From: a virus | Taxonomy: Duplodnaviria; Caudoviricetes | IMG/VR virus record: IMGVR_UViG_2974799246_000001 | Coordinates: 160,001 to 224,000 of that record | Reading direction: 5' to 3' (one strand) | Length of the DNA stretch: 64,000 bases | Shown here: piece after piece, positions 1-64,000 of the stretch | Position numbering within the stretch: the first letter of the stretch is position 1 | How the letters are laid out: each line of letters starts with the position of its first letter | Notes under the pieces: model-generated | Database searches by the model: none | Told to the model about the DNA's origin: nothing | Seen by the model: only the letters and a program-made list of their open reading frames with translations | Program-made: the position numbers and the translations under genes

Positions 1-1
1 T

Positions 2-184
2 TACCAGAGTGAAGTTCTGAGCCTTAGTGAAAGGCATCTGCGCTTCAATCAAATAGCCGAGGACTTGTCGCAGGATAGTATCGAGCACATAAGGAGAAGC
101 AGAACGCATTTGCTGTGGACGATACTGACCACTATACGTGTTCTCCTTGAATGTGCGATCTACCTTGAAGTGCGTCAACGCCAT
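2..184 (-). CDS. Hypothetical protein, partial (runs off the window start; MALTHFKVDRTFKEN...)
   Basis: ATG at 184 overlaps the TAA of the upstream gene (TAATG); frame stays open to the window edge. Confidence 0.7.
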   Translation of the reverse strand, partial: MALTHFKVDRTFKENTYSGQYRPQQMRSASPYVLDTILRQVLGYLIEAQMPFTKAQNFTLV

Positions 185-1479
185 TACTTAACCGACTGCT
201 TGAGCAAACGTTTCTGCTGCGGGTTCAGGCCCATAACGTCTGCGATCTCATCGATCTTACGCAGCGTCAACACGCCTTTAGCAGTACCGCCAGAACCTGT
301 CAGGCTGACCTTAACGAACTCGCGTCCGTTACGACCGTTAACGATCTGGTGAATGATACTGTTCTTACCGCCGCGGCCAGCGCGAAGTGCGGTGCTCGCC
401 ATGCCCAGAATTTCGGTGATAGCTTCTTTCTTCTCGGTCGGGCTGAGGCCCTGCACCAGACGAACATACAGGCTATCATTCTGCACACGCACGTTGTCGA
501 AGATCTCTTTCTTACGACCACGAATATCGTGTTGAGCATTACCCAGCTGAGTTGTATCCCGCAGGTTCTGAGTAGAGCGGTTGATTGGCTTACGTTCGCT
601 GTAGTTCAGGAAGCCGTCAACAGCCATGAGCTGGTTGATAGTACGCTTCATTTCTGGAGCAGTAGCAATCAGACGACCCATAGGGAATGACCCAGGAACT
701 TTCTCGTCAACGAGTGACGTCAGGAAGTTCTCACTGATACCGCTTGCAACCGCGATCGTGGTAGACAGCACCAGAGCGTAGTTCGGATAATGCAGGCCTT
801 CTGAGTTCACGAAGTTATCAATGAACACATAGGTCTGGAAGCAGATAGGGTCAGTACCCGACGCGATGAAGGTACGTGTACGAATCTTCGAATAGTCTTC
901 TTTATTCAGAATCTTCGACAGGTAGTTAGCGATAGTCGCAGCCAGCTTGGTGTGTTCTTTCGGAGCGCCATTCTTAACGTCGATGCTCATCAGTTTGACC
1001 AGCTTCTGCTGTTGGTTCTTCGCTTGCTCGATGACGCTCAACAGGCTCTTGGCAGCGGCATTCTGATCTTTGAACGCGCTGAAAGTTTTGCTGCTGAGAA
1101 TCTGGTAGGCAACAGACAGTTCACCGATTGCCTGAGAGAGATTGCTCACCTGTTGGTTGTACTGTGCTTTAGAACGCACGTCAGTGATATCAATCTTCGT
1201 CAGGTCAATAACCTGGTTGAGGTCAATCGCTTTAGCCTGTTTGCCTTTGATTTTACCTTCGAGATCTGCCAGCTCAACAGCCTTAGGGCTAGCGCTGACA
1301 GACAGGAGTTTCTTCGGAATAGTGACTGAGGTGGCATTAGCGATTACTTTATCAAGTACATTACGGAATTCTTTCGCTGTGCGAGCACCACGCAGGGCAG
1401 CCATATTCCCAGAGTTATAGTCAACAGATGCGCTGATACTGCTAACTTCATTGTTTTTGGCAGTCTTAGCCATGATCAT
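184..1479 (-). CDS. Hypothetical, probable virion/head protein
   Basis: 431 aa ORF with phage-like codon usage; CTAATTT motif about 35-40 nt upstream; N-terminal S-I-S-A. Confidence 0.6.
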   Translation of the reverse strand: MIMAKTAKNNEVSSISASVDYNSGNMAALRGARTAKEFRNVLDKVIANATSVTIPKKLLSVSASPKAVELADLEGKIKGKQAKAIDLNQVIDLTKIDITDVRSKAQYNQQVSNLSQAIGELSVAYQILSSKTFSAFKDQNAAAKSLLSVIEQAKNQQQKLVKLMSIDVKNGAPKEHTKLAATIANYLSKILNKEDYSKIRTRTFIASGTDPICFQTYVFIDNFVNSEGLHYPNYALVLSTTIAVASGISENFLTSLVDEKVPGSFPMGRLIATAPEMKRTINQLMAVDGFLNYSERKPINRSTQNLRDTTQLGNAQHDIRGRKKEIFDNVRVQNDSLYVRLVQGLSPTEKKEAITEILGMASTALRAGRGGKNSIIHQIVNGRNGREFVKVSLTGSGGTAKGVLTLRKIDEIADVMGLNPQQKRLLKQSVK

Positions 1480-1511
1480 CCTCTACTGGGTCTATTATTC
1501 ATGTCGAGTAA

Positions 1512-1518
1512 AAATTAG
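1512..1518 (-). promoter_or_regulatory. CTAATTT putative late promoter motif
   Basis: One of 9 intergenic copies (1512, 2387, 9447, 10359, 16358, 18484, 26073 on -; 46690, 47056 on +). Confidence 0.65.
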
Positions 1519-1586
1519 CGACTAAGGTCAGTTTTACCCAACATAGTATACTCGAACACTTTACAAATTTTGGGTGCAGAAACGAC

Positions 1587-1620
1587 AAAAGGGGCAGCCG
1601 AAGCCACCCCTTTTGTTTTT
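1587..1620. terminator. Intrinsic terminator
   Basis: AAAAGGGGCAGCCGAAGCCACCCCTTTTGTTTTT hairpin flanked by A and T tracts, downstream of the H1-like gene. Confidence 0.75.
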
Positions 1621-1644
1621 GTAACGTCATACCGACCAGGTCGA

Positions 1645-2316
1645 TTAAACGACTACTTTACCTTTTGCTTTGGTCTTAGCGGCTTTCTTGCCACCAGCTT
1701 TTTGCGCTGCGGTACCTTTGTGCTTAACCTGTTTAGCGGTAGTTTCTTTACCACCTTTCAGACGCGGCAGAGGTTTCAGCTTAGGCTTGACCAGAGTTAC
1801 GGCTTTCGGTGCTACTTTCGGAGTCACCAGTTTGCCGTCTTTGATGCTTGGCTTACGTGCTTTGCGCGCGGCCAGACGGGCTTTCTGTTTCAGGATCAGG
1901 TTTTTGTAACCAGCTTTCTGTTTAGCAGCCAGGTTGCTCTTAGCAACAGCCTGACGTTTCAGCAGGAGCTTACGCACTTTACCCTGGGAAACAGCGGTCG
2001 CTTTCAGGCCAGCCTGGTATTTAGCCAGACGTTCCTTCAGGCGCTGCTCGATGGATTTCGCTTTGCCTTTCTTAGCCTGCTTACGCAGGTGAGTTGCACG
2101 TTCGTTGTCGTACTTCTTCTCGGAAGCGGTACGCTTAGGTGCAGCTTTCTTAGGCTTAGCAGCCTTAGGCGCAGCGGTTTTCTTCGCAGCTTTCGGCTTA
2201 GCAGCCTTAGGAGCAGCGGCTTTCTTAGCAGCAGGTTTTTTACCAGCGGCTTTCTTAGCCTTGGAGCCGCCTTTAACCGGGTCGGTCGGGGAAGTGGTTT
2301 TGCGTTTTACGGCCAT
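1645..2316 (-). CDS. Histone H1-like Lys/Ala/Pro-rich basic DNA-binding protein
   Basis: KKPAAKK/APKAAKPK repeats, extremely basic; CTAATTT upstream. Confidence 0.7.
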   Translation of the reverse strand: MAVKRKTTSPTDPVKGGSKAKKAAGKKPAAKKAAAPKAAKPKAAKKTAAPKAAKPKKAAPKRTASEKKYDNERATHLRKQAKKGKAKSIEQRLKERLAKYQAGLKATAVSQGKVRKLLLKRQAVAKSNLAAKQKAGYKNLILKQKARLAARKARKPSIKDGKLVTPKVAPKAVTLVKPKLKPLPRLKGGKETTAKQVKHKGTAAQKAGGKKAAKTKAKGKVVV

Positions 2317-2436
2317 GATTATATCCTCAAGTTACAATTGAACTTTCGTCCTTCGGGACATTAAAGTTTTTGAAATCAGCATGTAAAAATTAGTATAATC
2401 TCTCCAGGATTCCTGAGGAAATTTCCTAAAAACTTT

Positions 2437-3510
2437 TTACATAGCAGTATACCCTATTTCAGATAACACCGCGTTAAGTTCCTTGCGAGCACTAACCCGC
2501 AAAGACTTTTTAATTCCAGAAGCCTTCAGGTATTCCTTTAGGCCATCACGTGGGTCAATATCCGCAAGCGCCAGCTCGCTAACATCAACTGTATCTATAT
2601 TATCGAGATCGACACGTTTATTCGTGGAATTTATTTGGGAAATATTTGGAACGCGAGTACGAATATCTGCTGGGATTGACACCGTATCTTTGACGACAAC
2701 ACGATATCGAATCGCAGGGTTTACCTCAAGGCGTGACCAATCCTTTTGGTTTTCAATCACAACTGTTTCGAGTCTAAAGCCTGGCTTACTATCGACAAAC
2801 TTACGCTTAACCACCAGCTCTTTGTTCTTGTACTGCGCACGGATATGAATGAATCCTTTCGGTAATGCTTCTCCAAACGTTTTCTGATACGGCGAACCAC
2901 AATACTCGAAGCGTTTCTTCTCCAGCACCTGAGCCAAGTGGATGTGCCCACTGATTGTGTAATCGCGTGGGTCTACTTTGATATCGTGTTTCGTCTTGAG
3001 TGGACGACCGTTATCGCCAAGAGCGCCAACAGCTTCAACGTGGCAGAAGTTAAGGCATGGCTTCTTGTGCTTGATACTTTCTCTTGCAGGGTGAGCCAAG
3101 AAGTTAACCACGATACCGTCAATCTCTACCTGCTCTGGACGAAGATATATGTGCAGAGACTTGAGGAAGTCCCATTCACAAAACGTTTTGATAAGGTCCA
3201 CACTGGTGCTCGTCATATCCGCCCAGTCATGGTTGCCACCACAATACCACGTATCAATGATGCCGTCATACTTCAAGAAGAACTGGAGCAGCTTACGCTT
3301 CGTATCATCGTCCATCTTGAACTTGTCAGTGATATCACCAGGAACAAAGATGTGTTTGATGCCGTGCTCCAGTGCGTACTGATAGATACGGTCGATCGTT
3401 TCAAGCTGACGGTCAATGTGATCAACAGGGAAGTGACTCGACAGGCCTTCTAAGTGCCAGTCAGAAGTTACAAGCGCTTCAAGGAAAGCCGCTACTTTGT
3501 TCTTTTTCAT
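2437..3510 (-). CDS. sbcD: Mre11/SbcD-like metallophosphoesterase nuclease
   Basis: SDWH, PGD, GNHD, GHIH and YCGSP motifs; Rad50-like partner at 12081-14414. Confidence 0.9.
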   Translation of the reverse strand: MKKNKVAAFLEALVTSDWHLEGLSSHFPVDHIDRQLETIDRIYQYALEHGIKHIFVPGDITDKFKMDDDTKRKLLQFFLKYDGIIDTWYCGGNHDWADMTSTSVDLIKTFCEWDFLKSLHIYLRPEQVEIDGIVVNFLAHPARESIKHKKPCLNFCHVEAVGALGDNGRPLKTKHDIKVDPRDYTISGHIHLAQVLEKKRFEYCGSPYQKTFGEALPKGFIHIRAQYKNKELVVKRKFVDSKPGFRLETVVIENQKDWSRLEVNPAIRYRVVVKDTVSIPADIRTRVPNISQINSTNKRVDLDNIDTVDVSELALADIDPRDGLKEYLKASGIKKSLRVSARKELNAVLSEIGYTAM

Positions 3511-3538
3511 TGGTGTAATCCACAGGTTTCAATGTCGT

Positions 3539-4054
3539 CTATTTACAGAATCGGCTCTGGAATTTCTGCCAATCTTTCCACCAGTACTCTACGCGCCTTC
3601 CGTTTCGAAGCGCATAGTCGATGCAGTTCTGTGTGCCAGACGGTGCACCACAACATAGAGCGATCAGACGGTCTGTGTTGTCTACCATGAAATGGTTCCG
3701 CTTGTTTAGCGCAAACACCTCTTGCCCATCCATATGTACCCAGTCCTCTTTGGACGTCACGATATGAACTTCGTGGCTTTTATTCAACAGACCGTCAAGC
3801 TCAAACACACTAGACATATTCCAGCGGTTATTAAATCCGATATAAGGGATACATGACACAACACGGTGTCCTTGCTCGATAGCAGCAGTGGCGATTGCCA
3901 TGTCAAAGCCGAGAGCGCAACCAACCCAAATTTCAGTGTCGTTCTCGATACGCAGCAATCTTCTATGAGCAAAAGTATAGAGGCGGCGTTTTGCCTCAGG
4001 GCCGAAGCCACCCAGATACTGTGGGCGATGACCGGTGAAGGATAGTTTTTCCAT
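3539..4054 (-). CDS. YspA/DUF1273-like SLOG family protein
   Basis: SFTGHRP, GCALGFD, RNHFMVD and SGTQNC..YA motifs. Confidence 0.8.
   Translation of the reverse strand: MEKLSFTGHRPQYLGGFGPEAKRRLYTFAHRRLLRIENDTEIWVGCALGFDMAIATAAIEQGHRVVSCIPYIGFNNRWNMSSVFELDGLLNKSHEVHIVTSKEDWVHMDGQEVFALNKRNHFMVDNTDRLIALCCGAPSGTQNCIDYALRNGRRVEYWWKDWQKFQSRFCK
3540..3548 (-). promoter_or_regulatory. CTGTAAAYA putative middle promoter motif
   Basis: One of 12 copies upstream of genes in sense orientation (3540, 4061, 14880, 17749, 18090, 23912, 31604 on -; 27070, 38501, 39582, 44740, 51566 on +). Confidence 0.75.
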
Positions 4055-4072
4055 GCTCTGTATTTACAGAAC

Positions 4073-4963
4073 TTACATGTCAATATCAAACGATTTTATG
4101 CTGATACCGACGTCGATTGGATATCGTTTCCCTGGAGTACAGGCTGCACCTGCATTAACTGAAAAGTCAGCACTGGTTAGCGTCAGCACTCTGTCACCAG
4201 CAATGAAAGCCATGAGATTGGGTTTCACTTGTTCCGTGTTAGGGTAAGGAGTCAGGCCACCCCTGCCTAAGTACAGTTTAGGGCGTGTGCCTTTGAGATC
4301 AGGAGGATCTGTTAGGCCACCAGATCTACTGAATGAACGTACAGTCAGAATGAATGGTTTGGTCATGTATGTAGGAGTGTCTTTGTACTCCATACGACAA
4401 TCCCACGTAGTGGCAATCGATCCTATTGCGGCATTGGTTGAACCGAAGTTCATCTCCGCTCCGAATGCAACGGCACTCTGCATAGTGAGACTACACAATG
4501 TAGCATCGTATCGAGGACGACAGTTCATATTGTTGTTAGCGATCTGGCTACGCACGTACATACCAAGATAGCCGTCACCTCCATTATATCCTTGAATGAA
4601 TCTAGGTGTCCATTCAGGGATTATCCACGACATACGATTGTTTTCTTCGCCTACTGAGTAATCCGTGTATGAGACAGGAGTACCCGATTTAGCCAACAGC
4701 AAATCATTGAATGTGTAGGGCAGATCAGGAGCAGAGAACTTCAAGTTCGTGTAGTACCTGATATAAGTTTCGTTGCCTGCAACAATCGTTGTATTGCCGT
4801 CACTGTCTAAGCAGCATCGCGCCTTTGATACGTTCGCTATCAAATCAGAAACAGAATTGAACGACGAAGGTACGCCAGAGTCTAACACGGTATCAAACAG
4901 AAATATCTCAGGAAGGTTTTGCGCTTCACTGAAATCAAAGTTGTTTCCATTAACGTATTGCAT
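4073..4963 (-). CDS. Putative virion protein, MQY paralog family copy 1
   Basis: Start reassigned to ATG 4963 (AGGAG RBS); terminal motifs shared with 5379-6206 and 9456-10313. Confidence 0.6.
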   Translation of the reverse strand: MQYVNGNNFDFSEAQNLPEIFLFDTVLDSGVPSSFNSVSDLIANVSKARCCLDSDGNTTIVAGNETYIRYYTNLKFSAPDLPYTFNDLLLAKSGTPVSYTDYSVGEENNRMSWIIPEWTPRFIQGYNGGDGYLGMYVRSQIANNNMNCRPRYDATLCSLTMQSAVAFGAEMNFGSTNAAIGSIATTWDCRMEYKDTPTYMTKPFILTVRSFSRSGGLTDPPDLKGTRPKLYLGRGGLTPYPNTEQVKPNLMAFIAGDRVLTLTSADFSVNAGAACTPGKRYPIDVGISIKSFDIDM

Positions 4964-5003
4964 GTGAGTCCTCCTTGAGACACGTCCTTGTGTCACATAG
5001 CGA

Positions 5004-5369
5004 TTATGCCACTACTTCAAGGTCATGATCACCAGAGTTCCACACAAGCTCACGAATGTTGCGTGGCATGATGATGCAACCAGACGATGCAGTCCCCGGT
5101 GCTTTGATACTATCACCGTGCATCTGGAACGCAGAGCGGCCGAACATCACGTTCTCTTTTGCTGGAGTCAAATCCATAGCATACGGACCAGTCTTCTGAC
5201 TTTGGCGTGGAGCATTCAGTGTGTAATGCCCTACAGGCAGAGGTCCCATACCCACGATGTTCTGACTATCGTGTTTGTTCTTGTGCTCGCCTTTACCGGC
5301 ATAGCCGGTAGCGACAAGTTTATTAGCCGAGTTATACAGACGGCCTGTTGTTTGCTCATACTTCCACAT
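5004..5369 (-). CDS. Tlde1/DUF2778-like L,D-transpeptidase-fold peptidoglycan enzyme
   Basis: GYAG, GPLPxGxY and RSAFQMHGD...SSGCI (His...Cys catalytic pattern). Confidence 0.75.
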   Translation of the reverse strand: MWKYEQTTGRLYNSANKLVATGYAGKGEHKNKHDSQNIVGMGPLPVGHYTLNAPRQSQKTGPYAMDLTPAKENVMFGRSAFQMHGDSIKAPGTASSGCIIMPRNIRELVWNSGDHDLEVVA

Positions 5370-5378
5370 ATACGCTCC

Positions 5379-6206
5379 TTATAGCTCTGTGTGGTTTTTA
5401 GGGAAATCAATGTACGGGCGTGTGCCCGGTTCAAGATTCGCATCAGTTATAAAATCTACACCTGCGGTCAATCGCATAAAGACATTATCTGCCATGGCCA
5501 TTATTGCATGACTCAGATTGATGGCCTCATCCACTTGCGTGAGGTTCTCACCGAGTGCAGTGTAAGGAGTAGGTCCAGAGTTTTGATACGGACGGTTTGT
5601 ACCATTGGACGACTCGCTGGATATCTGTGTCATGCAGTCGATGAATCGCACGTCAGGAGTGATGCCAGCAAATGCAGGACTGATTGTATTGTATCTGGAC
5701 ACGTATGTAGTAGACCACGACTTGCCTGTAAGTGTCTGACCGTCAGACAGCAGATAACTGACATAGATGGATCGTCCCATGGAGGTTTCTACCTGCCATG
5801 AAGGATAGTTAAGAGTCTCAACGTCACCAGGATTTAAAACAGATACTCGGTCTTGAGGCTGATTGGTCCAATATCGAGTAGGCCCTTGTCTATAGTCTTC
5901 TCCTCCATTAGATGTATGATGGTGGATGGTACCAACATTGCGCGAAGCCGTTGTGATAGTTGGGGCATCAGCGTAAGCACCAGTACCGTTCTTGGCGTAC
6001 TTCAAAAATGTGAGGAAGTAGTTTTCGCCTAAACGGCCTCGGACAGGATTGAGTTGATTGGCTGTACCTAAGACCGTACGCGCTTGACGCAACGTATCGT
6101 CGATGGTGTCTAAGGTAAATTCAGGAAGGTCGTCTTGGTCATCAAAGAACAGGACGGCTGGATGCACCGCTTCGTTTAGAGGTGCGAAACTGGATAAATA
6201 TTGCAT
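5379..6206 (-). CDS. Putative virion protein, MQY paralog family copy 2
   Basis: MQY start, AR.VL..LNPVRGR...LKY and C-terminal DF...PGTRP. Confidence 0.6.
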   Translation of the reverse strand: MQYLSSFAPLNEAVHPAVLFFDDQDDLPEFTLDTIDDTLRQARTVLGTANQLNPVRGRLGENYFLTFLKYAKNGTGAYADAPTITTASRNVGTIHHHTSNGGEDYRQGPTRYWTNQPQDRVSVLNPGDVETLNYPSWQVETSMGRSIYVSYLLSDGQTLTGKSWSTTYVSRYNTISPAFAGITPDVRFIDCMTQISSESSNGTNRPYQNSGPTPYTALGENLTQVDEAINLSHAIMAMADNVFMRLTAGVDFITDANLEPGTRPYIDFPKNHTEL

Positions 6207-6287
6207 GTTATATACCTTGGTTTTTTATTGATGTACCACGGCATAGCACAAAAGGGCCTACACCTTTCGATGCAAGCCCTTTGGGTG

Positions 6288-6425
6288 TCAGACTATGACT
6301 GTCTTGATCACATTACGGTTCTTCTTTGGGTCGAACCATACTTCTTCAATAATCTTGCCCATGCCGAAGTTGATCATCTGCACCGTGCGTCGTGAAACGA
6401 GTTGCAGACGTTTTGACTGGAACAT
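6288..6425 (-). CDS. Small 45 aa hypothetical protein (MFQSKRLQLVSRRTVQ...), absent from the ORF track
   Basis: AAGGAG RBS; follows the previous stop; terminator-like hairpin downstream (about 6250-6282). Confidence 0.55.
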   Translation of the reverse strand: MFQSKRLQLVSRRTVQMINFGMGKIIEEVWFDPKKNRNVIKTVIV

Positions 6426-6427
6426 GA

Positions 6428-6937
6428 TTACTCCTTAATCATTTTGACACGCGTGTGGTCGAAGATACCAAACGTAGGCACATCATTGTGCTCACCTTCG
6501 TTACCTTTGATTGAGTCGTACCCAGCAAGTTTGAGTATCTTGCTAATCTCGGTGTACTCATCCCACCACATGTAGACTCGCTTATACTGAGATGCAGGTA
6601 TAAGTTTGTTTAGCGCGTCTAACCTTTTAACGAGAGTCATAGCTTCATCTTTGCCCACCATATGTAACTGGAAGGCTTCCATGATAAGCTGTTTCACTCG
6701 TCTATGAATCTCAGCGAACTTTACTTCCGTCCACAGAGAACGGAACTTCAGGCTGGCGTATCGGCCTGGGTCCGCATGAAATTTGTAGAGGCGCCCACCT
6801 TCCGCATACTTATCGGCATACGCACGATCAGGAGTTACCCAAGTCATGTGTTGCTTTTTAGCATGTTCATCTGACCAGTCTTCTGCAAGACCGCGATAGT
6901 AGATTGTGGGCGCACTCAGGCTGACGAAGACCTGCAA
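6428..6937 (-). CDS. Putative ADP-ribosyltransferase-fold (ART-PolyVal-like) protein with SLS leader
   Basis: YYRG strand, WVTPDRAYADKYA and GYDSI...FGIFD...VK pattern; N-terminus MQVFVSLS. Confidence 0.5.
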   Translation of the reverse strand: MQVFVSLSAPTIYYRGLAEDWSDEHAKKQHMTWVTPDRAYADKYAEGGRLYKFHADPGRYASLKFRSLWTEVKFAEIHRRVKQLIMEAFQLHMVGKDEAMTLVKRLDALNKLIPASQYKRVYMWWDEYTEISKILKLAGYDSIKGNEGEHNDVPTFGIFDHTRVKMIKE

Positions 6938-7894
6938 TTACTTGTCCAGACGCTCGAACTTAACGCCATCGTCACTCTGGGTAAAGCGAATGACGCCAGG
7001 GATTTCGAAGCCATCGCGGTTCTTCTGCACAGGAATCTTTTTGTCTTCCAGGTGCATACGCAGTTCGGTCATGACGATGTTGTTCTTACCGATTGCTTTG
7101 CCTTTCAGGCCTTTCGCGTTGTAAGTCACATCACCAGATTTCGTCTTCGTATTGAACTTGATGCCGACAGTATCGAGCAGGTCAGGCAGCGCTTTATGGA
7201 CTTTAGCAGACAGTTCGCCTGGGTCCATCTTCGCAGCTTTGGCGCGGGCTGGTGACTTAGCGCCCGCCACAACGCCTTTACGTGCTTTGTTAGGAGCAGC
7301 TTTCTGCGTTTTCTTAACAGCAGCGCGAGGTCCCATGCCAGGTTTAGCCGTAGACTTCTTCTGACCGATAGCGTCGAAAGCAGCTTCTTTCAAGAACTTC
7401 GGTTTGAAGGTACCACGCTTACCTGTAACGCCGAACTCAGTCAATTTGGTAGAGCGGATTGCTTTCAGTGCCTTGTCAGCACCTACACCAGTTTTGATAT
7501 CAGCAGCAGACAGAGGTAGATTCAGACCACCCAGACCGTGAGCTTTAGCAACCTTGTTCGCTTCCCGCAGAGCAGCCTTAGCCGTTTTGATTTCGGCAGT
7601 AGCTTTCGCCTTCTCAGTTTTACGAGTGGCCATCAGCTTGGTGCGCTTATCACCACGAGGCAGTTGGCGAGCCTTTGTCGCAGCAGTGTTGGACTTGATT
7701 GAGGCAGTAATGCCGGCAACAGCAGCAGTCTTAGCTTTTTTCAAATGACCAACAACAGCCTGTAATTCTGCTTTCTTGGCAGAGTTGACAAGCAGCGTAG
7801 TAACGCCACCGAACTTATGCACACGGTATGCAGGTTTCTTTGCAGCGGATTCTGACACCAGAGAGTCAGCAATATTGATACGAATGAGAGCCAT
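6938..7894 (-). CDS. Lys/Ala-rich basic protein, probable internal head protein
   Basis: Start reassigned to ATG 7894 (AAGGA RBS; MALIRINIADSLVSESA). Confidence 0.6.
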   Translation of the reverse strand: MALIRINIADSLVSESAAKKPAYRVHKFGGVTTLLVNSAKKAELQAVVGHLKKAKTAAVAGITASIKSNTAATKARQLPRGDKRTKLMATRKTEKAKATAEIKTAKAALREANKVAKAHGLGGLNLPLSAADIKTGVGADKALKAIRSTKLTEFGVTGKRGTFKPKFLKEAAFDAIGQKKSTAKPGMGPRAAVKKTQKAAPNKARKGVVAGAKSPARAKAAKMDPGELSAKVHKALPDLLDTVGIKFNTKTKSGDVTYNAKGLKGKAIGKNNIVMTELRMHLEDKKIPVQKNRDGFEIPGVIRFTQSDDGVKFERLDK

Positions 7895-7904
7895 TTTGTT
7901 TTCC

Positions 7905-8510
7905 TTATACCAGCGCACGGCCGGGAAGATCGAAGTTTTTACCAGCGGAGTAATCACCCAGCGCTTGGTAGAGAGAGTTACGCAACATCTGTTCGATGAT
8001 ATCGGAGTTATGAGCCGATGCGTCTTTGAATGCGACTTCAATCGAATCAGTTCTCGGATTTACGACAGCGTAACGCAGCGGGCAGATCGTTTGTGCTTCA
8101 CACCAGGCATCAATACGCGGCTGTAAGTCAGGCGTGATTGGGATCTGGAAGTCGGCTAGCGTAAACACTACGCTTTGAATAGGCGGTGGTGCAGACAGCG
8201 AATTGTATTTACCTTTCGTGTCGAGTCGCTCCATGGCCATAGAGGCATCATAGACAGACTGATAACCTTCGCCAACGGTTTTGATATCAGCCATCTTGAA
8301 GCTATGCGTTGACAAGCCTTTGCGAATCAGCTTGGCGATCTTGAGATCGTAATCACCAGAATCGTCAGTAGCAAAGGCAACGAACGCGTAGAAGGAGATC
8401 CCATCAGTTTCGCGCAGCAGACGATGGTCCAACACACGAAAGCCCACGACACTCGAAAGTGCCTGGGCTGTTACCTGAGGCCCCTTAGATAAGGAGACGA
8501 AGATTTGCAT
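7905..8510 (-). CDS. Hypothetical protein with SLS leader (MQIFVSLS)
   Basis: Coupled to the upstream gene by a TAATG overlap. Confidence 0.65.
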   Translation of the reverse strand: MQIFVSLSKGPQVTAQALSSVVGFRVLDHRLLRETDGISFYAFVAFATDDSGDYDLKIAKLIRKGLSTHSFKMADIKTVGEGYQSVYDASMAMERLDTKGKYNSLSAPPPIQSVVFTLADFQIPITPDLQPRIDAWCEAQTICPLRYAVVNPRTDSIEVAFKDASAHNSDIIEQMLRNSLYQALGDYSAGKNFDLPGRALV

Positions 8511-8848
8511 TAACGCAGAGTCTTCAACGCCTGTTTAGCTTTCGCCAAATCAGTGAAGTATTTGGCATCGTCATCGAACTCTGGTTCCATGCGAATCTCG
8601 ATGCCAGATACGTTGAAGCCAATATCTTCATCTTCATCTTTGGTGACCATGCCGAAACGAGCTACGCCTTCTTTGTAGCTAATGAAACGGAAGTCGATGA
8701 TATCTTCCGGACCGCTCAGGTCAGAAGGCATACCATCGTCCAGCAGATCGAAGAACTCTTTCTTCGTCAGCTTAGTGAACACGCTTGCCATAGCGTTGGC
8801 AGAAGTAGACGCTACAGATTCGTCCAGATTCAGTTTGATAAGAGTCAT
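8510..8848 (-). CDS. Hypothetical acidic protein with long-type leader (MTLIKLNLDESVASTSA)
   Basis: Operonic ORF downstream of the endolysin. Confidence 0.65.
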   Translation of the reverse strand: MTLIKLNLDESVASTSANAMASVFTKLTKKEFFDLLDDGMPSDLSGPEDIIDFRFISYKEGVARFGMVTKDEDEDIGFNVSGIEIRMEPEFDDDAKYFTDLAKAKQALKTLR

Positions 8849-8850
8849 AG

Positions 8851-9420
8851 TTAAATTCCAACCTGTTTAGTGATTGTGATAACACGCTGGTACCAACCAT
8901 AAATGTTATCTTCCTGGGTTTCATCTGCCTTAGCGATGTTCTTCAACTTCGCAATACGACAGCCGTTGTAGGCATAAGCCAATACTTTGATATCGCGTAC
9001 CTTGACATAGGCGTCGAGTGCAGCGATAGTCTTAGGTCCGATATTTGCAGCAGGGGCAAAATCTGGGTAGAGTTTACCGCGCTGGTTCAGGATATTCAAC
9101 TGGTCTTGCAGTTCAGCAATCGCAGCCGGTGGTCCTGAGTTAACTGCATAGTCAAATACCCACAACGCCAGTTCTTGGCTGTACTTAGCAAGCTGATCGC
9201 ATTTGCAGAAGTCCCAGAAATTAGCGCTGTAGATAGCGTATGCGATTTCGTACGGCAGATTTTGCATATCGCCTTTATAGCCATATGCACGAGCATTCTT
9301 CTCCGTGACACCCCAACGTGTAGGGCCACCACGATCCGCCGCGCGATTTGTATACTTCTCACCACCTTCTCGGTCAATGACCTCGGCAATGGCTTTCTTA
9401 CGAAACGTCAGAGCGTCCAT
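8851..9420 (-). CDS. Endolysin, glycoside hydrolase family 108 with C-terminal PG-binding domain
   Basis: REGG..Y.N...DRGGPT.WGVT, FDYAVNSG, IGPKT and YGW.QR motifs. Confidence 0.9.
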   Translation of the reverse strand: MDALTFRKKAIAEVIDREGGEKYTNRAADRGGPTRWGVTEKNARAYGYKGDMQNLPYEIAYAIYSANFWDFCKCDQLAKYSQELALWVFDYAVNSGPPAAIAELQDQLNILNQRGKLYPDFAPAANIGPKTIAALDAYVKVRDIKVLAYAYNGCRIAKLKNIAKADETQEDNIYGWYQRVITITKQVGI

Positions 9421-9455
9421 AATGAGTCCTCTTATTCGACGTATCGAAATTAGCG

Positions 9456-10313
9456 TCAGACAGATAAGTTTGAAGATTTGAAGCGCATTCTAGGGCGCGT
9501 TCCAGGCACAGCGTCGAAAGATGCAAAATCAGTGCTATCGAACTTAACGAAACCGCCAAACTCATTCAGATAGCAGAACGCTTTATCCAGATGGACTGTT
9601 TCGTCCACACCCGTTTGCGTCTGATAGAGAAGGCCATCACCAGTAGTTTGCGTTAGATTGGGATATCCGCTGGAGCCACCTGTCACGCCCGCCGATGTGG
9701 CGACTTGCAACAACTGAAAAGGCAGACCAACTGACGCATACGAAGGCCTAACTTCTATGAACTTACAGGCAGGCACGCTTGTATATTGTGCTGCGATACC
9801 GATCATTTGGTTGCCGCCCTCATGAACGTATCTGATTCCTATCTGAGGAGAGCCTGATTGACCGTACGGACAGTTAGCGTCCGATAGTCGCACAGGAGGG
9901 AACACGAGAGTTCCCTGTCCATCCTGCGTGAAGGAAATTGAGCCTTCACCTATGTGCAGAGTTGTATTTGCGTCCAGACCAAGAGCGTAGGACTGAGACT
10001 CTGCAATGGAGCTAATTCCTGACAGAGTTCCGCTACCTATCTGCTTGACTATATCAGTTGTCCGCTCGATCAGAGAAGATCGTGGCTGGGTATACTTCAA
10101 ATTAGGTAGATAGTATTTGTTGTCCTTTCTACCTCGTACAGGATTGAGAAAGCCATTGAATGCCAATACTGCTCGGGCTTTACGTGCGACAGCATTCGCA
10201 GTAGTGAGGTTCGTCAGGTCGATCGTCTGACTTTCGGAGCTGTCATACAGAAATACGTTTGGATTCTGGGCGGACGGTCCCGCCAGTCCGAAAAAAGAAT
10301 GGATGTATTGCAT
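9456..10313 (-). CDS. Putative virion protein, MQY paralog family copy 3
   Basis: MQY start, ARAVL..LNPVRGR..Y.LKY and DF..PGTRP; CTAATTT upstream. Confidence 0.6.
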   Translation of the reverse strand: MQYIHSFFGLAGPSAQNPNVFLYDSSESQTIDLTNLTTANAVARKARAVLAFNGFLNPVRGRKDNKYYLPNLKYTQPRSSLIERTTDIVKQIGSGTLSGISSIAESQSYALGLDANTTLHIGEGSISFTQDGQGTLVFPPVRLSDANCPYGQSGSPQIGIRYVHEGGNQMIGIAAQYTSVPACKFIEVRPSYASVGLPFQLLQVATSAGVTGGSSGYPNLTQTTGDGLLYQTQTGVDETVHLDKAFCYLNEFGGFVKFDSTDFASFDAVPGTRPRMRFKSSNLSV

Positions 10314-10377
10314 GAGAATTACCTCAGTAGAAAGCGGAAGGTGCTACGCGTTTAGATAAAATTAGCTCCAAGATCGA

Positions 10378-10398
10378 CAAAAGGGGCCGAAGCCCCTT
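10378..10398 (-). terminator. Intrinsic terminator
   Basis: GGGGC-CGAA-GCCCC hairpin with a U tract on the - strand. Confidence 0.75.
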
Positions 10399-10738
10399 AG
10401 AATGTCCAACGCGTTGACCAAGCGATCAATCCTGAGATAATACCGATGTGTGACAGGTACCCGTACTGCAACACATAGCCTCTGACATAGTGCTTCATGC
10501 CGCCCTCATACGCACCATCATACACAGCAGAGATCATCGTGAACGACATAACGTAGGTGAACACATGCCACGTTGTCATCTCCATCACTTCGTTGCAGAA
10601 CACTATTAGGAATAATGAAACTGCCATGATGTACACTGTGCGTTTGGTCTCGGTTAGATTGATACCAAGCACAACAGGACGCATCAAAAAGGATGCGAGT
10701 ATCGAAACCAGCATTAGCGTTTCATAGTCGGCTGACAT
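10397..10738 (-). CDS. Small multi-pass membrane protein
   Basis: 3-4 hydrophobic segments. Confidence 0.55.
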   Translation of the reverse strand: MSADYETLMLVSILASFLMRPVVLGINLTETKRTVYIMAVSLFLIVFCNEVMEMTTWHVFTYVMSFTMISAVYDGAYEGGMKHYVRGYVLQYGYLSHIGIISGLIAWSTRWTF

Positions 10739-11043
10739 GCTGCGTCCACCTGATCAGGAGTGATGTGTGCTTTTCTACGCAGGTCGAGTGCCAGTTGCGC
10801 CTTACGTCCTATGCGGGCATACGACTCAAGATCGTCGTCGGAGTAACCGCTCATGCTTTCGCGTACATGAGACAGCTCGGCCATTTGGCGTGGACTCAGT
10901 TCGTTCGACGACTCGTAAAGAGAGGCGTGTTCGATGCGACCTAATCCCATTCCAGGGCAGATGTTCCAGATAGGCTCGGCATTAGGGTCCGTCTGCACCA
11001 TCAACGTACCGTGACGCTCAACGTCATGAATGTTACGACTCAT
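10714..11043 (-). CDS. Hypothetical protein
   Basis: Start MSRNIHD at 11043 with a GGGAG RBS. Confidence 0.55.
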   Translation of the reverse strand: MSRNIHDVERHGTLMVQTDPNAEPIWNICPGMGLGRIEHASLYESSNELSPRQMAELSHVRESMSGYSDDDLESYARIGRKAQLALDLRRKAHITPDQVDAACQPTMKR

Positions 11044-11044
11044 A

Positions 11045-11758
11045 TCAAACTCCCTGGTTAGAAACGTAGGTGTCGGTGATGTTCGCAGTCTTCTCCACGT
11101 TACCGCGAATGTACCCAAGTTCAAACACCTGCACGTTATGTTTGACGACTGCTTCACCTGCTGTCTCACAGGCACCGCTGTGGAGATCAAGGAAGGCCTG
11201 ACACAAACGGTCTGCAACAGGCTTTGCCAAAATCTTCATCAGTGTGTGCCTCTGCATCGCAGTGAGCTTGATAGGCATCGCGTCGATCTCGCGCTCGATG
11301 TTCTTACGACCACCGTTGAATATCCACTTACAGATCGTCGCAGTCAAAGGCTTCTGGTGTGTCTTAGACGGCAAGGTGTAGATGAATGTCATCAGGCTAT
11401 AGAACAGGCTGCCGTCGATAGCGCGTTTCTTTAGGTCATCAAGGTACTGACCAACAGGCTGCAACTTACCACGCTGAGGCTGCATCTCATCCAGCTTGAG
11501 ATCAACGTCGAGGCCGAAACGCTTCAACGACTCGGAATGCCCAAACACATAGACAATATGATTAGGCATATCACGAATGGCAACGGCGTTACGGCTATAC
11601 TCCCGTGCACCAACGACAAACAAATACTTGCGATATTTCTTCGACGGGTCAATGGTGCCGCCGATAGGAACAAACGTTACTCGGTCGGCATGACCTTTCT
11701 TTTTCAGCCAGCCCATAACCTGCTCTGGGCTTTGACGTGTTACCGCGATTACAGGCAT
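11045..11758 (-). CDS. Hypothetical protein
   Basis: Operonic 237 aa ORF. Confidence 0.65.
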   Translation of the reverse strand: MPVIAVTRQSPEQVMGWLKKKGHADRVTFVPIGGTIDPSKKYRKYLFVVGAREYSRNAVAIRDMPNHIVYVFGHSESLKRFGLDVDLKLDEMQPQRGKLQPVGQYLDDLKKRAIDGSLFYSLMTFIYTLPSKTHQKPLTATICKWIFNGGRKNIEREIDAMPIKLTAMQRHTLMKILAKPVADRLCQAFLDLHSGACETAGEAVVKHNVQVFELGYIRGNVEKTANITDTYVSNQGV

Positions 11759-11760
11759 CG

Positions 11761-12084
11761 TTACTCCACAGTGTTGAGCGCTTTAGCCGTGTACTCACGC
11801 AGAGTACGTTCGATGTTTTCTGCCAGAGTAGGATGACAGATGAGCTGGTGGTCTTTCATGAAGACACGCAGCGACGGACGCATTACTTTGCGCGTCTGCA
11901 TCTTCATGCGCAGCGCACGGTGCATAGCGGTAGCGTAATATTCTTCCTCACGCTCCTCCATGCAGTTCGCATCTGCCACTACTTCGTACTTGGCGAAAAT
12001 GTGTGGATTACGATTGATGTACGCCGGGTCCATCGGCACACTATTCTTTTCGTGATCACGATTGAGTTGACCGAAGATCATCAT
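11761..12084 (-). CDS. Hypothetical protein
   Basis: ATGA overlap with the Rad50-like gene. Confidence 0.6.
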   Translation of the reverse strand: MMIFGQLNRDHEKNSVPMDPAYINRNPHIFAKYEVVADANCMEEREEEYYATAMHRALRMKMQTRKVMRPSLRVFMKDHQLICHPTLAENIERTLREYTAKALNTVE

Positions 12085-14414
12085 ATCACCTTACGGGACA
12101 GACTGGACGTTCCACCTTTCTTGGTGACTGTCCATTGATTGTTAGAGAAGTGCTCGACGTCATTCGGAGTTATCCAGTAGATGTTCGGGATAATCTGTTT
12201 GAGAATCGGCAGGAAGTTTTCAACGATGTGATTACTCACCGCAGGGCTGCAACTATTATCAGGTTCATCGAGGATGATAAAGTTCGTTCGACGGTTCGCT
12301 GGGATAAACGGCATGATCGCTACAGCGAACAGCAGTCTAAAGCAGTTAGTCTCCGCGCCGCTCATGATACCAATGTCCGTAGTCTTTTTCGAGATCATAC
12401 GGGTCACGGTAGCACCAACACCTTGCTTGGTCGTAAACAGTTCGAATCGCATAGGCTCAGGGAAGACGAGGCCAGAGTATTCGTTCAGCTTGGCTTCGAT
12501 TTGTTTCAATCGACTTTCAACGGCTTTCAATTTGAGCGCGTTGTTGCTGTATGCCTTATACAGGACTTCGAACACCTTGCGCTTATCAATCAACGGCTGG
12601 AGCTTGGCGAGCTTAGTACGGAGTTCACGTAATGTTTCCTCGTAGTGCTCATGCTCCTGCACACGCATCTGGATGCCTTGTGCCTTGCGCTCTTTCTTGT
12701 CGATATCGTTACGCAGAGATTCAGCTTCCTGTTCAATCTTTTTGTAACGTCCGTCAAGAATGTAGAACGGATCTTCTGGCTCACCGATAGCTTTCATTGC
12801 AGCGCGAAGGTCTTTCAGAATCTCAAGGTCCTTGATTCGGTTCTTGATTGTCTTACGGGCTTTCTTAGGCTGCTTGACCGCTTTAGGTTTCTTGAGCGCT
12901 GCCTTACGTGCTTGCAGCTTCTCCAGCTTCTTGGCCTGTTCGAATTGTTCTTCGATCTGGTCAAGCTGTTTGCCTGCTGCCTTGAGTTTCTTCTCAAGCG
13001 CTTTGCGATCATGCTTCGGCTTCTTCACTTTGTCTGACTGCAACGCGGTGAGTTCGGCATTCAGCTTGTGGTAGTCGATATCAGTAATGCACTCGTCAAT
13101 GATAGCCTGCGCTTTGGTTGCTGCGCGTGACATGGCTTTGATATCAACGTCCTGACCGCAAGTAGGACAAGAGTTACCATCGTGCTCATGCTCCTCAAAA
13201 GCACGATACGCCTGAACTATTGCTTTGGATTCTGCTCTGGCATCCTGTGCCTCTTCCTGAGTTCGTTTAGGACTTTTGAGCTTAGACAACCGTTTGGTGA
13301 GCTTTTCACAGGCTTCTCGCCAGTCGTCGTATTCTTCTTGTTGCTCATCTACCTTCTCCAGTAGCTCTTGGAGTTCTTCTTCCTCTTTAACTAGCTTGCC
13401 GTGTTTCTTACGCAACTTCTTGTTATCGAGGTCAGCAACATCACCAAGTGCCTTGATGCGTTTCTTAACTTCGGCCAGCTCCGCTTCATACTCCTCCAGA
13501 GCTTCCACGTAATCTTCGTAACGGTCATGCTCGATAAGCTGGCCACGCAGGTCATTCAGTTCGCCTTTGAGATCAGTAGTCTCAATGCCAAGAGTGTCCA
13601 GTTGGTGTTTCAGCTTCTCGTACTTACGCGCATTGCTACGCGCCGTACTGAGTTCTACCAGTTTACCATTCAGATCATTACGTCGGGCTTTCATCTTATC
13701 GAGATGCTTGATGATAGCAGCCAGAGTATTCTTTTCTTCGGCGTGAATGTTTAGCGCGTTTTGTTTACGCTGCGTCACGTCGAACATATCAGCCAGTCCC
13801 TTCGATTCTGTCTCGGCATCTTTGGCCAAGTCCAGCTTCTTCTTCAACGCCATACGAATGTTGTCGAAGATATCGAGGTTGAATAGCGAGGTCAGATACT
13901 TGAGGCGATCAGCAGGTGCAGCGCGTTGGAACGGATGCGAGATCTGCGACTGAATATAGCAGTAGCTGTAGAACTCATCTTTGGACAGAGGCCAGTGCTT
14001 CTGTACCCAACCACGCGCAACGTCCTGACGACCAACCTTCTGGTCTTCACCATTGAAGAACACTTGATACTTCGTGGCCGACTGTACGATACGCACAATG
14101 CCACCAAGCGGAGATTCCCACGACAGGTCGATTGAGCTACCTTTGCCGAGCATGTTCCCCTTGTCTTTCTTTTTCATCGCAAGAGGGTCAGCTTCATACA
14201 GCAAGGTAGGTATCGCAGCGAACAGCATACTTTTGCCTACGCCGTTCGTGTTGTCTTTAACGTTCGTACTATCGAGGTTCTTTCCGCAGATTGTTGCGAA
14301 GCCCTCGTTGTCAAGGCCGTCAATATCGAGTTCCTTGTACACGCCAACATCGCGCAAGTGAATCTCTTTCAGGCCGATACCGTGCTGCTGTTTCTGCTTT
14401 TGCTTCTTGGCCAT
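12081..14414 (-). CDS. sbcC: Rad50/SbcC-like SMC ATPase
   Basis: Walker A NGVGKS, coiled coils, CPTCG zinc hook, MSGAE signature and FIILDEP Walker B. Confidence 0.92.
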   Translation of the reverse strand: MAKKQKQKQQHGIGLKEIHLRDVGVYKELDIDGLDNEGFATICGKNLDSTNVKDNTNGVGKSMLFAAIPTLLYEADPLAMKKKDKGNMLGKGSSIDLSWESPLGGIVRIVQSATKYQVFFNGEDQKVGRQDVARGWVQKHWPLSKDEFYSYCYIQSQISHPFQRAAPADRLKYLTSLFNLDIFDNIRMALKKKLDLAKDAETESKGLADMFDVTQRKQNALNIHAEEKNTLAAIIKHLDKMKARRNDLNGKLVELSTARSNARKYEKLKHQLDTLGIETTDLKGELNDLRGQLIEHDRYEDYVEALEEYEAELAEVKKRIKALGDVADLDNKKLRKKHGKLVKEEEELQELLEKVDEQQEEYDDWREACEKLTKRLSKLKSPKRTQEEAQDARAESKAIVQAYRAFEEHEHDGNSCPTCGQDVDIKAMSRAATKAQAIIDECITDIDYHKLNAELTALQSDKVKKPKHDRKALEKKLKAAGKQLDQIEEQFEQAKKLEKLQARKAALKKPKAVKQPKKARKTIKNRIKDLEILKDLRAAMKAIGEPEDPFYILDGRYKKIEQEAESLRNDIDKKERKAQGIQMRVQEHEHYEETLRELRTKLAKLQPLIDKRKVFEVLYKAYSNNALKLKAVESRLKQIEAKLNEYSGLVFPEPMRFELFTTKQGVGATVTRMISKKTTDIGIMSGAETNCFRLLFAVAIMPFIPANRRTNFIILDEPDNSCSPAVSNHIVENFLPILKQIIPNIYWITPNDVEHFSNNQWTVTKKGGTSSLSRKVI

Positions 14415-14626
14415 TAGAAATACTCGACAGTTTCTTCCTGTATCAGACCTTTACCATGCGTCTGCTCAAACACTTCGATTTCGTCCTGCGTGTACTCTGA
14501 GGACGATTCGGCGATCACATCATACGAGATGGATTCTTCGCGTGTGTCAGAAATGATTGGCTTGAGAATACGCCACAGAGGCAGAGCGATTGTTTCGCGC
14601 TTCAAGATTTTTGCTACGACAACCAT
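14414..14626 (-). CDS. Hypothetical protein
   Basis: TAATG-coupled on both sides (MVVVAKILK). Confidence 0.55.
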   Translation of the reverse strand: MVVVAKILKRETIALPLWRILKPIISDTREESISYDVIAESSSEYTQDEIEVFEQTHGKGLIQEETVEYF

Positions 14627-14841
14627 TAGTGAAATACTCCAGCTGGTTCTACCCACAGTTCAGGCGCGTTGTACTGCGCACGTAATTCGTTCAGGCGATC
14701 ATCGGTCAGTGGACGATCGGAGACTAAGATGCACTGCGGCACCTTTTCTTCTTTGCCTGTTACAGGATGAATGTCGCGGTCGTGGCGCATGACATTCCAA
14801 CGTTTTGATACGGAGATATTGATTAAGGTATTGCGTTCCAT
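14626..14841 (-). CDS. Hypothetical protein
   Basis: Start about 40 nt downstream of CTGTAAATA at 14880. Confidence 0.5.
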   Translation of the reverse strand: MERNTLINISVSKRWNVMRHDRDIHPVTGKEEKVPQCILVSDRPLTDDRLNELRAQYNAPELWVEPAGVFH

Positions 14842-14922
14842 AGTCAAGGACCTATGTATAGTGTATGAATGATACTCGCTATTTACAGTTTTTGAGGGTA
14901 TAGACAAAAAGAAGGGCCACCA

Positions 14923-15207
14923 TTAGGCAGCCCCTGCGAATACTTTGCGCACCCCGTTATCCAGATAGTGATCTGCGTAGAAGGGTCCATTTTCGTTTTC
15001 AATACCAATGCGCCGACATAGCTGACGACGTAAGCGCCTAGGCCATACCAGCTCATCTTCAATCAGATGAATGACGGCAGGTAGTGCTTCCAGCTGCGTC
15101 ATAGTTAGGTCACGAATCTTGTCGTCAATGCGACACAGCTCCGCATAGTCCTGTTCAGGTGTTGGTACGTTGCGCACAGGCTTAGAAAGATCTACGGTGA
15201 GTTCCAT
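14923..15207 (-). CDS. Hypothetical protein
   Basis: Overlap-coupled ORF. Confidence 0.6.
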   Translation of the reverse strand: MELTVDLSKPVRNVPTPEQDYAELCRIDDKIRDLTMTQLEALPAVIHLIEDELVWPRRLRRQLCRRIGIENENGPFYADHYLDNGVRKVFAGAA

Positions 15208-15653
15208 CAGTATCTCCGTGGCTTCTTAGGTTTCTTGATAGTGGATTTAGGACGCTTGATTGCTCTCAGAGCTTTACGCGCCTCAATAATCTGCTTGGAC
15301 AATTCAGAGCGACGAGCCTTAATCTGGTCCGTGTCCTGCTCAGTGCCTTTGAGTTTATCAAGGCGATTCCATTCTTTGACCAGACGATCAACTACACCAG
15401 CACGAGACACCCGCTGCTGATTGGTACGCACAATGTCCTGCTGCGTCTTCACCGAATCGCGTGTACGATTAACTTCTTCACGCGCTGACTTAACGCCTTT
15501 GGTATCACCCTCAGATTGTTTGTCGTTCAGCTTCTTACGCGCTAACTGCGAGCGGCGTTGTGCTCCCTTGAGATCATCTTTCGAATTGTCCAAGGAGACT
15601 TGAGTATCTTCGAGCGGGCTGGTACGCGCACTCAAACTGATAAGTATCTTCAT
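15207..15653 (-). CDS. Basic coiled-coil protein with SLS leader (MKILISLS)
   Basis: GAGG RBS; leader motif. Confidence 0.65.
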   Translation of the reverse strand: MKILISLSARTSPLEDTQVSLDNSKDDLKGAQRRSQLARKKLNDKQSEGDTKGVKSAREEVNRTRDSVKTQQDIVRTNQQRVSRAGVVDRLVKEWNRLDKLKGTEQDTDQIKARRSELSKQIIEARKALRAIKRPKSTIKKPKKPRRY

Positions 15654-15784
15654 AAGACCTCAAAACGAAAAAGGGCGACCCGAAGGCCACCCTGTGTAGA
15701 ATGGCGCGCTATGCACCCGACTGGTTAGGTCTACTACGATTATTTAACCTCGCAGTAGTGAGCGAGGAGATGGGGATCACCTCC

Positions 15785-16321
15785 TCATGCGGATTGAAGT
15801 TGAAGAATTTCTTCGTCTTCTATATCCGCGCCAGACCACGAACGAATCACGGATGCGTTTCCACGATTGCCTGTCAGCATCATCTTAACTGATGGCTTGG
15901 CATCGCGTTCTGCGTAATAGTCGGCGAGAGCTTTCTCTGTACCGAACCATAAAATGGAGTGACCACCCTTAGGGCAGATCAAGAATTGAGTAGGACGTTG
16001 TGGAACGTTCAACGTCAGATAGAAGTCACCAGCGCCAGTAGGACCAAGCATTGGCATAGGCTTCATGATCTGCTGAAAGTCTCCAGCATCTTTAAGACGT
16101 GTATCGCCCAGCAACCAGATAGCACCTTCTTCTCCCTCACGCACAGCACTCAAGGTACCTTTACGTGTTGTGATAGAGCCAAAAGTGTCTTGATCGAAAC
16201 GGGCTAGACCGAAGATGAGTGATGCGAGTTTCTTCAGGTCAGGGGTCGTGCATGGACTATCAATTTTTGCCATGCCCTCGGACCCTACTGTAATCTTCGA
16301 GAGTGATACAAAGATTTCCAT
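15785..16321 (-). CDS. Hypothetical protein with SLS leader (MEIFVSLS)
   Basis: CTAATTT 37 nt upstream. Confidence 0.65.
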   Translation of the reverse strand: MEIFVSLSKITVGSEGMAKIDSPCTTPDLKKLASLIFGLARFDQDTFGSITTRKGTLSAVREGEEGAIWLLGDTRLKDAGDFQQIMKPMPMLGPTGAGDFYLTLNVPQRPTQFLICPKGGHSILWFGTEKALADYYAERDAKPSVKMMLTGNRGNASVIRSWSGADIEDEEILQLQSA

Positions 16322-16427
16322 ATTGTCTTCCAGAGCTGTATGATTAATTGTGATATAAAATTAGTGTTTGATCAGACAATTCTGAAACAAAAATGGGCAG
16401 CACAAAGGCCACCCATTTTTCACTTAT

Positions 16428-17711
16428 TTACTTCTTCTTCTTTTTCTTTTCTTTCTTCGGCTTGTCGTCTTCGTCGTCTTCGCCCATCTTGACTGCCAGC
16501 TTACCTTCATAGATATCAGCCATGAGAGTAAGCACTTTGGACTCCAACATAATGTCTGCTGGTACGGACGTTGAGTTGAATGCTACTTCGGATTCAGCCA
16601 ATGCAGATTGCAGATACACCATACTAACCAGATTGACTTTGATGTTGTCTTTCTTGGTCATGTTCATGAACATCTTGAGGCCAGCCGACTGCCACTTATT
16701 CGTTTCGGCGTAATGGCCTAACACGCCGTGAATAATCCAACGAGCTTTCGCAACGATTGCACGTGGGTTGTTCGATTCACGCAGGAACTGAATAACACCA
16801 ATCAGGTCCATCGCCAGATACGCACCGATCATCTGGACAGCTTTCGCTTCCATATCGATCTCTGGGTCTGCTGCTGCGAGTTCGGCAACGAGGTTCTTAT
16901 CGAAGTCCTCACCACCTTTCACGGACGCATAGATATTCTGCAACATCGTGATTGCGCCACGCATCTGACCACCAGCATAATCCGCTACCTGATGCAGTGC
17001 TGCTTCTGCTTTCTCACGCGCCTTGTCTTTCTTCGGCATGATCTCAAGTGCCGTACCGATTTCAATCAGTCGCTTGTGAATCACATCAGTTGGAATAGGT
17101 CTGATAGGCAGTTGCGTCATGCGACTGATCATCGTGCCCTTCATCTTCTCCGGGTTGGTAGTTACGAAGATGAATACAACGTGCGCTGGAGGCTGCTCTG
17201 CAATTTTGAGCAACTTGGATTCGGCTGCGCTTGACATGAGGTGCGATTCGTCGAAGATGAATACGCGACGTTTGAACATCGGACTCAGCGGTGCGCTGTC
17301 CACGATCTTCTGGCTGCCTTCAACTTTACCAGCATCGCCACCCATATCGAACTCTTGCTCATCGGGGTGTGCGCCACGGTCGTGCATTTCACACGAACGA
17401 CATTTGCCACAGGCCGAGAACGTGTCGCAGTTGATATACTTCGCAACCAGACGCGCAAACGTTGTTTTACCTGAACCCAAATGACCAGTAATGATCATTG
17501 TCGATGGAATCGTTTTCGACTTCTGCCAACCCTTCATGATCTTAACGATGTGGTCTTGACCAACATAGTCTTCGATACGTTTCGGTCTAAACTGATCAGC
17601 AAAGTTAATCGTTGTCAGTTCAACAGACTCGGAAGAATCGCCTTTCTTTTTCTTTGGCGTATCACCACCAAAGGAACGCGACTTCTTCTTTTTCTTTTCT
17701 TCTTTAGCCAT
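16428..17711 (-). CDS. dnaX: Clamp-loader AAA+ subunit, DNA Pol III gamma/tau-like
   Basis: FRPK...DYVGQ, GHLGSGKTT, C..ACGKCRSC zinc module, DESH, FVTT and GQMR. Confidence 0.9.
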   Translation of the reverse strand: MAKEEKKKKKSRSFGGDTPKKKKGDSSESVELTTINFADQFRPKRIEDYVGQDHIVKIMKGWQKSKTIPSTMIITGHLGSGKTTFARLVAKYINCDTFSACGKCRSCEMHDRGAHPDEQEFDMGGDAGKVEGSQKIVDSAPLSPMFKRRVFIFDESHLMSSAAESKLLKIAEQPPAHVVFIFVTTNPEKMKGTMISRMTQLPIRPIPTDVIHKRLIEIGTALEIMPKKDKAREKAEAALHQVADYAGGQMRGAITMLQNIYASVKGGEDFDKNLVAELAAADPEIDMEAKAVQMIGAYLAMDLIGVIQFLRESNNPRAIVAKARWIIHGVLGHYAETNKWQSAGLKMFMNMTKKDNIKVNLVSMVYLQSALAESEVAFNSTSVPADIMLESKVLTLMADIYEGKLAVKMGEDDEDDKPKKEKKKKKK

Positions 17712-17852
17712 TTTCAATTCGCCCTTAGTTCTAATGCGTTACACCAGTTATTTACAGATTTTAGACAAAAAGAAAGGACCACATCCAAAACGGAGGGTCC
17801 TTACGTGTTACAATGGTTTGAATGATAACGCATCGGCAGTGGGCGCTGTCGA

Positions 17853-18050
17853 TTAGGCAAAGCTCATCTCCCAACGCGGTACAACGCGGAAGAATTGCTT
17901 AAAGTGGGACGGTGGGTTCTGCTTGATGGACTCAAGTTTCTTTTCCACAACGTCATAATCTTTTATGCCACTCTCAACGCAGTGAGTGGTGAATGTACCG
18001 TCAGCCTCAATCAAATCGGCGACAACACGGTAGCTTGGTTTTCTCAGCAT
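17853..18050 (-). CDS. Hypothetical protein
   Basis: AGGAG RBS; CTGTAAACA upstream. Confidence 0.6.
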   Translation of the reverse strand: MLRKPSYRVVADLIEADGTFTTHCVESGIKDYDVVEKKLESIKQNPPSHFKQFFRVVPRWEMSFA

Positions 18051-18140
18051 CTAGTCTCCTGAAAACGAAATTCTCATTGCTCTGAATTATGTTTACAGAT
18101 TACTGGAGTAGTCACAAAAGAATAAAGTAAGACAAATCTT

Positions 18141-18480
18141 AAACTCCAATAGGTACTCGCTGGAATTCCTATTGGAGTTCACCCTCAACCGATGACGGTC
18201 GGCAGAAGGTGTTCTCCCCGTGCTTTTCGATTGCACCAGCACGGTAGCGCTTGCGGTCTTACGCTCTTGTCATGCAGCGGGCCGGCAGGGATGGTAGCAT
18301 TTCCCGCCGCAAAGAGCAGCCGCTTTCGGCCATTAGCGATAACGCGGTGTTACGCTTAACGGCCCGACTCTGTGGCCGAGTCTGTACAAAAAAGAGTTCG
18401 GCCTATTCCCCAATTCGGCAAAAAGAAATAAGCCGAACTAAACAGTCAACGCACACTCCATATGCGCTGTTTTGTACTGT
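18141..18480 (-). ncRNA. Candidate structured non-coding RNA or cis element
   Basis: Gene-free, GC-rich stretch with nested inverted repeats, directly downstream of CTAATTT (18484-18490, - strand). Confidence 0.4.
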
Positions 18481-18517
18481 AACAAATTAGAAACATCCTG
18501 CAATATTCAGACAATTC

Positions 18518-19105
18518 TTAGTTCAACATCGGAACGAGATTTTGCAAGAAATGTTTGCGATCAAACGAACTGATTCGGTGCGGATGATCGACGTGCATGT
18601 TCCATCCTTTGTTGAACAGCAGCACGTTCTTCGGCAGGACAACGTTAATGCCAACGCGAGTGAACGAATCACGAACGGCAGTCACTGGATTGTCGTCAAC
18701 CAGAATCCAAGTACCTTCACCGTACTTCTCGTTCAGGTAAGCAATCTTATCAGGATGCTGGCGTGAGTCCAGACAGTCGATGTGGTCAAACAACGACAGG
18801 TGCTTCTCCAACACCTTGCGTGTGTAGCGTTCACCTTTGGCGTGATAGCCACGATGCGTACAAATACCGACACTGAAACCGTCGCGCACCAGCATTGCAA
18901 CCGTTTGGATGAAGTAGTCACGCATGTTAGCTTCGAGCATGAAGCGACCGTCAGCCAGCATCTCCACGAAAGGTTCGTGACCATTCTCTGGCGTAATGTA
19001 CGTGTCGGTACCTGGGTAGATTCCCCAGTTCATCAGATAGCACAGCATGAAGTTATGCGTATCGAATGCCGTGTCGTCCATGTCGAAGAAAATATATTTA
19101 ATCAT
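18518..19105 (-). CDS. HAD-superfamily hydrolase (5'(3')-nucleotidase-like)
   Basis: FFDMDDT motif I, THRG, K and LVDDN motif IV; start reassigned to 19105. Confidence 0.8.
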   Translation of the reverse strand: MIKYIFFDMDDTAFDTHNFMLCYLMNWGIYPGTDTYITPENGHEPFVEMLADGRFMLEANMRDYFIQTVAMLVRDGFSVGICTHRGYHAKGERYTRKVLEKHLSLFDHIDCLDSRQHPDKIAYLNEKYGEGTWILVDDNPVTAVRDSFTRVGINVVLPKNVLLFNKGWNMHVDHPHRISSFDRKHFLQNLVPMLN

Positions 19106-19443
19106 TAATGCCTCGTGCTGTTGCACAGAAAAGGTGTATCGTTGATGAAGCCGAGATTCAACTGACAAGCAAGGTGAGTCAGGCGCATCTCATCTGCGTT
19201 GGTTACGATCATAACGTTAGCATACGGGTCGAGTCGGAAGTTTGGAACTTCGATCAACTCAACGTTGAACGGACCAGACTCGTTCTCATTAATGAAGTAC
19301 GCGCCAAGCATCCACGTTGTACCGTTATCATCTGGAAGTAGGTGACCGATGATGCAATCCTCGTCCTGCATAACAATATGCAGTGGTCTATCGAAGTCCA
19401 TATCTTCTGCACCAAATTCAAAATGGAAATCATCATCGCTCAT
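19105..19443 (-). CDS. Hypothetical acidic protein
   Basis: Operonic ORF. Confidence 0.6.
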   Translation of the reverse strand: MSDDDFHFEFGAEDMDFDRPLHIVMQDEDCIIGHLLPDDNGTTWMLGAYFINENESGPFNVELIEVPNFRLDPYANVMIVTNADEMRLTHLACQLNLGFINDTPFLCNSTRH

Positions 19444-19445
19444 GG

Positions 19446-20021
19446 TTACGCCCTCAGATCAACAAGTATCGACGCACTCAAATCTCGAAGCATGTCACGG
19501 CCGAGAGAGGTGTACATCGTTTGAGAAACAACTATACGTTCAAGGAACAGGCGAGAACCAATGACGTCCCTGCCTAACTTCTGCTGAACGAACTCAATGA
19601 TTGAAGACGGAGGCTGAATGAGGAACGTGAGTATCTCAGCATCGTGGAGAACGTTGCCCATCGCTGTCACAGGTCGCATTTCTGTTTCCTGATCGAGGAT
19701 GTATGAGATGACTCGGTCTGCATTGCCTATGTTTGGATAGCGCTTGAAGAATCTACGCACCGCTTCTACGGTGTGCATGAAATCGTAGTCCGGTCGGGTC
19801 GGCATACGAAGAAAGAGTGAAGCGAGCAACAGGTTTATTTCTAACTGCGGACCTTGTTCAATGTTCAACATCGCATGTGCGGTCAGCACAACATTCAACG
19901 AGAAGTCACGAGTATAGAGCGGGTGAGAGGTCGCTGTCTGATCGAAATAGTCAAGGGCCTGACGCAACCCTTGACGTATTAACAGGTGCTCTGCTTTAAT
20001 GCGGGACAGGCGTTGCATCAC
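19446..20021 (-). CDS. Degenerate HD-domain-like protein
   Basis: HD-fold spacing (LLLASLF.., VISYI, LHDAE) with the HD dyad replaced by LR. Confidence 0.35.
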   Translation of the reverse strand: MMQRLSRIKAEHLLIRQGLRQALDYFDQTATSHPLYTRDFSLNVVLTAHAMLNIEQGPQLEINLLLASLFLRMPTRPDYDFMHTVEAVRRFFKRYPNIGNADRVISYILDQETEMRPVTAMGNVLHDAEILTFLIQPPSSIIEFVQQKLGRDVIGSRLFLERIVVSQTMYTSLGRDMLRDLSASILVDLRA

Positions 20022-20992
20022 TCAGCGCCGCGAATCTCTTTCAGGCTATTCTTGATCGCTTTGCGCAGTGTCTTGCCTACGTCAATGCCGTCAATGTGAC
20101 GAGCAAACACGTTGGCGAATAGCGTGGTTGGATTCTTCATGATCGCTTTGTCGAGGTCAGGACGACCTTCTGCGATCTGCAACTCACCAGGCCAGAGTTC
20201 TGCAACCGCCGCGCTATCGTTAGCAGCAATCAGTTCCAGTTCACGGACCGAGATAGAGTTCTGTCGAGCAATCGTACGGAAGATTATGTCAACGAAAGGC
20301 AGCATGTCTTCGCTAACAACGTTCTTCACGTCTTTGGCATCACCAGCACGTTGGAAATCTTCCAACAGACCTTCGAGATGCGTCTGCGTGATCTTCTGGA
20401 CGTTACGCAGTTTCTTGAACAGCATCATCCAGCGAACTTTACGCTTAGAACTTAGCAGGTGCGTCCACACTGATTCACCGAGTGCGATCATCAGGCGGTT
20501 GTACACGTCAACGCTCAGGCTGTCACGATCAACGAAGACCGTGATCTCATCGTGCCATTCATCTTTACGGAATTTGCTGCGGAACGCATGAGTCTTCGAA
20601 CCTGACTGCTGGACGAAGTTGATTTGTTTGCAGCGGCGTACAGCTTCCGCCAGATGATATTTCTCAATCACCTTAGGAAGTTTCTTAACGCCAACACGAC
20701 ACGCTTTTGCAACTTCGGCCTCACGACCGAAAAGAGATAAACGAGGCAGTCCGCCGTAGACAGGCATCGAAGCGTATGGTCTGACAGTCACGCCACACAC
20801 TGACATACCTGGCTCAGGGTCTGGTCCGAGAACACACAACACATCACCAGACTTCGGACTGAACTTGATCGTCTCAGGATCTGGCGTACTCAGCGTGTTG
20901 GCCAAAAGACCAACAGTGTTGCCGGTAGCCAGTACCAAATGGTTTTTGTTACCCTGCCTTACAACAAGGTAATCTTTTTCACTATGTTTCAT
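20018..20992 (-). CDS. Hypothetical protein
   Basis: 324 aa operonic ORF. Confidence 0.7.
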   Translation of the reverse strand: MKHSEKDYLVVRQGNKNHLVLATGNTVGLLANTLSTPDPETIKFSPKSGDVLCVLGPDPEPGMSVCGVTVRPYASMPVYGGLPRLSLFGREAEVAKACRVGVKKLPKVIEKYHLAEAVRRCKQINFVQQSGSKTHAFRSKFRKDEWHDEITVFVDRDSLSVDVYNRLMIALGESVWTHLLSSKRKVRWMMLFKKLRNVQKITQTHLEGLLEDFQRAGDAKDVKNVVSEDMLPFVDIIFRTIARQNSISVRELELIAANDSAAVAELWPGELQIAEGRPDLDKAIMKNPTTLFANVFARHIDGIDVGKTLRKAIKNSLKEIRGAE

Positions 20993-21000
20993 AACGACCT

Positions 21001-21531
21001 TTATAGTTGATCAACGATGTTCATCGTGTGAACTTCCGCTGTGTAGCCCTGACGGAAGATGCGACCTTCGGCTCGGCCTGTTGCCTGCTCTGCGGAAGGG
21101 ACGCCCCAGCTTGTTGCAGGCTCAATCGAGATAAGGGCCTGCTCATCCCACATGTCACCGTCTTCGAGATAGTCTGCAATCATTTGGAGAGCAGCAGGAC
21201 GATCGAGGCCCAAGTGCGCAAGCTCGGCGATAATGAGTTTCGGCGCAGTGGCGTCTTTCATTTCGTCGAGTTCGTATTGCAGATCGGAAAGCGAGTTAAC
21301 CTGATGGCAGTCAGCGCTAGTCAGGCCTGCATACTCGTCTTGTCCGAAATAAGCAATTGCAAAGTCAGGAACATCAAGTTGACTGGAAAAGAAATGAGGA
21401 GCGTCCACCAGAATAGAAGGCACGGCGCTCATCTGGAGAAAACTCATGTAGGGGCGTTGCATCTCATGAGCTTCTACCGAACAGGACTTCCCAGCAAGAT
21501 CTTTCATTATGCTGTGTGCGAGATTATTCAT
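21001..21531 (-). CDS. Hypothetical protein
   Basis: GAGG RBS. Confidence 0.6.
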   Translation of the reverse strand: MNNLAHSIMKDLAGKSCSVEAHEMQRPYMSFLQMSAVPSILVDAPHFFSSQLDVPDFAIAYFGQDEYAGLTSADCHQVNSLSDLQYELDEMKDATAPKLIIAELAHLGLDRPAALQMIADYLEDGDMWDEQALISIEPATSWGVPSAEQATGRAEGRIFRQGYTAEVHTMNIVDQL

Positions 21532-21538
21532 TGTAACC

Positions 21539-21754
21539 TCAGTTCTCAGGAGTAGGAGTAAAAGGGCTGTGGGTGTACGGAGTTAACTTATCCACGTACA
21601 GGAAACGAGATGAAGCACTACTGTAACCAGAGCGTGGTGCCGATTGCTTTTTCTTGGCTTCGGCCTCACGTTTATCCAGCTCGTCAAAGATACCTACGCG
21701 ACGGGCGTACTTAAACTTCGGGTGTACGGAGATATGTTTGACGATAGCTGTCAT
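21539..21754 (-). CDS. Hypothetical protein
   Basis: AAGGA RBS. Confidence 0.55.
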   Translation of the reverse strand: MTAIVKHISVHPKFKYARRVGIFDELDKREAEAKKKQSAPRSGYSSASSRFLYVDKLTPYTHSPFTPTPEN

Positions 21755-21764
21755 ACGTTATTCC

Positions 21765-22241
21765 TTAATCAGGTTCATCGAGGACATGATAGAACATGGC
21801 CCATACTTCGTCATCGTCCTCTTCGACATCTGGATCACGTATCTCCAGTTTAGGAAAAGGCAGACTGACTTCTCGATCATAGGCTTGATTGGCAAACATT
21901 ATAGCCACGCACAACTCCGAGCAATAGAAGTTGCGCAGGTATGGAAACGCGAGACCGAGATTTACTTTTGGTCTATCTCCAGCTTTTGCCGTTTGTGCCA
22001 TTGCATGTATTTCGCGTAGATATTCATCCAGCAAATCTTTGTTACCATGCTCAGGCCAATCCACCAGAAGAAGATTTTTGATATACTTCCTTTGGTTACT
22101 ACGCAGAGCCTTGTATTCTTCCTGAAAGAATTTCTCCAACCCTTTCTTAGGGACGGACTTCATCTTTGCTCGAAGTACAATCTCAAGTTTGGCAGCAATT
22201 CGCAATCGCAGCCTAGGGTTGTATTTAAGTTTCTGCATCAA
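21765..22241 (-). CDS. Hypothetical protein
   Basis: Overlap-coupled to the upstream gene. Confidence 0.55.
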   Translation of the reverse strand: MMQKLKYNPRLRLRIAAKLEIVLRAKMKSVPKKGLEKFFQEEYKALRSNQRKYIKNLLLVDWPEHGNKDLLDEYLREIHAMAQTAKAGDRPKVNLGLAFPYLRNFYCSELCVAIMFANQAYDREVSLPFPKLEIRDPDVEEDDDEVWAMFYHVLDEPD

Positions 22242-23869
22242 TCGTCACCCATAAAATCAAGGGTATCAGAAAATTTCTTAATGACGAACGTGGCCTTCGC
22301 AGATTTGATCTCACCCTTAGTTTTCAGCAGGGCGCCATCGTGCTCCAACGAATAAACGAGTTCGACATTACCATTCAGGATCGCCTCGAACAAATGACTC
22401 GACTCAATGCCCGAGATACAATGACTCATGGTTCGTCGTCGCACCTTGCGAGATGAAACACACTGGTCATGTTCGAGAACATACTTGGCTCCTGTATCGC
22501 ACGTTAGCATCATGCCTTCGGTTGTGTAACGGAAACGTTTCGAATAGACCTCGCATAATTGCTGCAACGCAGTTATGAAAGTTTTGCAGTCTATGTTCCA
22601 CGACTCCACGAAGTCATACACCTCACTCAGACTTTTGAAGTGAGGGCGCAATGCCATGACAGCGCTTGACCGAGGGGTCTTCGTCAAATAGTCAGCGCTG
22701 AACAGCGTACCATAGAAACAAATCTTCACCAGCTTTTTAGATAGGCGGGTGTTGTTTGGATTTGCTTTCTGGAGCTTGTCCACTATGTCATTTACAGAAT
22801 GTATGTCGTCAAGGAAAGGACATACGATACCGTTGTCTGCGAACTCTTTGCGGATGATGTTGAGTTGGCTACTCGCCATATCCCAGTTATCGCCGACAAC
22901 ACTACATGCCTGTTTAAGAACCGCAGGGAAGGATTGGAACCCACCACCCTGCTCAAACAGACGACCACCAACTTTAGCGATTGTGTACGCTGGGTAGTAA
23001 CGAATAATTAACGGCTCTTCCGAAACAATCTGAATTGGCCCCGATAGAATAGCCTGTAGACAACTCATCACCTGATGGTACTGCTTGAGTGCCCGACGTG
23101 TGCCGCGGAAACTCTTAACCGTTAGGTAATCAAGAATTGGGTCGATTGCAATTTCATTCGGACCTATCTTCTTTAGTACCGCAGTATAAAGTTTACGGGC
23201 AGCGCGATCTCGATTAGACCGCAACCCATACCGAGCGTTATCACCGGCAAGGTCATGCTTACGAGGCTTAAACGTTTTGTTGGCGCTCGCGCTTATCATC
23301 TCCAGAATCGTTTGACCGAACCGTTCTTGCACAGCCTTGAGTGGACTATAGAAGCGAGTAAGCTCTAACAGTTCACGACTGGACTTAGGACGATTTGGGT
23401 ACATAGCATCCAAGCACTTACGCTTAATCCTGAACTCACGACAACGACCAGGAGTAGCGGCCGTTTTCTTGATATGCTTTTTGTAATCCATCACGTTAGC
23501 AATAAGCCACTCAAGGGCCCGACTAAAATGCTTCTCAGTCCGTTCCCACCGCGGCCCTACAGGACCTCTTAGCGCATTTTCACACCCGAATACCATCGGA
23601 AGCTCTTTGACACCAAGTTTTCTGCTAAACGGCACCCAGACAGTACCGAACTTCTCAAATTTCTTTCTTTTCGTCGGATAGATAGACGATTGAAGCACAT
23701 GCCAGAAGAACAGGTTGATTTGACGGCGAAACTCCTGTTCTTGCTTCTTCGGGCCGTCGTACGGACATTTGTCTACGACGTTATCACGTACCCACACCAG
23801 AGGTGCTAGTTCTTGGTGCGTTGGGTTCGTAATCAGGCGTGCTTCACCCTTTTTCATAAAAGAAGACAT
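22238..23869 (-). CDS. Divergent family-A/T7-like polymerase-fold protein (TV-Pol-like), possible replication protein
   Basis: GGRL....FQSFP, motif A DMASSQL, motif B KKLVK..FY..LF and motif C EHDG; no exonuclease domain; AGGAG RBS before ATG 23869. Confidence 0.55.
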   Translation of the reverse strand: MSSFMKKGEARLITNPTHQELAPLVWVRDNVVDKCPYDGPKKQEQEFRRQINLFFWHVLQSSIYPTKRKKFEKFGTVWVPFSRKLGVKELPMVFGCENALRGPVGPRWERTEKHFSRALEWLIANVMDYKKHIKKTAATPGRCREFRIKRKCLDAMYPNRPKSSRELLELTRFYSPLKAVQERFGQTILEMISASANKTFKPRKHDLAGDNARYGLRSNRDRAARKLYTAVLKKIGPNEIAIDPILDYLTVKSFRGTRRALKQYHQVMSCLQAILSGPIQIVSEEPLIIRYYPAYTIAKVGGRLFEQGGGFQSFPAVLKQACSVVGDNWDMASSQLNIIRKEFADNGIVCPFLDDIHSVNDIVDKLQKANPNNTRLSKKLVKICFYGTLFSADYLTKTPRSSAVMALRPHFKSLSEVYDFVESWNIDCKTFITALQQLCEVYSKRFRYTTEGMMLTCDTGAKYVLEHDQCVSSRKVRRRTMSHCISGIESSHLFEAILNGNVELVYSLEHDGALLKTKGEIKSAKATFVIKKFSDTLDFMGDD

Positions 23870-24273
23870 TCGGATCTCCTGAATCACTTCTTTTGCTCGT
23901 TTTCTTCTTGTTGTTTACAGAAACCGCTTGCAAAGCAAGGGAGCAGAAGCACGTACAGAAGAGGTACGACAGATAAGCAACGCTGGGCGATCGAGCGGCG
24001 CGCTCAAGGCACGGGATATACAGATATACATGAGGGCTTTAGGCGCACTCCGTTTTTGTACCAGTAAAAATCTAGATCGCATCAAACAGCAGCTATAACC
24101 ACCCTTCTATACGCTTAAACATACGCCCTGGGACGATCTCGATTTTCAAAAAGATCTCCCTGAAACCATGTAAATTTTTTTCAAATTTGGCGCGATTTCT
24201 GTTCATTTTTTAACCAAAGGGGATAAAAACAGAGGAAAACCCGAATAAAATCAAGGACTTTCCTCCGCGATTA

Positions 24274-24933
24274 TCACTTTTTCTGCGAAACGCGCTTCCC
24301 GAGCTTGACGCCTATTTGCGTCAGAATGCGTTTCACTGTTTCGCCGTCGTGTTCCTGCATTGCAGTCGCTAAACGTTCGCCCTGTTCACGCGATAGCTCA
24401 GGCATAACCATTTTAAGCATCTGCGAGCGCATTTTGGCTGATTTAGACTTGCCGCGAGACAGAGATTGTGTGTCCATTTCGTTTGCAACACGGCTCATGG
24501 TGCGCTGCACACGACGATCTGCGAAGATATCAGCAAAGATATTGCCAAACAGGTCCTGGAACGAACGTCCACCGCCCATAATGTCGTCTTTTGTGAAACG
24601 AACAGGCTGTCCAAGCGCATTCTGCTTATTGCAGTGCGTGGATTCCACTTCGTTTTGAGTACGTCCACCAGCACGGAAGTTCTCGTCAGGGCGTGACGCT
24701 TTACCCTCTGCGCCCGGCTTAGTGTTGCCGTTACGCAGGTCTGCATCGCCTTCAACAGCCTTATCAGGGTCGAACATGTCGTCCGCTGTCTCGCTTTGGT
24801 TAGCGTCAAACGGAATCTTGCCCGTCAGCTTATTCTGGTCAGGCCAGCTCTTTGGAATATCAGAAGCAGGTTGCGCCTTGTTCGTCATATCGCCGTTAGC
24901 TTCGCTATTCAGGCTGATCATAATGCGTGTCAT
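24274..24933 (-). CDS. Hypothetical protein with leader variant (MTRIMISLNS)
   Basis: AGGAG RBS; in a CTAATTT-driven operon. Confidence 0.6.
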   Translation of the reverse strand: MTRIMISLNSEANGDMTNKAQPASDIPKSWPDQNKLTGKIPFDANQSETADDMFDPDKAVEGDADLRNGNTKPGAEGKASRPDENFRAGGRTQNEVESTHCNKQNALGQPVRFTKDDIMGGGRSFQDLFGNIFADIFADRRVQRTMSRVANEMDTQSLSRGKSKSAKMRSQMLKMVMPELSREQGERLATAMQEHDGETVKRILTQIGVKLGKRVSQKK

Positions 24934-24942
24934 TCGAATCTC

Positions 24943-26049
24943 CTATCGGATTTTATAGCCTTTGAAAATGTTGTACGCAACTTCTTTGCGCTGTACAGGA
25001 CGAGTGGTACACACCCATTCCCACTGATCGTTCTTGGCCGTGCGTTTCTTCGGTGCTTCCATTACTTTCAGCACGTAGTTTTTGAAAGGCACAACAAGAA
25101 TGTCCTCGGGCTCCAGAGGTCCACAACGTGCAGGCAGAACGACTGTAAGGTTGCCGACAGTCAGTTCCTGATCGTAGTTCAACACGTTGGCCTCTTCGCT
25201 GAGGTTGCCTTTGACCGCAGGTACACCTAAATCGAAGATGATTGTGGCGTGTGTGAAAGCCTCAACGCCTTTGACGCGCACAATCACATGCTTACCACGC
25301 CACGGCTCCAGATTCGCAGCAGTCAACTCCTGTTCTACACCGTTAACGACCAGTACAGGGCGCGGGAATGCAGGCAGCAACTGTTCATTCAATCGTACCG
25401 AATAAGTCGCCTGCGTAAAGTATTTTGGAATAAGCTGATCAAAATCAACGTGTCCGTCTTTACGTACCTGCCTGAATGTCGCAGGGCTGGTGGATTGATC
25501 GAGCGTATACGCTGTCAGTGTTTTAGCGTGATGGTGCGTCATGACGTTGTACACGAAGCCTGTGCTGATAAAGCCAGGCACAATGCCTTGACGGAAGCAG
25601 ATGCCGCAGTTCGCAACGTTACCTGCATCCCATCCGTTCGACACTTCCTCGTCGCCGTTGCCCATGAGATCGGCAGCGCCCATTACAGCGTTCATGCCGT
25701 CGTCGATATCATCAAGGCTTACTGTTTGGCGTCCACCACCAAACATGCCTTTCGATACTGGTGCGATCTTAACGTTCGCGTCCATTACAGATGATTCGCG
25801 GCCAATCGACTTCATGCCGCCCACCTGTTCGTCGAAGATATCGTTGTCCACTTTGTTGCAGCTACAGGTTAGACCCATCTTCGCTTTCTTGAAGATGACG
25901 ATATCGGTCGCATCAACCTGTAACGCCTGTTCAACTTTCGACTGCACAACCTTCTGCACCGAGTCGAGGCGTTGCTGGACGCGTTCGGTTTCGTAGGTCT
26001 TATGGCGGTCGTAAGCAGTTCGCGGTCTTCCGCGTTCAATCCAGCTCAT
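24943..26049 (-). CDS. Putative virion neck/head-completion protein with Cys motifs
   Basis: CSC...CGICFRQG..GF; CTAATTT upstream; function inferred. Confidence 0.4.
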   Translation of the reverse strand: MSWIERGRPRTAYDRHKTYETERVQQRLDSVQKVVQSKVEQALQVDATDIVIFKKAKMGLTCSCNKVDNDIFDEQVGGMKSIGRESSVMDANVKIAPVSKGMFGGGRQTVSLDDIDDGMNAVMGAADLMGNGDEEVSNGWDAGNVANCGICFRQGIVPGFISTGFVYNVMTHHHAKTLTAYTLDQSTSPATFRQVRKDGHVDFDQLIPKYFTQATYSVRLNEQLLPAFPRPVLVVNGVEQELTAANLEPWRGKHVIVRVKGVEAFTHATIIFDLGVPAVKGNLSEEANVLNYDQELTVGNLTVVLPARCGPLEPEDILVVPFKNYVLKVMEAPKKRTAKNDQWEWVCTTRPVQRKEVAYNIFKGYKIR

Positions 26050-26147
26050 AATCGTTCTCCTCTGTGTGGCTTAAATTAGTGTACAAAATTTAGGACCTTG
26101 CCCCTAGTAAATACTTATTTAGAGTACGTTAAAACACGGAGCCTTTT

Positions 26148-26696
26148 ATGCGTATTCTTTCAGGCGACCCGGGCAAGGTTAACTTCGCGTTGTCTGTTCA
26201 GGAGTTTAAGGACAAGCGCATTACAGTGCTCGGCACGCGGATGTTTAAGAAACCCATCCAGAATCTGCACCACGACATGCGACAGCCCACCAAGGAGTTT
26301 TTGGCAGAGCTAGAACTGATGTGGAAGCTATACGGACCATTCGATGCTATGTGCTTCGAGCGCTTTCAGTCGCGTGGTCTAGGTGGTAACACGATTGAGG
26401 CTATCAGTCTCATGCTTGGTGTTATCTCGTTCTTCGCACTCAAAAAGAAATGCCCACTCGATTTGATTACGGCTAGCCAGTGGAAGAACGCATTCAACCG
26501 CACAATGGACCTCAAAGGTTATTACGCACACTATAACCTGACGTCTAAAAAGAGTCGCAAAGCGATTCACGAATTTGATGCCAGTCTTATAGGCGTCTAC
26601 ACCTTCTATCGTCACTCAGGAATCAAACCGTTCGCTGGCTTCAATCGCGTTGTCGATGTGTACGTACCACGATTCCTGGGCGCACCTGTGTTGTGA
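26148..26696 (+). CDS. ruvC: RuvC-like Holliday junction resolvase
   Basis: ILSGDPG..NFA, CFE, WK and HEFDA acidic catalytic pattern. Confidence 0.8.
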   Translation: MRILSGDPGKVNFALSVQEFKDKRITVLGTRMFKKPIQNLHHDMRQPTKEFLAELELMWKLYGPFDAMCFERFQSRGLGGNTIEAISLMLGVISFFALKKKCPLDLITASQWKNAFNRTMDLKGYYAHYNLTSKKSRKAIHEFDASLIGVYTFYRHSGIKPFAGFNRVVDVYVPRFLGAPVL

Positions 26697-26702
26697 GGAC
26701 AT

Positions 26703-27068
26703 ATGGAACAAATTGAACTGTTACGCGTAGTGAAAGAGATCCTCAGCGAATACGGCAAAGTTGAGTTTCTGGCGCAAGGTCATGTTGGTGTGAACACCGA
26801 GCACCGTGCGACCTATGAAACGTTAATCACTGTGACTTCTGATAGCGACACAACTTTCCCCGAAGCAGATTTCCGCGCTAAGATTGCGGCGCAGATTGAC
26901 GAGTATCGTGTGGTTGGATTCAAGCGCACCTACAACGAGCAGACCAGAGAGTTTGTGCTGCAACTGACCGACCCAATATTCACCTACCGTGACCCATTGG
27001 TGTGTCCAGCAAACGGCAAAACTCTGTACTCGGTTTCCGTAGGTTTCCCGTTCGTGTCCACCAATTAA
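26703..27068 (+). CDS. Hypothetical protein
   Basis: GAGGA RBS. Confidence 0.65.
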   Translation: MEQIELLRVVKEILSEYGKVEFLAQGHVGVNTEHRATYETLITVTSDSDTTFPEADFRAKIAAQIDEYRVVGFKRTYNEQTREFVLQLTDPIFTYRDPLVCPANGKTLYSVSVGFPFVSTN

Positions 27069-27114
27069 TCTGTAAATATCCTTACTTGGTTAACGCGCGT
27101 GTGGGATATTGAAA

Positions 27115-27798
27115 ATGGCGAAGTTGAAGAAAGAACGATCGGTCAAAGTCAGTGCTAAAAAGACTGTTGCCGTAAAAACAAAGAAAGCAAAAGCTAAGGC
27201 TATTCCTGTTCGTGTCGTTCAGGACACACGGCCTATTATCAATTGCCCTGAGATGGAAGAGAAGCCTCAACCATTTCGTTTTCGTGGTCAGTGCCCGATA
27301 GTGACCTGTCAGTATTGCACACGCGAAACTCCGACAGGCTGCATGGCGCTTGACCGTAAAGAATCGGCCGACCGTTCAATCTCTAACAAGGAGATCGCTT
27401 ATTATAAACGTGGCCTCTTTCCTGAACTTAAAGACATGGATCAGAAGCAACTGGACAGTACGATTCGACGCGCACAAAATCGTACCCGCAATGCTATCTG
27501 CCTTACTATGTTTATTGCCGGGATTGATGATTCTGATTGCGATAGGTCTTTTCAATATGTAGAAGGCCGCAGTCGTCTGGTCGATCAGGTACATAACTAT
27601 CTGGTCCAAACGTTCAATGATTACCGTCCGTGGATGCTCGCATACCTCGACGACGAAAAACGATTCGGCGACATGGTGGGTAAAATAACCAATTCCGACT
27701 TTAATTTAAAAGACGCATTGCGTTTGACTCCTCGCAAGTATCAAATGTTCTGCCAGTCGCTACAAAATCTTAAACAATCTGGAGACTCTCATGAGTAA
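27115..27798 (+). CDS. Hypothetical protein, basic N-terminus and Cys cluster
   Basis: CPIVTCQYC...C; CTGTAAATA upstream. Confidence 0.6.
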   Translation: MAKLKKERSVKVSAKKTVAVKTKKAKAKAIPVRVVQDTRPIINCPEMEEKPQPFRFRGQCPIVTCQYCTRETPTGCMALDRKESADRSISNKEIAYYKRGLFPELKDMDQKQLDSTIRRAQNRTRNAICLTMFIAGIDDSDCDRSFQYVEGRSRLVDQVHNYLVQTFNDYRPWMLAYLDDEKRFGDMVGKITNSDFNLKDALRLTPRKYQMFCQSLQNLKQSGDSHE

Positions 27799-29563
27799 CT
27801 TTATCTCCCTCGATCAGTATCGCGCGATCATTCGTCGCAACGTTCTGAAAGAGCCTCAGATGCTGGTGGTCAATCAGACGCAGCCACTGGGTCAAATCTT
27901 TTTCCAATGCCCAGGCGATAACTTCCAGATGAAGGATATCATTGTCCCGCCATCTCGTAACGCTATCGACCTGACGCAGCAAGCACCGCTGGAAAATCTG
28001 CTGGCCTGTAGCCAACTGAAAGCGCTGCTGCAAACGCAACGTCTGGTGTTGTTGAACCCAGAAGAAATGCCAAACCCAGGTGACGGCATTCAGATGCCTC
28101 AGCTTTCTGTTCCGCCAGTTGCTGGTGCCGTGTCGGTTGACGGCGTAACTATTCCTAACGCTACTGTGATTGTCGAGCAAAACGGTAACGTCTGGACTGG
28201 TACTTCTAACGGCAGCGGTGTGTTCACTGTTGACGTATCTGGCCTGCAGGAAGGTGTGTTCTCAATCACCATTACTGCTGATGGTTTCGTGCCTGCTCGT
28301 TACAACTTCAATGCTGGTGCGCAACCTCTGCAACCAATGCCTGCGCCTACCGTACACGCTGTCTTTAAAGAGACAACTGTATCGGGAACCACTGTTGCGA
28401 ATGCTAATATCATCGTATCGGTGCAGAGCAAAGAGTTTACTGGTCAGGCTGATGGTCAGGGTGCGTTTAGCATTAACGTTGACCCACTGCCGTTTGACAT
28501 TATTCACCTGACGATCACTGCTGCTGATTATCTGGATAACGTTGTCAATCACATGGTTGACTCTGTTCCTGGTCTGGCTCAGATTAACAGCGCACCGTTC
28601 CTGTCTACTGCGCTGGCAGGTAAGGCAAGTCCAGAAGCTGAAATCGAAATCATCATCACTGGCCAGTCCAATCAGTTCGTTACTGCTGCTGCAAACGGCG
28701 ATTGGACTGCTGTTGTTGGTGCTGTTAAAGGTGAAGTCTCTATTCGTGTGCTGGAAAAAGACGGCTACGACGAAGCGACTGCTACCATGCAGCCTACCAA
28801 ACTGCCTGCTCCTGTACTGGCTGTCGATAACGCTGATAGCATCGGTGAGAATCAGACAGCATTCGGCGGCGCAATCACTGGCCTGAGCGCAGAAGCGAAT
28901 GACGTAGCGGTAACGCTGACTGTGCAAGCAGGTCTGTACGAAGGTACTGTTGACCTGCAATCAAGTCACTGGTCTGTGACTGGTGTTGATGCGAAAGCGG
29001 GTGTGGGTTCTGTAGGTGTTGTGAATCTGACGTCGGCCTTCTATGAAGATGCCTCAACGTCGTTCAACATTCTGGAAGAGTTCGCGCAGCCTACTCTGCA
29101 ACAAGCGCAAGATGGTCAGACTGCGGTAGTTGGTGATACTGTGGCTAGCGCTACAGTTAAGATCACAATGAACGGCGAAACCAAAACTGCGTCTTCAAAC
29201 CCGCAGGGTGCGTTCTCTGTTGATGGATTTACTAACGTTGTGCCTGGTCAGATTCGTATCGAACTGTCACGCAACGGTTACCTGCCTGCGGTCTTCAATG
29301 TCGCTCTGGCAGTACAGGCTCTCGGCCAGCTTGATGCAGATCTGGCTGTCGGTGAAGACACAGTTGCTGGACAAGCGACTCCTGGTTCTACTGTCACCTT
29401 GACGCAGGGTAGCGTTGTTGGTGATGCTGTGGCTGACGCGTCAACGGGTGACTTCATCATCACTCTGTCTGGACCGCTGGTAGAAGGTACACCAGTAGAG
29501 TTGAAAGTACAACACGCGGGCTATGTTGATTACGTTGAAACGTTAACTGTTTCTGCACCTTAA
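27791..29563 (+). CDS. Virion surface protein with tandem Ig-like domains
   Basis: About 6 repeats of V.G.T.P.A.V.......AD..G.F.....GY; N-domain shared with the next gene. Confidence 0.7.
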   Translation: MSNFISLDQYRAIIRRNVLKEPQMLVVNQTQPLGQIFFQCPGDNFQMKDIIVPPSRNAIDLTQQAPLENLLACSQLKALLQTQRLVLLNPEEMPNPGDGIQMPQLSVPPVAGAVSVDGVTIPNATVIVEQNGNVWTGTSNGSGVFTVDVSGLQEGVFSITITADGFVPARYNFNAGAQPLQPMPAPTVHAVFKETTVSGTTVANANIIVSVQSKEFTGQADGQGAFSINVDPLPFDIIHLTITAADYLDNVVNHMVDSVPGLAQINSAPFLSTALAGKASPEAEIEIIITGQSNQFVTAAANGDWTAVVGAVKGEVSIRVLEKDGYDEATATMQPTKLPAPVLAVDNADSIGENQTAFGGAITGLSAEANDVAVTLTVQAGLYEGTVDLQSSHWSVTGVDAKAGVGSVGVVNLTSAFYEDASTSFNILEEFAQPTLQQAQDGQTAVVGDTVASATVKITMNGETKTASSNPQGAFSVDGFTNVVPGQIRIELSRNGYLPAVFNVALAVQALGQLDADLAVGEDTVAGQATPGSTVTLTQGSVVGDAVADASTGDFIITLSGPLVEGTPVELKVQHAGYVDYVETLTVSAP

Positions 29564-29615
29564 TCTTACCTGAGGGGCTTCGGCCCCTTAATGAAATGCA
29601 ATTCGGAGATTTACC

Positions 29616-30269
29616 ATGTCAGATAAAGCAAGCACCAAAGTACAACCTATTACGCTCACCACTTACAACGAGCGTTACGGCCAGAACCCTGTCGCACCTA
29701 TGTACGTTGCTAACCGTACCGATCCTCGCGGCAACGTAATGTTCAGCGCACAGGACGACATGGGACAGCCTGTTCCAGTCCTCGTACCTGCTACCTTCAT
29801 CCCGATCGACCTGACTCAGCAAGCTACCAAAGAGAGCCTGTTGAAATCTACGCACCTGCGCCGCGCACTGCAACGTAACCAGCTGGTCATCATCGACACT
29901 GAAAGCGCTGAAAACTATCTGCGCACCAGTTCTCTGGCTAAAGCGGAAATGCGTAACCTGAACAAAATGGGTAGCGCAATCGCTGCTGACCTGGGCGAAG
30001 AAGGTGGCGAGCTGGCTGCTATCGATCTGGGCGGCGCGGCTAAGCGTAACGTGCAGTTTGAAGGCGGTACCCAGTATTCTGAAAACCAGTTTGTTAACGC
30101 ATTCATCGTTCGTGCTGCCGAAGACAGCGAAGAATCTGACGACAACCTGCAACGTGAATTCCTGTCTCGCGGTATCAACCTGCCGGTTTCTGAGCTGAAC
30201 ATTCTGCGTGAGCACATCACTCGCCCAGCAATCGTTGAGCTGATCATGCAGGCTCTGGAAGACGCGTAA
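29616..30269 (+). CDS. Hypothetical protein sharing the IDLTQQA N-domain with the Ig-repeat protein
   Basis: Direct alignment by eye; GGAG RBS. Confidence 0.65.
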   Translation: MSDKASTKVQPITLTTYNERYGQNPVAPMYVANRTDPRGNVMFSAQDDMGQPVPVLVPATFIPIDLTQQATKESLLKSTHLRRALQRNQLVIIDTESAENYLRTSSLAKAEMRNLNKMGSAIAADLGEEGGELAAIDLGGAAKRNVQFEGGTQYSENQFVNAFIVRAAEDSEESDDNLQREFLSRGINLPVSELNILREHITRPAIVELIMQALEDA

Positions 30270-30285
30270 TTTTAGTGCTACAGAC

Positions 30286-30322
30286 AAAAAAATGGGAGGC
30301 CCCGAAAGGAGTCTCCCATTTT
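30286..30322. terminator. Bidirectional terminator between convergent units
   Basis: AAAAAAATGGGAGGC-CCGAAAGG-AGTCTCCCATTTT. Confidence 0.75.
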
Positions 30323-30505
30323 TGTTACTGCTGCTTTTCCGCTTGCTGTCTTAAACGATCAAGGAATGCCGAACTTTCACCTGGCTTAATGTGTCGCGGT
30401 TCAACTTTGATGCGATTGATCATACGCTGCATACGACGAATGCTTCGGCTACGCAGGTCTTCAATCGAGTGCTGCTTAAACTGCTTTCTGAATTTCAGAG
30501 CCATC

Positions 30506-31564
30506 TTACTTTCCTTTCTGTGTTATCGCTTTAGGTCTATTCCAGCCTAACGCTTTTGCTGGCATGATACACTTCTTACCGTGTATGTCTTTCAGCGTCA
30601 TGCGAACTTCTTTGATCAAGTTCATCGGTGCATTGTCTGGATCGAGCTTAATCAGCTTACCGTCTTCATCATACTCACGCGGTAGCTTGAAATGTTTGAC
30701 AGGCACTGGCGAGTTCTTTTCAAACTCCGCCTTTATTTTATTGCGCAGTAGCTTCCCACCACCATCGTTATCCGTCATCGTGTAGACAACACTCACGCCT
30801 AACATCTCAAGCGTTCTGCGTTTCGTTTCCCCAAACTGTTCGGCGCCGAGTACGGCCAACGCAGGAATCCCATACGACAACAACGCCAGAGCATCACGTG
30901 GACCTTCGACGAGAACAACATAGCGCAACTTGTATTTCTTTAAACACTCTTTGACTAACGGCAGAGGGAACAGGCCTTTCTCTTTCGCCCAATCACCATT
31001 CGAGTTCACATAGCTTGTGCCGTTCATCTGTTTGCGCAGATACGCAGCGATACCACCTATGTATTTCGAACCATGCTTACACGGGAAGAAGCAGACGTTA
31101 CTGCCTGTACGTTGCGCGTTAAGCAGACCACCAGCAGCCTGAACGAGCGCTCCTGGATATCCACGCCATTCAACATCGAGAGGCCATTCCATGTAGCTGT
31201 TACGTCCGAGTGCTTTCATCAATAAACCGACAGAAGCATACGTGCCAATCTTATTGCCTATCTGCTCATACGTTTTGAACAACGCACTTAGGCTGTTTGT
31301 GTTCGCGTCTTTCAGCGCCCAGCCTTTGATCTCTTGCAGCTTCGCGTGTGCTGCTAACTTGTTCCAGCCACCCTTCTCACCGCAACCGAAGCAGTGAAAG
31401 AATCCTAAAGGAATCTCCATCCCAACAGAAGTGTAAATACCACAACTAGGCGTCTTATCACTATGAAACGGACAGCACACCATAACAGTGTCACCGTTAT
31501 ATTTCTTGTCGCCTGGCAATTTGCCAATCTCGTCAAGTATTATCTGATGAACGTCTTCTGCCAT
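30506..31564 (-). CDS. dnaG: DNA primase (CHC2 zinc finger + TOPRIM)
   Basis: CPFHSDKTPS...FHCFGC, VLVEGPRDAL and TDNDGGG. Confidence 0.9.
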   Translation of the reverse strand: MAEDVHQIILDEIGKLPGDKKYNGDTVMVCCPFHSDKTPSCGIYTSVGMEIPLGFFHCFGCGEKGGWNKLAAHAKLQEIKGWALKDANTNSLSALFKTYEQIGNKIGTYASVGLLMKALGRNSYMEWPLDVEWRGYPGALVQAAGGLLNAQRTGSNVCFFPCKHGSKYIGGIAAYLRKQMNGTSYVNSNGDWAKEKGLFPLPLVKECLKKYKLRYVVLVEGPRDALALLSYGIPALAVLGAEQFGETKRRTLEMLGVSVVYTMTDNDGGGKLLRNKIKAEFEKNSPVPVKHFKLPREYDEDGKLIKLDPDNAPMNLIKEVRMTLKDIHGKKCIMPAKALGWNRPKAITQKGK

Positions 31565-31628
31565 ACCATCCTCTATTCGTATCGTAATTTCAGCATATAC
31601 GCATATTTACAGATTAAGGACAGCCAGA

Positions 31629-31964
31629 ATGGGTAATCCACATCGCTATGTGCATACGGCACAGCGCCGCTTCTATGGCAAACACTGGGTTAGCTTTTGT
31701 GATCTGATTCGTGTTGAACCGCAAAAGTACGGCGCATTCAATAGTCAGGATGATATGATCGGGCTGACGCTGCCGAAAGATTTTGATGTGGCTGAGGCAA
31801 CAAAGAGCCTACGCCAGATTTATGTGACGACTGACGAGAACGTAGAAGTACGCTGCTACCTGTTTGGTACTCGCTACTATAAGTTCGTATTCTTCGAGCA
31901 AACAATTGCCGTGAGCGAGGACTCTGATGAGAACGTTAGCAAATATACCCGCCCGAGTGAATGA
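31629..31964 (+). CDS. Hypothetical protein
   Basis: AAGGA RBS. Confidence 0.6.
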   Translation: MGNPHRYVHTAQRRFYGKHWVSFCDLIRVEPQKYGAFNSQDDMIGLTLPKDFDVAEATKSLRQIYVTTDENVEVRCYLFGTRYYKFVFFEQTIAVSEDSDENVSKYTRPSE

Positions 31965-33012
31965 TACTCGCGGCCTGTCTCGCATCGGAAAAATGATTGA
32001 TGCGGCTCTTGACGTAAAGAACCAAGAGAAGCGTTGGCCGAAGAAGCGCGTCAGTCCGTCTATGTTTCCTATCTGCCCGATTCAAGAAACAGCGAAACTG
32101 ATTTACCAGAAGCACAATAACTGCATGACCGGAGAGTCTGGTACGTTGCTGAACATCTTTGCGAAAGCAGGGACAGGGATGCACGAATCATTGCAGAATG
32201 CTCTGGGGCACAGTGGCCAGATGGTTGGTCACTGGAAATGTACGAATGAAAAATGCGTCGAGTACCCGAAAACCAAAGGCAAGACAGTCGATGGTGAGTA
32301 CGTCAAAGGCAAATACACGCGAACTCGAAGCACGAACAATCGTTGTCCGTCGTGCGATCAGCCTATGGCTTATGCAGAACTCAAAGTCCTGTACAAGTCA
32401 CTCAAGGGTTACGTCGATGGACTGATTGATAATCTGGACGGCACGTACAGCCTGATAGATTTGAAATCTACTATGGTGACCAAAGCTGCTGACGGAACCT
32501 TCTTCGTTAAGTATCACCGCTTCCAGATTGCGACCTACGCATACCTGCTGAAAAAGCGTTACGGCTATAACATCGTGGACTATACCCTCGTTTACGTGCC
32601 ACGCGACAACCCGAAGAAGTTTGTCGAGAAGACCTTTGTGTTTGACGAGGCAGAGTCGAAACGCGCCAAAGACTTTATGATGGAACAAATACGCGCATGG
32701 GATGCTGCGGTAAAATCGGCTCGCACTGGCGACCTGCTGCCTGCTATTAAACGGAAGCCGTGCAAAAGCGCCGAGTATTATTGGGACGAGTTCCATGGAT
32801 ATGATACATGCCCTTTTGTTGACTATTGCTTTATTCAATCACACATGATTGACTTCATGAAGAAGTTAGAGCAGCGAATCATGGCCAACCCCGATCTTAC
32901 TTATATGGAAATCGTAAGCACAGGTCGGAAAACTCAACAACAAGGTCTGCTGCCGGACAAGAAGCCGAAGTCTCAACGTCCGAAGCATATCGTAAAAACA
33001 TTTGAGCTATGA
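31927..33012 (+). CDS. Cas4/AddB-like PD-(D/E)XK exonuclease
   Basis: GYVDG..LIDLKS, QIATY, N-terminal CP plus C-terminal C..CPF..YC; extra Cys insert. Confidence 0.8.
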   Translation: MRTLANIPARVNDTRGLSRIGKMIDAALDVKNQEKRWPKKRVSPSMFPICPIQETAKLIYQKHNNCMTGESGTLLNIFAKAGTGMHESLQNALGHSGQMVGHWKCTNEKCVEYPKTKGKTVDGEYVKGKYTRTRSTNNRCPSCDQPMAYAELKVLYKSLKGYVDGLIDNLDGTYSLIDLKSTMVTKAADGTFFVKYHRFQIATYAYLLKKRYGYNIVDYTLVYVPRDNPKKFVEKTFVFDEAESKRAKDFMMEQIRAWDAAVKSARTGDLLPAIKRKPCKSAEYYWDEFHGYDTCPFVDYCFIQSHMIDFMKKLEQRIMANPDLTYMEIVSTGRKTQQQGLLPDKKPKSQRPKHIVKTFEL

Positions 33013-33419
33013 GCATACAAAAAGATTATGAACGTTCAATGCGCCGACTTAAGGAGTCTGTCTATCGCAAAGAAAAACTCGGTTACGTTGCGCCGAGATG
33101 CGTTGATGTTGTTCTCTCAAAAGTGAGACCGCCTGAACAGGTAGCGTCGAGGAAGTATCTGGTCATGCTGATGTTATTCAGTCAGACCTGCGAACAACTC
33201 GGTGCTACCTTGACGATGCGTGAACAACTCGTGGTCAAGATGGCTATCCTTAGTCGGAAGCACCCAACGCCAGACATTCAGCGCAAAATTCGCAGACTGG
33301 ATGAACTGGTAATAAGTCAGGACAAAAACATTGAGGGTCAGCTTTTGTTGCTTGAGTATCGAGCGCAGATTCTGATTGATATCCTCGACGGTAAAGAACC
33401 CAACTCCAGATATACTTGA
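33009..33419 (+). CDS. Hypothetical protein
   Basis: ATGA overlap. Confidence 0.6.
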   Translation: MSIQKDYERSMRRLKESVYRKEKLGYVAPRCVDVVLSKVRPPEQVASRKYLVMLMLFSQTCEQLGATLTMREQLVVKMAILSRKHPTPDIQRKIRRLDELVISQDKNIEGQLLLLEYRAQILIDILDGKEPNSRYT

Positions 33420-33426
33420 GGTACTC

Positions 33427-33906
33427 ATGGAAATTTATGTAAGCCTGAGTCAGGATAGCACGGACAAGAACCGTAGCAAAGTCACAAGCCCAGAATCCAC
33501 CACTGGTCGTGTTGACGTGTCCGAATATGCTTCGCTTGAAAAGAAGCTGCGCCTGACAGAAGAGGCGAAAGACAAAGAGAAGTTAGCTCAAAAGGCTGGT
33601 GGCGGTGATTCTGTAAAGGGTAAGAAAGGCGCTAAAAAAGATAGCGCAAAGCCCAAGGATGACGACACTGATACGGACGAAGACCCTACATTAGATGATG
33701 AAGGTGACGCAGATGATTCAGATGACGCTTCCGATACAGATGGAGACGACTCCGATGGAGACTCTAAAGGTAAGAAGTCACGAAAGAAATCTGACGACTC
33801 TGGAGCAGAGGACGATGCGGACGCAGAAGACCCTGACGCAGACGAATCCGAAGGTGATGACGGGGATGCAGATGCTGAAAGCACTGATGACGAGGACCTC
33901 GAATAG
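33427..33906 (+). CDS. Highly acidic disordered protein with SLS leader (MEIYVSLS)
   Basis: GAGG RBS before ATG 33427; Asp-rich tail. Confidence 0.65.
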   Translation: MEIYVSLSQDSTDKNRSKVTSPESTTGRVDVSEYASLEKKLRLTEEAKDKEKLAQKAGGGDSVKGKKGAKKDSAKPKDDDTDTDEDPTLDDEGDADDSDDASDTDGDDSDGDSKGKKSRKKSDDSGAEDDADAEDPDADESEGDDGDADAESTDDEDLE

Positions 33907-34402
33907 CGATCCCGTCGATGTGCCGAAGACGCATGATGCAATGATCGAAGTGCTGATTGCTATTCGGTACATGTGCACCAAGCGCATGATCTTTCCTGTC
34001 GTGGTTGCTAACATTGAACGGCGTAATGATTATCTGGTGATGAACAAACTCACCTTTAGCATGAAGCCTGGTAAATTCCTGACTGCTATTCAGGATAGCA
34101 ACTGTCCTGTAAACGTGTGCTGGCTTATGCGAGCCTTCACACGCACAGCGCTGCATTTCGGTCTGATGCCTGTGATTGCAGACAGAAGTGGTGACTTTCA
34201 ACCTTTAGTTAGTCGCTACTTCACGCAGGACGATCCAGATTTTGCTTACCGTCGTCATTACGACATTCGTTACATGAGCCAGCTCACTGATATTCGTAAG
34301 CCGCGCCTGTATCTGCTTAATGGAGTTAATTATGGCGTACAAGTCACTCGCCAAGAAACCGAAGAAGTCGAAAGCCGCCAAAGAGGCAGAGACTCGGAAT
34401 AA
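33887..34402 (+). CDS. Hypothetical protein
   Basis: 3' part of ORF 33695-34402; start uncertain. Confidence 0.5.
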   Translation: MTRTSNSDPVDVPKTHDAMIEVLIAIRYMCTKRMIFPVVVANIERRNDYLVMNKLTFSMKPGKFLTAIQDSNCPVNVCWLMRAFTRTALHFGLMPVIADRSGDFQPLVSRYFTQDDPDFAYRRHYDIRYMSQLTDIRKPRLYLLNGVNYGVQVTRQETEEVESRQRGRDSE

Positions 34403-34988
34403 GGCACACAAGCAAGCGCGTCGTGGTAAACTTGCTCAGGCAGTGAAAACAATCAGCACTGCCCTCAAGAAATCTCGACGCATGACGAAAGGTGAGAAAC
34501 GTGCAATTCAGTTGCAGCCGTTCAAACCTCAAGTCGTACCGCAGCCGCCTAAAACTCCGCTCATGGAGAAAGGTCTTTCGTTGAACGCGCTGATTAAGTC
34601 TACGCCGCGTCTGATGAAAGAGAACGCTATGGAATGTTATGTCAATGGCGTGAAGCGCGGCAAGACGAACAAAGGCCTGCCGATGATTATGGCAAACGTT
34701 CGTCACAAAGATCCACTGCGTCCTAATAAAACAGTGCGCATTCACAAGCCGATGATTATCGGTCTGGATGATCCGTACAAGCCTATTTCAAAACAAAAGC
34801 GTGTGCTGGTCAGTTGTCCCTGCGAGAACTTCGTGTTCATGTGGGAGTATGCGAACACCGAACATGGTTGTGCGCGAATTATTTACGGTAACGGCGAGCC
34901 ACCAGACTTCACTAACCCTGGTCATGCACCTGGTCTGTGTAAGCACCTGATGGCCTTAGCTGATCAAGTCAAACGAAACGGAGATTAA
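34332..34988 (+). CDS. Basic protein with SWIM-type zinc finger
   Basis: VSCPCENF...NP...GLCKHL. Confidence 0.65.
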   Translation: MAYKSLAKKPKKSKAAKEAETRNKAHKQARRGKLAQAVKTISTALKKSRRMTKGEKRAIQLQPFKPQVVPQPPKTPLMEKGLSLNALIKSTPRLMKENAMECYVNGVKRGKTNKGLPMIMANVRHKDPLRPNKTVRIHKPMIIGLDDPYKPISKQKRVLVSCPCENFVFMWEYANTEHGCARIIYGNGEPPDFTNPGHAPGLCKHLMALADQVKRNGD

Positions 34989-34993
34989 TCCGA

Positions 34994-35275
34994 ATGTTCT
35001 TTAACAATCCAGCACCAGGCGTTATCCCTAACTATCCGATTGTGCATTCAATCAATGAGATGCACCGTCGTGTAGCTGAACTCAATGGCGAACTGATCGC
35101 TGCTGGCTGCACTGTCGTAGAGTCGTGCGGCGAGATGCTGATCGAGGTCCCTAAGGGCGCATCTGCGAAAGTTGACGATATCATCCAACGTCATCAGGAT
35201 ATGTTCAAAGGTCCTGTCCTCAGCTGCCCTGGTCGCTTGCAGATTGGAGGCGAAGATGCAGAAGCAGAAGTTTAA
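34994..35275 (+). CDS. Hypothetical protein
   Basis: GGAG RBS; operonic. Confidence 0.55.
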   Translation: MFFNNPAPGVIPNYPIVHSINEMHRRVAELNGELIAAGCTVVESCGEMLIEVPKGASAKVDDIIQRHQDMFKGPVLSCPGRLQIGGEDAEAEV

Positions 35276-35687
35276 CCCAGCGATCAATAGCGTGTCGCTT
35301 CACTACGGACCGCTCATCGTTCACGGCCATGCGCAAGATAGCGCATTGAATAACGTTGTGCACCGCACGTTGCTGAACGAACTCAATCGCACCTGCGAAG
35401 ATATGTTCAACAAGATGGCATGTGTCCCTGCCGCCGCTCCGACTTTTGAGTGTGAAGTCACTGACGGTAACACCATTCTCCAATCGCTCAAACAGTGGCA
35501 GGCAGTCATCGAAGGGCAGGCGCCTGCGAAAGAGTTTGAACCGTGCTCTATTCCAGACTGGATGCGTCCGAGTCTTTTGGCTAAGGGCATGACTGACGCG
35601 GAGATCGATAGCATCCTTATCACTGGCATCGAACCTTCGTGGGATGAAACGCCAGGCGTTGTCTTCCGTACGGTGACCATTCCTTAA
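35256..35687 (+). CDS. Hypothetical protein
   Basis: GGAGG RBS before MQKQKF. Confidence 0.55.
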   Translation: MQKQKFNPAINSVSLHYGPLIVHGHAQDSALNNVVHRTLLNELNRTCEDMFNKMACVPAAAPTFECEVTDGNTILQSLKQWQAVIEGQAPAKEFEPCSIPDWMRPSLLAKGMTDAEIDSILITGIEPSWDETPGVVFRTVTIP

Positions 35688-35902
35688 TGGCCTGTTCGGG
35701 TTGTGGCCGTCGTAGCTCTCGCATTAGCTACAACGGCAGTTCTGCTCCTCAGACAGTAATCGAAGAGGACGATACGTTAAGCGCTGCGCGTTTAACACCG
35801 CACGGCTGGGTACGCACATGCGTTAAGTGTGGTGCAGTTTCCGAGCCTTCACCCTTTGCAGAAAACATTGAAAAACCTTGTGACTGCAAAACAGACGAGT
35901 GA
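35687..35902 (+). CDS. Small Cys-rich protein
   Basis: CSGC, CVKC and CDC; TAATG coupling. Confidence 0.55.
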   Translation: MACSGCGRRSSRISYNGSSAPQTVIEEDDTLSAARLTPHGWVRTCVKCGAVSEPSPFAENIEKPCDCKTDE

Positions 35903-37125
35903 TCAAGATGAGCAATCTCGTTGGTACTGCTGTAGCTTTGGACCATTGTCGCTTCTACGTGGAGAACATGGTCAATATTCAATTCGGTAACGTTCTCGCT
36001 CCTATTCCACCAGAAGCTCCAGACAATAAGCCGATCAATGATCGTGTGCTGCACGGTATGATCAAACATACCGAACTCATGTTCGACAACTTCATTAGTC
36101 GTACTGATCTGCAATTCCCATACGCACCGATTCTGTATCGCTTCCGTTCTATCTACGGTGTGTACGTGGGTCAGTACGTCGATGACGTGCAGCCTGTTCG
36201 CGGCATTCGTCCTGTGCTGAAAGAACACCCGCGTAATCCTGTGCCTGTCAAAGCAAGCGGTGAGCATGATAAAGAGTTCGCCTCGCGCTTCCTCAAGCAT
36301 ACATCTGACCAGGTGCGTTCGTTCTTGTACATGGTGTGTCTTGATCAGTATGCGCGTGAGCAAACAGACCTCTGGTTGCCTGCGCCTCCGTTCGATTTCG
36401 ATCAACCGACGAACATTCATAACGAAAGTCCGATCGCCTTTACTACCACACATGACGTTTTAATCAATCACTTGATGGAAGCGATGTTGCAGACGTATAG
36501 CGATACGCTGGACATTCATGTGTCGCTGCGTGACTACGGACTGACTGTGTTGTTCCCGCTGGTGGCTGAATGCCGCAACGTGATTTATGCCGCTTGGCCG
36601 ATTACGCGCGAATCGTTCCGTCAGCCAAAGTTCCTGGACAAAGGCGAGCACGTATCGTTTGAAGATCTGCCTGTCGATGACGACAAAGAAGTGTGGGAAC
36701 CAATCCCGCCAATGGGTCCTACATTCGAAAATCAGGCAGAGTGGGAAAAGGCTGTGACTGAAATTGCAGAGTCGTTCAAGCTGCAAGCATTCACTGATGA
36801 CGGTGATTCATCGTTTATCCTCGAGCCTGCTCTGTATGCTAGTGGTGATGACTTCCTGTTCTGGAACGAAGGTCCATTGACTGACAAGTCCATTTTCGAT
36901 ATCGCGGTCGTTCCTGTTATCGGTCAGGCGTACACTGATCTCGAAGTGCTGCTGCGTAGCGTCGGCAAAACCATTCGTGAATACGCAGTAGCTCGTGATT
37001 GCCACATCGTTGCGCGTTACATCGAGCAGGAAGATCAAATCATCGGTGCGTTGTTCCGCGTTCGCCGCAACATCGACTTCCCTAATTCGCCTCAAGAAGT
37101 AATGACTCACGTGGGGTTAGCATGA
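35899..37125 (+). CDS. Hypothetical protein; C-domain paralogous to the next gene
   Basis: DCHI...Y....IGAL.RV.RN.DFP shared. Confidence 0.65.
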   Translation: MIKMSNLVGTAVALDHCRFYVENMVNIQFGNVLAPIPPEAPDNKPINDRVLHGMIKHTELMFDNFISRTDLQFPYAPILYRFRSIYGVYVGQYVDDVQPVRGIRPVLKEHPRNPVPVKASGEHDKEFASRFLKHTSDQVRSFLYMVCLDQYAREQTDLWLPAPPFDFDQPTNIHNESPIAFTTTHDVLINHLMEAMLQTYSDTLDIHVSLRDYGLTVLFPLVAECRNVIYAAWPITRESFRQPKFLDKGEHVSFEDLPVDDDKEVWEPIPPMGPTFENQAEWEKAVTEIAESFKLQAFTDDGDSSFILEPALYASGDDFLFWNEGPLTDKSIFDIAVVPVIGQAYTDLEVLLRSVGKTIREYAVARDCHIVARYIEQEDQIIGALFRVRRNIDFPNSPQEVMTHVGLA

Positions 37126-37655
37126 CAGATCAAGTAATCACATTCGAAGACCAGCAAAGCTGGGAAGACTTCGGCGAAGCTGTTCACAATGAGTTTTTGC
37201 TGAACACGATGACAGGTAGCAGTAGCGCCAGTCAGATTCCTAGCGTCGGTCCTAACGAAGGCGTGAAACATGCGCTGACCTATGCCAACATTCTTCGTGG
37301 CGAGCAGTCGCCTATCGTTGTGCTCGATCTGCTGATCGAAGAAGTTGCTTTGGCTGAGGGCGAGACTAGTCCTTTCGATGCGGATGGTCTTGAGCAGGCC
37401 GTGCGTAAAGTAGTGGCGTTGTATCAAGCGCGAGCGCGTGACCTCGACTGTCATATCACTGGTCAGTACCTGACAGATGATAACAAGGTCATCGGCGCAT
37501 TGCTGCGTGTGTATCGCAATCAGGACTTCCCTTGTACTGGGCATCCTGAAATGCTGCATGGTAAACCAATCGGTATGTTCCACTGCGATAAGTGTCATGA
37601 GATGCAAGTCGCTGGTACGTTCCATCTTCCCAAAGAGGAAACTCAAAATGGTTAA
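37122..37655 (+). CDS. Hypothetical protein with C-terminal Cys/His ribbon
   Basis: Paralog of the upstream C-domain; CDKC. Confidence 0.65.
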   Translation: MTDQVITFEDQQSWEDFGEAVHNEFLLNTMTGSSSASQIPSVGPNEGVKHALTYANILRGEQSPIVVLDLLIEEVALAEGETSPFDADGLEQAVRKVVALYQARARDLDCHITGQYLTDDNKVIGALLRVYRNQDFPCTGHPEMLHGKPIGMFHCDKCHEMQVAGTFHLPKEETQNG

Positions 37656-38115
37656 AGGTGGGTTGTGGCGTGTCTTCCCTGATTATGACTCGGAAGCATT
37701 GCTGATGAAGCTCGGCGCCGCTATCGGTATTGAGCACGACGAAGACGATGTGCCTGGCGAATTGCACGTTACTCTGGCTTACGACGAATCGAACCCTGAC
37801 GTCAAAGCCGAGCAGAACGATGCGGGCGAGTTCTTCGCTACCGTCAAATGTGCTGAGTTGTTTGGCGAAGGTCAAGATAAGATTCTGGTACTCGTACTTG
37901 AATCACCTGACCTGTGTGCAGAACATGATCGCATCCACGCATGTGGTGCAGCCCAGTTCGCATTCAAGCCATACCGCCCTCACGTCACGCTGTTGAAGTC
38001 TGCCAAAGACAGCCAAGCTGAACATCTCAATCAGATCATTCAGCACCCAGGCCGTCCTCCAATCACTCTGCGTTTCATTGAAGAAGATCGCAAGGTGCTG
38101 GAGAAGCGTAACTAA
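37648..38115 (+). CDS. 2H phosphoesterase (T4 57B/Acb1-like or LigT-like)
   Basis: Two HxT motifs: LHVTLAY and PHVTL. Confidence 0.8.
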   Translation: MVKGGLWRVFPDYDSEALLMKLGAAIGIEHDEDDVPGELHVTLAYDESNPDVKAEQNDAGEFFATVKCAELFGEGQDKILVLVLESPDLCAEHDRIHACGAAQFAFKPYRPHVTLLKSAKDSQAEHLNQIIQHPGRPPITLRFIEEDRKVLEKRN

Positions 38116-38166
38116 ATCCTAGCGGTGGCCATGTGCTGCCGCTTTTGTCGTTCTGGAGATATTTCT

Positions 38167-38496
38167 ATGGAAATGATGGTAAGTCTTAGCCACGAAATTC
38201 GCGTGGAGAAACAGGACAACACTGCAAATGAAGCGCAGACTCAAGGTCCTACTGACGCGCAGCAACGCGCTCTTGATCTTGAAGACCAGCGCCGCATTGC
38301 GGAAGAATACGGTATCGACGCTACTAAGGAAGAGATTGAAGAAAAGGAGAAGGAGCGCATAGGGCGTGAGAAAGAAAAAGAGGAGGATAATCGAGTTAGA
38401 CCTCCAGCAGACCTTGGGAAGCGCAAGCCTATCGAAGATAAAGACGTTACCGCTACAGATATCCAAAATGAGCACGATAACCTGACGAAGATCTAG
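38167..38496 (+). CDS. Charged protein with SLS leader (MEMMVSLS)
   Basis: GGAG RBS before ATG 38167. Confidence 0.6.
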   Translation: MEMMVSLSHEIRVEKQDNTANEAQTQGPTDAQQRALDLEDQRRIAEEYGIDATKEEIEEKEKERIGREKEKEEDNRVRPPADLGKRKPIEDKDVTATDIQNEHDNLTKI

Positions 38497-38529
38497 GAAT
38501 CTGTAAATAAGAGTCAAAGCAACTAACAG

Positions 38530-39579
38530 GTGTATTTGACCATGAACAATAAGTCGAATCTCACGGGCGGTCAGATAGAAAGCGTCATGGACACCATGTT
38601 GCATGACTGCCTCCGTGAGATTGTTGAGAACACGGATATCTTCGATGTCCAATTGACCTACTTGTTGGGTCTGGTTACGTCAAATAAAAAGCGAAAGCCA
38701 TACAACGCAGAAACGCGTGAACGTGCTATCAGCCTTCTGATTAAAGCGCTCTCTGTACCGCGTGACCAGAAGATGGTTTTCATTCAGGAACTTAAAATGG
38801 AGCGTAACTTCATTTATGTCTTCCTGGAAAATGTAATTAAGCGGTACTACTCGGTGTATGTCGATTTGTACCGTGCATTCATCACGACGCAAGATCCAAT
38901 CAAGCGTGTGGCATATTCAAAACGACTGGACGTGTATGTGAAGATGTTTGGTGCTGAGTCTCGCTCCAAGCTGTTTGTGGCGTTGTGTCGTTTGAATGAC
39001 CTACTGCCGCAGTTCATGGAATACTTCCACTCGGTAGTTGCTGATTTTTATCGTCTGTGCAGCAAGCAGACCAAATTCTACGTTGATACCAATCGTGGTA
39101 AACTCTACGATAGCAAAGACGTGCGCCAGAACTTCCTGCGTAACGTTATCATTGCAATCAACAAGTATGACTCGTCGCGTGGTGCGATAGTCAGTTATAC
39201 GAAGTGGTGGATTCTGAACGCTCAAACCTGTAGTAGCAGCGAGCATGAATACGGCATCGCCTACACTATTCCCCAGACTCAACGTAAGAAACTGGCGACA
39301 GGTGAAGACACTACTTCTCTGAATTTCTCGGTAAGTCTCGATACTCCAGCCAATGAATCTGATGAAGGTGCGGACGCGTCCCTGCATCAAAAGGTGAGTG
39401 ACCATCATCACCTGGAAGATCACGTTGATAGTGAAAGACGTACCGAAAAACTGAGACTGCTTATTAAGCGCGTTGACCCTCTCGGGGTTGCTCGACTAAC
39501 GATGGACGTTGGCGAGGAGTTCGATAAGTTTGAACTCGAACTCATGCGTAAACATATGCAAGCTCAAGGGCTAGCCTAA
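38530..39579 (+). CDS. Phage sigma70-like RNA polymerase sigma factor
   Basis: Region 2: DVRQ...AINKYDSSRG..SYTKWWI; region 3: SLDTP; start may be ATG 38542. Confidence 0.8.
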   Translation: MYLTMNNKSNLTGGQIESVMDTMLHDCLREIVENTDIFDVQLTYLLGLVTSNKKRKPYNAETRERAISLLIKALSVPRDQKMVFIQELKMERNFIYVFLENVIKRYYSVYVDLYRAFITTQDPIKRVAYSKRLDVYVKMFGAESRSKLFVALCRLNDLLPQFMEYFHSVVADFYRLCSKQTKFYVDTNRGKLYDSKDVRQNFLRNVIIAINKYDSSRGAIVSYTKWWILNAQTCSSSEHEYGIAYTIPQTQRKKLATGEDTTSLNFSVSLDTPANESDEGADASLHQKVSDHHHLEDHVDSERRTEKLRLLIKRVDPLGVARLTMDVGEEFDKFELELMRKHMQAQGLA

Positions 39580-39628
39580 AACTGTAAACAGTGCATATCA
39601 TAGCACAACTCAATATTGAGGAAATATA

Positions 39629-40885
39629 ATGGCACGTGGATTTGGTGACATTCAGGACAACAGCAAACGTGATAGTCTGCGTGAGTCCGAAATCTTTGAA
39701 ATCTTCCCGCTCTCAAAGAAAGCAAACGGCAACTGGGTATCAATCCGCCTGTTAGATCTCGACCTGCTTCCTATCAAGAAGCACTGGATCAAGATCATGG
39801 GCGGCAAAGACAAAGATAAAGAAATCAAAATCCCGCGCATGTGCGTTAACTTCGATCCGGATAATCAGAACAAACCTCTGAACGGTATGAAGTGTCCGTA
39901 CTGCGGTATTGCACACGGCAACGACGAATCTGGTGCCCCAGCGCAGTACGACTACAAGTGGTATGCGCAAGCGATCATTCGTGACGAGCAGGCCGCTGCG
40001 CCGCGTAAAATGCCGAAGCTCTCTAAGAAAGAGCAGAAGACCGGCAAGAAAGAAATGGGCAGCGAAGCATGGACTCCAGTTCAGTGTATTCCGCTGTCTA
40101 ACTCTCTGGCGCAGAAAATCAAAGAGCTGGGCGAGCGTAACATTCATACCGTGAAAGATAAAAAATCCGGTAAGAAGTCCAAGCAAGCGTTCCAGGTCAA
40201 CCATCCGAAGTATGGCTGCGATATTGAAATCAAATACAACGCCAAGAAATCTCCGGCCGAGCGTTACACAATCGAACGCGGTGATCATACACCACTGACC
40301 AGCGATGAAAAAGAATATCTGACCTGGGACTTCGACAACTGGCCAGAAATCTACGACATGCTCGGCCGTCTGAACGAAGAAGCCGCTATGGCAGACTTCA
40401 AGAAGATGGACGTTATCGGCGTTAACACCAACGATTCTGACGATGGTGACGACGATGAAGATGACGACGACATGGCGCTGGGCCGCAAGAAGAAAGGCGG
40501 CAAGGCAGACAAGAAAAAACGTCGCAGCGATGATGACGATGACGACGATGAGGACGAAGACGATGAAGATGATCGTCCGTCGAAGTCGAAAAAGTCTAAG
40601 CCGACCAAGTCTCGCAAAATGCTGGACGACGATGAAGATGACGACGACGAAGACGATGAAGATGATCGTCCGTCGAAGTCGAAGAAGTCTAAGGACAAAA
40701 AGTCCAAGTCTTCTAAAAAGTCCAAGCGTTCCAGCGACGATGACGACGACGAAGACGACAAGCCTGCGAAGAAGAAAAAGAAATCTTCTGACGAGGTGAA
40801 ATCATCCGATAAGAAGAAAAAGAAAAAGTCTTCTGATGACGATGACGACGACGCGCCGAAGAAGAAAAAGAAAAAGAAAAAGTAA
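39629..40885 (+). CDS. gp32-like single-stranded DNA-binding protein with long D/K-block tail
   Basis: IRLL..HW...C...CPYC core; position next to RecA; charged tail. Confidence 0.65.
   Translation: MARGFGDIQDNSKRDSLRESEIFEIFPLSKKANGNWVSIRLLDLDLLPIKKHWIKIMGGKDKDKEIKIPRMCVNFDPDNQNKPLNGMKCPYCGIAHGNDESGAPAQYDYKWYAQAIIRDEQAAAPRKMPKLSKKEQKTGKKEMGSEAWTPVQCIPLSNSLAQKIKELGERNIHTVKDKKSGKKSKQAFQVNHPKYGCDIEIKYNAKKSPAERYTIERGDHTPLTSDEKEYLTWDFDNWPEIYDMLGRLNEEAAMADFKKMDVIGVNTNDSDDGDDDEDDDDMALGRKKKGGKADKKKRRSDDDDDDDEDEDDEDDRPSKSKKSKPTKSRKMLDDDEDDDDEDDEDDRPSKSKKSKDKKSKSSKKSKRSSDDDDDEDDKPAKKKKKSSDEVKSSDKKKKKKSSDDDDDDAPKKKKKKKK
40553..40683 (+). repeat. 38 bp direct repeat within the SSB tail (40553-40590 and 40646-40683)
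   Basis: GACGAAGACGATGAAGATGATCGTCCGTCGAAGTCGAA twice. Confidence 0.85.
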
Positions 40886-40943
40886 TTCGCAACACGGGGT
40901 AGCTTAGGCTGCCCCTTCTTTTCTCAATCTGGACTATCCCACA

Positions 40944-43475
40944 ATGGCGAAAACGAACAACAAGGCTGAGAAGAAGGCCGAGAAGAAAGCTAAAGTCAAA
41001 GCTCTTAAAAGCGGAGAAAAGGCAGTAGCTTCTGATGATATCGGCGGCGTTGAAATTCAAGGCTTCGACCTCGCAAGTTTGATGGACGATGTGCTTGACG
41101 GCATCGAAAAGAAAACGAAAGTAAGTTCGCAGGATGCAGCACGACACGCACCGCGTATCTCAACAGGCTGTCTGGCGCTTGACATGTATTTGTCTGGCGG
41201 TATCGTACCTGGTGGCTGGTACACATTCAGCGGCGGTGAGCAGTCATGTAAGTCAACAATGACCATGAGCATTATGGCGAGCCTGATTCGTCTGAAATAC
41301 TCTGGCATTAGCGTGGTGTTCGACTACGAAGGTTCAACCGATGCCGAGTACGTTGCTGGTCAGTTGAAAACGTTCGGCGTTAAGGTCGACCCGAAAACTA
41401 TCTTCGGTGTGCGTGACGATAAAGACGGTAGCTGGATCGTTAAGCCCAAGATCCGTTACTACGCACCAGACAACGGTGAGCGCTTCTTCGATTATATGTC
41501 GATGCTGCGTCGTCGTCTGCCTGACAAAATCGTTGAGAAAGACGGCACCGCGTATTACATCTTTGAGAACAACAAAGAGAACGCGAAGAAGCTGGCAGGC
41601 AAGTACGATAAGAAATGGTTCAGCCGTAACAACCAGTTCAAAGTACCTGCGCCAGACGGTCACATGCAGGCGATGGTTATCGTTGACTCCTATCCTGCGA
41701 TGATGCCAGATCAGGTCGATGACGATGACGGCTCGAAAGCAATGGCGCTGCAAGCGCGTATGTTCTCTGACGGCATCAAACGTTTCCGTGGCGGTATGCG
41801 TCGTAAGATGATGACTATCGTTGGCGTTAACCAGTTGCGTCAGAAGCCCGCAGTAATGTTCGGCAGCCCTGAGTATGAGCCTGGTGGTGATGCGTTGAAG
41901 TTCTATTGCTTCGACCGTGACACTCTGATTCGTACTGACCACGGCGTGTTGACTGCACCGCAGATCAAAGCGCTGATGGACGAAGGCAAAGAAGTTGCCG
42001 TTGAGTCGTTCGATGGTTATCAGAAAATCAATGGTGCGTGGCAGGTTGAAGACGCTCCGTTCCCGTTCGAACTGAATGCTGGTGGTCATGTGTATGTCGG
42101 CTCGGCCGAACATCGCCAGTTCACGTTCATGCACGATCTGACTGCCGAAGGTACTCCAGTTCTGCGTCCTGAATGGAACACGCTGAATCAACTGGCTCAG
42201 TACCCAGAGCAGAAAGGTCAGTACGCTGGTCTGCGTGTACCACCAGTTAAGGAACTGAAAGAGAATGTTCCTGACGCCTTCGATGAAGCCTCACAACTGG
42301 TAAGCAATCTGCTTGGAAACTGTGACCCTGTTAGCAAGCAACTGCCTCTGGTGACTCATGGTGATACCACCTACGCCGCAAACTGTCTGTTCATCGACAC
42401 TGTGGGCGAAGACACCGACACTGGTTCGTTCTCGTTCTGGGTAGAGAAGTTACTGGCCATCGGCGTATTTGCTTACGCTGACGAAAGCGGTATCTGGATT
42501 CCAGGTCTGAACAAACACGAACTGGAAGCGGCTGTAGCGCAGGACGAACTCGGTGCGTTTGCTGGTATCAGTTTTGAAGCGACCTGTCGTCAACGTCAGA
42601 CTCAAATGCTGACCGTGATTGTTGATCACTTCCCAGAGCTGGTGCGTTACGTTCTGGACTATCAGTTGCAGACAGGTGAAGATAAAATCTATCTGGCTCC
42701 TGAGCAGGACTTCGCACAGGCGCTTGACCTGATTCTGCACAAAGAGATCGCTGACTACGATGACATGTACGACCTGCTGATGTTCCAGCTGGCGTATGTC
42801 GATGACTGGTACAACTTCGACTCTGCAATTCTGCCTGTGCCGTTTACGCTTCGTGCGCTCAACGAACAGCGTGAGTTCTGGGACGTGAACGTTGAAGAAA
42901 CGTCGGTAGTAATCACCAACGGCTTCGTCAGTCACAACAGCGACGTGCGTGTGCGTCTGGCTTCTCGTGCGGTACCAGAAGGCTGGCCGAAACTGAAAGA
43001 TGCTCCTGGCATCGTCGGTGAGAAGTCGGTAACAGTTGAAGGCGGTACTGACCGCTATCGCTTCATCGCTGCTAAGACCATTAAGAACAAGATGGGCGGC
43101 ATCCCTAACCAGCAGACGTGGTTACGTTTGTGGGAAGCTGACGGTAACGGTGAAGCTCGCGGCTTCGACCCAGTGTTCGATACGTGGCACTACCTGAAAA
43201 CTCTGGGTCTGGTCAACGGTAGCCGTAAGTCTTTCAAGCTGAAAGCGCCGTGCCCGCTCGCATCTGATGTTAAGATGGATTGGGATGACTTCCGTACACT
43301 CATCAACGGCAGCAAAGAGCAAGTTGTTGGCGTGTGTAAGAAACTGAAAGTCAAACCTGCTGGCCTGCGTCTGTGGTGCTTCAAGTTCGTTCAGTCCACT
43401 AAGGGCAACGAAATGTTGAAGAACGCAATCAGTAAGTCTGCCAAGAAGTCTGATGACGACGACGGCGACGAGTAA
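40944..43475 (+). CDS. recA: RecA/UvsX recombinase containing an intein
   Basis: ISTG.LALD..L.GG, GGEQSCKST, IVDS, NQLR, PGGDALKFY|S.VR and KNK. Confidence 0.9.
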   Translation: MAKTNNKAEKKAEKKAKVKALKSGEKAVASDDIGGVEIQGFDLASLMDDVLDGIEKKTKVSSQDAARHAPRISTGCLALDMYLSGGIVPGGWYTFSGGEQSCKSTMTMSIMASLIRLKYSGISVVFDYEGSTDAEYVAGQLKTFGVKVDPKTIFGVRDDKDGSWIVKPKIRYYAPDNGERFFDYMSMLRRRLPDKIVEKDGTAYYIFENNKENAKKLAGKYDKKWFSRNNQFKVPAPDGHMQAMVIVDSYPAMMPDQVDDDDGSKAMALQARMFSDGIKRFRGGMRRKMMTIVGVNQLRQKPAVMFGSPEYEPGGDALKFYCFDRDTLIRTDHGVLTAPQIKALMDEGKEVAVESFDGYQKINGAWQVEDAPFPFELNAGGHVYVGSAEHRQFTFMHDLTAEGTPVLRPEWNTLNQLAQYPEQKGQYAGLRVPPVKELKENVPDAFDEASQLVSNLLGNCDPVSKQLPLVTHGDTTYAANCLFIDTVGEDTDTGSFSFWVEKLLAIGVFAYADESGIWIPGLNKHELEAAVAQDELGAFAGISFEATCRQRQTQMLTVIVDHFPELVRYVLDYQLQTGEDKIYLAPEQDFAQALDLILHKEIADYDDMYDLLMFQLAYVDDWYNFDSAILPVPFTLRALNEQREFWDVNVEETSVVITNGFVSHNSDVRVRLASRAVPEGWPKLKDAPGIVGEKSVTVEGGTDRYRFIAAKTIKNKMGGIPNQQTWLRLWEADGNGEARGFDPVFDTWHYLKTLGLVNGSRKSFKLKAPCPLASDVKMDWDDFRTLINGSKEQVVGVCKKLKVKPAGLRLWCFKFVQSTKGNEMLKNAISKSAKKSDDDDGDE
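41907..42938 (+). mobile_element. Intein (344 aa) in RecA
   Basis: Starts CFDRDTLI and ends NGFVSHN, followed by Ser; block B-like SAEHR; removal restores LKFYS.VR. Confidence 0.9.
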
Positions 43476-43517
43476 TAAATAGGCGGGCTTCGGCTCGCCC
43501 TTTCTCTGGAGAAAGAA

Positions 43518-43946
43518 ATGCGCACTCAAATCTATACGGCTGATATCGTCAATCTGGAAACAGTGGTCGTTGACGAAGAAGGCCAAGAGACACGCAGTCC
43601 GACAATCGTTCCTAATCTCGAAGGCGAACGTGATCTGACTGTTAGCACTCTCGGTACTATCATGGCTACCGTGACCGCTGAACCAAATCCTGACGCTCGC
43701 ATGATCGTTTTGGTGTCTCGCGCCCTGTTCCCTGCTTTCGCAGACCCTGAAGGTGACCTGTTCGATATCTTCGATCCAATCGAACGCGTTGCTGATGTTG
43801 TTGCTGGAAACGTTGGCAGCATTCTCGGTATGCAGGTAGTAATCAACGATAAGTCCGACGACAACGTTCTGGCTATCGCTGATGTTCTCGATAACGAAGC
43901 TGGCGTTACTATTCGCACCTTCGGCGCTGCGCTCGTTCGCGCGTAA
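43518..43946 (+). CDS. Hypothetical protein
   Basis: GGAG RBS. Confidence 0.65.
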   Translation: MRTQIYTADIVNLETVVVDEEGQETRSPTIVPNLEGERDLTVSTLGTIMATVTAEPNPDARMIVLVSRALFPAFADPEGDLFDIFDPIERVADVVAGNVGSILGMQVVINDKSDDNVLAIADVLDNEAGVTIRTFGAALVRA

Positions 43947-43987
43947 GTAAACTTGTGCGGGAAAGCATTATCCCGCACAATCCCTCT

Positions 43988-44040
43988 CTCGATAGGCAAT
44001 ACGCCACGAGAAAACAAATCACTCGATAGGCAATACGCCA
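43988..44040 (+). repeat. 19 bp direct repeat CTCGATAGGCAATACGCCA x2 with a 15 bp spacer
   Basis: Copies at 43988-44006 and 44022-44040. Confidence 0.9.
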
Positions 44041-44050
44041 GGAGTAATGT

Positions 44051-44752
44051 ATGAAAAAGATTCAACACGTAACACTTCCGACCGATGCACTCAACGGACT
44101 CATTCACGGTTATTACCACCACAGCAAAACCACTGATGAATTTTGCAGATCGTTGATCTATATTGACGTGACCGCCCGCAGCGCCTCAGATGCGCTGTAT
44201 GCTATATTGAAACGTGAGCCGACAAAAGGCATTGTCCCTATGGGATATGATTGCTTACGAGAAGCACGTGGGCACACTGCTCCAGCACAACTCGCAATCG
44301 TATTGTCCAGCAACCTGTTGCATATAGATAATACGAAGATGGCCAGAGGCGTACAGGCCATCTTTAATGCTCTGGCCATAACCACGCACACAAACGATAC
44401 TCAAATAACTGTGTACGGCGAGCCTGGAGTAAGTAAGATTCTCAACATAATGCGCGACATTCAATATAAAGAATATATTAACGCGCCTGAATCCGACATT
44501 GTGCTTGGCGACTTTAACCTTGAGTCGAACATGACTATAGACCATTTCGTTCACATGGCTATCGATCCTAAGTTCGAAGAAGCTATTCGCAATTCTCCTG
44601 CCACAGAATTTAAACTGGGCAGCAGTTTCATGTTCATGCACCCAGATGAATTGGCTAAGGTTGTACGCATGGTCCGCCGTTGCAGTAAAATCTGCATCAT
44701 GCACCCTGACATTCATCGCTATTACTTTGAGAACGTAATCTGTAAATACTAA
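44051..44752 (+). CDS. Hypothetical protein, paralog of 45902-46669
   Basis: Shared QH..P, RSL, G..F...H.D.L and H.D..R..FE. Confidence 0.6.
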   Translation: MKKIQHVTLPTDALNGLIHGYYHHSKTTDEFCRSLIYIDVTARSASDALYAILKREPTKGIVPMGYDCLREARGHTAPAQLAIVLSSNLLHIDNTKMARGVQAIFNALAITTHTNDTQITVYGEPGVSKILNIMRDIQYKEYINAPESDIVLGDFNLESNMTIDHFVHMAIDPKFEEAIRNSPATEFKLGSSFMFMHPDELAKVVRMVRRCSKICIMHPDIHRYYFENVICKY

Positions 44753-44854
44753 TCACCAAACCGAACACATTGCTGTGTGTAGTCTAGCCCGACTTGGGCA
44801 GGGGAGAGCCGGATGGCCTCCCCATTTTTTTATCTACACGCTGCGGAGAACAGT

Positions 44855-45856
44855 ATGTCTAAAACGAAGTCAACGCCACAGACCTTTCTCGATCTATTCC
44901 TAAAAGACGTTAAGCTCTTTCTGCCTAGATTCGACAAAGGGCTGGACGCGTACTTATTAAAGTGCAAAGGCAAGCCGGGTCCTTATGGTGTATCGCTTCA
45001 TCAATACATGAAGTGGCTAAATCCTGTAGCGCGACTTCCTGCCAACGCAAGCGAAGTGTCTATCATCACATCAGGCTACCTGCATTACTTTTGGCAGCTC
45101 GCTAAACCTAACTTTGTGTTGGAGCCTGTGCTTGTCAATCACTTGGTTGAGTCTGTGTTGCCAGACGAACTCCCGGCTGAGATTCTTCAACGTCTGCCTT
45201 ACTGGAGTCAGTGGATTACGTTGCCTCTACATCTGATAAGCAAAGACAATATTCTGGATCTGGACTTCGATGGTGCTTTCGTTGGGTATACATCAATCGA
45301 CAACAGACCTGCGCTTGTCCTTGCTGCGCCGTTTGTCTCCAACAATCAAAGCATTCGTTCGAACGACTTCACGCCGTTCGTTACATCTCATGTGTTTCTG
45401 GATGCTCCTGTACGTCCAGAGTTTTTGGTGAGGAACAGTCACATCCTTAACGTTGCCTCTGACGCAATGAGCAAAGAAGCCTACGCAACACTGATAATCA
45501 ACATTCACCACTTCTTGGTGAAAGTGATCAACTGTGTCATGTATATCTGCTCTCAACAGGAAGCATTGTATCAGGAAGGTCATTCTCAACCTAAGCCTCA
45601 GCGTTTAGGTAAGAGCTATCGCATCACGCCACCGAAAGATGATCGCATGATCACGGTAGGCGCCGAGATGACCAGGATTCTCAAAGACTTCGAAGCAGAA
45701 GTCGAAGCGTGTACTCGCGCTTTCAATGGGCGTAAGCCGCATATACGAAAAGCGCACTACCACCACTTCTGGACAGGACCGAAAGTAGGAGTTCGTAGCC
45801 TTGTCTGCAAGTGGTTGCCACCAAGTATTGTTCGCGGCACTATCGTAGAGCAATAA
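44855..45856 (+). CDS. AcrVA2/FinQ-family-like protein
   Basis: LPDELP.EIL.RLP.W, MYIC and C-terminal KPHIRKAHYHHFWTG...KW.P..V match recalled AcrVA2 motifs. Confidence 0.65.
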   Translation: MSKTKSTPQTFLDLFLKDVKLFLPRFDKGLDAYLLKCKGKPGPYGVSLHQYMKWLNPVARLPANASEVSIITSGYLHYFWQLAKPNFVLEPVLVNHLVESVLPDELPAEILQRLPYWSQWITLPLHLISKDNILDLDFDGAFVGYTSIDNRPALVLAAPFVSNNQSIRSNDFTPFVTSHVFLDAPVRPEFLVRNSHILNVASDAMSKEAYATLIINIHHFLVKVINCVMYICSQQEALYQEGHSQPKPQRLGKSYRITPPKDDRMITVGAEMTRILKDFEAEVEACTRAFNGRKPHIRKAHYHHFWTGPKVGVRSLVCKWLPPSIVRGTIVEQ

Positions 45857-45901
45857 CTTTTATCTCAACTCCACGTATGGGCGTTATGCCCGGAGACTAT
45901 T

Positions 45902-46669
45902 ATGAAATCTCGTGTACAACATGCGTATATTCCTGATATGGAATCGTTTGACCCTTACGTCCGTTCTCTGTGCCATATGGCGCGAGCACTGGACACATCG
46001 AATGCTAACTACGGTAAACTGAAACGTGTCGTGATAATCGGCACTTCGAAGCGCGTGGTCGAAGCCTACGTTAAGCAGTTACTCAACACAAACAACCTGC
46101 CGCACACTCTCATTTGCTTTGGCGTAGACGAACCGCCTATCAGTCACCGCGATTATACCTACGCTGGCGCCCACGTTGTGCTGATGCACGACCTGACCTA
46201 CGTTGATAGCGGTACGATGGGCAAAGTCGCCACGCGTGTGATTGAAATCATCGACAGCCTCAAACAGAAGCCTGGCGAAACAGAACTTAAAAATTCCGAG
46301 CTGTCTATGGTGTATTCGAATCCTCTGCTGTGGCGATCCATTATCGACTACGGTGCTTCCGTTTCTCTGCGCATGAATGGCAGCAACATTGAATACCGTA
46401 GCGGTCTGGTGTCGTCTATTGGCTTCGATGCGTTGCTGCGTTGTGAAAGCAATGCAGACTACCATGAACTTCGCGCTGATACGATTACGATCGGTCTGGA
46501 GTTCTTCTGCGTACACACGGACTACCTGCTGTCAAAAGTACACAACCTGCTGTGGTCACTTGCATGTGATGATTGCAAGTTCAAAAAGACGCACCGTATT
46601 ATCTTCCATGAAGACTTCCGACGCTTATTCTTCGAAGAATATCTCTTGAGGGACTTCCAGGGCTTTTAA
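45902..46669 (+). CDS. Hypothetical protein, paralog of 44051-44752
   Basis: Shared motifs; GGAG RBS. Confidence 0.6.
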   Translation: MKSRVQHAYIPDMESFDPYVRSLCHMARALDTSNANYGKLKRVVIIGTSKRVVEAYVKQLLNTNNLPHTLICFGVDEPPISHRDYTYAGAHVVLMHDLTYVDSGTMGKVATRVIEIIDSLKQKPGETELKNSELSMVYSNPLLWRSIIDYGASVSLRMNGSNIEYRSGLVSSIGFDALLRCESNADYHELRADTITIGLEFFCVHTDYLLSKVHNLLWSLACDDCKFKKTHRIIFHEDFRRLFFEEYLLRDFQGF

Positions 46670-46742
46670 GATTATTCTTAGCCTGCTCTCTAATTTCAAT
46701 ATGTTGGCAAGTAGTGCTGACATATCGTTATTGGAGAATAAC

Positions 46743-47003
46743 ATGTGCGAACGTAGCCATTTGCGGTTGAAGTACCTCGCACGGTCATCTGGCTGGTGCA
46801 ATAATAAAGTAAACGCTTGTAGTGAGCGGAAGGCGAAGAATGTACAATGCGAAGAATTTTTGGCAGCGACCAAAGATTGCCGCAGCGAACAGAAGTCGTC
46901 CAGTGTTGTTTCATTCTTCAAAGGTCATGAGCTGGTTGGTCAGGCTATATGGCATGAGATAGAGGGAGACAGCACACTTCAATTCCGGTTGCTACTTGCT
47001 TAA
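46743..47003 (+). CDS. Hypothetical protein
   Basis: GGAG RBS; CTAATTT at 46690. Confidence 0.45.
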   Translation: MCERSHLRLKYLARSSGWCNNKVNACSERKAKNVQCEEFLAATKDCRSEQKSSSVVSFFKGHELVGQAIWHEIEGDSTLQFRLLLA

Positions 47004-47102
47004 CGACAGAGGGCCTTTCAGAGTAATATCTGGTGGGCCCTTTCTTCTTTCTATGCTAATTTTGCCTGTCACTAACACACCAACCGACTTCGGGGTATCA
47101 CT

Positions 47103-56103: not shown

Positions 56104-56544
56104 ATGAACGAAATAGATATTCTGATCCGTGAGTTCTCTCGGGCGTATCTGAAAGCAGAAGCATCACCTTTCGGTAACGTCGCATATCACGTACAAGACC
56201 AAACAGACGGCCTGAAAAACATTGCACTCTATCTGCGTTTTCGTTCTGGCCCGCAGGCTCTTTGGCAGCGTCCGTGTTTGGTGCTCGCCACAATTGATGT
56301 TCGTGACTCGGGTAAAGGTACATTCAGTGAGTTGCTTCGCCGCACAAAAGACCTGTGCCGCGAACGTGACTGGATTCTTCAAATTGAAAACGTCCTGACT
56401 CCGCAGTTCAGGAAGTTCTTGCAGCGTGGTGGCTTCAAGCCGTTCGGTGTAGATAAAGATGTACCATTCGGTAGTCTCTACTGGTTCCACGACGAGGCAA
56501 TCCCGCAGCAATGTGCGATGTACCCAGAGAGGGCACACCCATGA
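56104..56544 (+). CDS. GNAT-like protein
   Basis: LATIDV..SGKG.F..L and IENV...F..FL.R.GF. Confidence 0.45.
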   Translation: MNEIDILIREFSRAYLKAEASPFGNVAYHVQDQTDGLKNIALYLRFRSGPQALWQRPCLVLATIDVRDSGKGTFSELLRRTKDLCRERDWILQIENVLTPQFRKFLQRGGFKPFGVDKDVPFGSLYWFHDEAIPQQCAMYPERAHP

Positions 56545-56981
56545 TTAACTGGCCTGTAGTTCTCTGTGGATTCTTTCCACTGATTGCCTGCTACATAACA
56601 ATCCCGTGGTTCCGTGCTGCTGTTAACCGTAGACTGACGTTCAAGCCATTCGACTACGATGCGCTTGACGAGATACTGACTGACGGCATGCCTGAGAAGT
56701 TGACGATCTCCTGTCTACAGGCTACGTACCGCGTCAACTCACCTGCGCATTCGCACATTGATATTTACGCGCACAAGGACAACGTTGCTGTTGTTCGAAT
56801 GCTGGTGGACCCTAACTTCCCGATAGCACGTTGCTTCCATGACGTGTTGAACGCGAACATAAACGCATTCGCCGTGAAGTCACATAGACCACCGACACTC
56901 ATAATCAATCAGTGTCTCTATCCTGTCGTTGAATATGAGTATGACGATCAGTATCTGTTGATTTACCTTAAACATAAGTAA
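56541..56981 (+). CDS. Hypothetical protein with N-terminal TM segment
   Basis: Hydrophobic N-terminus. Confidence 0.55.
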   Translation: MINWPVVLCGFFPLIACYITIPWFRAAVNRRLTFKPFDYDALDEILTDGMPEKLTISCLQATYRVNSPAHSHIDIYAHKDNVAVVRMLVDPNFPIARCFHDVLNANINAFAVKSHRPPTLIINQCLYPVVEYEYDDQYLLIYLKHK

Positions 56982-56990
56982 GGGACTATC

Positions 56991-57290
56991 ATGGTCACCC
57001 AACAACAACTATCGGAGTTTGCGCGACTGCCTACACTGCACCGTAAAGTGATACTTCGCAGTATGCAGGTTGAGATGTTGGGTGCCTTGCCTGAGCTTAC
57101 TGACATTGTGCGTGAAATGCTTTATCGTGCAATTGTCGTTGATGTAGCTCAAGCTGAACTGGCACTCCTTGCTGCTCGCCAAATGTGTGAGAATAAGGAC
57201 GTTCGTAAAAGCATTGATGACCTACTTCAATTCGCTGCGCGTCTGCATGACGTTGCAACTGATAACTTTCTTTCTGGAGATTTACTATGA
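56991..57290 (+). CDS. Hypothetical protein
   Basis: Operonic ORF. Confidence 0.55.
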   Translation: MVTQQQLSEFARLPTLHRKVILRSMQVEMLGALPELTDIVREMLYRAIVVDVAQAELALLAARQMCENKDVRKSIDDLLQFAARLHDVATDNFLSGDLL

Positions 57291-58351
57291 ATAAGACCGT
57301 TGGCCTGATGATTGATGAAGACGTAATGAATTGGCTGGACATGCTGCTTGCTGGTGAACTAAGCAACGTCTTGGGTGCGTTGAACAATATCGTGTACGCT
57401 CGCCGTCAGGAACTGTCTGTCGAACGTCTGACCGAAGACGAAGACATTGGTGCTCTCTCCCACAAGGAGCTGGAGATCATTCTGCGTTACGCTGCGCCTA
57501 ACCATGAGTACGATACGTCGGTGCTGTCGAACGAACAACTGCTCCGCCTGGCGATGGACGCACAAGGGATCATCTCGTACACACTGCCGTGTCACTGTTC
57601 ACCTATCATGGTTAAACGTGCTTTCGCTAACGGCAACGTGTGCTCACTGCTTGGTGGTTTCTCTAATCGTGCTGATATTGTCATGGCTGTTCACCACTGG
57701 GAATGCGGTCTGTCTAACATCTCGCTCGATGGTGTAACTGGCAACGACGAACGCCCAGACGAACAGGGCATGTACCTGTGCTACGATGAGCACAAGCAAG
57801 TTCGATACGGTCGCCTGTTCAAGAACGCCAACGATGGATGGACATTCAGTGAGTATTATTCTGCTGGTGGATCTACTACGTGGCTTGAAGCGAGTCCAAA
57901 CAATGCGCTTGATGGCGACGACCTGCCAATCAGTCTGCTTTCTAACTGGGTATTCGTTGTTCCAGATCGTTCACCGTCTATCCTCAAACCTGCTGAGGGG
58001 TTCAAACGCCTGTCTGATACACAACGCATCTTCCTGTATCTGCGTAGCCTGAGTCCTCACGTTAAAGCTGAGATCGTCGCACACTTCGACGGCGTTCTGG
58101 ACAATCGATCATTCACCTCTGTCGATCAGATTGGTCGCCTGACCGAGAAAGACTGGCGCGATGCTGCAATTGCTATCGGTGAAGAAGAACGCGGCCAAGA
58201 AGGCGTTCACTACTGGGATGATCGTAGTGCGTGGGCTTGCTTCGTCGCTGTGCTTAATGCTCTGTGCTTCGACATGGACACACGCGACTTCCAACCGCAG
58301 TATGAATATCAGGCTAACGATGACACTATGGAAGAAGACAACAATGGCTAA
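57287..58351 (+). CDS. Hypothetical protein
   Basis: 354 aa; GGAG RBS. Confidence 0.65.
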   Translation: MNKTVGLMIDEDVMNWLDMLLAGELSNVLGALNNIVYARRQELSVERLTEDEDIGALSHKELEIILRYAAPNHEYDTSVLSNEQLLRLAMDAQGIISYTLPCHCSPIMVKRAFANGNVCSLLGGFSNRADIVMAVHHWECGLSNISLDGVTGNDERPDEQGMYLCYDEHKQVRYGRLFKNANDGWTFSEYYSAGGSTTWLEASPNNALDGDDLPISLLSNWVFVVPDRSPSILKPAEGFKRLSDTQRIFLYLRSLSPHVKAEIVAHFDGVLDNRSFTSVDQIGRLTEKDWRDAAIAIGEEERGQEGVHYWDDRSAWACFVAVLNALCFDMDTRDFQPQYEYQANDDTMEEDNNG

Positions 58352-58877
58352 ATCACTCGGCGTATACATGACTTACATTCTGCGACACAAGCCGCAGGAT
58401 ATCGGAATCGCAATGGACACCCAGGGTTGGGTGTCTGTTCTGGACTTCTTGCAGAAAGCGAAGTATGTGAAACAGGTCACTCTCGAAATGCTGATTGCCG
58501 AAGTTGAGGCGGACGAGAAAGGCCGTTTCGAGTTCAACTCTAACCGTTCCAAGATTCGTTGTGTGCAGGGACATTCGGTTGAGAACGTTATTCTGCATCT
58601 CGAACCGTTCACCGACCTTGCGCCTCTATATCACGGTACGGCTGATAAGAACGTGGCGTCAATCATGCACGAAGGTATCACGAAGCGGAAACGCAAACAC
58701 GTCCACATCAGCCGTGAGATCGAAACAGCCGAGAACGTTGGTCGTCGTCACGGTGCACCTGTTGTGTTTCAGATTGATACACAGGCAATGATCACTCACG
58801 GCTATAAGTTTTACCTCGCCGAGAATGGAGTCATCCTGACCGACCACGTACCGTCCAGATATATAAAGTTGGTGTGA
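58344..58877 (+). CDS. kptA: RNA 2'-phosphotransferase Tpt1/KptA
   Basis: LRH.P, GW, KGRF, IRCVQGHS, LYHGT, RKHVH.S and NGV.L...VP. Confidence 0.92.
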   Translation: MAKSLGVYMTYILRHKPQDIGIAMDTQGWVSVLDFLQKAKYVKQVTLEMLIAEVEADEKGRFEFNSNRSKIRCVQGHSVENVILHLEPFTDLAPLYHGTADKNVASIMHEGITKRKRKHVHISREIETAENVGRRHGAPVVFQIDTQAMITHGYKFYLAENGVILTDHVPSRYIKLV

Positions 58878-58878
58878 T

Positions 58879-59280
58879 ATGGAAAAGACGTACATGACAC
58901 ATTGGGGTTCGCGTTACGTGCGAGCTCCGTCCGGTAAGTGGTATTCAGTTCATGGACGTGAAGGTACTTGGGTAACGAACCGCTATGGTACCTCATTCTA
59001 TCGTAGCGGTTCGGAGGTATGGCGGGACATAACTATTGCGGATCGTGAGTCGCTGGAACGTGAGCTAATCAAACGTACCAACGAAGACTACACCGAGCAA
59101 AAGCGTAGGTATGACTACTGGGGAAGACTGGTGCGAGCGATTGCTCGTCAGTCGGAAGAGGAGAAGAATGAGCATACGGCAGAGCTTGCCGGGATGATTG
59201 AAGCGCTTAGACAGACTTTCTATGGACAGAAGGTACAGCAACTAAGCACAATTCTGGACGAAATAGCCGTTAAGAAGTAG
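58879..59280 (+). CDS. Hypothetical protein
   Basis: Operonic ORF. Confidence 0.55.
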   Translation: MEKTYMTHWGSRYVRAPSGKWYSVHGREGTWVTNRYGTSFYRSGSEVWRDITIADRESLERELIKRTNEDYTEQKRRYDYWGRLVRAIARQSEEEKNEHTAELAGMIEALRQTFYGQKVQQLSTILDEIAVKK

Positions 59281-59341
59281 ACTAATTCGTGATACAATAA
59301 AGACGAACGCTAGACAGTCGTTTAGCTACTTACATGAGGAT

Positions 59342-59677
59342 ATGTATATGAAAAAGTCAAAAGTTGAAGTTGTTGCGCCAACAATCGAAGGTCGCATTTT
59401 TACTCTGTACGGTGTTGGTCCTGTGCCTGACGAATCGACCACACCATTCGCAGGTCGTGATTCATTCTTACCTCTGCTTCATAAAGTTCAGGAGAGTTCT
59501 AAGCTGGAACGTATTCGTGGTTTATCCTGTTGTCCGTATTGCCGAGAAACGATGATGCTCGGTGAATACACCAAAGACAACTGGCTGTGGTCATATTCAT
59601 ACCAACATATGATCGAACACCACAACGTAACGCCGTCCGCAGAATTTATTGCATACGTCGAAGCCGCTTCCAAGTAA
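59342..59677 (+). CDS. Hypothetical protein with CPYC and HMIEHH metal motif
   Basis: RG.S.CPYC...W.W...Y.H....H.V.P..EF; TGATACAAT extended -10 at 59290. Confidence 0.6.
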   Translation: MYMKKSKVEVVAPTIEGRIFTLYGVGPVPDESTTPFAGRDSFLPLLHKVQESSKLERIRGLSCCPYCRETMMLGEYTKDNWLWSYSYQHMIEHHNVTPSAEFIAYVEAASK

Positions 59678-59697
59678 CCTGAACTCCGCATGAGGAC

Positions 59698-61194
59698 ATG
59701 AATATGAAAAACATTAAACACACTTTCCGACTGACAGACCTTGTACGCATCTCCAAAACCCTGCTTCCTGGTCTGAATAAATCCACCGCAGGCCTTGAGG
59801 CGATTGTTGTTGGTCGCACCACAGGTCTTATGTACCAGTTACACATTAAAGGTCAAGGTGAAGTAGACAACTTTTATCCACAGGAAACATTGAGTCTGAT
59901 TAGCCACAACAACGGCGAACTGCTTGACCAGTGGGAAGCGGGTGACTATGGCCGTGACAAGAAAAAGAAACGCAAGATCCCAAAAGAACTGCGTAACTTC
60001 ACGGCAATCCTGCCTGTGACCTGCAATGCCGATTGTTCGTTCTGTCCTGAGAAAGAGATGGAGCAGAAAGCCAACCAGAAAGAGTGGCAAGATGGTTTGA
60101 TTGCCGAGATCAAACGCATGTACAAGAAAACGAAGTTCGACCACGTATCAATCAGCGGCGGCGAACCGACGTTGCGTACAAAGTTCCTGTTCGAAACGAT
60201 CGACCGTATTCAGAAAGAAACGCCGATCAAGAAAGTCGGTCTGACTTCTAACGGTCAGTTCCTTGAGAAACCAAACAGCACGTTCGACTTCTTAGACCGT
60301 AACACTGCGCCTGAGATGACCAGCAAGCTGTCGCATCTGAATATCAGTATGCACTCGTTCAACCGTGACCTTGCAAACAAGATCATGGGTGTGAACTACA
60401 AACAGACCCTGGAAGATTTAGTTCGCTTCCGCCGCCAGCTCGGCCGTGACGTTAGTTTCCACATTAACTTCGTGATCAATGACCAGACTGGTTCGATTAC
60501 GGAAGAGTTCAAACGCGCCGCTAACTTCATGCGAGCCAACCCGTTCATCGACGTTGTGTTCCGTGTTGACTACAACGATGTTGAACTGTCTAAGGCTCTG
60601 CGTGATTACGCTATGGAATATGAAGCGTATCTGACTAAGCTGCGTGATAATGCGAAGCGCCCTAAGAAGGGAATCATTCGTGAGCCGAAAGCACCGCATA
60701 TCGTTCAGAAGTTTGATCGCTTCTTCGGTGGCCAGAACCTTGAAGACGTTGAGAGCGCTTGGACTACAGGTTGCCCGTCATGCTTCACTCATGCGTCGAA
60801 CCCTGTCAATAACAGTCGTGCGTATTTGAAAGCGTCCTCGTATGAACCGAACGACGACGAAGAAGAATACACTGAGCTGGTGTACCACATGGACGGCGCT
60901 CTGTATTGGGATTGGACTCGCAATGACCCAGTAGCACTGCCGCGCTCAAAACGTTTCGACTTCGAAATGAAAGAAGAAGACTCTGTTACTGAGGGTCGCT
61001 GTTCATTCGGACCTGCTGCACCTCATCATTGTTCGTATGATTCAACTGGTACAACGGTCGCACCAAAAGCTGTGAAGAAACCTAAGAAGGTGGCACCTGC
61101 TAAGAAAGCGAAGAAAGTGGGTGGAAAAGTTTCGAGCGTTCCTGGTGCTGCACCTGGTGTTTGTGGCTACGGCAATAGTCGTTGTGGTTATTAA
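59698..61194 (+). CDS. Radical SAM protein with extra N-domain and Cys-repeat tail
   Basis: CNADCSFC, ISGGEPT, TSNG and NISMH. Confidence 0.85.
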   Translation: MNMKNIKHTFRLTDLVRISKTLLPGLNKSTAGLEAIVVGRTTGLMYQLHIKGQGEVDNFYPQETLSLISHNNGELLDQWEAGDYGRDKKKKRKIPKELRNFTAILPVTCNADCSFCPEKEMEQKANQKEWQDGLIAEIKRMYKKTKFDHVSISGGEPTLRTKFLFETIDRIQKETPIKKVGLTSNGQFLEKPNSTFDFLDRNTAPEMTSKLSHLNISMHSFNRDLANKIMGVNYKQTLEDLVRFRRQLGRDVSFHINFVINDQTGSITEEFKRAANFMRANPFIDVVFRVDYNDVELSKALRDYAMEYEAYLTKLRDNAKRPKKGIIREPKAPHIVQKFDRFFGGQNLEDVESAWTTGCPSCFTHASNPVNNSRAYLKASSYEPNDDEEEYTELVYHMDGALYWDWTRNDPVALPRSKRFDFEMKEEDSVTEGRCSFGPAAPHHCSYDSTGTTVAPKAVKKPKKVAPAKKAKKVGGKVSSVPGAAPGVCGYGNSRCGY

Positions 61195-61207
61195 GAGGAA
61201 AAATGAA

Positions 61208-61570
61208 ATGAATGAACGTCGCAACTATTACTATGACAGTCCGTTCTACTACGGACTGATCACTTGGCGCAAACGCCTGTTCATCGTCGTGGCCTTCTTT
61301 GTCTTCATCGTAATGTTTCATGCAGACAAACCTCCAGTCGTACACAATCAGTGGACGATAACTGCCATTATCTCTGGCCTGATGTTTGCTTTCTGCTATA
61401 TAAGAATGCGTATCTATGAAACGTATCTACTGGAGGCGATGGGTCCATTAGACAACAACACGGTTATCGGTAGCCTATCCTTCGAAGGACTTGAGCGCCG
61501 TCACGAACTTTGGTATGAAAAGAAGTTCGGACACAAGCCACCTAAGACTAACACATGGAGCATCGACTAA
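61208..61570 (+). CDS. Membrane protein (2 TM)
   Basis: Two hydrophobic segments. Confidence 0.55.
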   Translation: MNERRNYYYDSPFYYGLITWRKRLFIVVAFFVFIVMFHADKPPVVHNQWTITAIISGLMFAFCYIRMRIYETYLLEAMGPLDNNTVIGSLSFEGLERRHELWYEKKFGHKPPKTNTWSID

Positions 61571-61947
61571 TGGCACTCATGTTTACTGAGAAGCATCGCA
61601 AGCAGTTTGGTCGTGACAGCAAAGACCCGCAGTATCATGGTGATGCGTGTGAGGCAGTCTACAATCACGGCATGGAATTGTTGCGTGAGTACAAACGTCT
61701 GGCGTTGCTCATCGGCGCGAAGCGTAGAACGCGCATTGATAAAGGCGCGCCTATAACCAAGTGCTTCCGCAAGCAGTGGATTGAAGACAAGAAGCTGGCG
61801 AACGAAGACACGCGCCCTATCGACGTGTTGATTGCTCGCTTTAAAGAAGTAGCTGTGTTATTGAAACTGGCGCGTATGAACTACACGGACCTGCATACTC
61901 GTCGTCACGGTTTTACTCGTCCTAGCTACTTCCACTGGAGAGACTGA
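61570..61947 (+). CDS. Hypothetical basic protein
   Basis: TAATG coupling. Confidence 0.55.
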   Translation: MALMFTEKHRKQFGRDSKDPQYHGDACEAVYNHGMELLREYKRLALLIGAKRRTRIDKGAPITKCFRKQWIEDKKLANEDTRPIDVLIARFKEVAVLLKLARMNYTDLHTRRHGFTRPSYFHWRD

Positions 61948-61948
61948 T

Positions 61949-62374
61949 ATGGCCAAGCATCATACCTTTCGTTTGAATGACCTGTGCGCTATTATGCCTA
62001 AGCGCGGTGTGCATGGTCCTCAGCAGGGTGAGCACGTTGTCATCGTTGGTCGCCATCCCGATCTGAATGAGTACACCATCTACTATAAAGATGGTCTGTA
62101 TGGTTGGTTCAAAGCCGAAGACCTTGCGCTCGTTAGACACGATGCCCACGAACAACTCGAATTGTGGGAAGACGCATACAATGAACGCTGTGCGCTCGAC
62201 CGTGAGCAGGATGATGAAGTCCAGATGCGTGAGCTTGACGCAATCGCTGCGAAGCTGGACTTGTCAGATGCAGGCAAATGTTGCGAGTGCGGAAAAGACC
62301 TCGATCCCGAAGACGGTGCAGATGATACGATGTGTCTGACCTGTCGCTGCGATGTAGATTTTGGAGATAGATAA
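61949..62374 (+). CDS. Hypothetical protein sharing its N-domain with the radical SAM protein; C-terminal Cys ribbon
   Basis: HTFRL.DL...V.VGR....Y.....E.L.L..H....L..WE. Confidence 0.6.
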   Translation: MAKHHTFRLNDLCAIMPKRGVHGPQQGEHVVIVGRHPDLNEYTIYYKDGLYGWFKAEDLALVRHDAHEQLELWEDAYNERCALDREQDDEVQMRELDAIAAKLDLSDAGKCCECGKDLDPEDGADDTMCLTCRCDVDFGDR

Positions 62375-62637
62375 TGGCTGTAGGCTTTGTAAAAGATGAT
62401 GGCGTTAACGATACCATCGAAGCTAACCTGAACAACGAGATTGACCGCGCCCGTGCTGAACTGCTAGGCAAAGGCACCACGCACTGCATCAACCCTGAGT
62501 GTGGTGCAGAGATTCCACTGATGCGCCGTGTCGCTATGCCGAATGCTCGTTACTGTGTGGCCTGTCAATCAAGCCACGATGGTTCGGCTGTTAGCCACTA
62601 CAATCGTCGTGGCTCAAAAGATTCTCAATTGAGGTAG
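62374..62637 (+). CDS. ybiI: DksA/TraR C4 zinc-finger protein, YbiI-like
   Basis: C...CG.EIP..RR.A.P....CVACQ and C-terminal YNRRGSKDSQLR. Confidence 0.88.
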   Translation: MAVGFVKDDGVNDTIEANLNNEIDRARAELLGKGTTHCINPECGAEIPLMRRVAMPNARYCVACQSSHDGSAVSHYNRRGSKDSQLR

Positions 62638-62640
62638 TTA

Positions 62641-62865
62641 ATGGATATTAAAGCTAACCCCGAAGTTACATACACGCTTGAAGGATTCTTCCCTGATAGA
62701 AACATCTGGGTGATCATTCATTCCGGTCTTAAAGAAAAGGTTGAGATCTCTGAGTTGTTAGACCAGTTGAAGATTGATCCGAAGTGCCCACGTAGTCCTG
62801 CCACTGCGTTTCGTATGGTGCAGGTAACACGCGACGTTGTTCAATTCATGGAGGTTATTAAATGA
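62641..62865 (+). CDS. Hypothetical protein
   Basis: GAGG RBS. Confidence 0.55.
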   Translation: MDIKANPEVTYTLEGFFPDRNIWVIIHSGLKEKVEISELLDQLKIDPKCPRSPATAFRMVQVTRDVVQFMEVIK

Positions 62866-63005
62866 ATGATGAAGAACGTAAAGAACCGTACTCACGTTGC
62901 GAAGACTGCCGTACACCTCTAGCAGAGGATGAAGTGTACGGCGAGTGGGATGACCTGTGCGAAAATTGCTGTGCTGATCGTGAAGACGAAGGGGAGTCTA
63001 CATAA
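62862..63005 (+). CDS. 47 aa acidic Cys-ribbon peptide, absent from the ORF track
   Basis: MNDEERKEPYSRCEDC...LCENCC; GGAGG RBS; ATGA and TAATG coupling. Confidence 0.55.
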   Translation: MNDEERKEPYSRCEDCRTPLAEDEVYGEWDDLCENCCADREDEGEST

Positions 63006-63322
63006 TGCTGCGTAAACTTTGGGTAGCAATGGGATTCATCTTCCCTACTGTCAAGGATGCACTGAATAGTGGTGAGCATTGCACTCGCATTGGCTATCGT
63101 AACTATTGCATACGAAGTGCCGGTGGCTTTGCAGAAGCCTTCTCCGATCACCTGATTCAGTATCGCTCAAGCTCTATGTCTCTCGCACAAAACGAAGACA
63201 GGCACGAAGACGTGTTGAATAAAGCACGTCATCTGGAATATCCGTGCGTAATCTATTTCAACGACAACACGTTCAATTCTATTCCAGTAGAAGAACCTCG
63301 TTTAAGGTACCCGACGCCATGA
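63005..63322 (+). CDS. Hypothetical protein
   Basis: Operonic ORF. Confidence 0.55.
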   Translation: MLRKLWVAMGFIFPTVKDALNSGEHCTRIGYRNYCIRSAGGFAEAFSDHLIQYRSSSMSLAQNEDRHEDVLNKARHLEYPCVIYFNDNTFNSIPVEEPRLRYPTP

Positions 63323-63708
63323 AACGAATCAAACGTTTCTTCCGTGTAGTGTTTATACTACCGACTATCTTCTATCTTGTTTGTCAAATCATCGGCATCA
63401 AATTGTGGAAAGTAGTCCTCTGGTTCCGTATGCGTAAGTCTGATAAAGAGCTTGCGTATTTTCAGCACGAAGCTGATGTGCTTGAAGCATTGCTTAATCT
63501 TAGCACCGATAAGTGCGCACGTATCACTGTTTTGTTTGCGGAGTACAAGAAGCCGCGGGGCTTATCGCACAATCTTGTTTACCTGTGGCCGAAAGCCTAC
63601 TTGCATAAAGTTTTAAACAGCAAAGGCGTTGCCGTTGGTCCAGTTCCAAACTACACTGCCGCATTCACGCAGTTCTTGGACAAAGTTCAGCAGGAGAAGA
63701 AAGCATGA
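63319..63708 (+). CDS. Hypothetical protein with N-terminal TM segment
   Basis: ATGA overlap; hydrophobic segment. Confidence 0.55.
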   Translation: MKRIKRFFRVVFILPTIFYLVCQIIGIKLWKVVLWFRMRKSDKELAYFQHEADVLEALLNLSTDKCARITVLFAEYKKPRGLSHNLVYLWPKAYLHKVLNSKGVAVGPVPNYTAAFTQFLDKVQQEKKA

Positions 63709-64000
63709 AGCCTAACAAATGGAAAGTGAAGTTCACGCAGAAAGACAAACCTACCAATACGTTCGAGGCTGTGTATACCAGTCAGGACGAATTTGAGCAC
63801 TGGGCTAAGATCCACCACGACGGTGGCTTCCTTGTGGAAGTCGAAGCGTTTGCTGTTGTCGAAATTCCGGTGGCGACCGATTGGAAATACCCAGCGGCAC
63901 CTAACCTGCATGAGATACCCCAGTTGTTCCACGTCAAGCACTACACCGGCGATGAACAACCTTCACTTATCGGTATGCAGCGTTACTTCCATGTTGAAGG
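63705..64000 (+). CDS. Hypothetical protein, partial
   Basis: ATG 63705 with an AGGAG RBS; frame appears open to the edge. Confidence 0.5.
   Translation, partial: MKPNKWKVKFTQKDKPTNTFEAVYTSQDEFEHWAKIHHDGGFLVEVEAFAVVEIPVATDWKYPAAPNLHEIPQLFHVKHYTGDEQPSLIGMQRYFHVE

Follow-up and report, generated by a model that had tools for sequence, protein, structure and literature searches.

The intergenic gap at positions 18051-18517 (467 nt), the largest without an annotated gene in the window (the stretch of 64,000 nt of phage DNA analysed here), holds, as far as sequence comparison can tell, a gene of its own for a structured non-coding RNA some 345 nt long. The minus strand encodes it, from roughly 18478 to 18130, with both ends estimated, and the RNA represents a new family among the orphan structured phage ncRNAs, absent from Rfam 15. 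An earlier note on this DNA had proposed an undescribed structured phage ncRNA at this place, and the proposal is borne out by a structure conserved through compensatory changes in seven genus-level lineages, with no Rfam family and no conserved ORF to account for it. As an overall statement of its role, we lean, by a small measure, towards a stand-alone gene for a late-made RNA that would work in trans and, more tentatively, would be a protein scaffold or decoy.

Genomic setting and distribution of the RNA

The window belongs to an Erwinia jumbo phage of the Alexandravirus type: a 1.2-kb query (17700-18900) is 99.4% identical to pEa_SNUABM_28/16/18, which are Alexandravirus jumbo phages with genomes of about 265 kb. 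The RNA locus (18130-18478, minus strand) is situated within a block of replication and nucleotide-metabolism genes, and all the genes surrounding it lie on the minus strand as well. Upstream of the RNA, at higher window coordinates, is a HAD/PNK-phosphatase-like gene of 195 aa (18518-19105, minus strand), whose product carries the HAD-type motif DMDDT (DxDxT) and matches PHROG 16292 (8e-25) and PHROG 415, 'polynucleotide kinase' (E = 2e-13), with no match in Pfam; these similarities would be compatible with a polynucleotide 3'-phosphatase or a nucleotidase. Downstream of the RNA, a gene of 65 aa (17853-18050, minus strand), for which we found no recognisable fold and no lead in Pfam, PHROG or Atlas, is followed by the clamp loader gene. 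The RNA is single-copy, with no paralogue elsewhere in the phage genome.

A gap of 467-488 nt was present at the equivalent position in 44 phage records, 20 of which were aligned together with the window to give 21 sequences from Alexandravirus, Sasquatchvirus (Y3) and Snuvirus. A wider search, which was anchored on the clamp loader and then continued with nhmmer and R1, a covariance model built for the 3' domain, located the RNA in the same syntenic slot in seven genus-level lineages, namely six named genera and the Yersinia phage fHe-Yen9-02 (Yen9-02). Beyond the three aligned genera, the members are Yoloswagvirus, Rivsvirus (pEa_SNUABM_5), Yen9-02, Salmondvirus JA29 and a few metagenomic jumbo-phage contigs. 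In every member the RNA directly follows the HAD/PNK-phosphatase-like gene; JA29 has a shorter form of about 230 nt, from which the 5' domain is missing, and there the RNA is present though the 65-aa gene is missing.

PaBG and Lu11, searched as whole genomes, have no HAD-like gene, no gap and no R1 match (E of 0.04 or worse), and no such RNA was found at the locus of a distant HAD homologue in another phage. Motif scans filtered with R1 over IMG/VR, the JGI metagenomes and 185,579 prokaryote species genomes (one per species) recovered only the same phage clade, no member being found among the motif-matching stretches of the prokaryote genomes; these scans demand exact GGGGAG/ACTCCAA/TTGGAGT, so that divergent members could escape. 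Judged by these searches, the RNA family is new and confined to one clade of enterobacterial jumbo phages. In three unrelated low-GC IMG/VR phage contigs (L072:4565-4687, L075:2413-2535 and L076:3208-3330) we observed two successive hairpins built on ACUCCAA...UUGGAGU arms, and the weak R1 matches of these AT-rich contigs (19 bits) are probably convergent or due to chance.

An Rfam search, which the earlier note had suggested as a check, returned no family. Specifically, none of the 4227 models of Rfam 15, which include tmRNA, RNase P, 6S, group I/II introns, GOLLD, ROOL, pRNA, CsrB/RsmB and riboswitches, matched the 64-kb window at the gathering threshold, and at E up to 10 the region and seven relatives gave scores of at most 21 bits, at chance level and with none recurring at the RNA. 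A literature search found no description of the RNA family.

Folding and architecture of the RNA

Read from the minus strand, the gap RNA folds with -175.8 kcal/mol (z = -6.7 against dinucleotide shuffles), compared to -140.4 kcal/mol (z = -3.0) for the plus strand. On the 21 aligned sequences, RNAalifold predicted 88 pairs, 23 of which show compensatory changes. A model of 14 helices, including a pseudoknot, was assembled from concordant per-sequence folds and scored on 23 sequences. In this model 92.2% of the cells are paired, and double-sided changes occur in 31 of the 92 pairs, against 17.3±2.2 in column shuffles (0/500), while slid controls, in which the partners were shifted by 1-3 columns, gave only 4-10 pairs with such a change. 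For the 3' domain, which was aligned over the seven lineages, double-sided changes were found in 18 of 32 pairs, against 9.1±1.6 after shuffling (0/500). In addition, 181 cells are G-U and 23 are A-C on the minus-strand reading, an excess that points to the minus strand as the one encoding the RNA. Identity between the window and Y3 is 75.5% in the gap, and 73.1% and 75.8% in the flanking coding genes. P1 and P4 do not covary within the three aligned genera, and most other helices are held by compensatory evolution. The earlier note had named a lack of structure conservation in relatives as a ground for dismissing the element; the structure is conserved in them, with compensatory changes beyond those seen in shuffles.

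According to the model, the RNA begins with a 5' three-way junction, continues through three hairpins to an H-type pseudoknot and ends in two 3' hairpins. The inverted repeats listed in the earlier note are all real and lie where it had placed them, and most of them prove to be RNA helices with compensatory changes; what that listing overlooked were P2, P5, P6, P8, P10/P11 and stem 1 of the pseudoknot.

Following the minus strand from 5' to 3', to which all positions below refer, the 5' domain (18384-18477) is a three-way junction of P1, P2 and P3, with covariation in the last two. P1 (18470-18477 with 18384-18391), made by the repeat GTACAAAA/TTTTGTAC, closes the junction; it is invariant in three genera and, by visual reading rather than a tool count, pairs through other sequences in Yoloswag and SNUABM_5. 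P2 (18447-18469) exposes a conserved loop, A-N-GGAGU, and shows double-sided change in three of its seven pairs. P3 (18396-18438), corresponding to the repeat AGTTCGGC/GCCGAACT, is a long hairpin with double-sided change in 6/14 pairs, and its 17-bp stem (-22.4 kcal/mol) with U6 directly after it has the signature of an intrinsic terminator, which is a prediction. The U-run measures U5-12 across the lineages having the 5' domain and 6-12 among the aligned relatives. At 18385-18390 and the homologous sites, the 6-12 length range of this U/T run in close relatives resembles homopolymer slippage tolerating length change.

P4 (18366-18382; the repeat GACTC/GAGTC) and P5 (18328-18364) are hairpins on which the per-sequence MFE folds agree across lineages. 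P5 carries the invariant loop GUAACACCGCGU, and in Y3 a C-G pair of P5b is replaced by U-A. Phage pEp_SNUABM_52 (S52) has, within the conserved loop of P5, a 10-nt tandem duplication, GTAACACCGC (alignment columns 186-205), which is apparently tolerated. The long hairpin P6-P7-P8 (18253-18323) has GCUACC in its apical loop and covaries in P7, formed by GCTCTT/AAGAGC (double-sided change in 3/5 pairs), and in P8 (5/8 pairs). P6, as read by eye, is GCGG/CCGC in the window, GCGAGG/CCUCGC in Snuvirus and GGCGAG/CUCGCC in JA29. A boxA-like UGCUCUUU was considered as a nut site and discarded, since it belongs to the covarying P7. Among the unpaired motifs of the family, the best conserved is the asymmetric internal loop GUAAGA (18257-18262), which occurs as GUAAGAC in six of the seven lineages and as GUAAGCG in Yen9-02. 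A 13-mer, AGCGUAA[C/G]ACCGC, is present in two near-identical copies, one in the P5 loop and one in the P6/P7 internal loop, and the S52 duplication adds a further copy of the loop type; the shorter ACCG, by our own count, is present four times in 341 nt, a modest excess over the roughly 1.3 copies expected from length alone.

The H-type pseudoknot (18218-18250) consists of stem S1 (18247-18250 with 18233-18236) and stem S2 (18239-18244 with 18218-18223), with the strands in the order S1-5', S2-5', S1-3', S2-3' and covariation in both stems (double-sided change in 2/4 pairs of S1 and 4-5/6 pairs of S2). The repeat CCGTGCT/AGCACGG (18218-18224 and 18238-18244) is actually S2, and the segment once taken for the loop of a CCGUGC/GCACGG hairpin is S1. 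S2 occurs in eight different sequences, e.g. CCGUGC/GCACGG, CCGCAC/GUGCGG, CCCUC/GAGGG, CCCGC/GCGGG and CCCAC/GUGGG. Loop 1 is 1-2 nt long and loop 3 is A-rich (AAUCGAAA). In an unbiased pseudoknot search, 10 of 11 lineages gave this topology, scoring no lower than the best shuffle. The P5 loop was also considered, by eye, for a kissing contact with the presumed hairpin loop; this was rejected, as a U-to-C change in the latter would break the pairing against the invariant P5 loop.

Immediately 3' of the pseudoknot, the linker GGGGAGAA (18212-18219) shares the last two G of S2; its GGGGAG is kept in all lineages but Y3 (GGGGGAU). It is followed by P10, which encloses the P11 hairpin (18180-18211), a block with double-sided change in 5/12 pairs over the 23 sequences and, in the seven-lineage alignment of the 3' domain, in 4/7 pairs of P10 and 3/4 of P11. 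The P11 loop CCGUCA, within the invariant GACCGUCAUC, does not vary in the three genera and is CCGACA in JA29 and the contig mg74. The terminal hairpin P12 (18142-18179, or 18137-18179 with the tail; -23.0 kcal/mol) has 12-14 bp and contains the 12-bp repeat AACTCCAATAGG/CCTATTGGAGTT (18142-18153 and 18168-18179). Its lower seven pairs (ACUCCAA/UUGGAGU) are identical in 18/18 sequences, and the upper pairs covary, G-U pairs included. The tail 3' of P12 is the U-rich UUUAAGA, and the RNA 3' end is probably near 18125-18137. A canonical U-tract after P12 is partial in the window and missing in Yoloswag, SNUABM_5, Yen9-02 and JA29.

The 5' strand of P12 has alternative partners. In Yen9-02, JA29 and mg74, the linker and the P12 3' strand share about 7-11 nt (GGAGUAUGCC occurs twice in Yen9-02, GGAGUUU twice in JA29), and the linker pairs with the P12 5' strand over 10-11 contiguous bp, against 12-18 within P12. 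As the linker and the 3' strand are complementary to the same 5' strand, the two hairpins are mutually exclusive. In Alexandravirus, Sasquatchvirus, Snuvirus, Yoloswagvirus and Rivsvirus, this second pairing amounts to just 4 bp, GGAG/CUCC; in the lineage of the window, the GGAGU loop of P2 offers a further pairing potential of 5-7 bp with the ACUCC strand, again as read by eye and not by a tool count. The model is therefore compatible with a conformational switch at the ACUCC strand which would be strong in the distant members and weak in the phage of the window, and a constraint from multiple partners would explain the invariant base of P12 amid freely covarying helices.

Transcription signals around the RNA gene

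The earlier note had read CTAATTT at 18484-18490 (minus strand) as a late-type promoter pointing into the element. This promoter-like motif lies 6 nt upstream of P1, is invariant in 21/21 aligned sequences and is flanked by variable bases. It also stands ahead of the RNA in JA29 and in the metagenomic contig L069, where the motif and the end of the HAD-like gene overlap; in JA29, a canonical terminator is found behind the RNA. Throughout the genome, 14 of the 23 copies of CTAATTT (61%) are placed 12-117 nt upstream of an SD followed by an ORF of at least 50 aa, whereas the 104 permuted words used as a control gave a mean of 15% and a maximum of 44%. The genes behind the motif include a tail-sheath gene and an endolysin-like gene. 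Phage-encoded sigma factors have been reported in this phage group, in the paper on PaBG (PMC7412058). All together, the enrichment at gene starts and the invariance of the motif make a phage late promoter likely, if short of proof.

The claim that the next gene has its own promoter also holds, with promoter-like elements of another kind. Specifically, the 65-aa gene is preceded by a separate sigma70-like site, GTGACT-18-CATAAT (18086-18115, minus strand), which lies outside the RNA, and by the recurrent TCTGTAAA, of which the window holds 12 copies (e.g. 18092-18099 and 17751-17758) against 2.2 expected. Of its 34 copies genome-wide, 18 are upstream of ORFs, and it is found 30-100 nt upstream of non-structural genes, including the 65-aa gene and the clamp loader. 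By its distribution, TCTGTAAA would represent a second class of promoter-like motif, distinct from that of CTAATTT.

From these motif statistics, the RNA appears to be transcribed from a late promoter, at a time different from that of its early- or middle-type neighbours, and this difference argues for a stand-alone gene. A transcript starting at CTAATTT must read through the terminator-like hairpin P3 to give the full RNA, and a form of about 95 nt is possible too. The window has just two copies of the 11-mer GAATTGTCTGA, at 16372-16382 and 18507-18517 (minus strand), both of them directly after a stop codon and a few to 16 nt upstream of CTAATTT; a role as upstream promoter element or as processing site is conceivable.

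Possible roles of the RNA and comparison with known systems

Known classes of RNA were compared with the locus and set aside. The earlier note saw no tRNA or tmRNA, in agreement with ARAGORN, which found none in the window; moreover, no conserved frame follows the pseudoknot, the stops differing between lineages (a frame reading made partly by eye). For a retron msr-msd or DGR template, PF00078 had no match in the complete 265-kb genome, control genomes being positive. A type III ToxI-like antitoxin does not fit, as 17900-18700 contains no tandem repeats and only one dispersed 13-nt repeat, nor does a CsrB/RsmB-type sponge, as GGAG is limited to the P2 loop, the linker and the P12 3' strand and no CsrB/RsmB model matched. 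A group I intron is contradicted by the lack of an Intron_gpI match and by flanking genes that are complete and separate, the 65-aa gene being absent in JA29 despite the RNA. When the complements of the conserved loops were sought genome-wide for an antisense regulator of phage genes, they gave only the own locus or chance-level matches. No phage RNase III partner was found.

Tentatively, we propose a trans-acting role late in infection, in which the RNA would be a protein scaffold or a decoy. In such a mechanism, the conserved unpaired motifs, that is the two AGCGUAA[C/G]ACCGC 13-mers and two further ACCG loops, would be displayed for a protein, the exposed GGAG elements would be carried on a rigid pseudoknotted core, and the ACUCC strand of P12 would switch between the P12 3' strand, the GGAG linker and perhaps the GGAGU loop of P2. 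Repeated unpaired motifs on a covarying framework, an own promoter and the lack of a regulated ORF argue for this reading, and the helices vary freely around unpaired motifs that do not change. Against it, P3 and its U-run would be predicted to stop the CTAATTT transcript after about 95 nt unless there is late read-through, and the fixed position behind the HAD-like gene would suit a 3'-UTR or cis role too. A more specific form, which we regard as doubtful, is a new class of late-made phage RNP or switch RNA, whose pseudoknotted core and 13-mer/ACCG loops would recruit a phage or host protein and whose activity would be gated by the ACUCC/GGAGU switch. By analogy, it could be an assembly or packaging cofactor like the phi29 pRNA, or a decoy disarming a host RNA-targeting defence; if true, it would be the first such RNA in jumbo myoviruses.

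A cis element, either the 3' UTR, terminator or processing region of the upstream operon or a leader/attenuator for the downstream replication genes, has a small yet appreciable chance of being the right explanation. Here, P3 and the U-run would stop early transcripts, and the remainder would control read-through, stability or RNase processing. The RNA is always directly behind the HAD-like gene, P3 with U5-12 resembles a textbook intrinsic terminator in every lineage having the 5' domain, the upstream gene of JA29 has no terminator of its own before the RNA, and the mutually exclusive pair of hairpins looks attenuator-like. However, a terminator or stability hairpin would have no need of another 250 nt or so that contain a covarying pseudoknot and invariant loops, the downstream genes have their own promoters, and the distant HAD homologue in another phage has no RNA behind it. 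In addition, P12 lacks a U-tract in four lineages, so that the switch is not of the terminator/antiterminator type. The same hairpin pair could be thought of as ligand-sensing and riboswitch-like, with P6-P8 and the pseudoknot as the aptamer and the ligand setting whether the GGGGAG linker or the P12 3' strand pairs with ACUCC; we hold this to be improbable. In its compactness, its short loop 1 and its A-rich loop 3, the pseudoknot resembles those typical of small-molecule aptamers, the junction nucleotides are conserved, and in Yen9-02, JA29 and mg74 a two-state pairing is present in which the competing strands track the same target. Nevertheless, no riboswitch family matched even at E up to 10, neither a regulated ORF nor a terminator follows the switch, the alternative helix has only 4 bp in the other five genera named above, and the gene context gives no metabolic pointer to a ligand.

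Still less probable is a function as DNA or as an RNA-DNA hybrid, such as an origin or primer transcript by the clamp-loader module, or a protein-binding palindrome ACTCCAA...TTGGAGT. The location inside the replication and nucleotide-metabolism block and the AT-rich stretch behind the RNA locus would suit such a function, and the palindrome at the P12 base, invariant over seven lineages, would suit a dimeric DNA-binding protein. On the other hand, the GC skew does not turn at the RNA locus, neither iterons nor tandem repeats were found, covariation in upper P12 includes G-U pairs, and the G-U bias together with the strand-asymmetric folding indicates selection on a one-strand RNA, which excludes an element acting at the DNA level only. 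That the gap encodes one or more small proteins, its structure being incidental, is very improbable indeed. The window has plus-strand ORFs of 55 and 79 aa, and in the homologous region of relatives three 'hypothetical proteins' that overlap the RNA are annotated, namely Yoloswag gp204 (55 aa, L047:1303-1467), pEaSNUABM5_00214 (41 aa, opposite strand, L048:1306-1431) and fHe-Yen9-02 106c (68 aa, L049:1803-2009). Yet strand, place and sequence of the longest ORFs change from lineage to lineage, and in S2 and S7 they are broken; the 'MTV' start common to the plus strand arises simply from the invariant loop GACCGUCAU read in reverse complement and has no SD ahead of it, and substitutions are paired across helices. 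The three annotated proteins, in differing strands and frames and mutually unrelated, are probably spurious, and their database entries would call for correction.

Among known systems, GOLLD (RF01998) and ROOL (RF03087) share with the RNA described here a phage-borne, stand-alone nature, an intricate fold of several hundred nt, pseudoknot or tertiary motifs and strong covariation. Unlike them, this RNA is limited to an enterobacterial jumbo-phage clade and is not found beside tRNA genes; it matches neither in sequence nor in structure, and its length of about 345 nt is about half their size or less. The phi29 pRNA (RF00044) is likewise phage-encoded and structured, with a three-way junction, and would suit a late role in virion assembly, but no Rfam model matched and no complementary loop pair for ring formation was found in the RNA studied here. 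The pRNA is an early promoter product and, to our knowledge, occurs only in phi29-like podoviruses.

The CsrB/RsmB and CrcZ sponges also repeat short unpaired motifs in loops, and the GGA loops described above resemble CsrA/RsmA sites; the Rsm system is used by the hosts Erwinia, Dickeya and Yersinia. However, the known sponges contain 7-22 GGA, compared to only 2-3 GGA elements and no CsrB/RsmB model match in this RNA, whose repeated motif is instead AGCGUAA[C/G]ACCGC, for which we know of no binding protein. The preQ1 and SAM-II riboswitches and the T4 gene 32 leader have in common with it a classical H-type pseudoknot, in which loop 1 measures 1-2 nt and loop 3 is A-rich, and an SD-like GGAG behind it, but here the pseudoknot is part of a far larger RNA, is followed by neither a start codon nor a regulated gene and matches no Rfam pseudoknot family. 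Finally, lambda PR'-6S/tR' and HK022 put resemble the locus in that a strong terminator-like hairpin, which late transcription has to pass, lies no more than about 95 nt behind a late promoter; in contrast to lambda, there are at least 14 CTAATTT sites and not a single late promoter, and about 250 nt of conserved structure extend past the terminator.

Large, intricately folded and strongly covarying RNAs are rare, and those classes whose roles have been solved are ribozymes, riboswitches or RNP cores. Some Erwinia, Dickeya and Yersinia phages of this kind serve in fire-blight biocontrol. The present RNA offers a tractable case, being single-copy, with a well-defined pseudoknot and a plausible late promoter, in culturable Erwinia, Dickeya and Yersinia phages, and identification of its partner would expose a new RNA-based step in jumbo-phage infection.

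The same phage encodes Tpt1, an RNA 2'-phosphotransferase (PF01885, E = 5e-45; window 58356-58844, plus strand), which hints at a phage pathway of RNA repair or modification. Together with the PNK-phosphatase-like neighbour, it makes a connection of the RNA with RNA end-repair conceivable.

Follow-up and report, generated by a model that had tools for sequence, protein, structure and literature searches.

The AcrVA2-like gene, its leader and its genomic slot

An open reading frame at positions 44855-45856 (+) of the window (the whole 64,000-nucleotide stretch analysed here, which spans 160001-224000 in a virus record of 265,146 bp) was found to give a stop-free translation of 333 aa in the list of open reading frames. 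The encoded protein is almost certainly a member of the AcrVA2/FinQ family, and a single intact copy of the gene is present in the 265,146-bp record. The features of the gene and of the DNA in front of it are the following.

44801..44831 (+): terminator-like hairpin of 9 bp with one bulge and a GGAT loop, followed by A and T7 (sequence, ViennaRNA)
44845..44850 (+): ribosome-binding site GGAGAA, 4 nt 5' of ATG 44855 (read from the sequence)
44855..45856 (+): coding sequence of the AcrVA2/FinQ-family protein, 333 aa plus stop (open reading frame and translation; phrog_6160, 4e-48; 7CI1 profile, E 2.7e-47; VIA-align, Z 19.6)
44855..45589 (+): variable part, codons 1-245, with the N-terminal helices and the middle alpha/beta domain; presumed target-recognition module
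45092-45094 (+): W80, identical to AcrVA2 W79 (alignments)
45122-45124 (+): E90, a conservative replacement of AcrVA2 D89 (alignments)
45158-45205 (+): LPDELPAEILQRLPYW block, within the variable part
45536-45550 (+): VMYIC, within the variable part
45590..45853 (+): conserved C-terminal module, codons 246-333; presumed effector part
45740..45772 (+): HxR...H signature, H296-I-R298-K-A-H301-Y-H303-H304-F-W306, aligned to AcrVA2 H286/R288/H291

The true start appears to be ATG 44855, and a longer reading from ATG 44813 is considered unlikely since the latter lies within the loop of the terminator-like hairpin, GGAGAA precedes 44855 and the RefSeq start of a 96%-identical homolog (YP_010300011.1, labelled 'hypothetical protein') is the same as ATG 44855. 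The hairpin is located directly 5' of the gene. ViennaRNA folds show that a terminator-like hairpin and T-run are kept before the AcrVA2-like gene in every allele and genus examined, with a different stem sequence in Yoloswagvirus and Rivsvirus. The hairpin at 44801-44831 was not among the elements listed by a consensus scan. The gene may be expressed by read-through of this upstream hairpin. In addition, the leader as a whole (44753-44854) was observed to hold three hairpins, namely ACACA/TGTGT, GCCC/GGGC and GGGGAGAGCC/GGCCTCCCC, the last followed by T7, and a possible outer stem, GTGTAG/CTACAC, encloses all three with an MFE of -38.6 kcal/mol over 105 nt.

Positions 40000-50000 of the window are ~97% identical to the Erwinia amylovora jumbo phages pEa_SNUABM_16, 18 and 28 (Alexandravirus), and the window phage is, as judged from its sequence, an Erwinia-infecting Alexandravirus jumbo phage. 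Its closest phage relatives have E. amylovora and Dickeya solani as hosts. The AcrVA2-like gene is located in a run of genes in the order RNA ligase, sigma factor, SSB, UvsX, one or two small genes, AcrVA2-like gene and a gene for 255 aa, and this order was found to be kept in Alexandravirus, Sasquatchvirus (Y3) and Yoloswagvirus. In Rivsvirus the gene lies just downstream of uvsX, and in Erskinevirus and Seoulvirus a homolog is found two genes from uvsX. Salmondvirus JA13, RisingSun and Klebsiella FBKp24 carry it elsewhere, away from the uvsX slot. An AcrVA2-like gene was found in every related jumbo phage examined. The neighbours orf233 and orf255 were considered as paralogs or partners and rejected as such, as they have no significant mutual similarity and no family matches; orf233 is missing in pEa_SNUABM_40.

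Two further observations concern the copies outside the slot. In JA13 (L007:6854-8478) the AcrVA2-like gene extends 4 nt into the start of a gene annotated as a (p)ppGpp synthetase/hydrolase-like protein. In RisingSun the homolog gp126 (L030:2764-3765) is annotated as 'putative mycothiosynthase', which looks like a mis-annotation because the protein gives a tblastn match of E 2e-20 to this AcrVA2-family protein.

The UvsX/RecA-like recombinase upstream (40944-43475, +) has 843 aa and includes an insert of 344 aa at 41907-42938, which sits between ALKFY and SDVRVRL. The first residue of the insert is Cys322 and the last are His-Asn665, followed by Ser, and these ends (Cys ... His-Asn, Ser) constitute an intein signature. 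The RecA family of Pfam matches this UvsX in two separate stretches, and the search gave no intein family at E 0.001 or better. A long UvsX (~830-843 aa) is common to the Alexandra-, Sasquatch- and Yoloswagvirus relatives, and the UvsX of Asesino and SaP7 has ~495 aa.

Family membership and fold

AcrVA2 is an anti-CRISPR of a Moraxella bovoculi prophage, and FinQ is a fertility inhibitor of IncI1 and related plasmids. The earlier note had placed the protein in their family from short motifs, and the placement was borne out by sequence profiles, by the fold and by the catalytic-motif residues. A phmmer search with the single sequence matched AcrVA2 (PDB 7CI1) at E 8.3e-5, with residues 66-326 aligned to 66-316. 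An 11-sequence profile of close homologs matched the same chain at E 3.7e-17 and a 129-sequence profile of diverse homologs at E 2.7e-47 (positions 10-325 against chain positions 7-319), where the latter profile had no match in the PDB besides AcrVA2. The similarity to AcrVA2 is confirmed to be full-length and well beyond chance at an identity of ~15%, and it is not confined to the short C-terminal motif. The claim of homology stands because the profile matches extend outside this motif.

FinQ of IncI plasmids was matched to the window protein by tblastn at E 4e-4 (residues 79-323, ~23% identity) and to the family profile by hhalign at E 1.6e-38 with a probability of 99.95%, so the comparison with AcrVA2 and FinQ proposed earlier gave matches to both. 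As annotated, FinQ has 259 aa and is without the first ~95 residues' worth of the family profile. Its coding sequence in the Escherichia coli IncI1 plasmid NZ_CP135648 (L029:401-1222) covers only profile columns 96-336, and the annotated start is located 42 nt downstream of the start of the tblastn match. Either FinQ would lack the N-terminal part of the family or its start would be annotated too far downstream.

The orthologous group phrog_6160 matches the window protein at 4e-48, nearly end to end, and the precomputed Pfam family PF26125 was present on all homologs found. Searches of Pfam (in a copy without PF26125), NCBIfam and PADLOC returned no match for the window protein, and the empty Pfam result is explained by the absence of PF26125 from the copy used. 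The family profile matches 3,937 clusters at 50% identity, and 82 phage records in all match the window protein.

An AlphaFold (AF2) model built on a deep alignment has a mean pLDDT of 92.1. Foldseek matched this model to 7CI1 and 7CI2 alone (E 4e-11 to 7e-12, TM 0.59-0.62), with nothing else below E 0.1. An exhaustive VIA-align comparison gave AcrVA2 at Z 19.6 with an rmsd of 4.4 over 273/296 residues, and the next best chain was at Z 5.7. The fold of 7CI1, which consists of N-terminal helices, a middle alpha/beta domain and a small C-terminal beta domain, is present in the model. The middle domain forms an alpha/beta wrap with weak similarity to Der p 7, BPI and Aha1 (VIA-align Z 4-6). An enzyme-like fold was also considered for the C-terminal module and rejected, as only small ribosomal-protein-like chains were retrieved at Z < 4 and these were judged to be unreliable.

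Conserved residues and variable alleles

The three motifs quoted in the earlier note are all present, namely LPDELPAEILQRLPYW at residues 102-117, VMYIC at 228-232 and RKPHIRKAHYHHFWTG...KWLP at 293-322, and they form the three best-conserved blocks of the 129-sequence family alignment. Nearly invariant residues among the 129 homologs are W80, P107, L114, P115, G140, L154, Y230, C232 and G269, together with H296, R298, H301, H303, W306, G308, W320 and P323 in the C-terminal part. H301 is invariant, and W80, Y230, C232, H296, R298, H303 and W306 were observed to be at least 90% conserved. Furthermore, H296-x-R298...H301-x-H303 and W306 are kept in 7/7 jumbo-phage alleles. In the alignments AcrVA2 H286 corresponds to H296, R288 to R298 and H291 to H301, after a correction of the mapping for the PDB chain numbering, which is offset by one from the native AcrVA2 numbering.

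These positions coincide with residues required in AcrVA2. Alanine mutants of H286, R288 and H291 lose activity and retain binding, and mutations of W79 and D89 cause a moderate loss of function (Marino et al., bioRxiv 10.1101/2022.11.29.518452, preprint). A protein that inactivates or sequesters its mature target directly as a stoichiometric binder, with the mRNA unaffected, would agree with the binding of AcrVA2 to mature apo-Cas12a and to a Cas12a peptide in crystal 7CI2 (Marino et al.; 2026 review), and with the weak resemblance of the middle domain to ligand- and peptide-binding folds such as Der p 7, BPI and Aha1. Against it, binding by AcrVA2 is not enough to inhibit Cas12a in vitro (Marino et al.), and the C-terminal HxR...H of AcrVA2 is dispensable for binding and essential for activity. 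The HxR...H residues are all kept in the window protein, which argues for an activity beyond binding, and we regard a pure binder as improbable.

Outside these blocks the protein was found to be highly variable among close relatives. The UvsX proteins of the window phage, AD1 and pEa_SNUABM_40 share 88-94% identity. The AcrVA2-like proteins of the window phage and AD1 are 75% identical, and either of them is only 33-34% identical to that of pEa_SNUABM_40, which is about as distant within the genus as alleles from other genera. Between phage alleles, residues 121-200 are 14-19% identical and residues 201-245 are 16-33% identical, and the last 43 residues (291-333) are 49-98% identical among jumbo-phage alleles. 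The slot is conserved and its content hypervariable, as would be expected of conflict genes.

Synonymous divergence was observed to follow the same division. In comparisons with AD1, SNU1 and SNU30, dS is 0.07-0.45 for codons 246-333 and ranges from at least 0.9 up to saturation for codons 1-245. This indicates that recombination has made the gene a mosaic, with its junction near codon 245, because dS is low in the rear part and saturated in the front part. Pairwise dN/dS is 0.08-0.19 in close pairs, with no sign of positive selection in them; values of this size mean purifying selection and hence a functional gene. A variable front and a constant rear fit the pattern that would be predicted by a model of separate recognition and effector parts, and fall short of proof.

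Proposed mode of action and comparison with known systems

AcrVA2 binds the N-terminal polypeptide of Cas12a at its LSKT motif and lowers Cas12a mRNA and protein more than ten-fold, whichever promoter or codon sequence is used (Marino et al., bioRxiv 10.1101/2022.11.29.518452). The same preprint identified FinQ as an AcrVA2 homolog that appeared to lower the mRNA of F transfer genes, and reported that AcrVA2 homologs are widespread on mobile elements of many kinds, megaphages among them, and that Cas12a is typically lacking there. Functional evidence on the family comprises the action of AcrVA2 on Cas12a and the old FinQ genetics. That AcrVA2 homologs may act on targets other than Cas12a was already proposed there, so this hypothesis is not new; Erwinia phage proteins are not among the entries in the accessible part of the supplement.

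Starting from the homology, the fold, the retained essential residues, the purifying selection and the variable/conserved split demonstrated for the window protein, we propose the following mode of action. The variable N-terminal and middle domains would most likely bind one specific non-Cas12a protein, probably as its chain emerges during translation, and the conserved C-terminal module (H296-x-R298...H301-x-H303) would then bring about loss of the target mRNA, so that the target is no longer made during infection. Nascent-chain binding and mRNA decay are carried over from AcrVA2, and the target could belong to a host defence, to a rival mobile element or to other host factors. Silencing of a non-Cas12a target by the window protein is plausible, and we put the whole statement, that a full-length AcrVA2/FinQ protein of an Erwinia Alexandravirus jumbo phage silences a non-Cas12a protein via translation-coupled mRNA loss, at a probability of roughly 0.6. 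The mechanism of AcrVA2 may have drifted in the window protein, because the identity between them is only ~15%. The earlier note had suggested a defence gene as the target; we observed nothing that specifically favours a host defence gene over a rival element or over housekeeping targets in phage or host.

A true anti-Cas12a protein, retained for the occasional host that has a type V-A system, would agree with the homology to AcrVA2 as the founding anti-Cas12a member and with the presence of Glu99 and Asp131 at AcrVA2 E98 and D129 of the 620-636 peptide interface, where the pairwise alignment has low confidence. Such a role is opposed by the low identity to AcrVA2 with the recognition region as its most divergent portion, by the occurrence of most family members without Cas12a (Marino et al.), and by the hosts of the nearest phages, E. 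amylovora and D. solani. The CRISPR systems of E. amylovora are described as type I-E with a type I-F remnant, and Cas12 or type V is not mentioned (PMC9004355). Cas12a is an unlikely target because of this description, and we give an anti-Cas12a function very little credence.

Four otherwise unrelated proteins in the window, all on the minus strand (6428-6937, 7905-8510, 15207-15653 and 15785-16321), were noticed to share an N-terminal tag, M/L-x-[IV]-[FL]-[VI]-S-L-S-[AK]. Exactly four copies occur in the genome and none in a reversed-pattern control. The copies use TCN or AGY codons for Ser and several codons for Leu and have unrelated upstream DNA, which shows that the tag is selected at the peptide level. 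It also occurs in pEa_SNUABM_40, Y3, AD1 and JA13, and it is missing from five other jumbo phages with an AcrVA2-like gene (RisingSun, FBKp24, Asesino, SaP7 and pEa_SNUABM_5); Rivsvirus, where the gene occupies the same slot, is represented among these five. The tag is unchanged among the relatives carrying it while the recognition domain varies. We considered whether the window protein reads this tag, by comparison with the reading of N-terminal LSKT by AcrVA2, and rejected the idea as scarcely credible, given the absence of the tag from five carriers and its invariance.

The gene could also serve the phage's own programme, in a stage-specific shut-off of phage or host housekeeping messages that would be the translation-coupled counterpart of the T4 RegB-type shut-off of early mRNA. 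In Alexandra-, Sasquatch-, Yoloswag-, Rivs-, Erskine- and Seoulvirus the slot is surrounded by genes for replication and recombination, at a distance of one to three genes from uvsX. This near-core position, held in at least six genera of jumbo phages, could indicate a phage-internal role over counter-defence. Its presence in every related jumbo phage examined and the purifying selection on it are in line with such a role. Furthermore, a lytic phage would deplete a pre-existing defence protein only slowly by preventing its synthesis. A strictly lytic phage also has less to gain than a prophage or plasmid when new synthesis of an already present protein is blocked, and this is a point against the silencing of a defence target. 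However, a housekeeping regulator whose target is fixed would not usually diverge so fast or have its alleles replaced in near-identical genomes, and the candidate regulon, the four tag proteins, accompanies the gene in one subgroup only. We therefore hold a phage-internal programme to be rather unlikely. Together with the binder and the anti-Cas12a function, it ranks below the silencing of a non-Cas12a protein by translation-coupled mRNA loss.

A more speculative extension of that silencing, which we offer only tentatively, is that the jumbo-phage branch constitutes a naturally retargetable reader of nascent proteins, in which a constant decay module is combined with interchangeable recognition modules and related phages silence different proteins. 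As examples, the breakpoint at codon 245 and the whole-allele replacement in phages with 90-94% identical UvsX are of the kind that such a reader would produce. If this were true, the proteins silenced, whether of the host or of a rival element and induced during infection, would differ among closely related Erwinia and Dickeya phages, and the Alexandravirus allelic series would offer an experimental system, already at hand, in which to look for targets of the AcrVA2 mechanism outside CRISPR.

Previous publications already cover the family with its fold and signature residues, its occurrence in huge phages and the usual lack of Cas12a. New here are the firm annotation and a series of hypervariable alleles with a recombination junction inside the gene, in a phage and host that are experimentally tractable. 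GenBank and RefSeq still list the genes of the Erwinia and Dickeya jumbo phages as 'hypothetical protein', and the finding mainly corrects this label in several dozen jumbo-phage records; it does not describe a new kind of system. The mechanism of AcrVA2, in which recognition of a growing chain leads to destruction of its mRNA, has been demonstrated for Cas12a only, in a family that is very large. E. amylovora and its Alexandravirus phages are culturable and the phages carry very different alleles in almost identical genomes, and a comparison of these alleles could reveal the first non-CRISPR targets.

Compared with known systems, the window protein resembles AcrVA2 in its length class, in the three-part fold over the whole chain (Z 19.6), in the conserved blocks LP..W, LY.C and RPHIR..H.H..W.G...W.P, in the activity residues (W, acidic, HxR and H) and in its location on a mobile element. 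It differs in the ~15% identity, with strongly diverged middle and N-terminal parts, and in its setting, as AcrVA2 is found in a prophage whereas the window protein is encoded by a lytic 265-kb jumbo phage with no adjoining AcrVA1-like gene and a host lineage without reported Cas12a. FinQ is a clear homolog and a non-CRISPR member of the family, but it is encoded on plasmids and directed against a rival plasmid. AcrVA2-like proteins have been noted in huge phages (Al-Shayeb et al. 2020, PMC7162821), and ORF43 of Shewanella phage vB_SbaS_Y11 is AcrVA2-like by annotation only, where the relative S. xiamenensis has a type I-E system (PMC10846135). These proteins are likewise phage-encoded in hosts without evident Cas12a. 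Whereas those reports consist of annotations only, the Erwinia and Dickeya genes form a syntenic, hypervariable allelic series.
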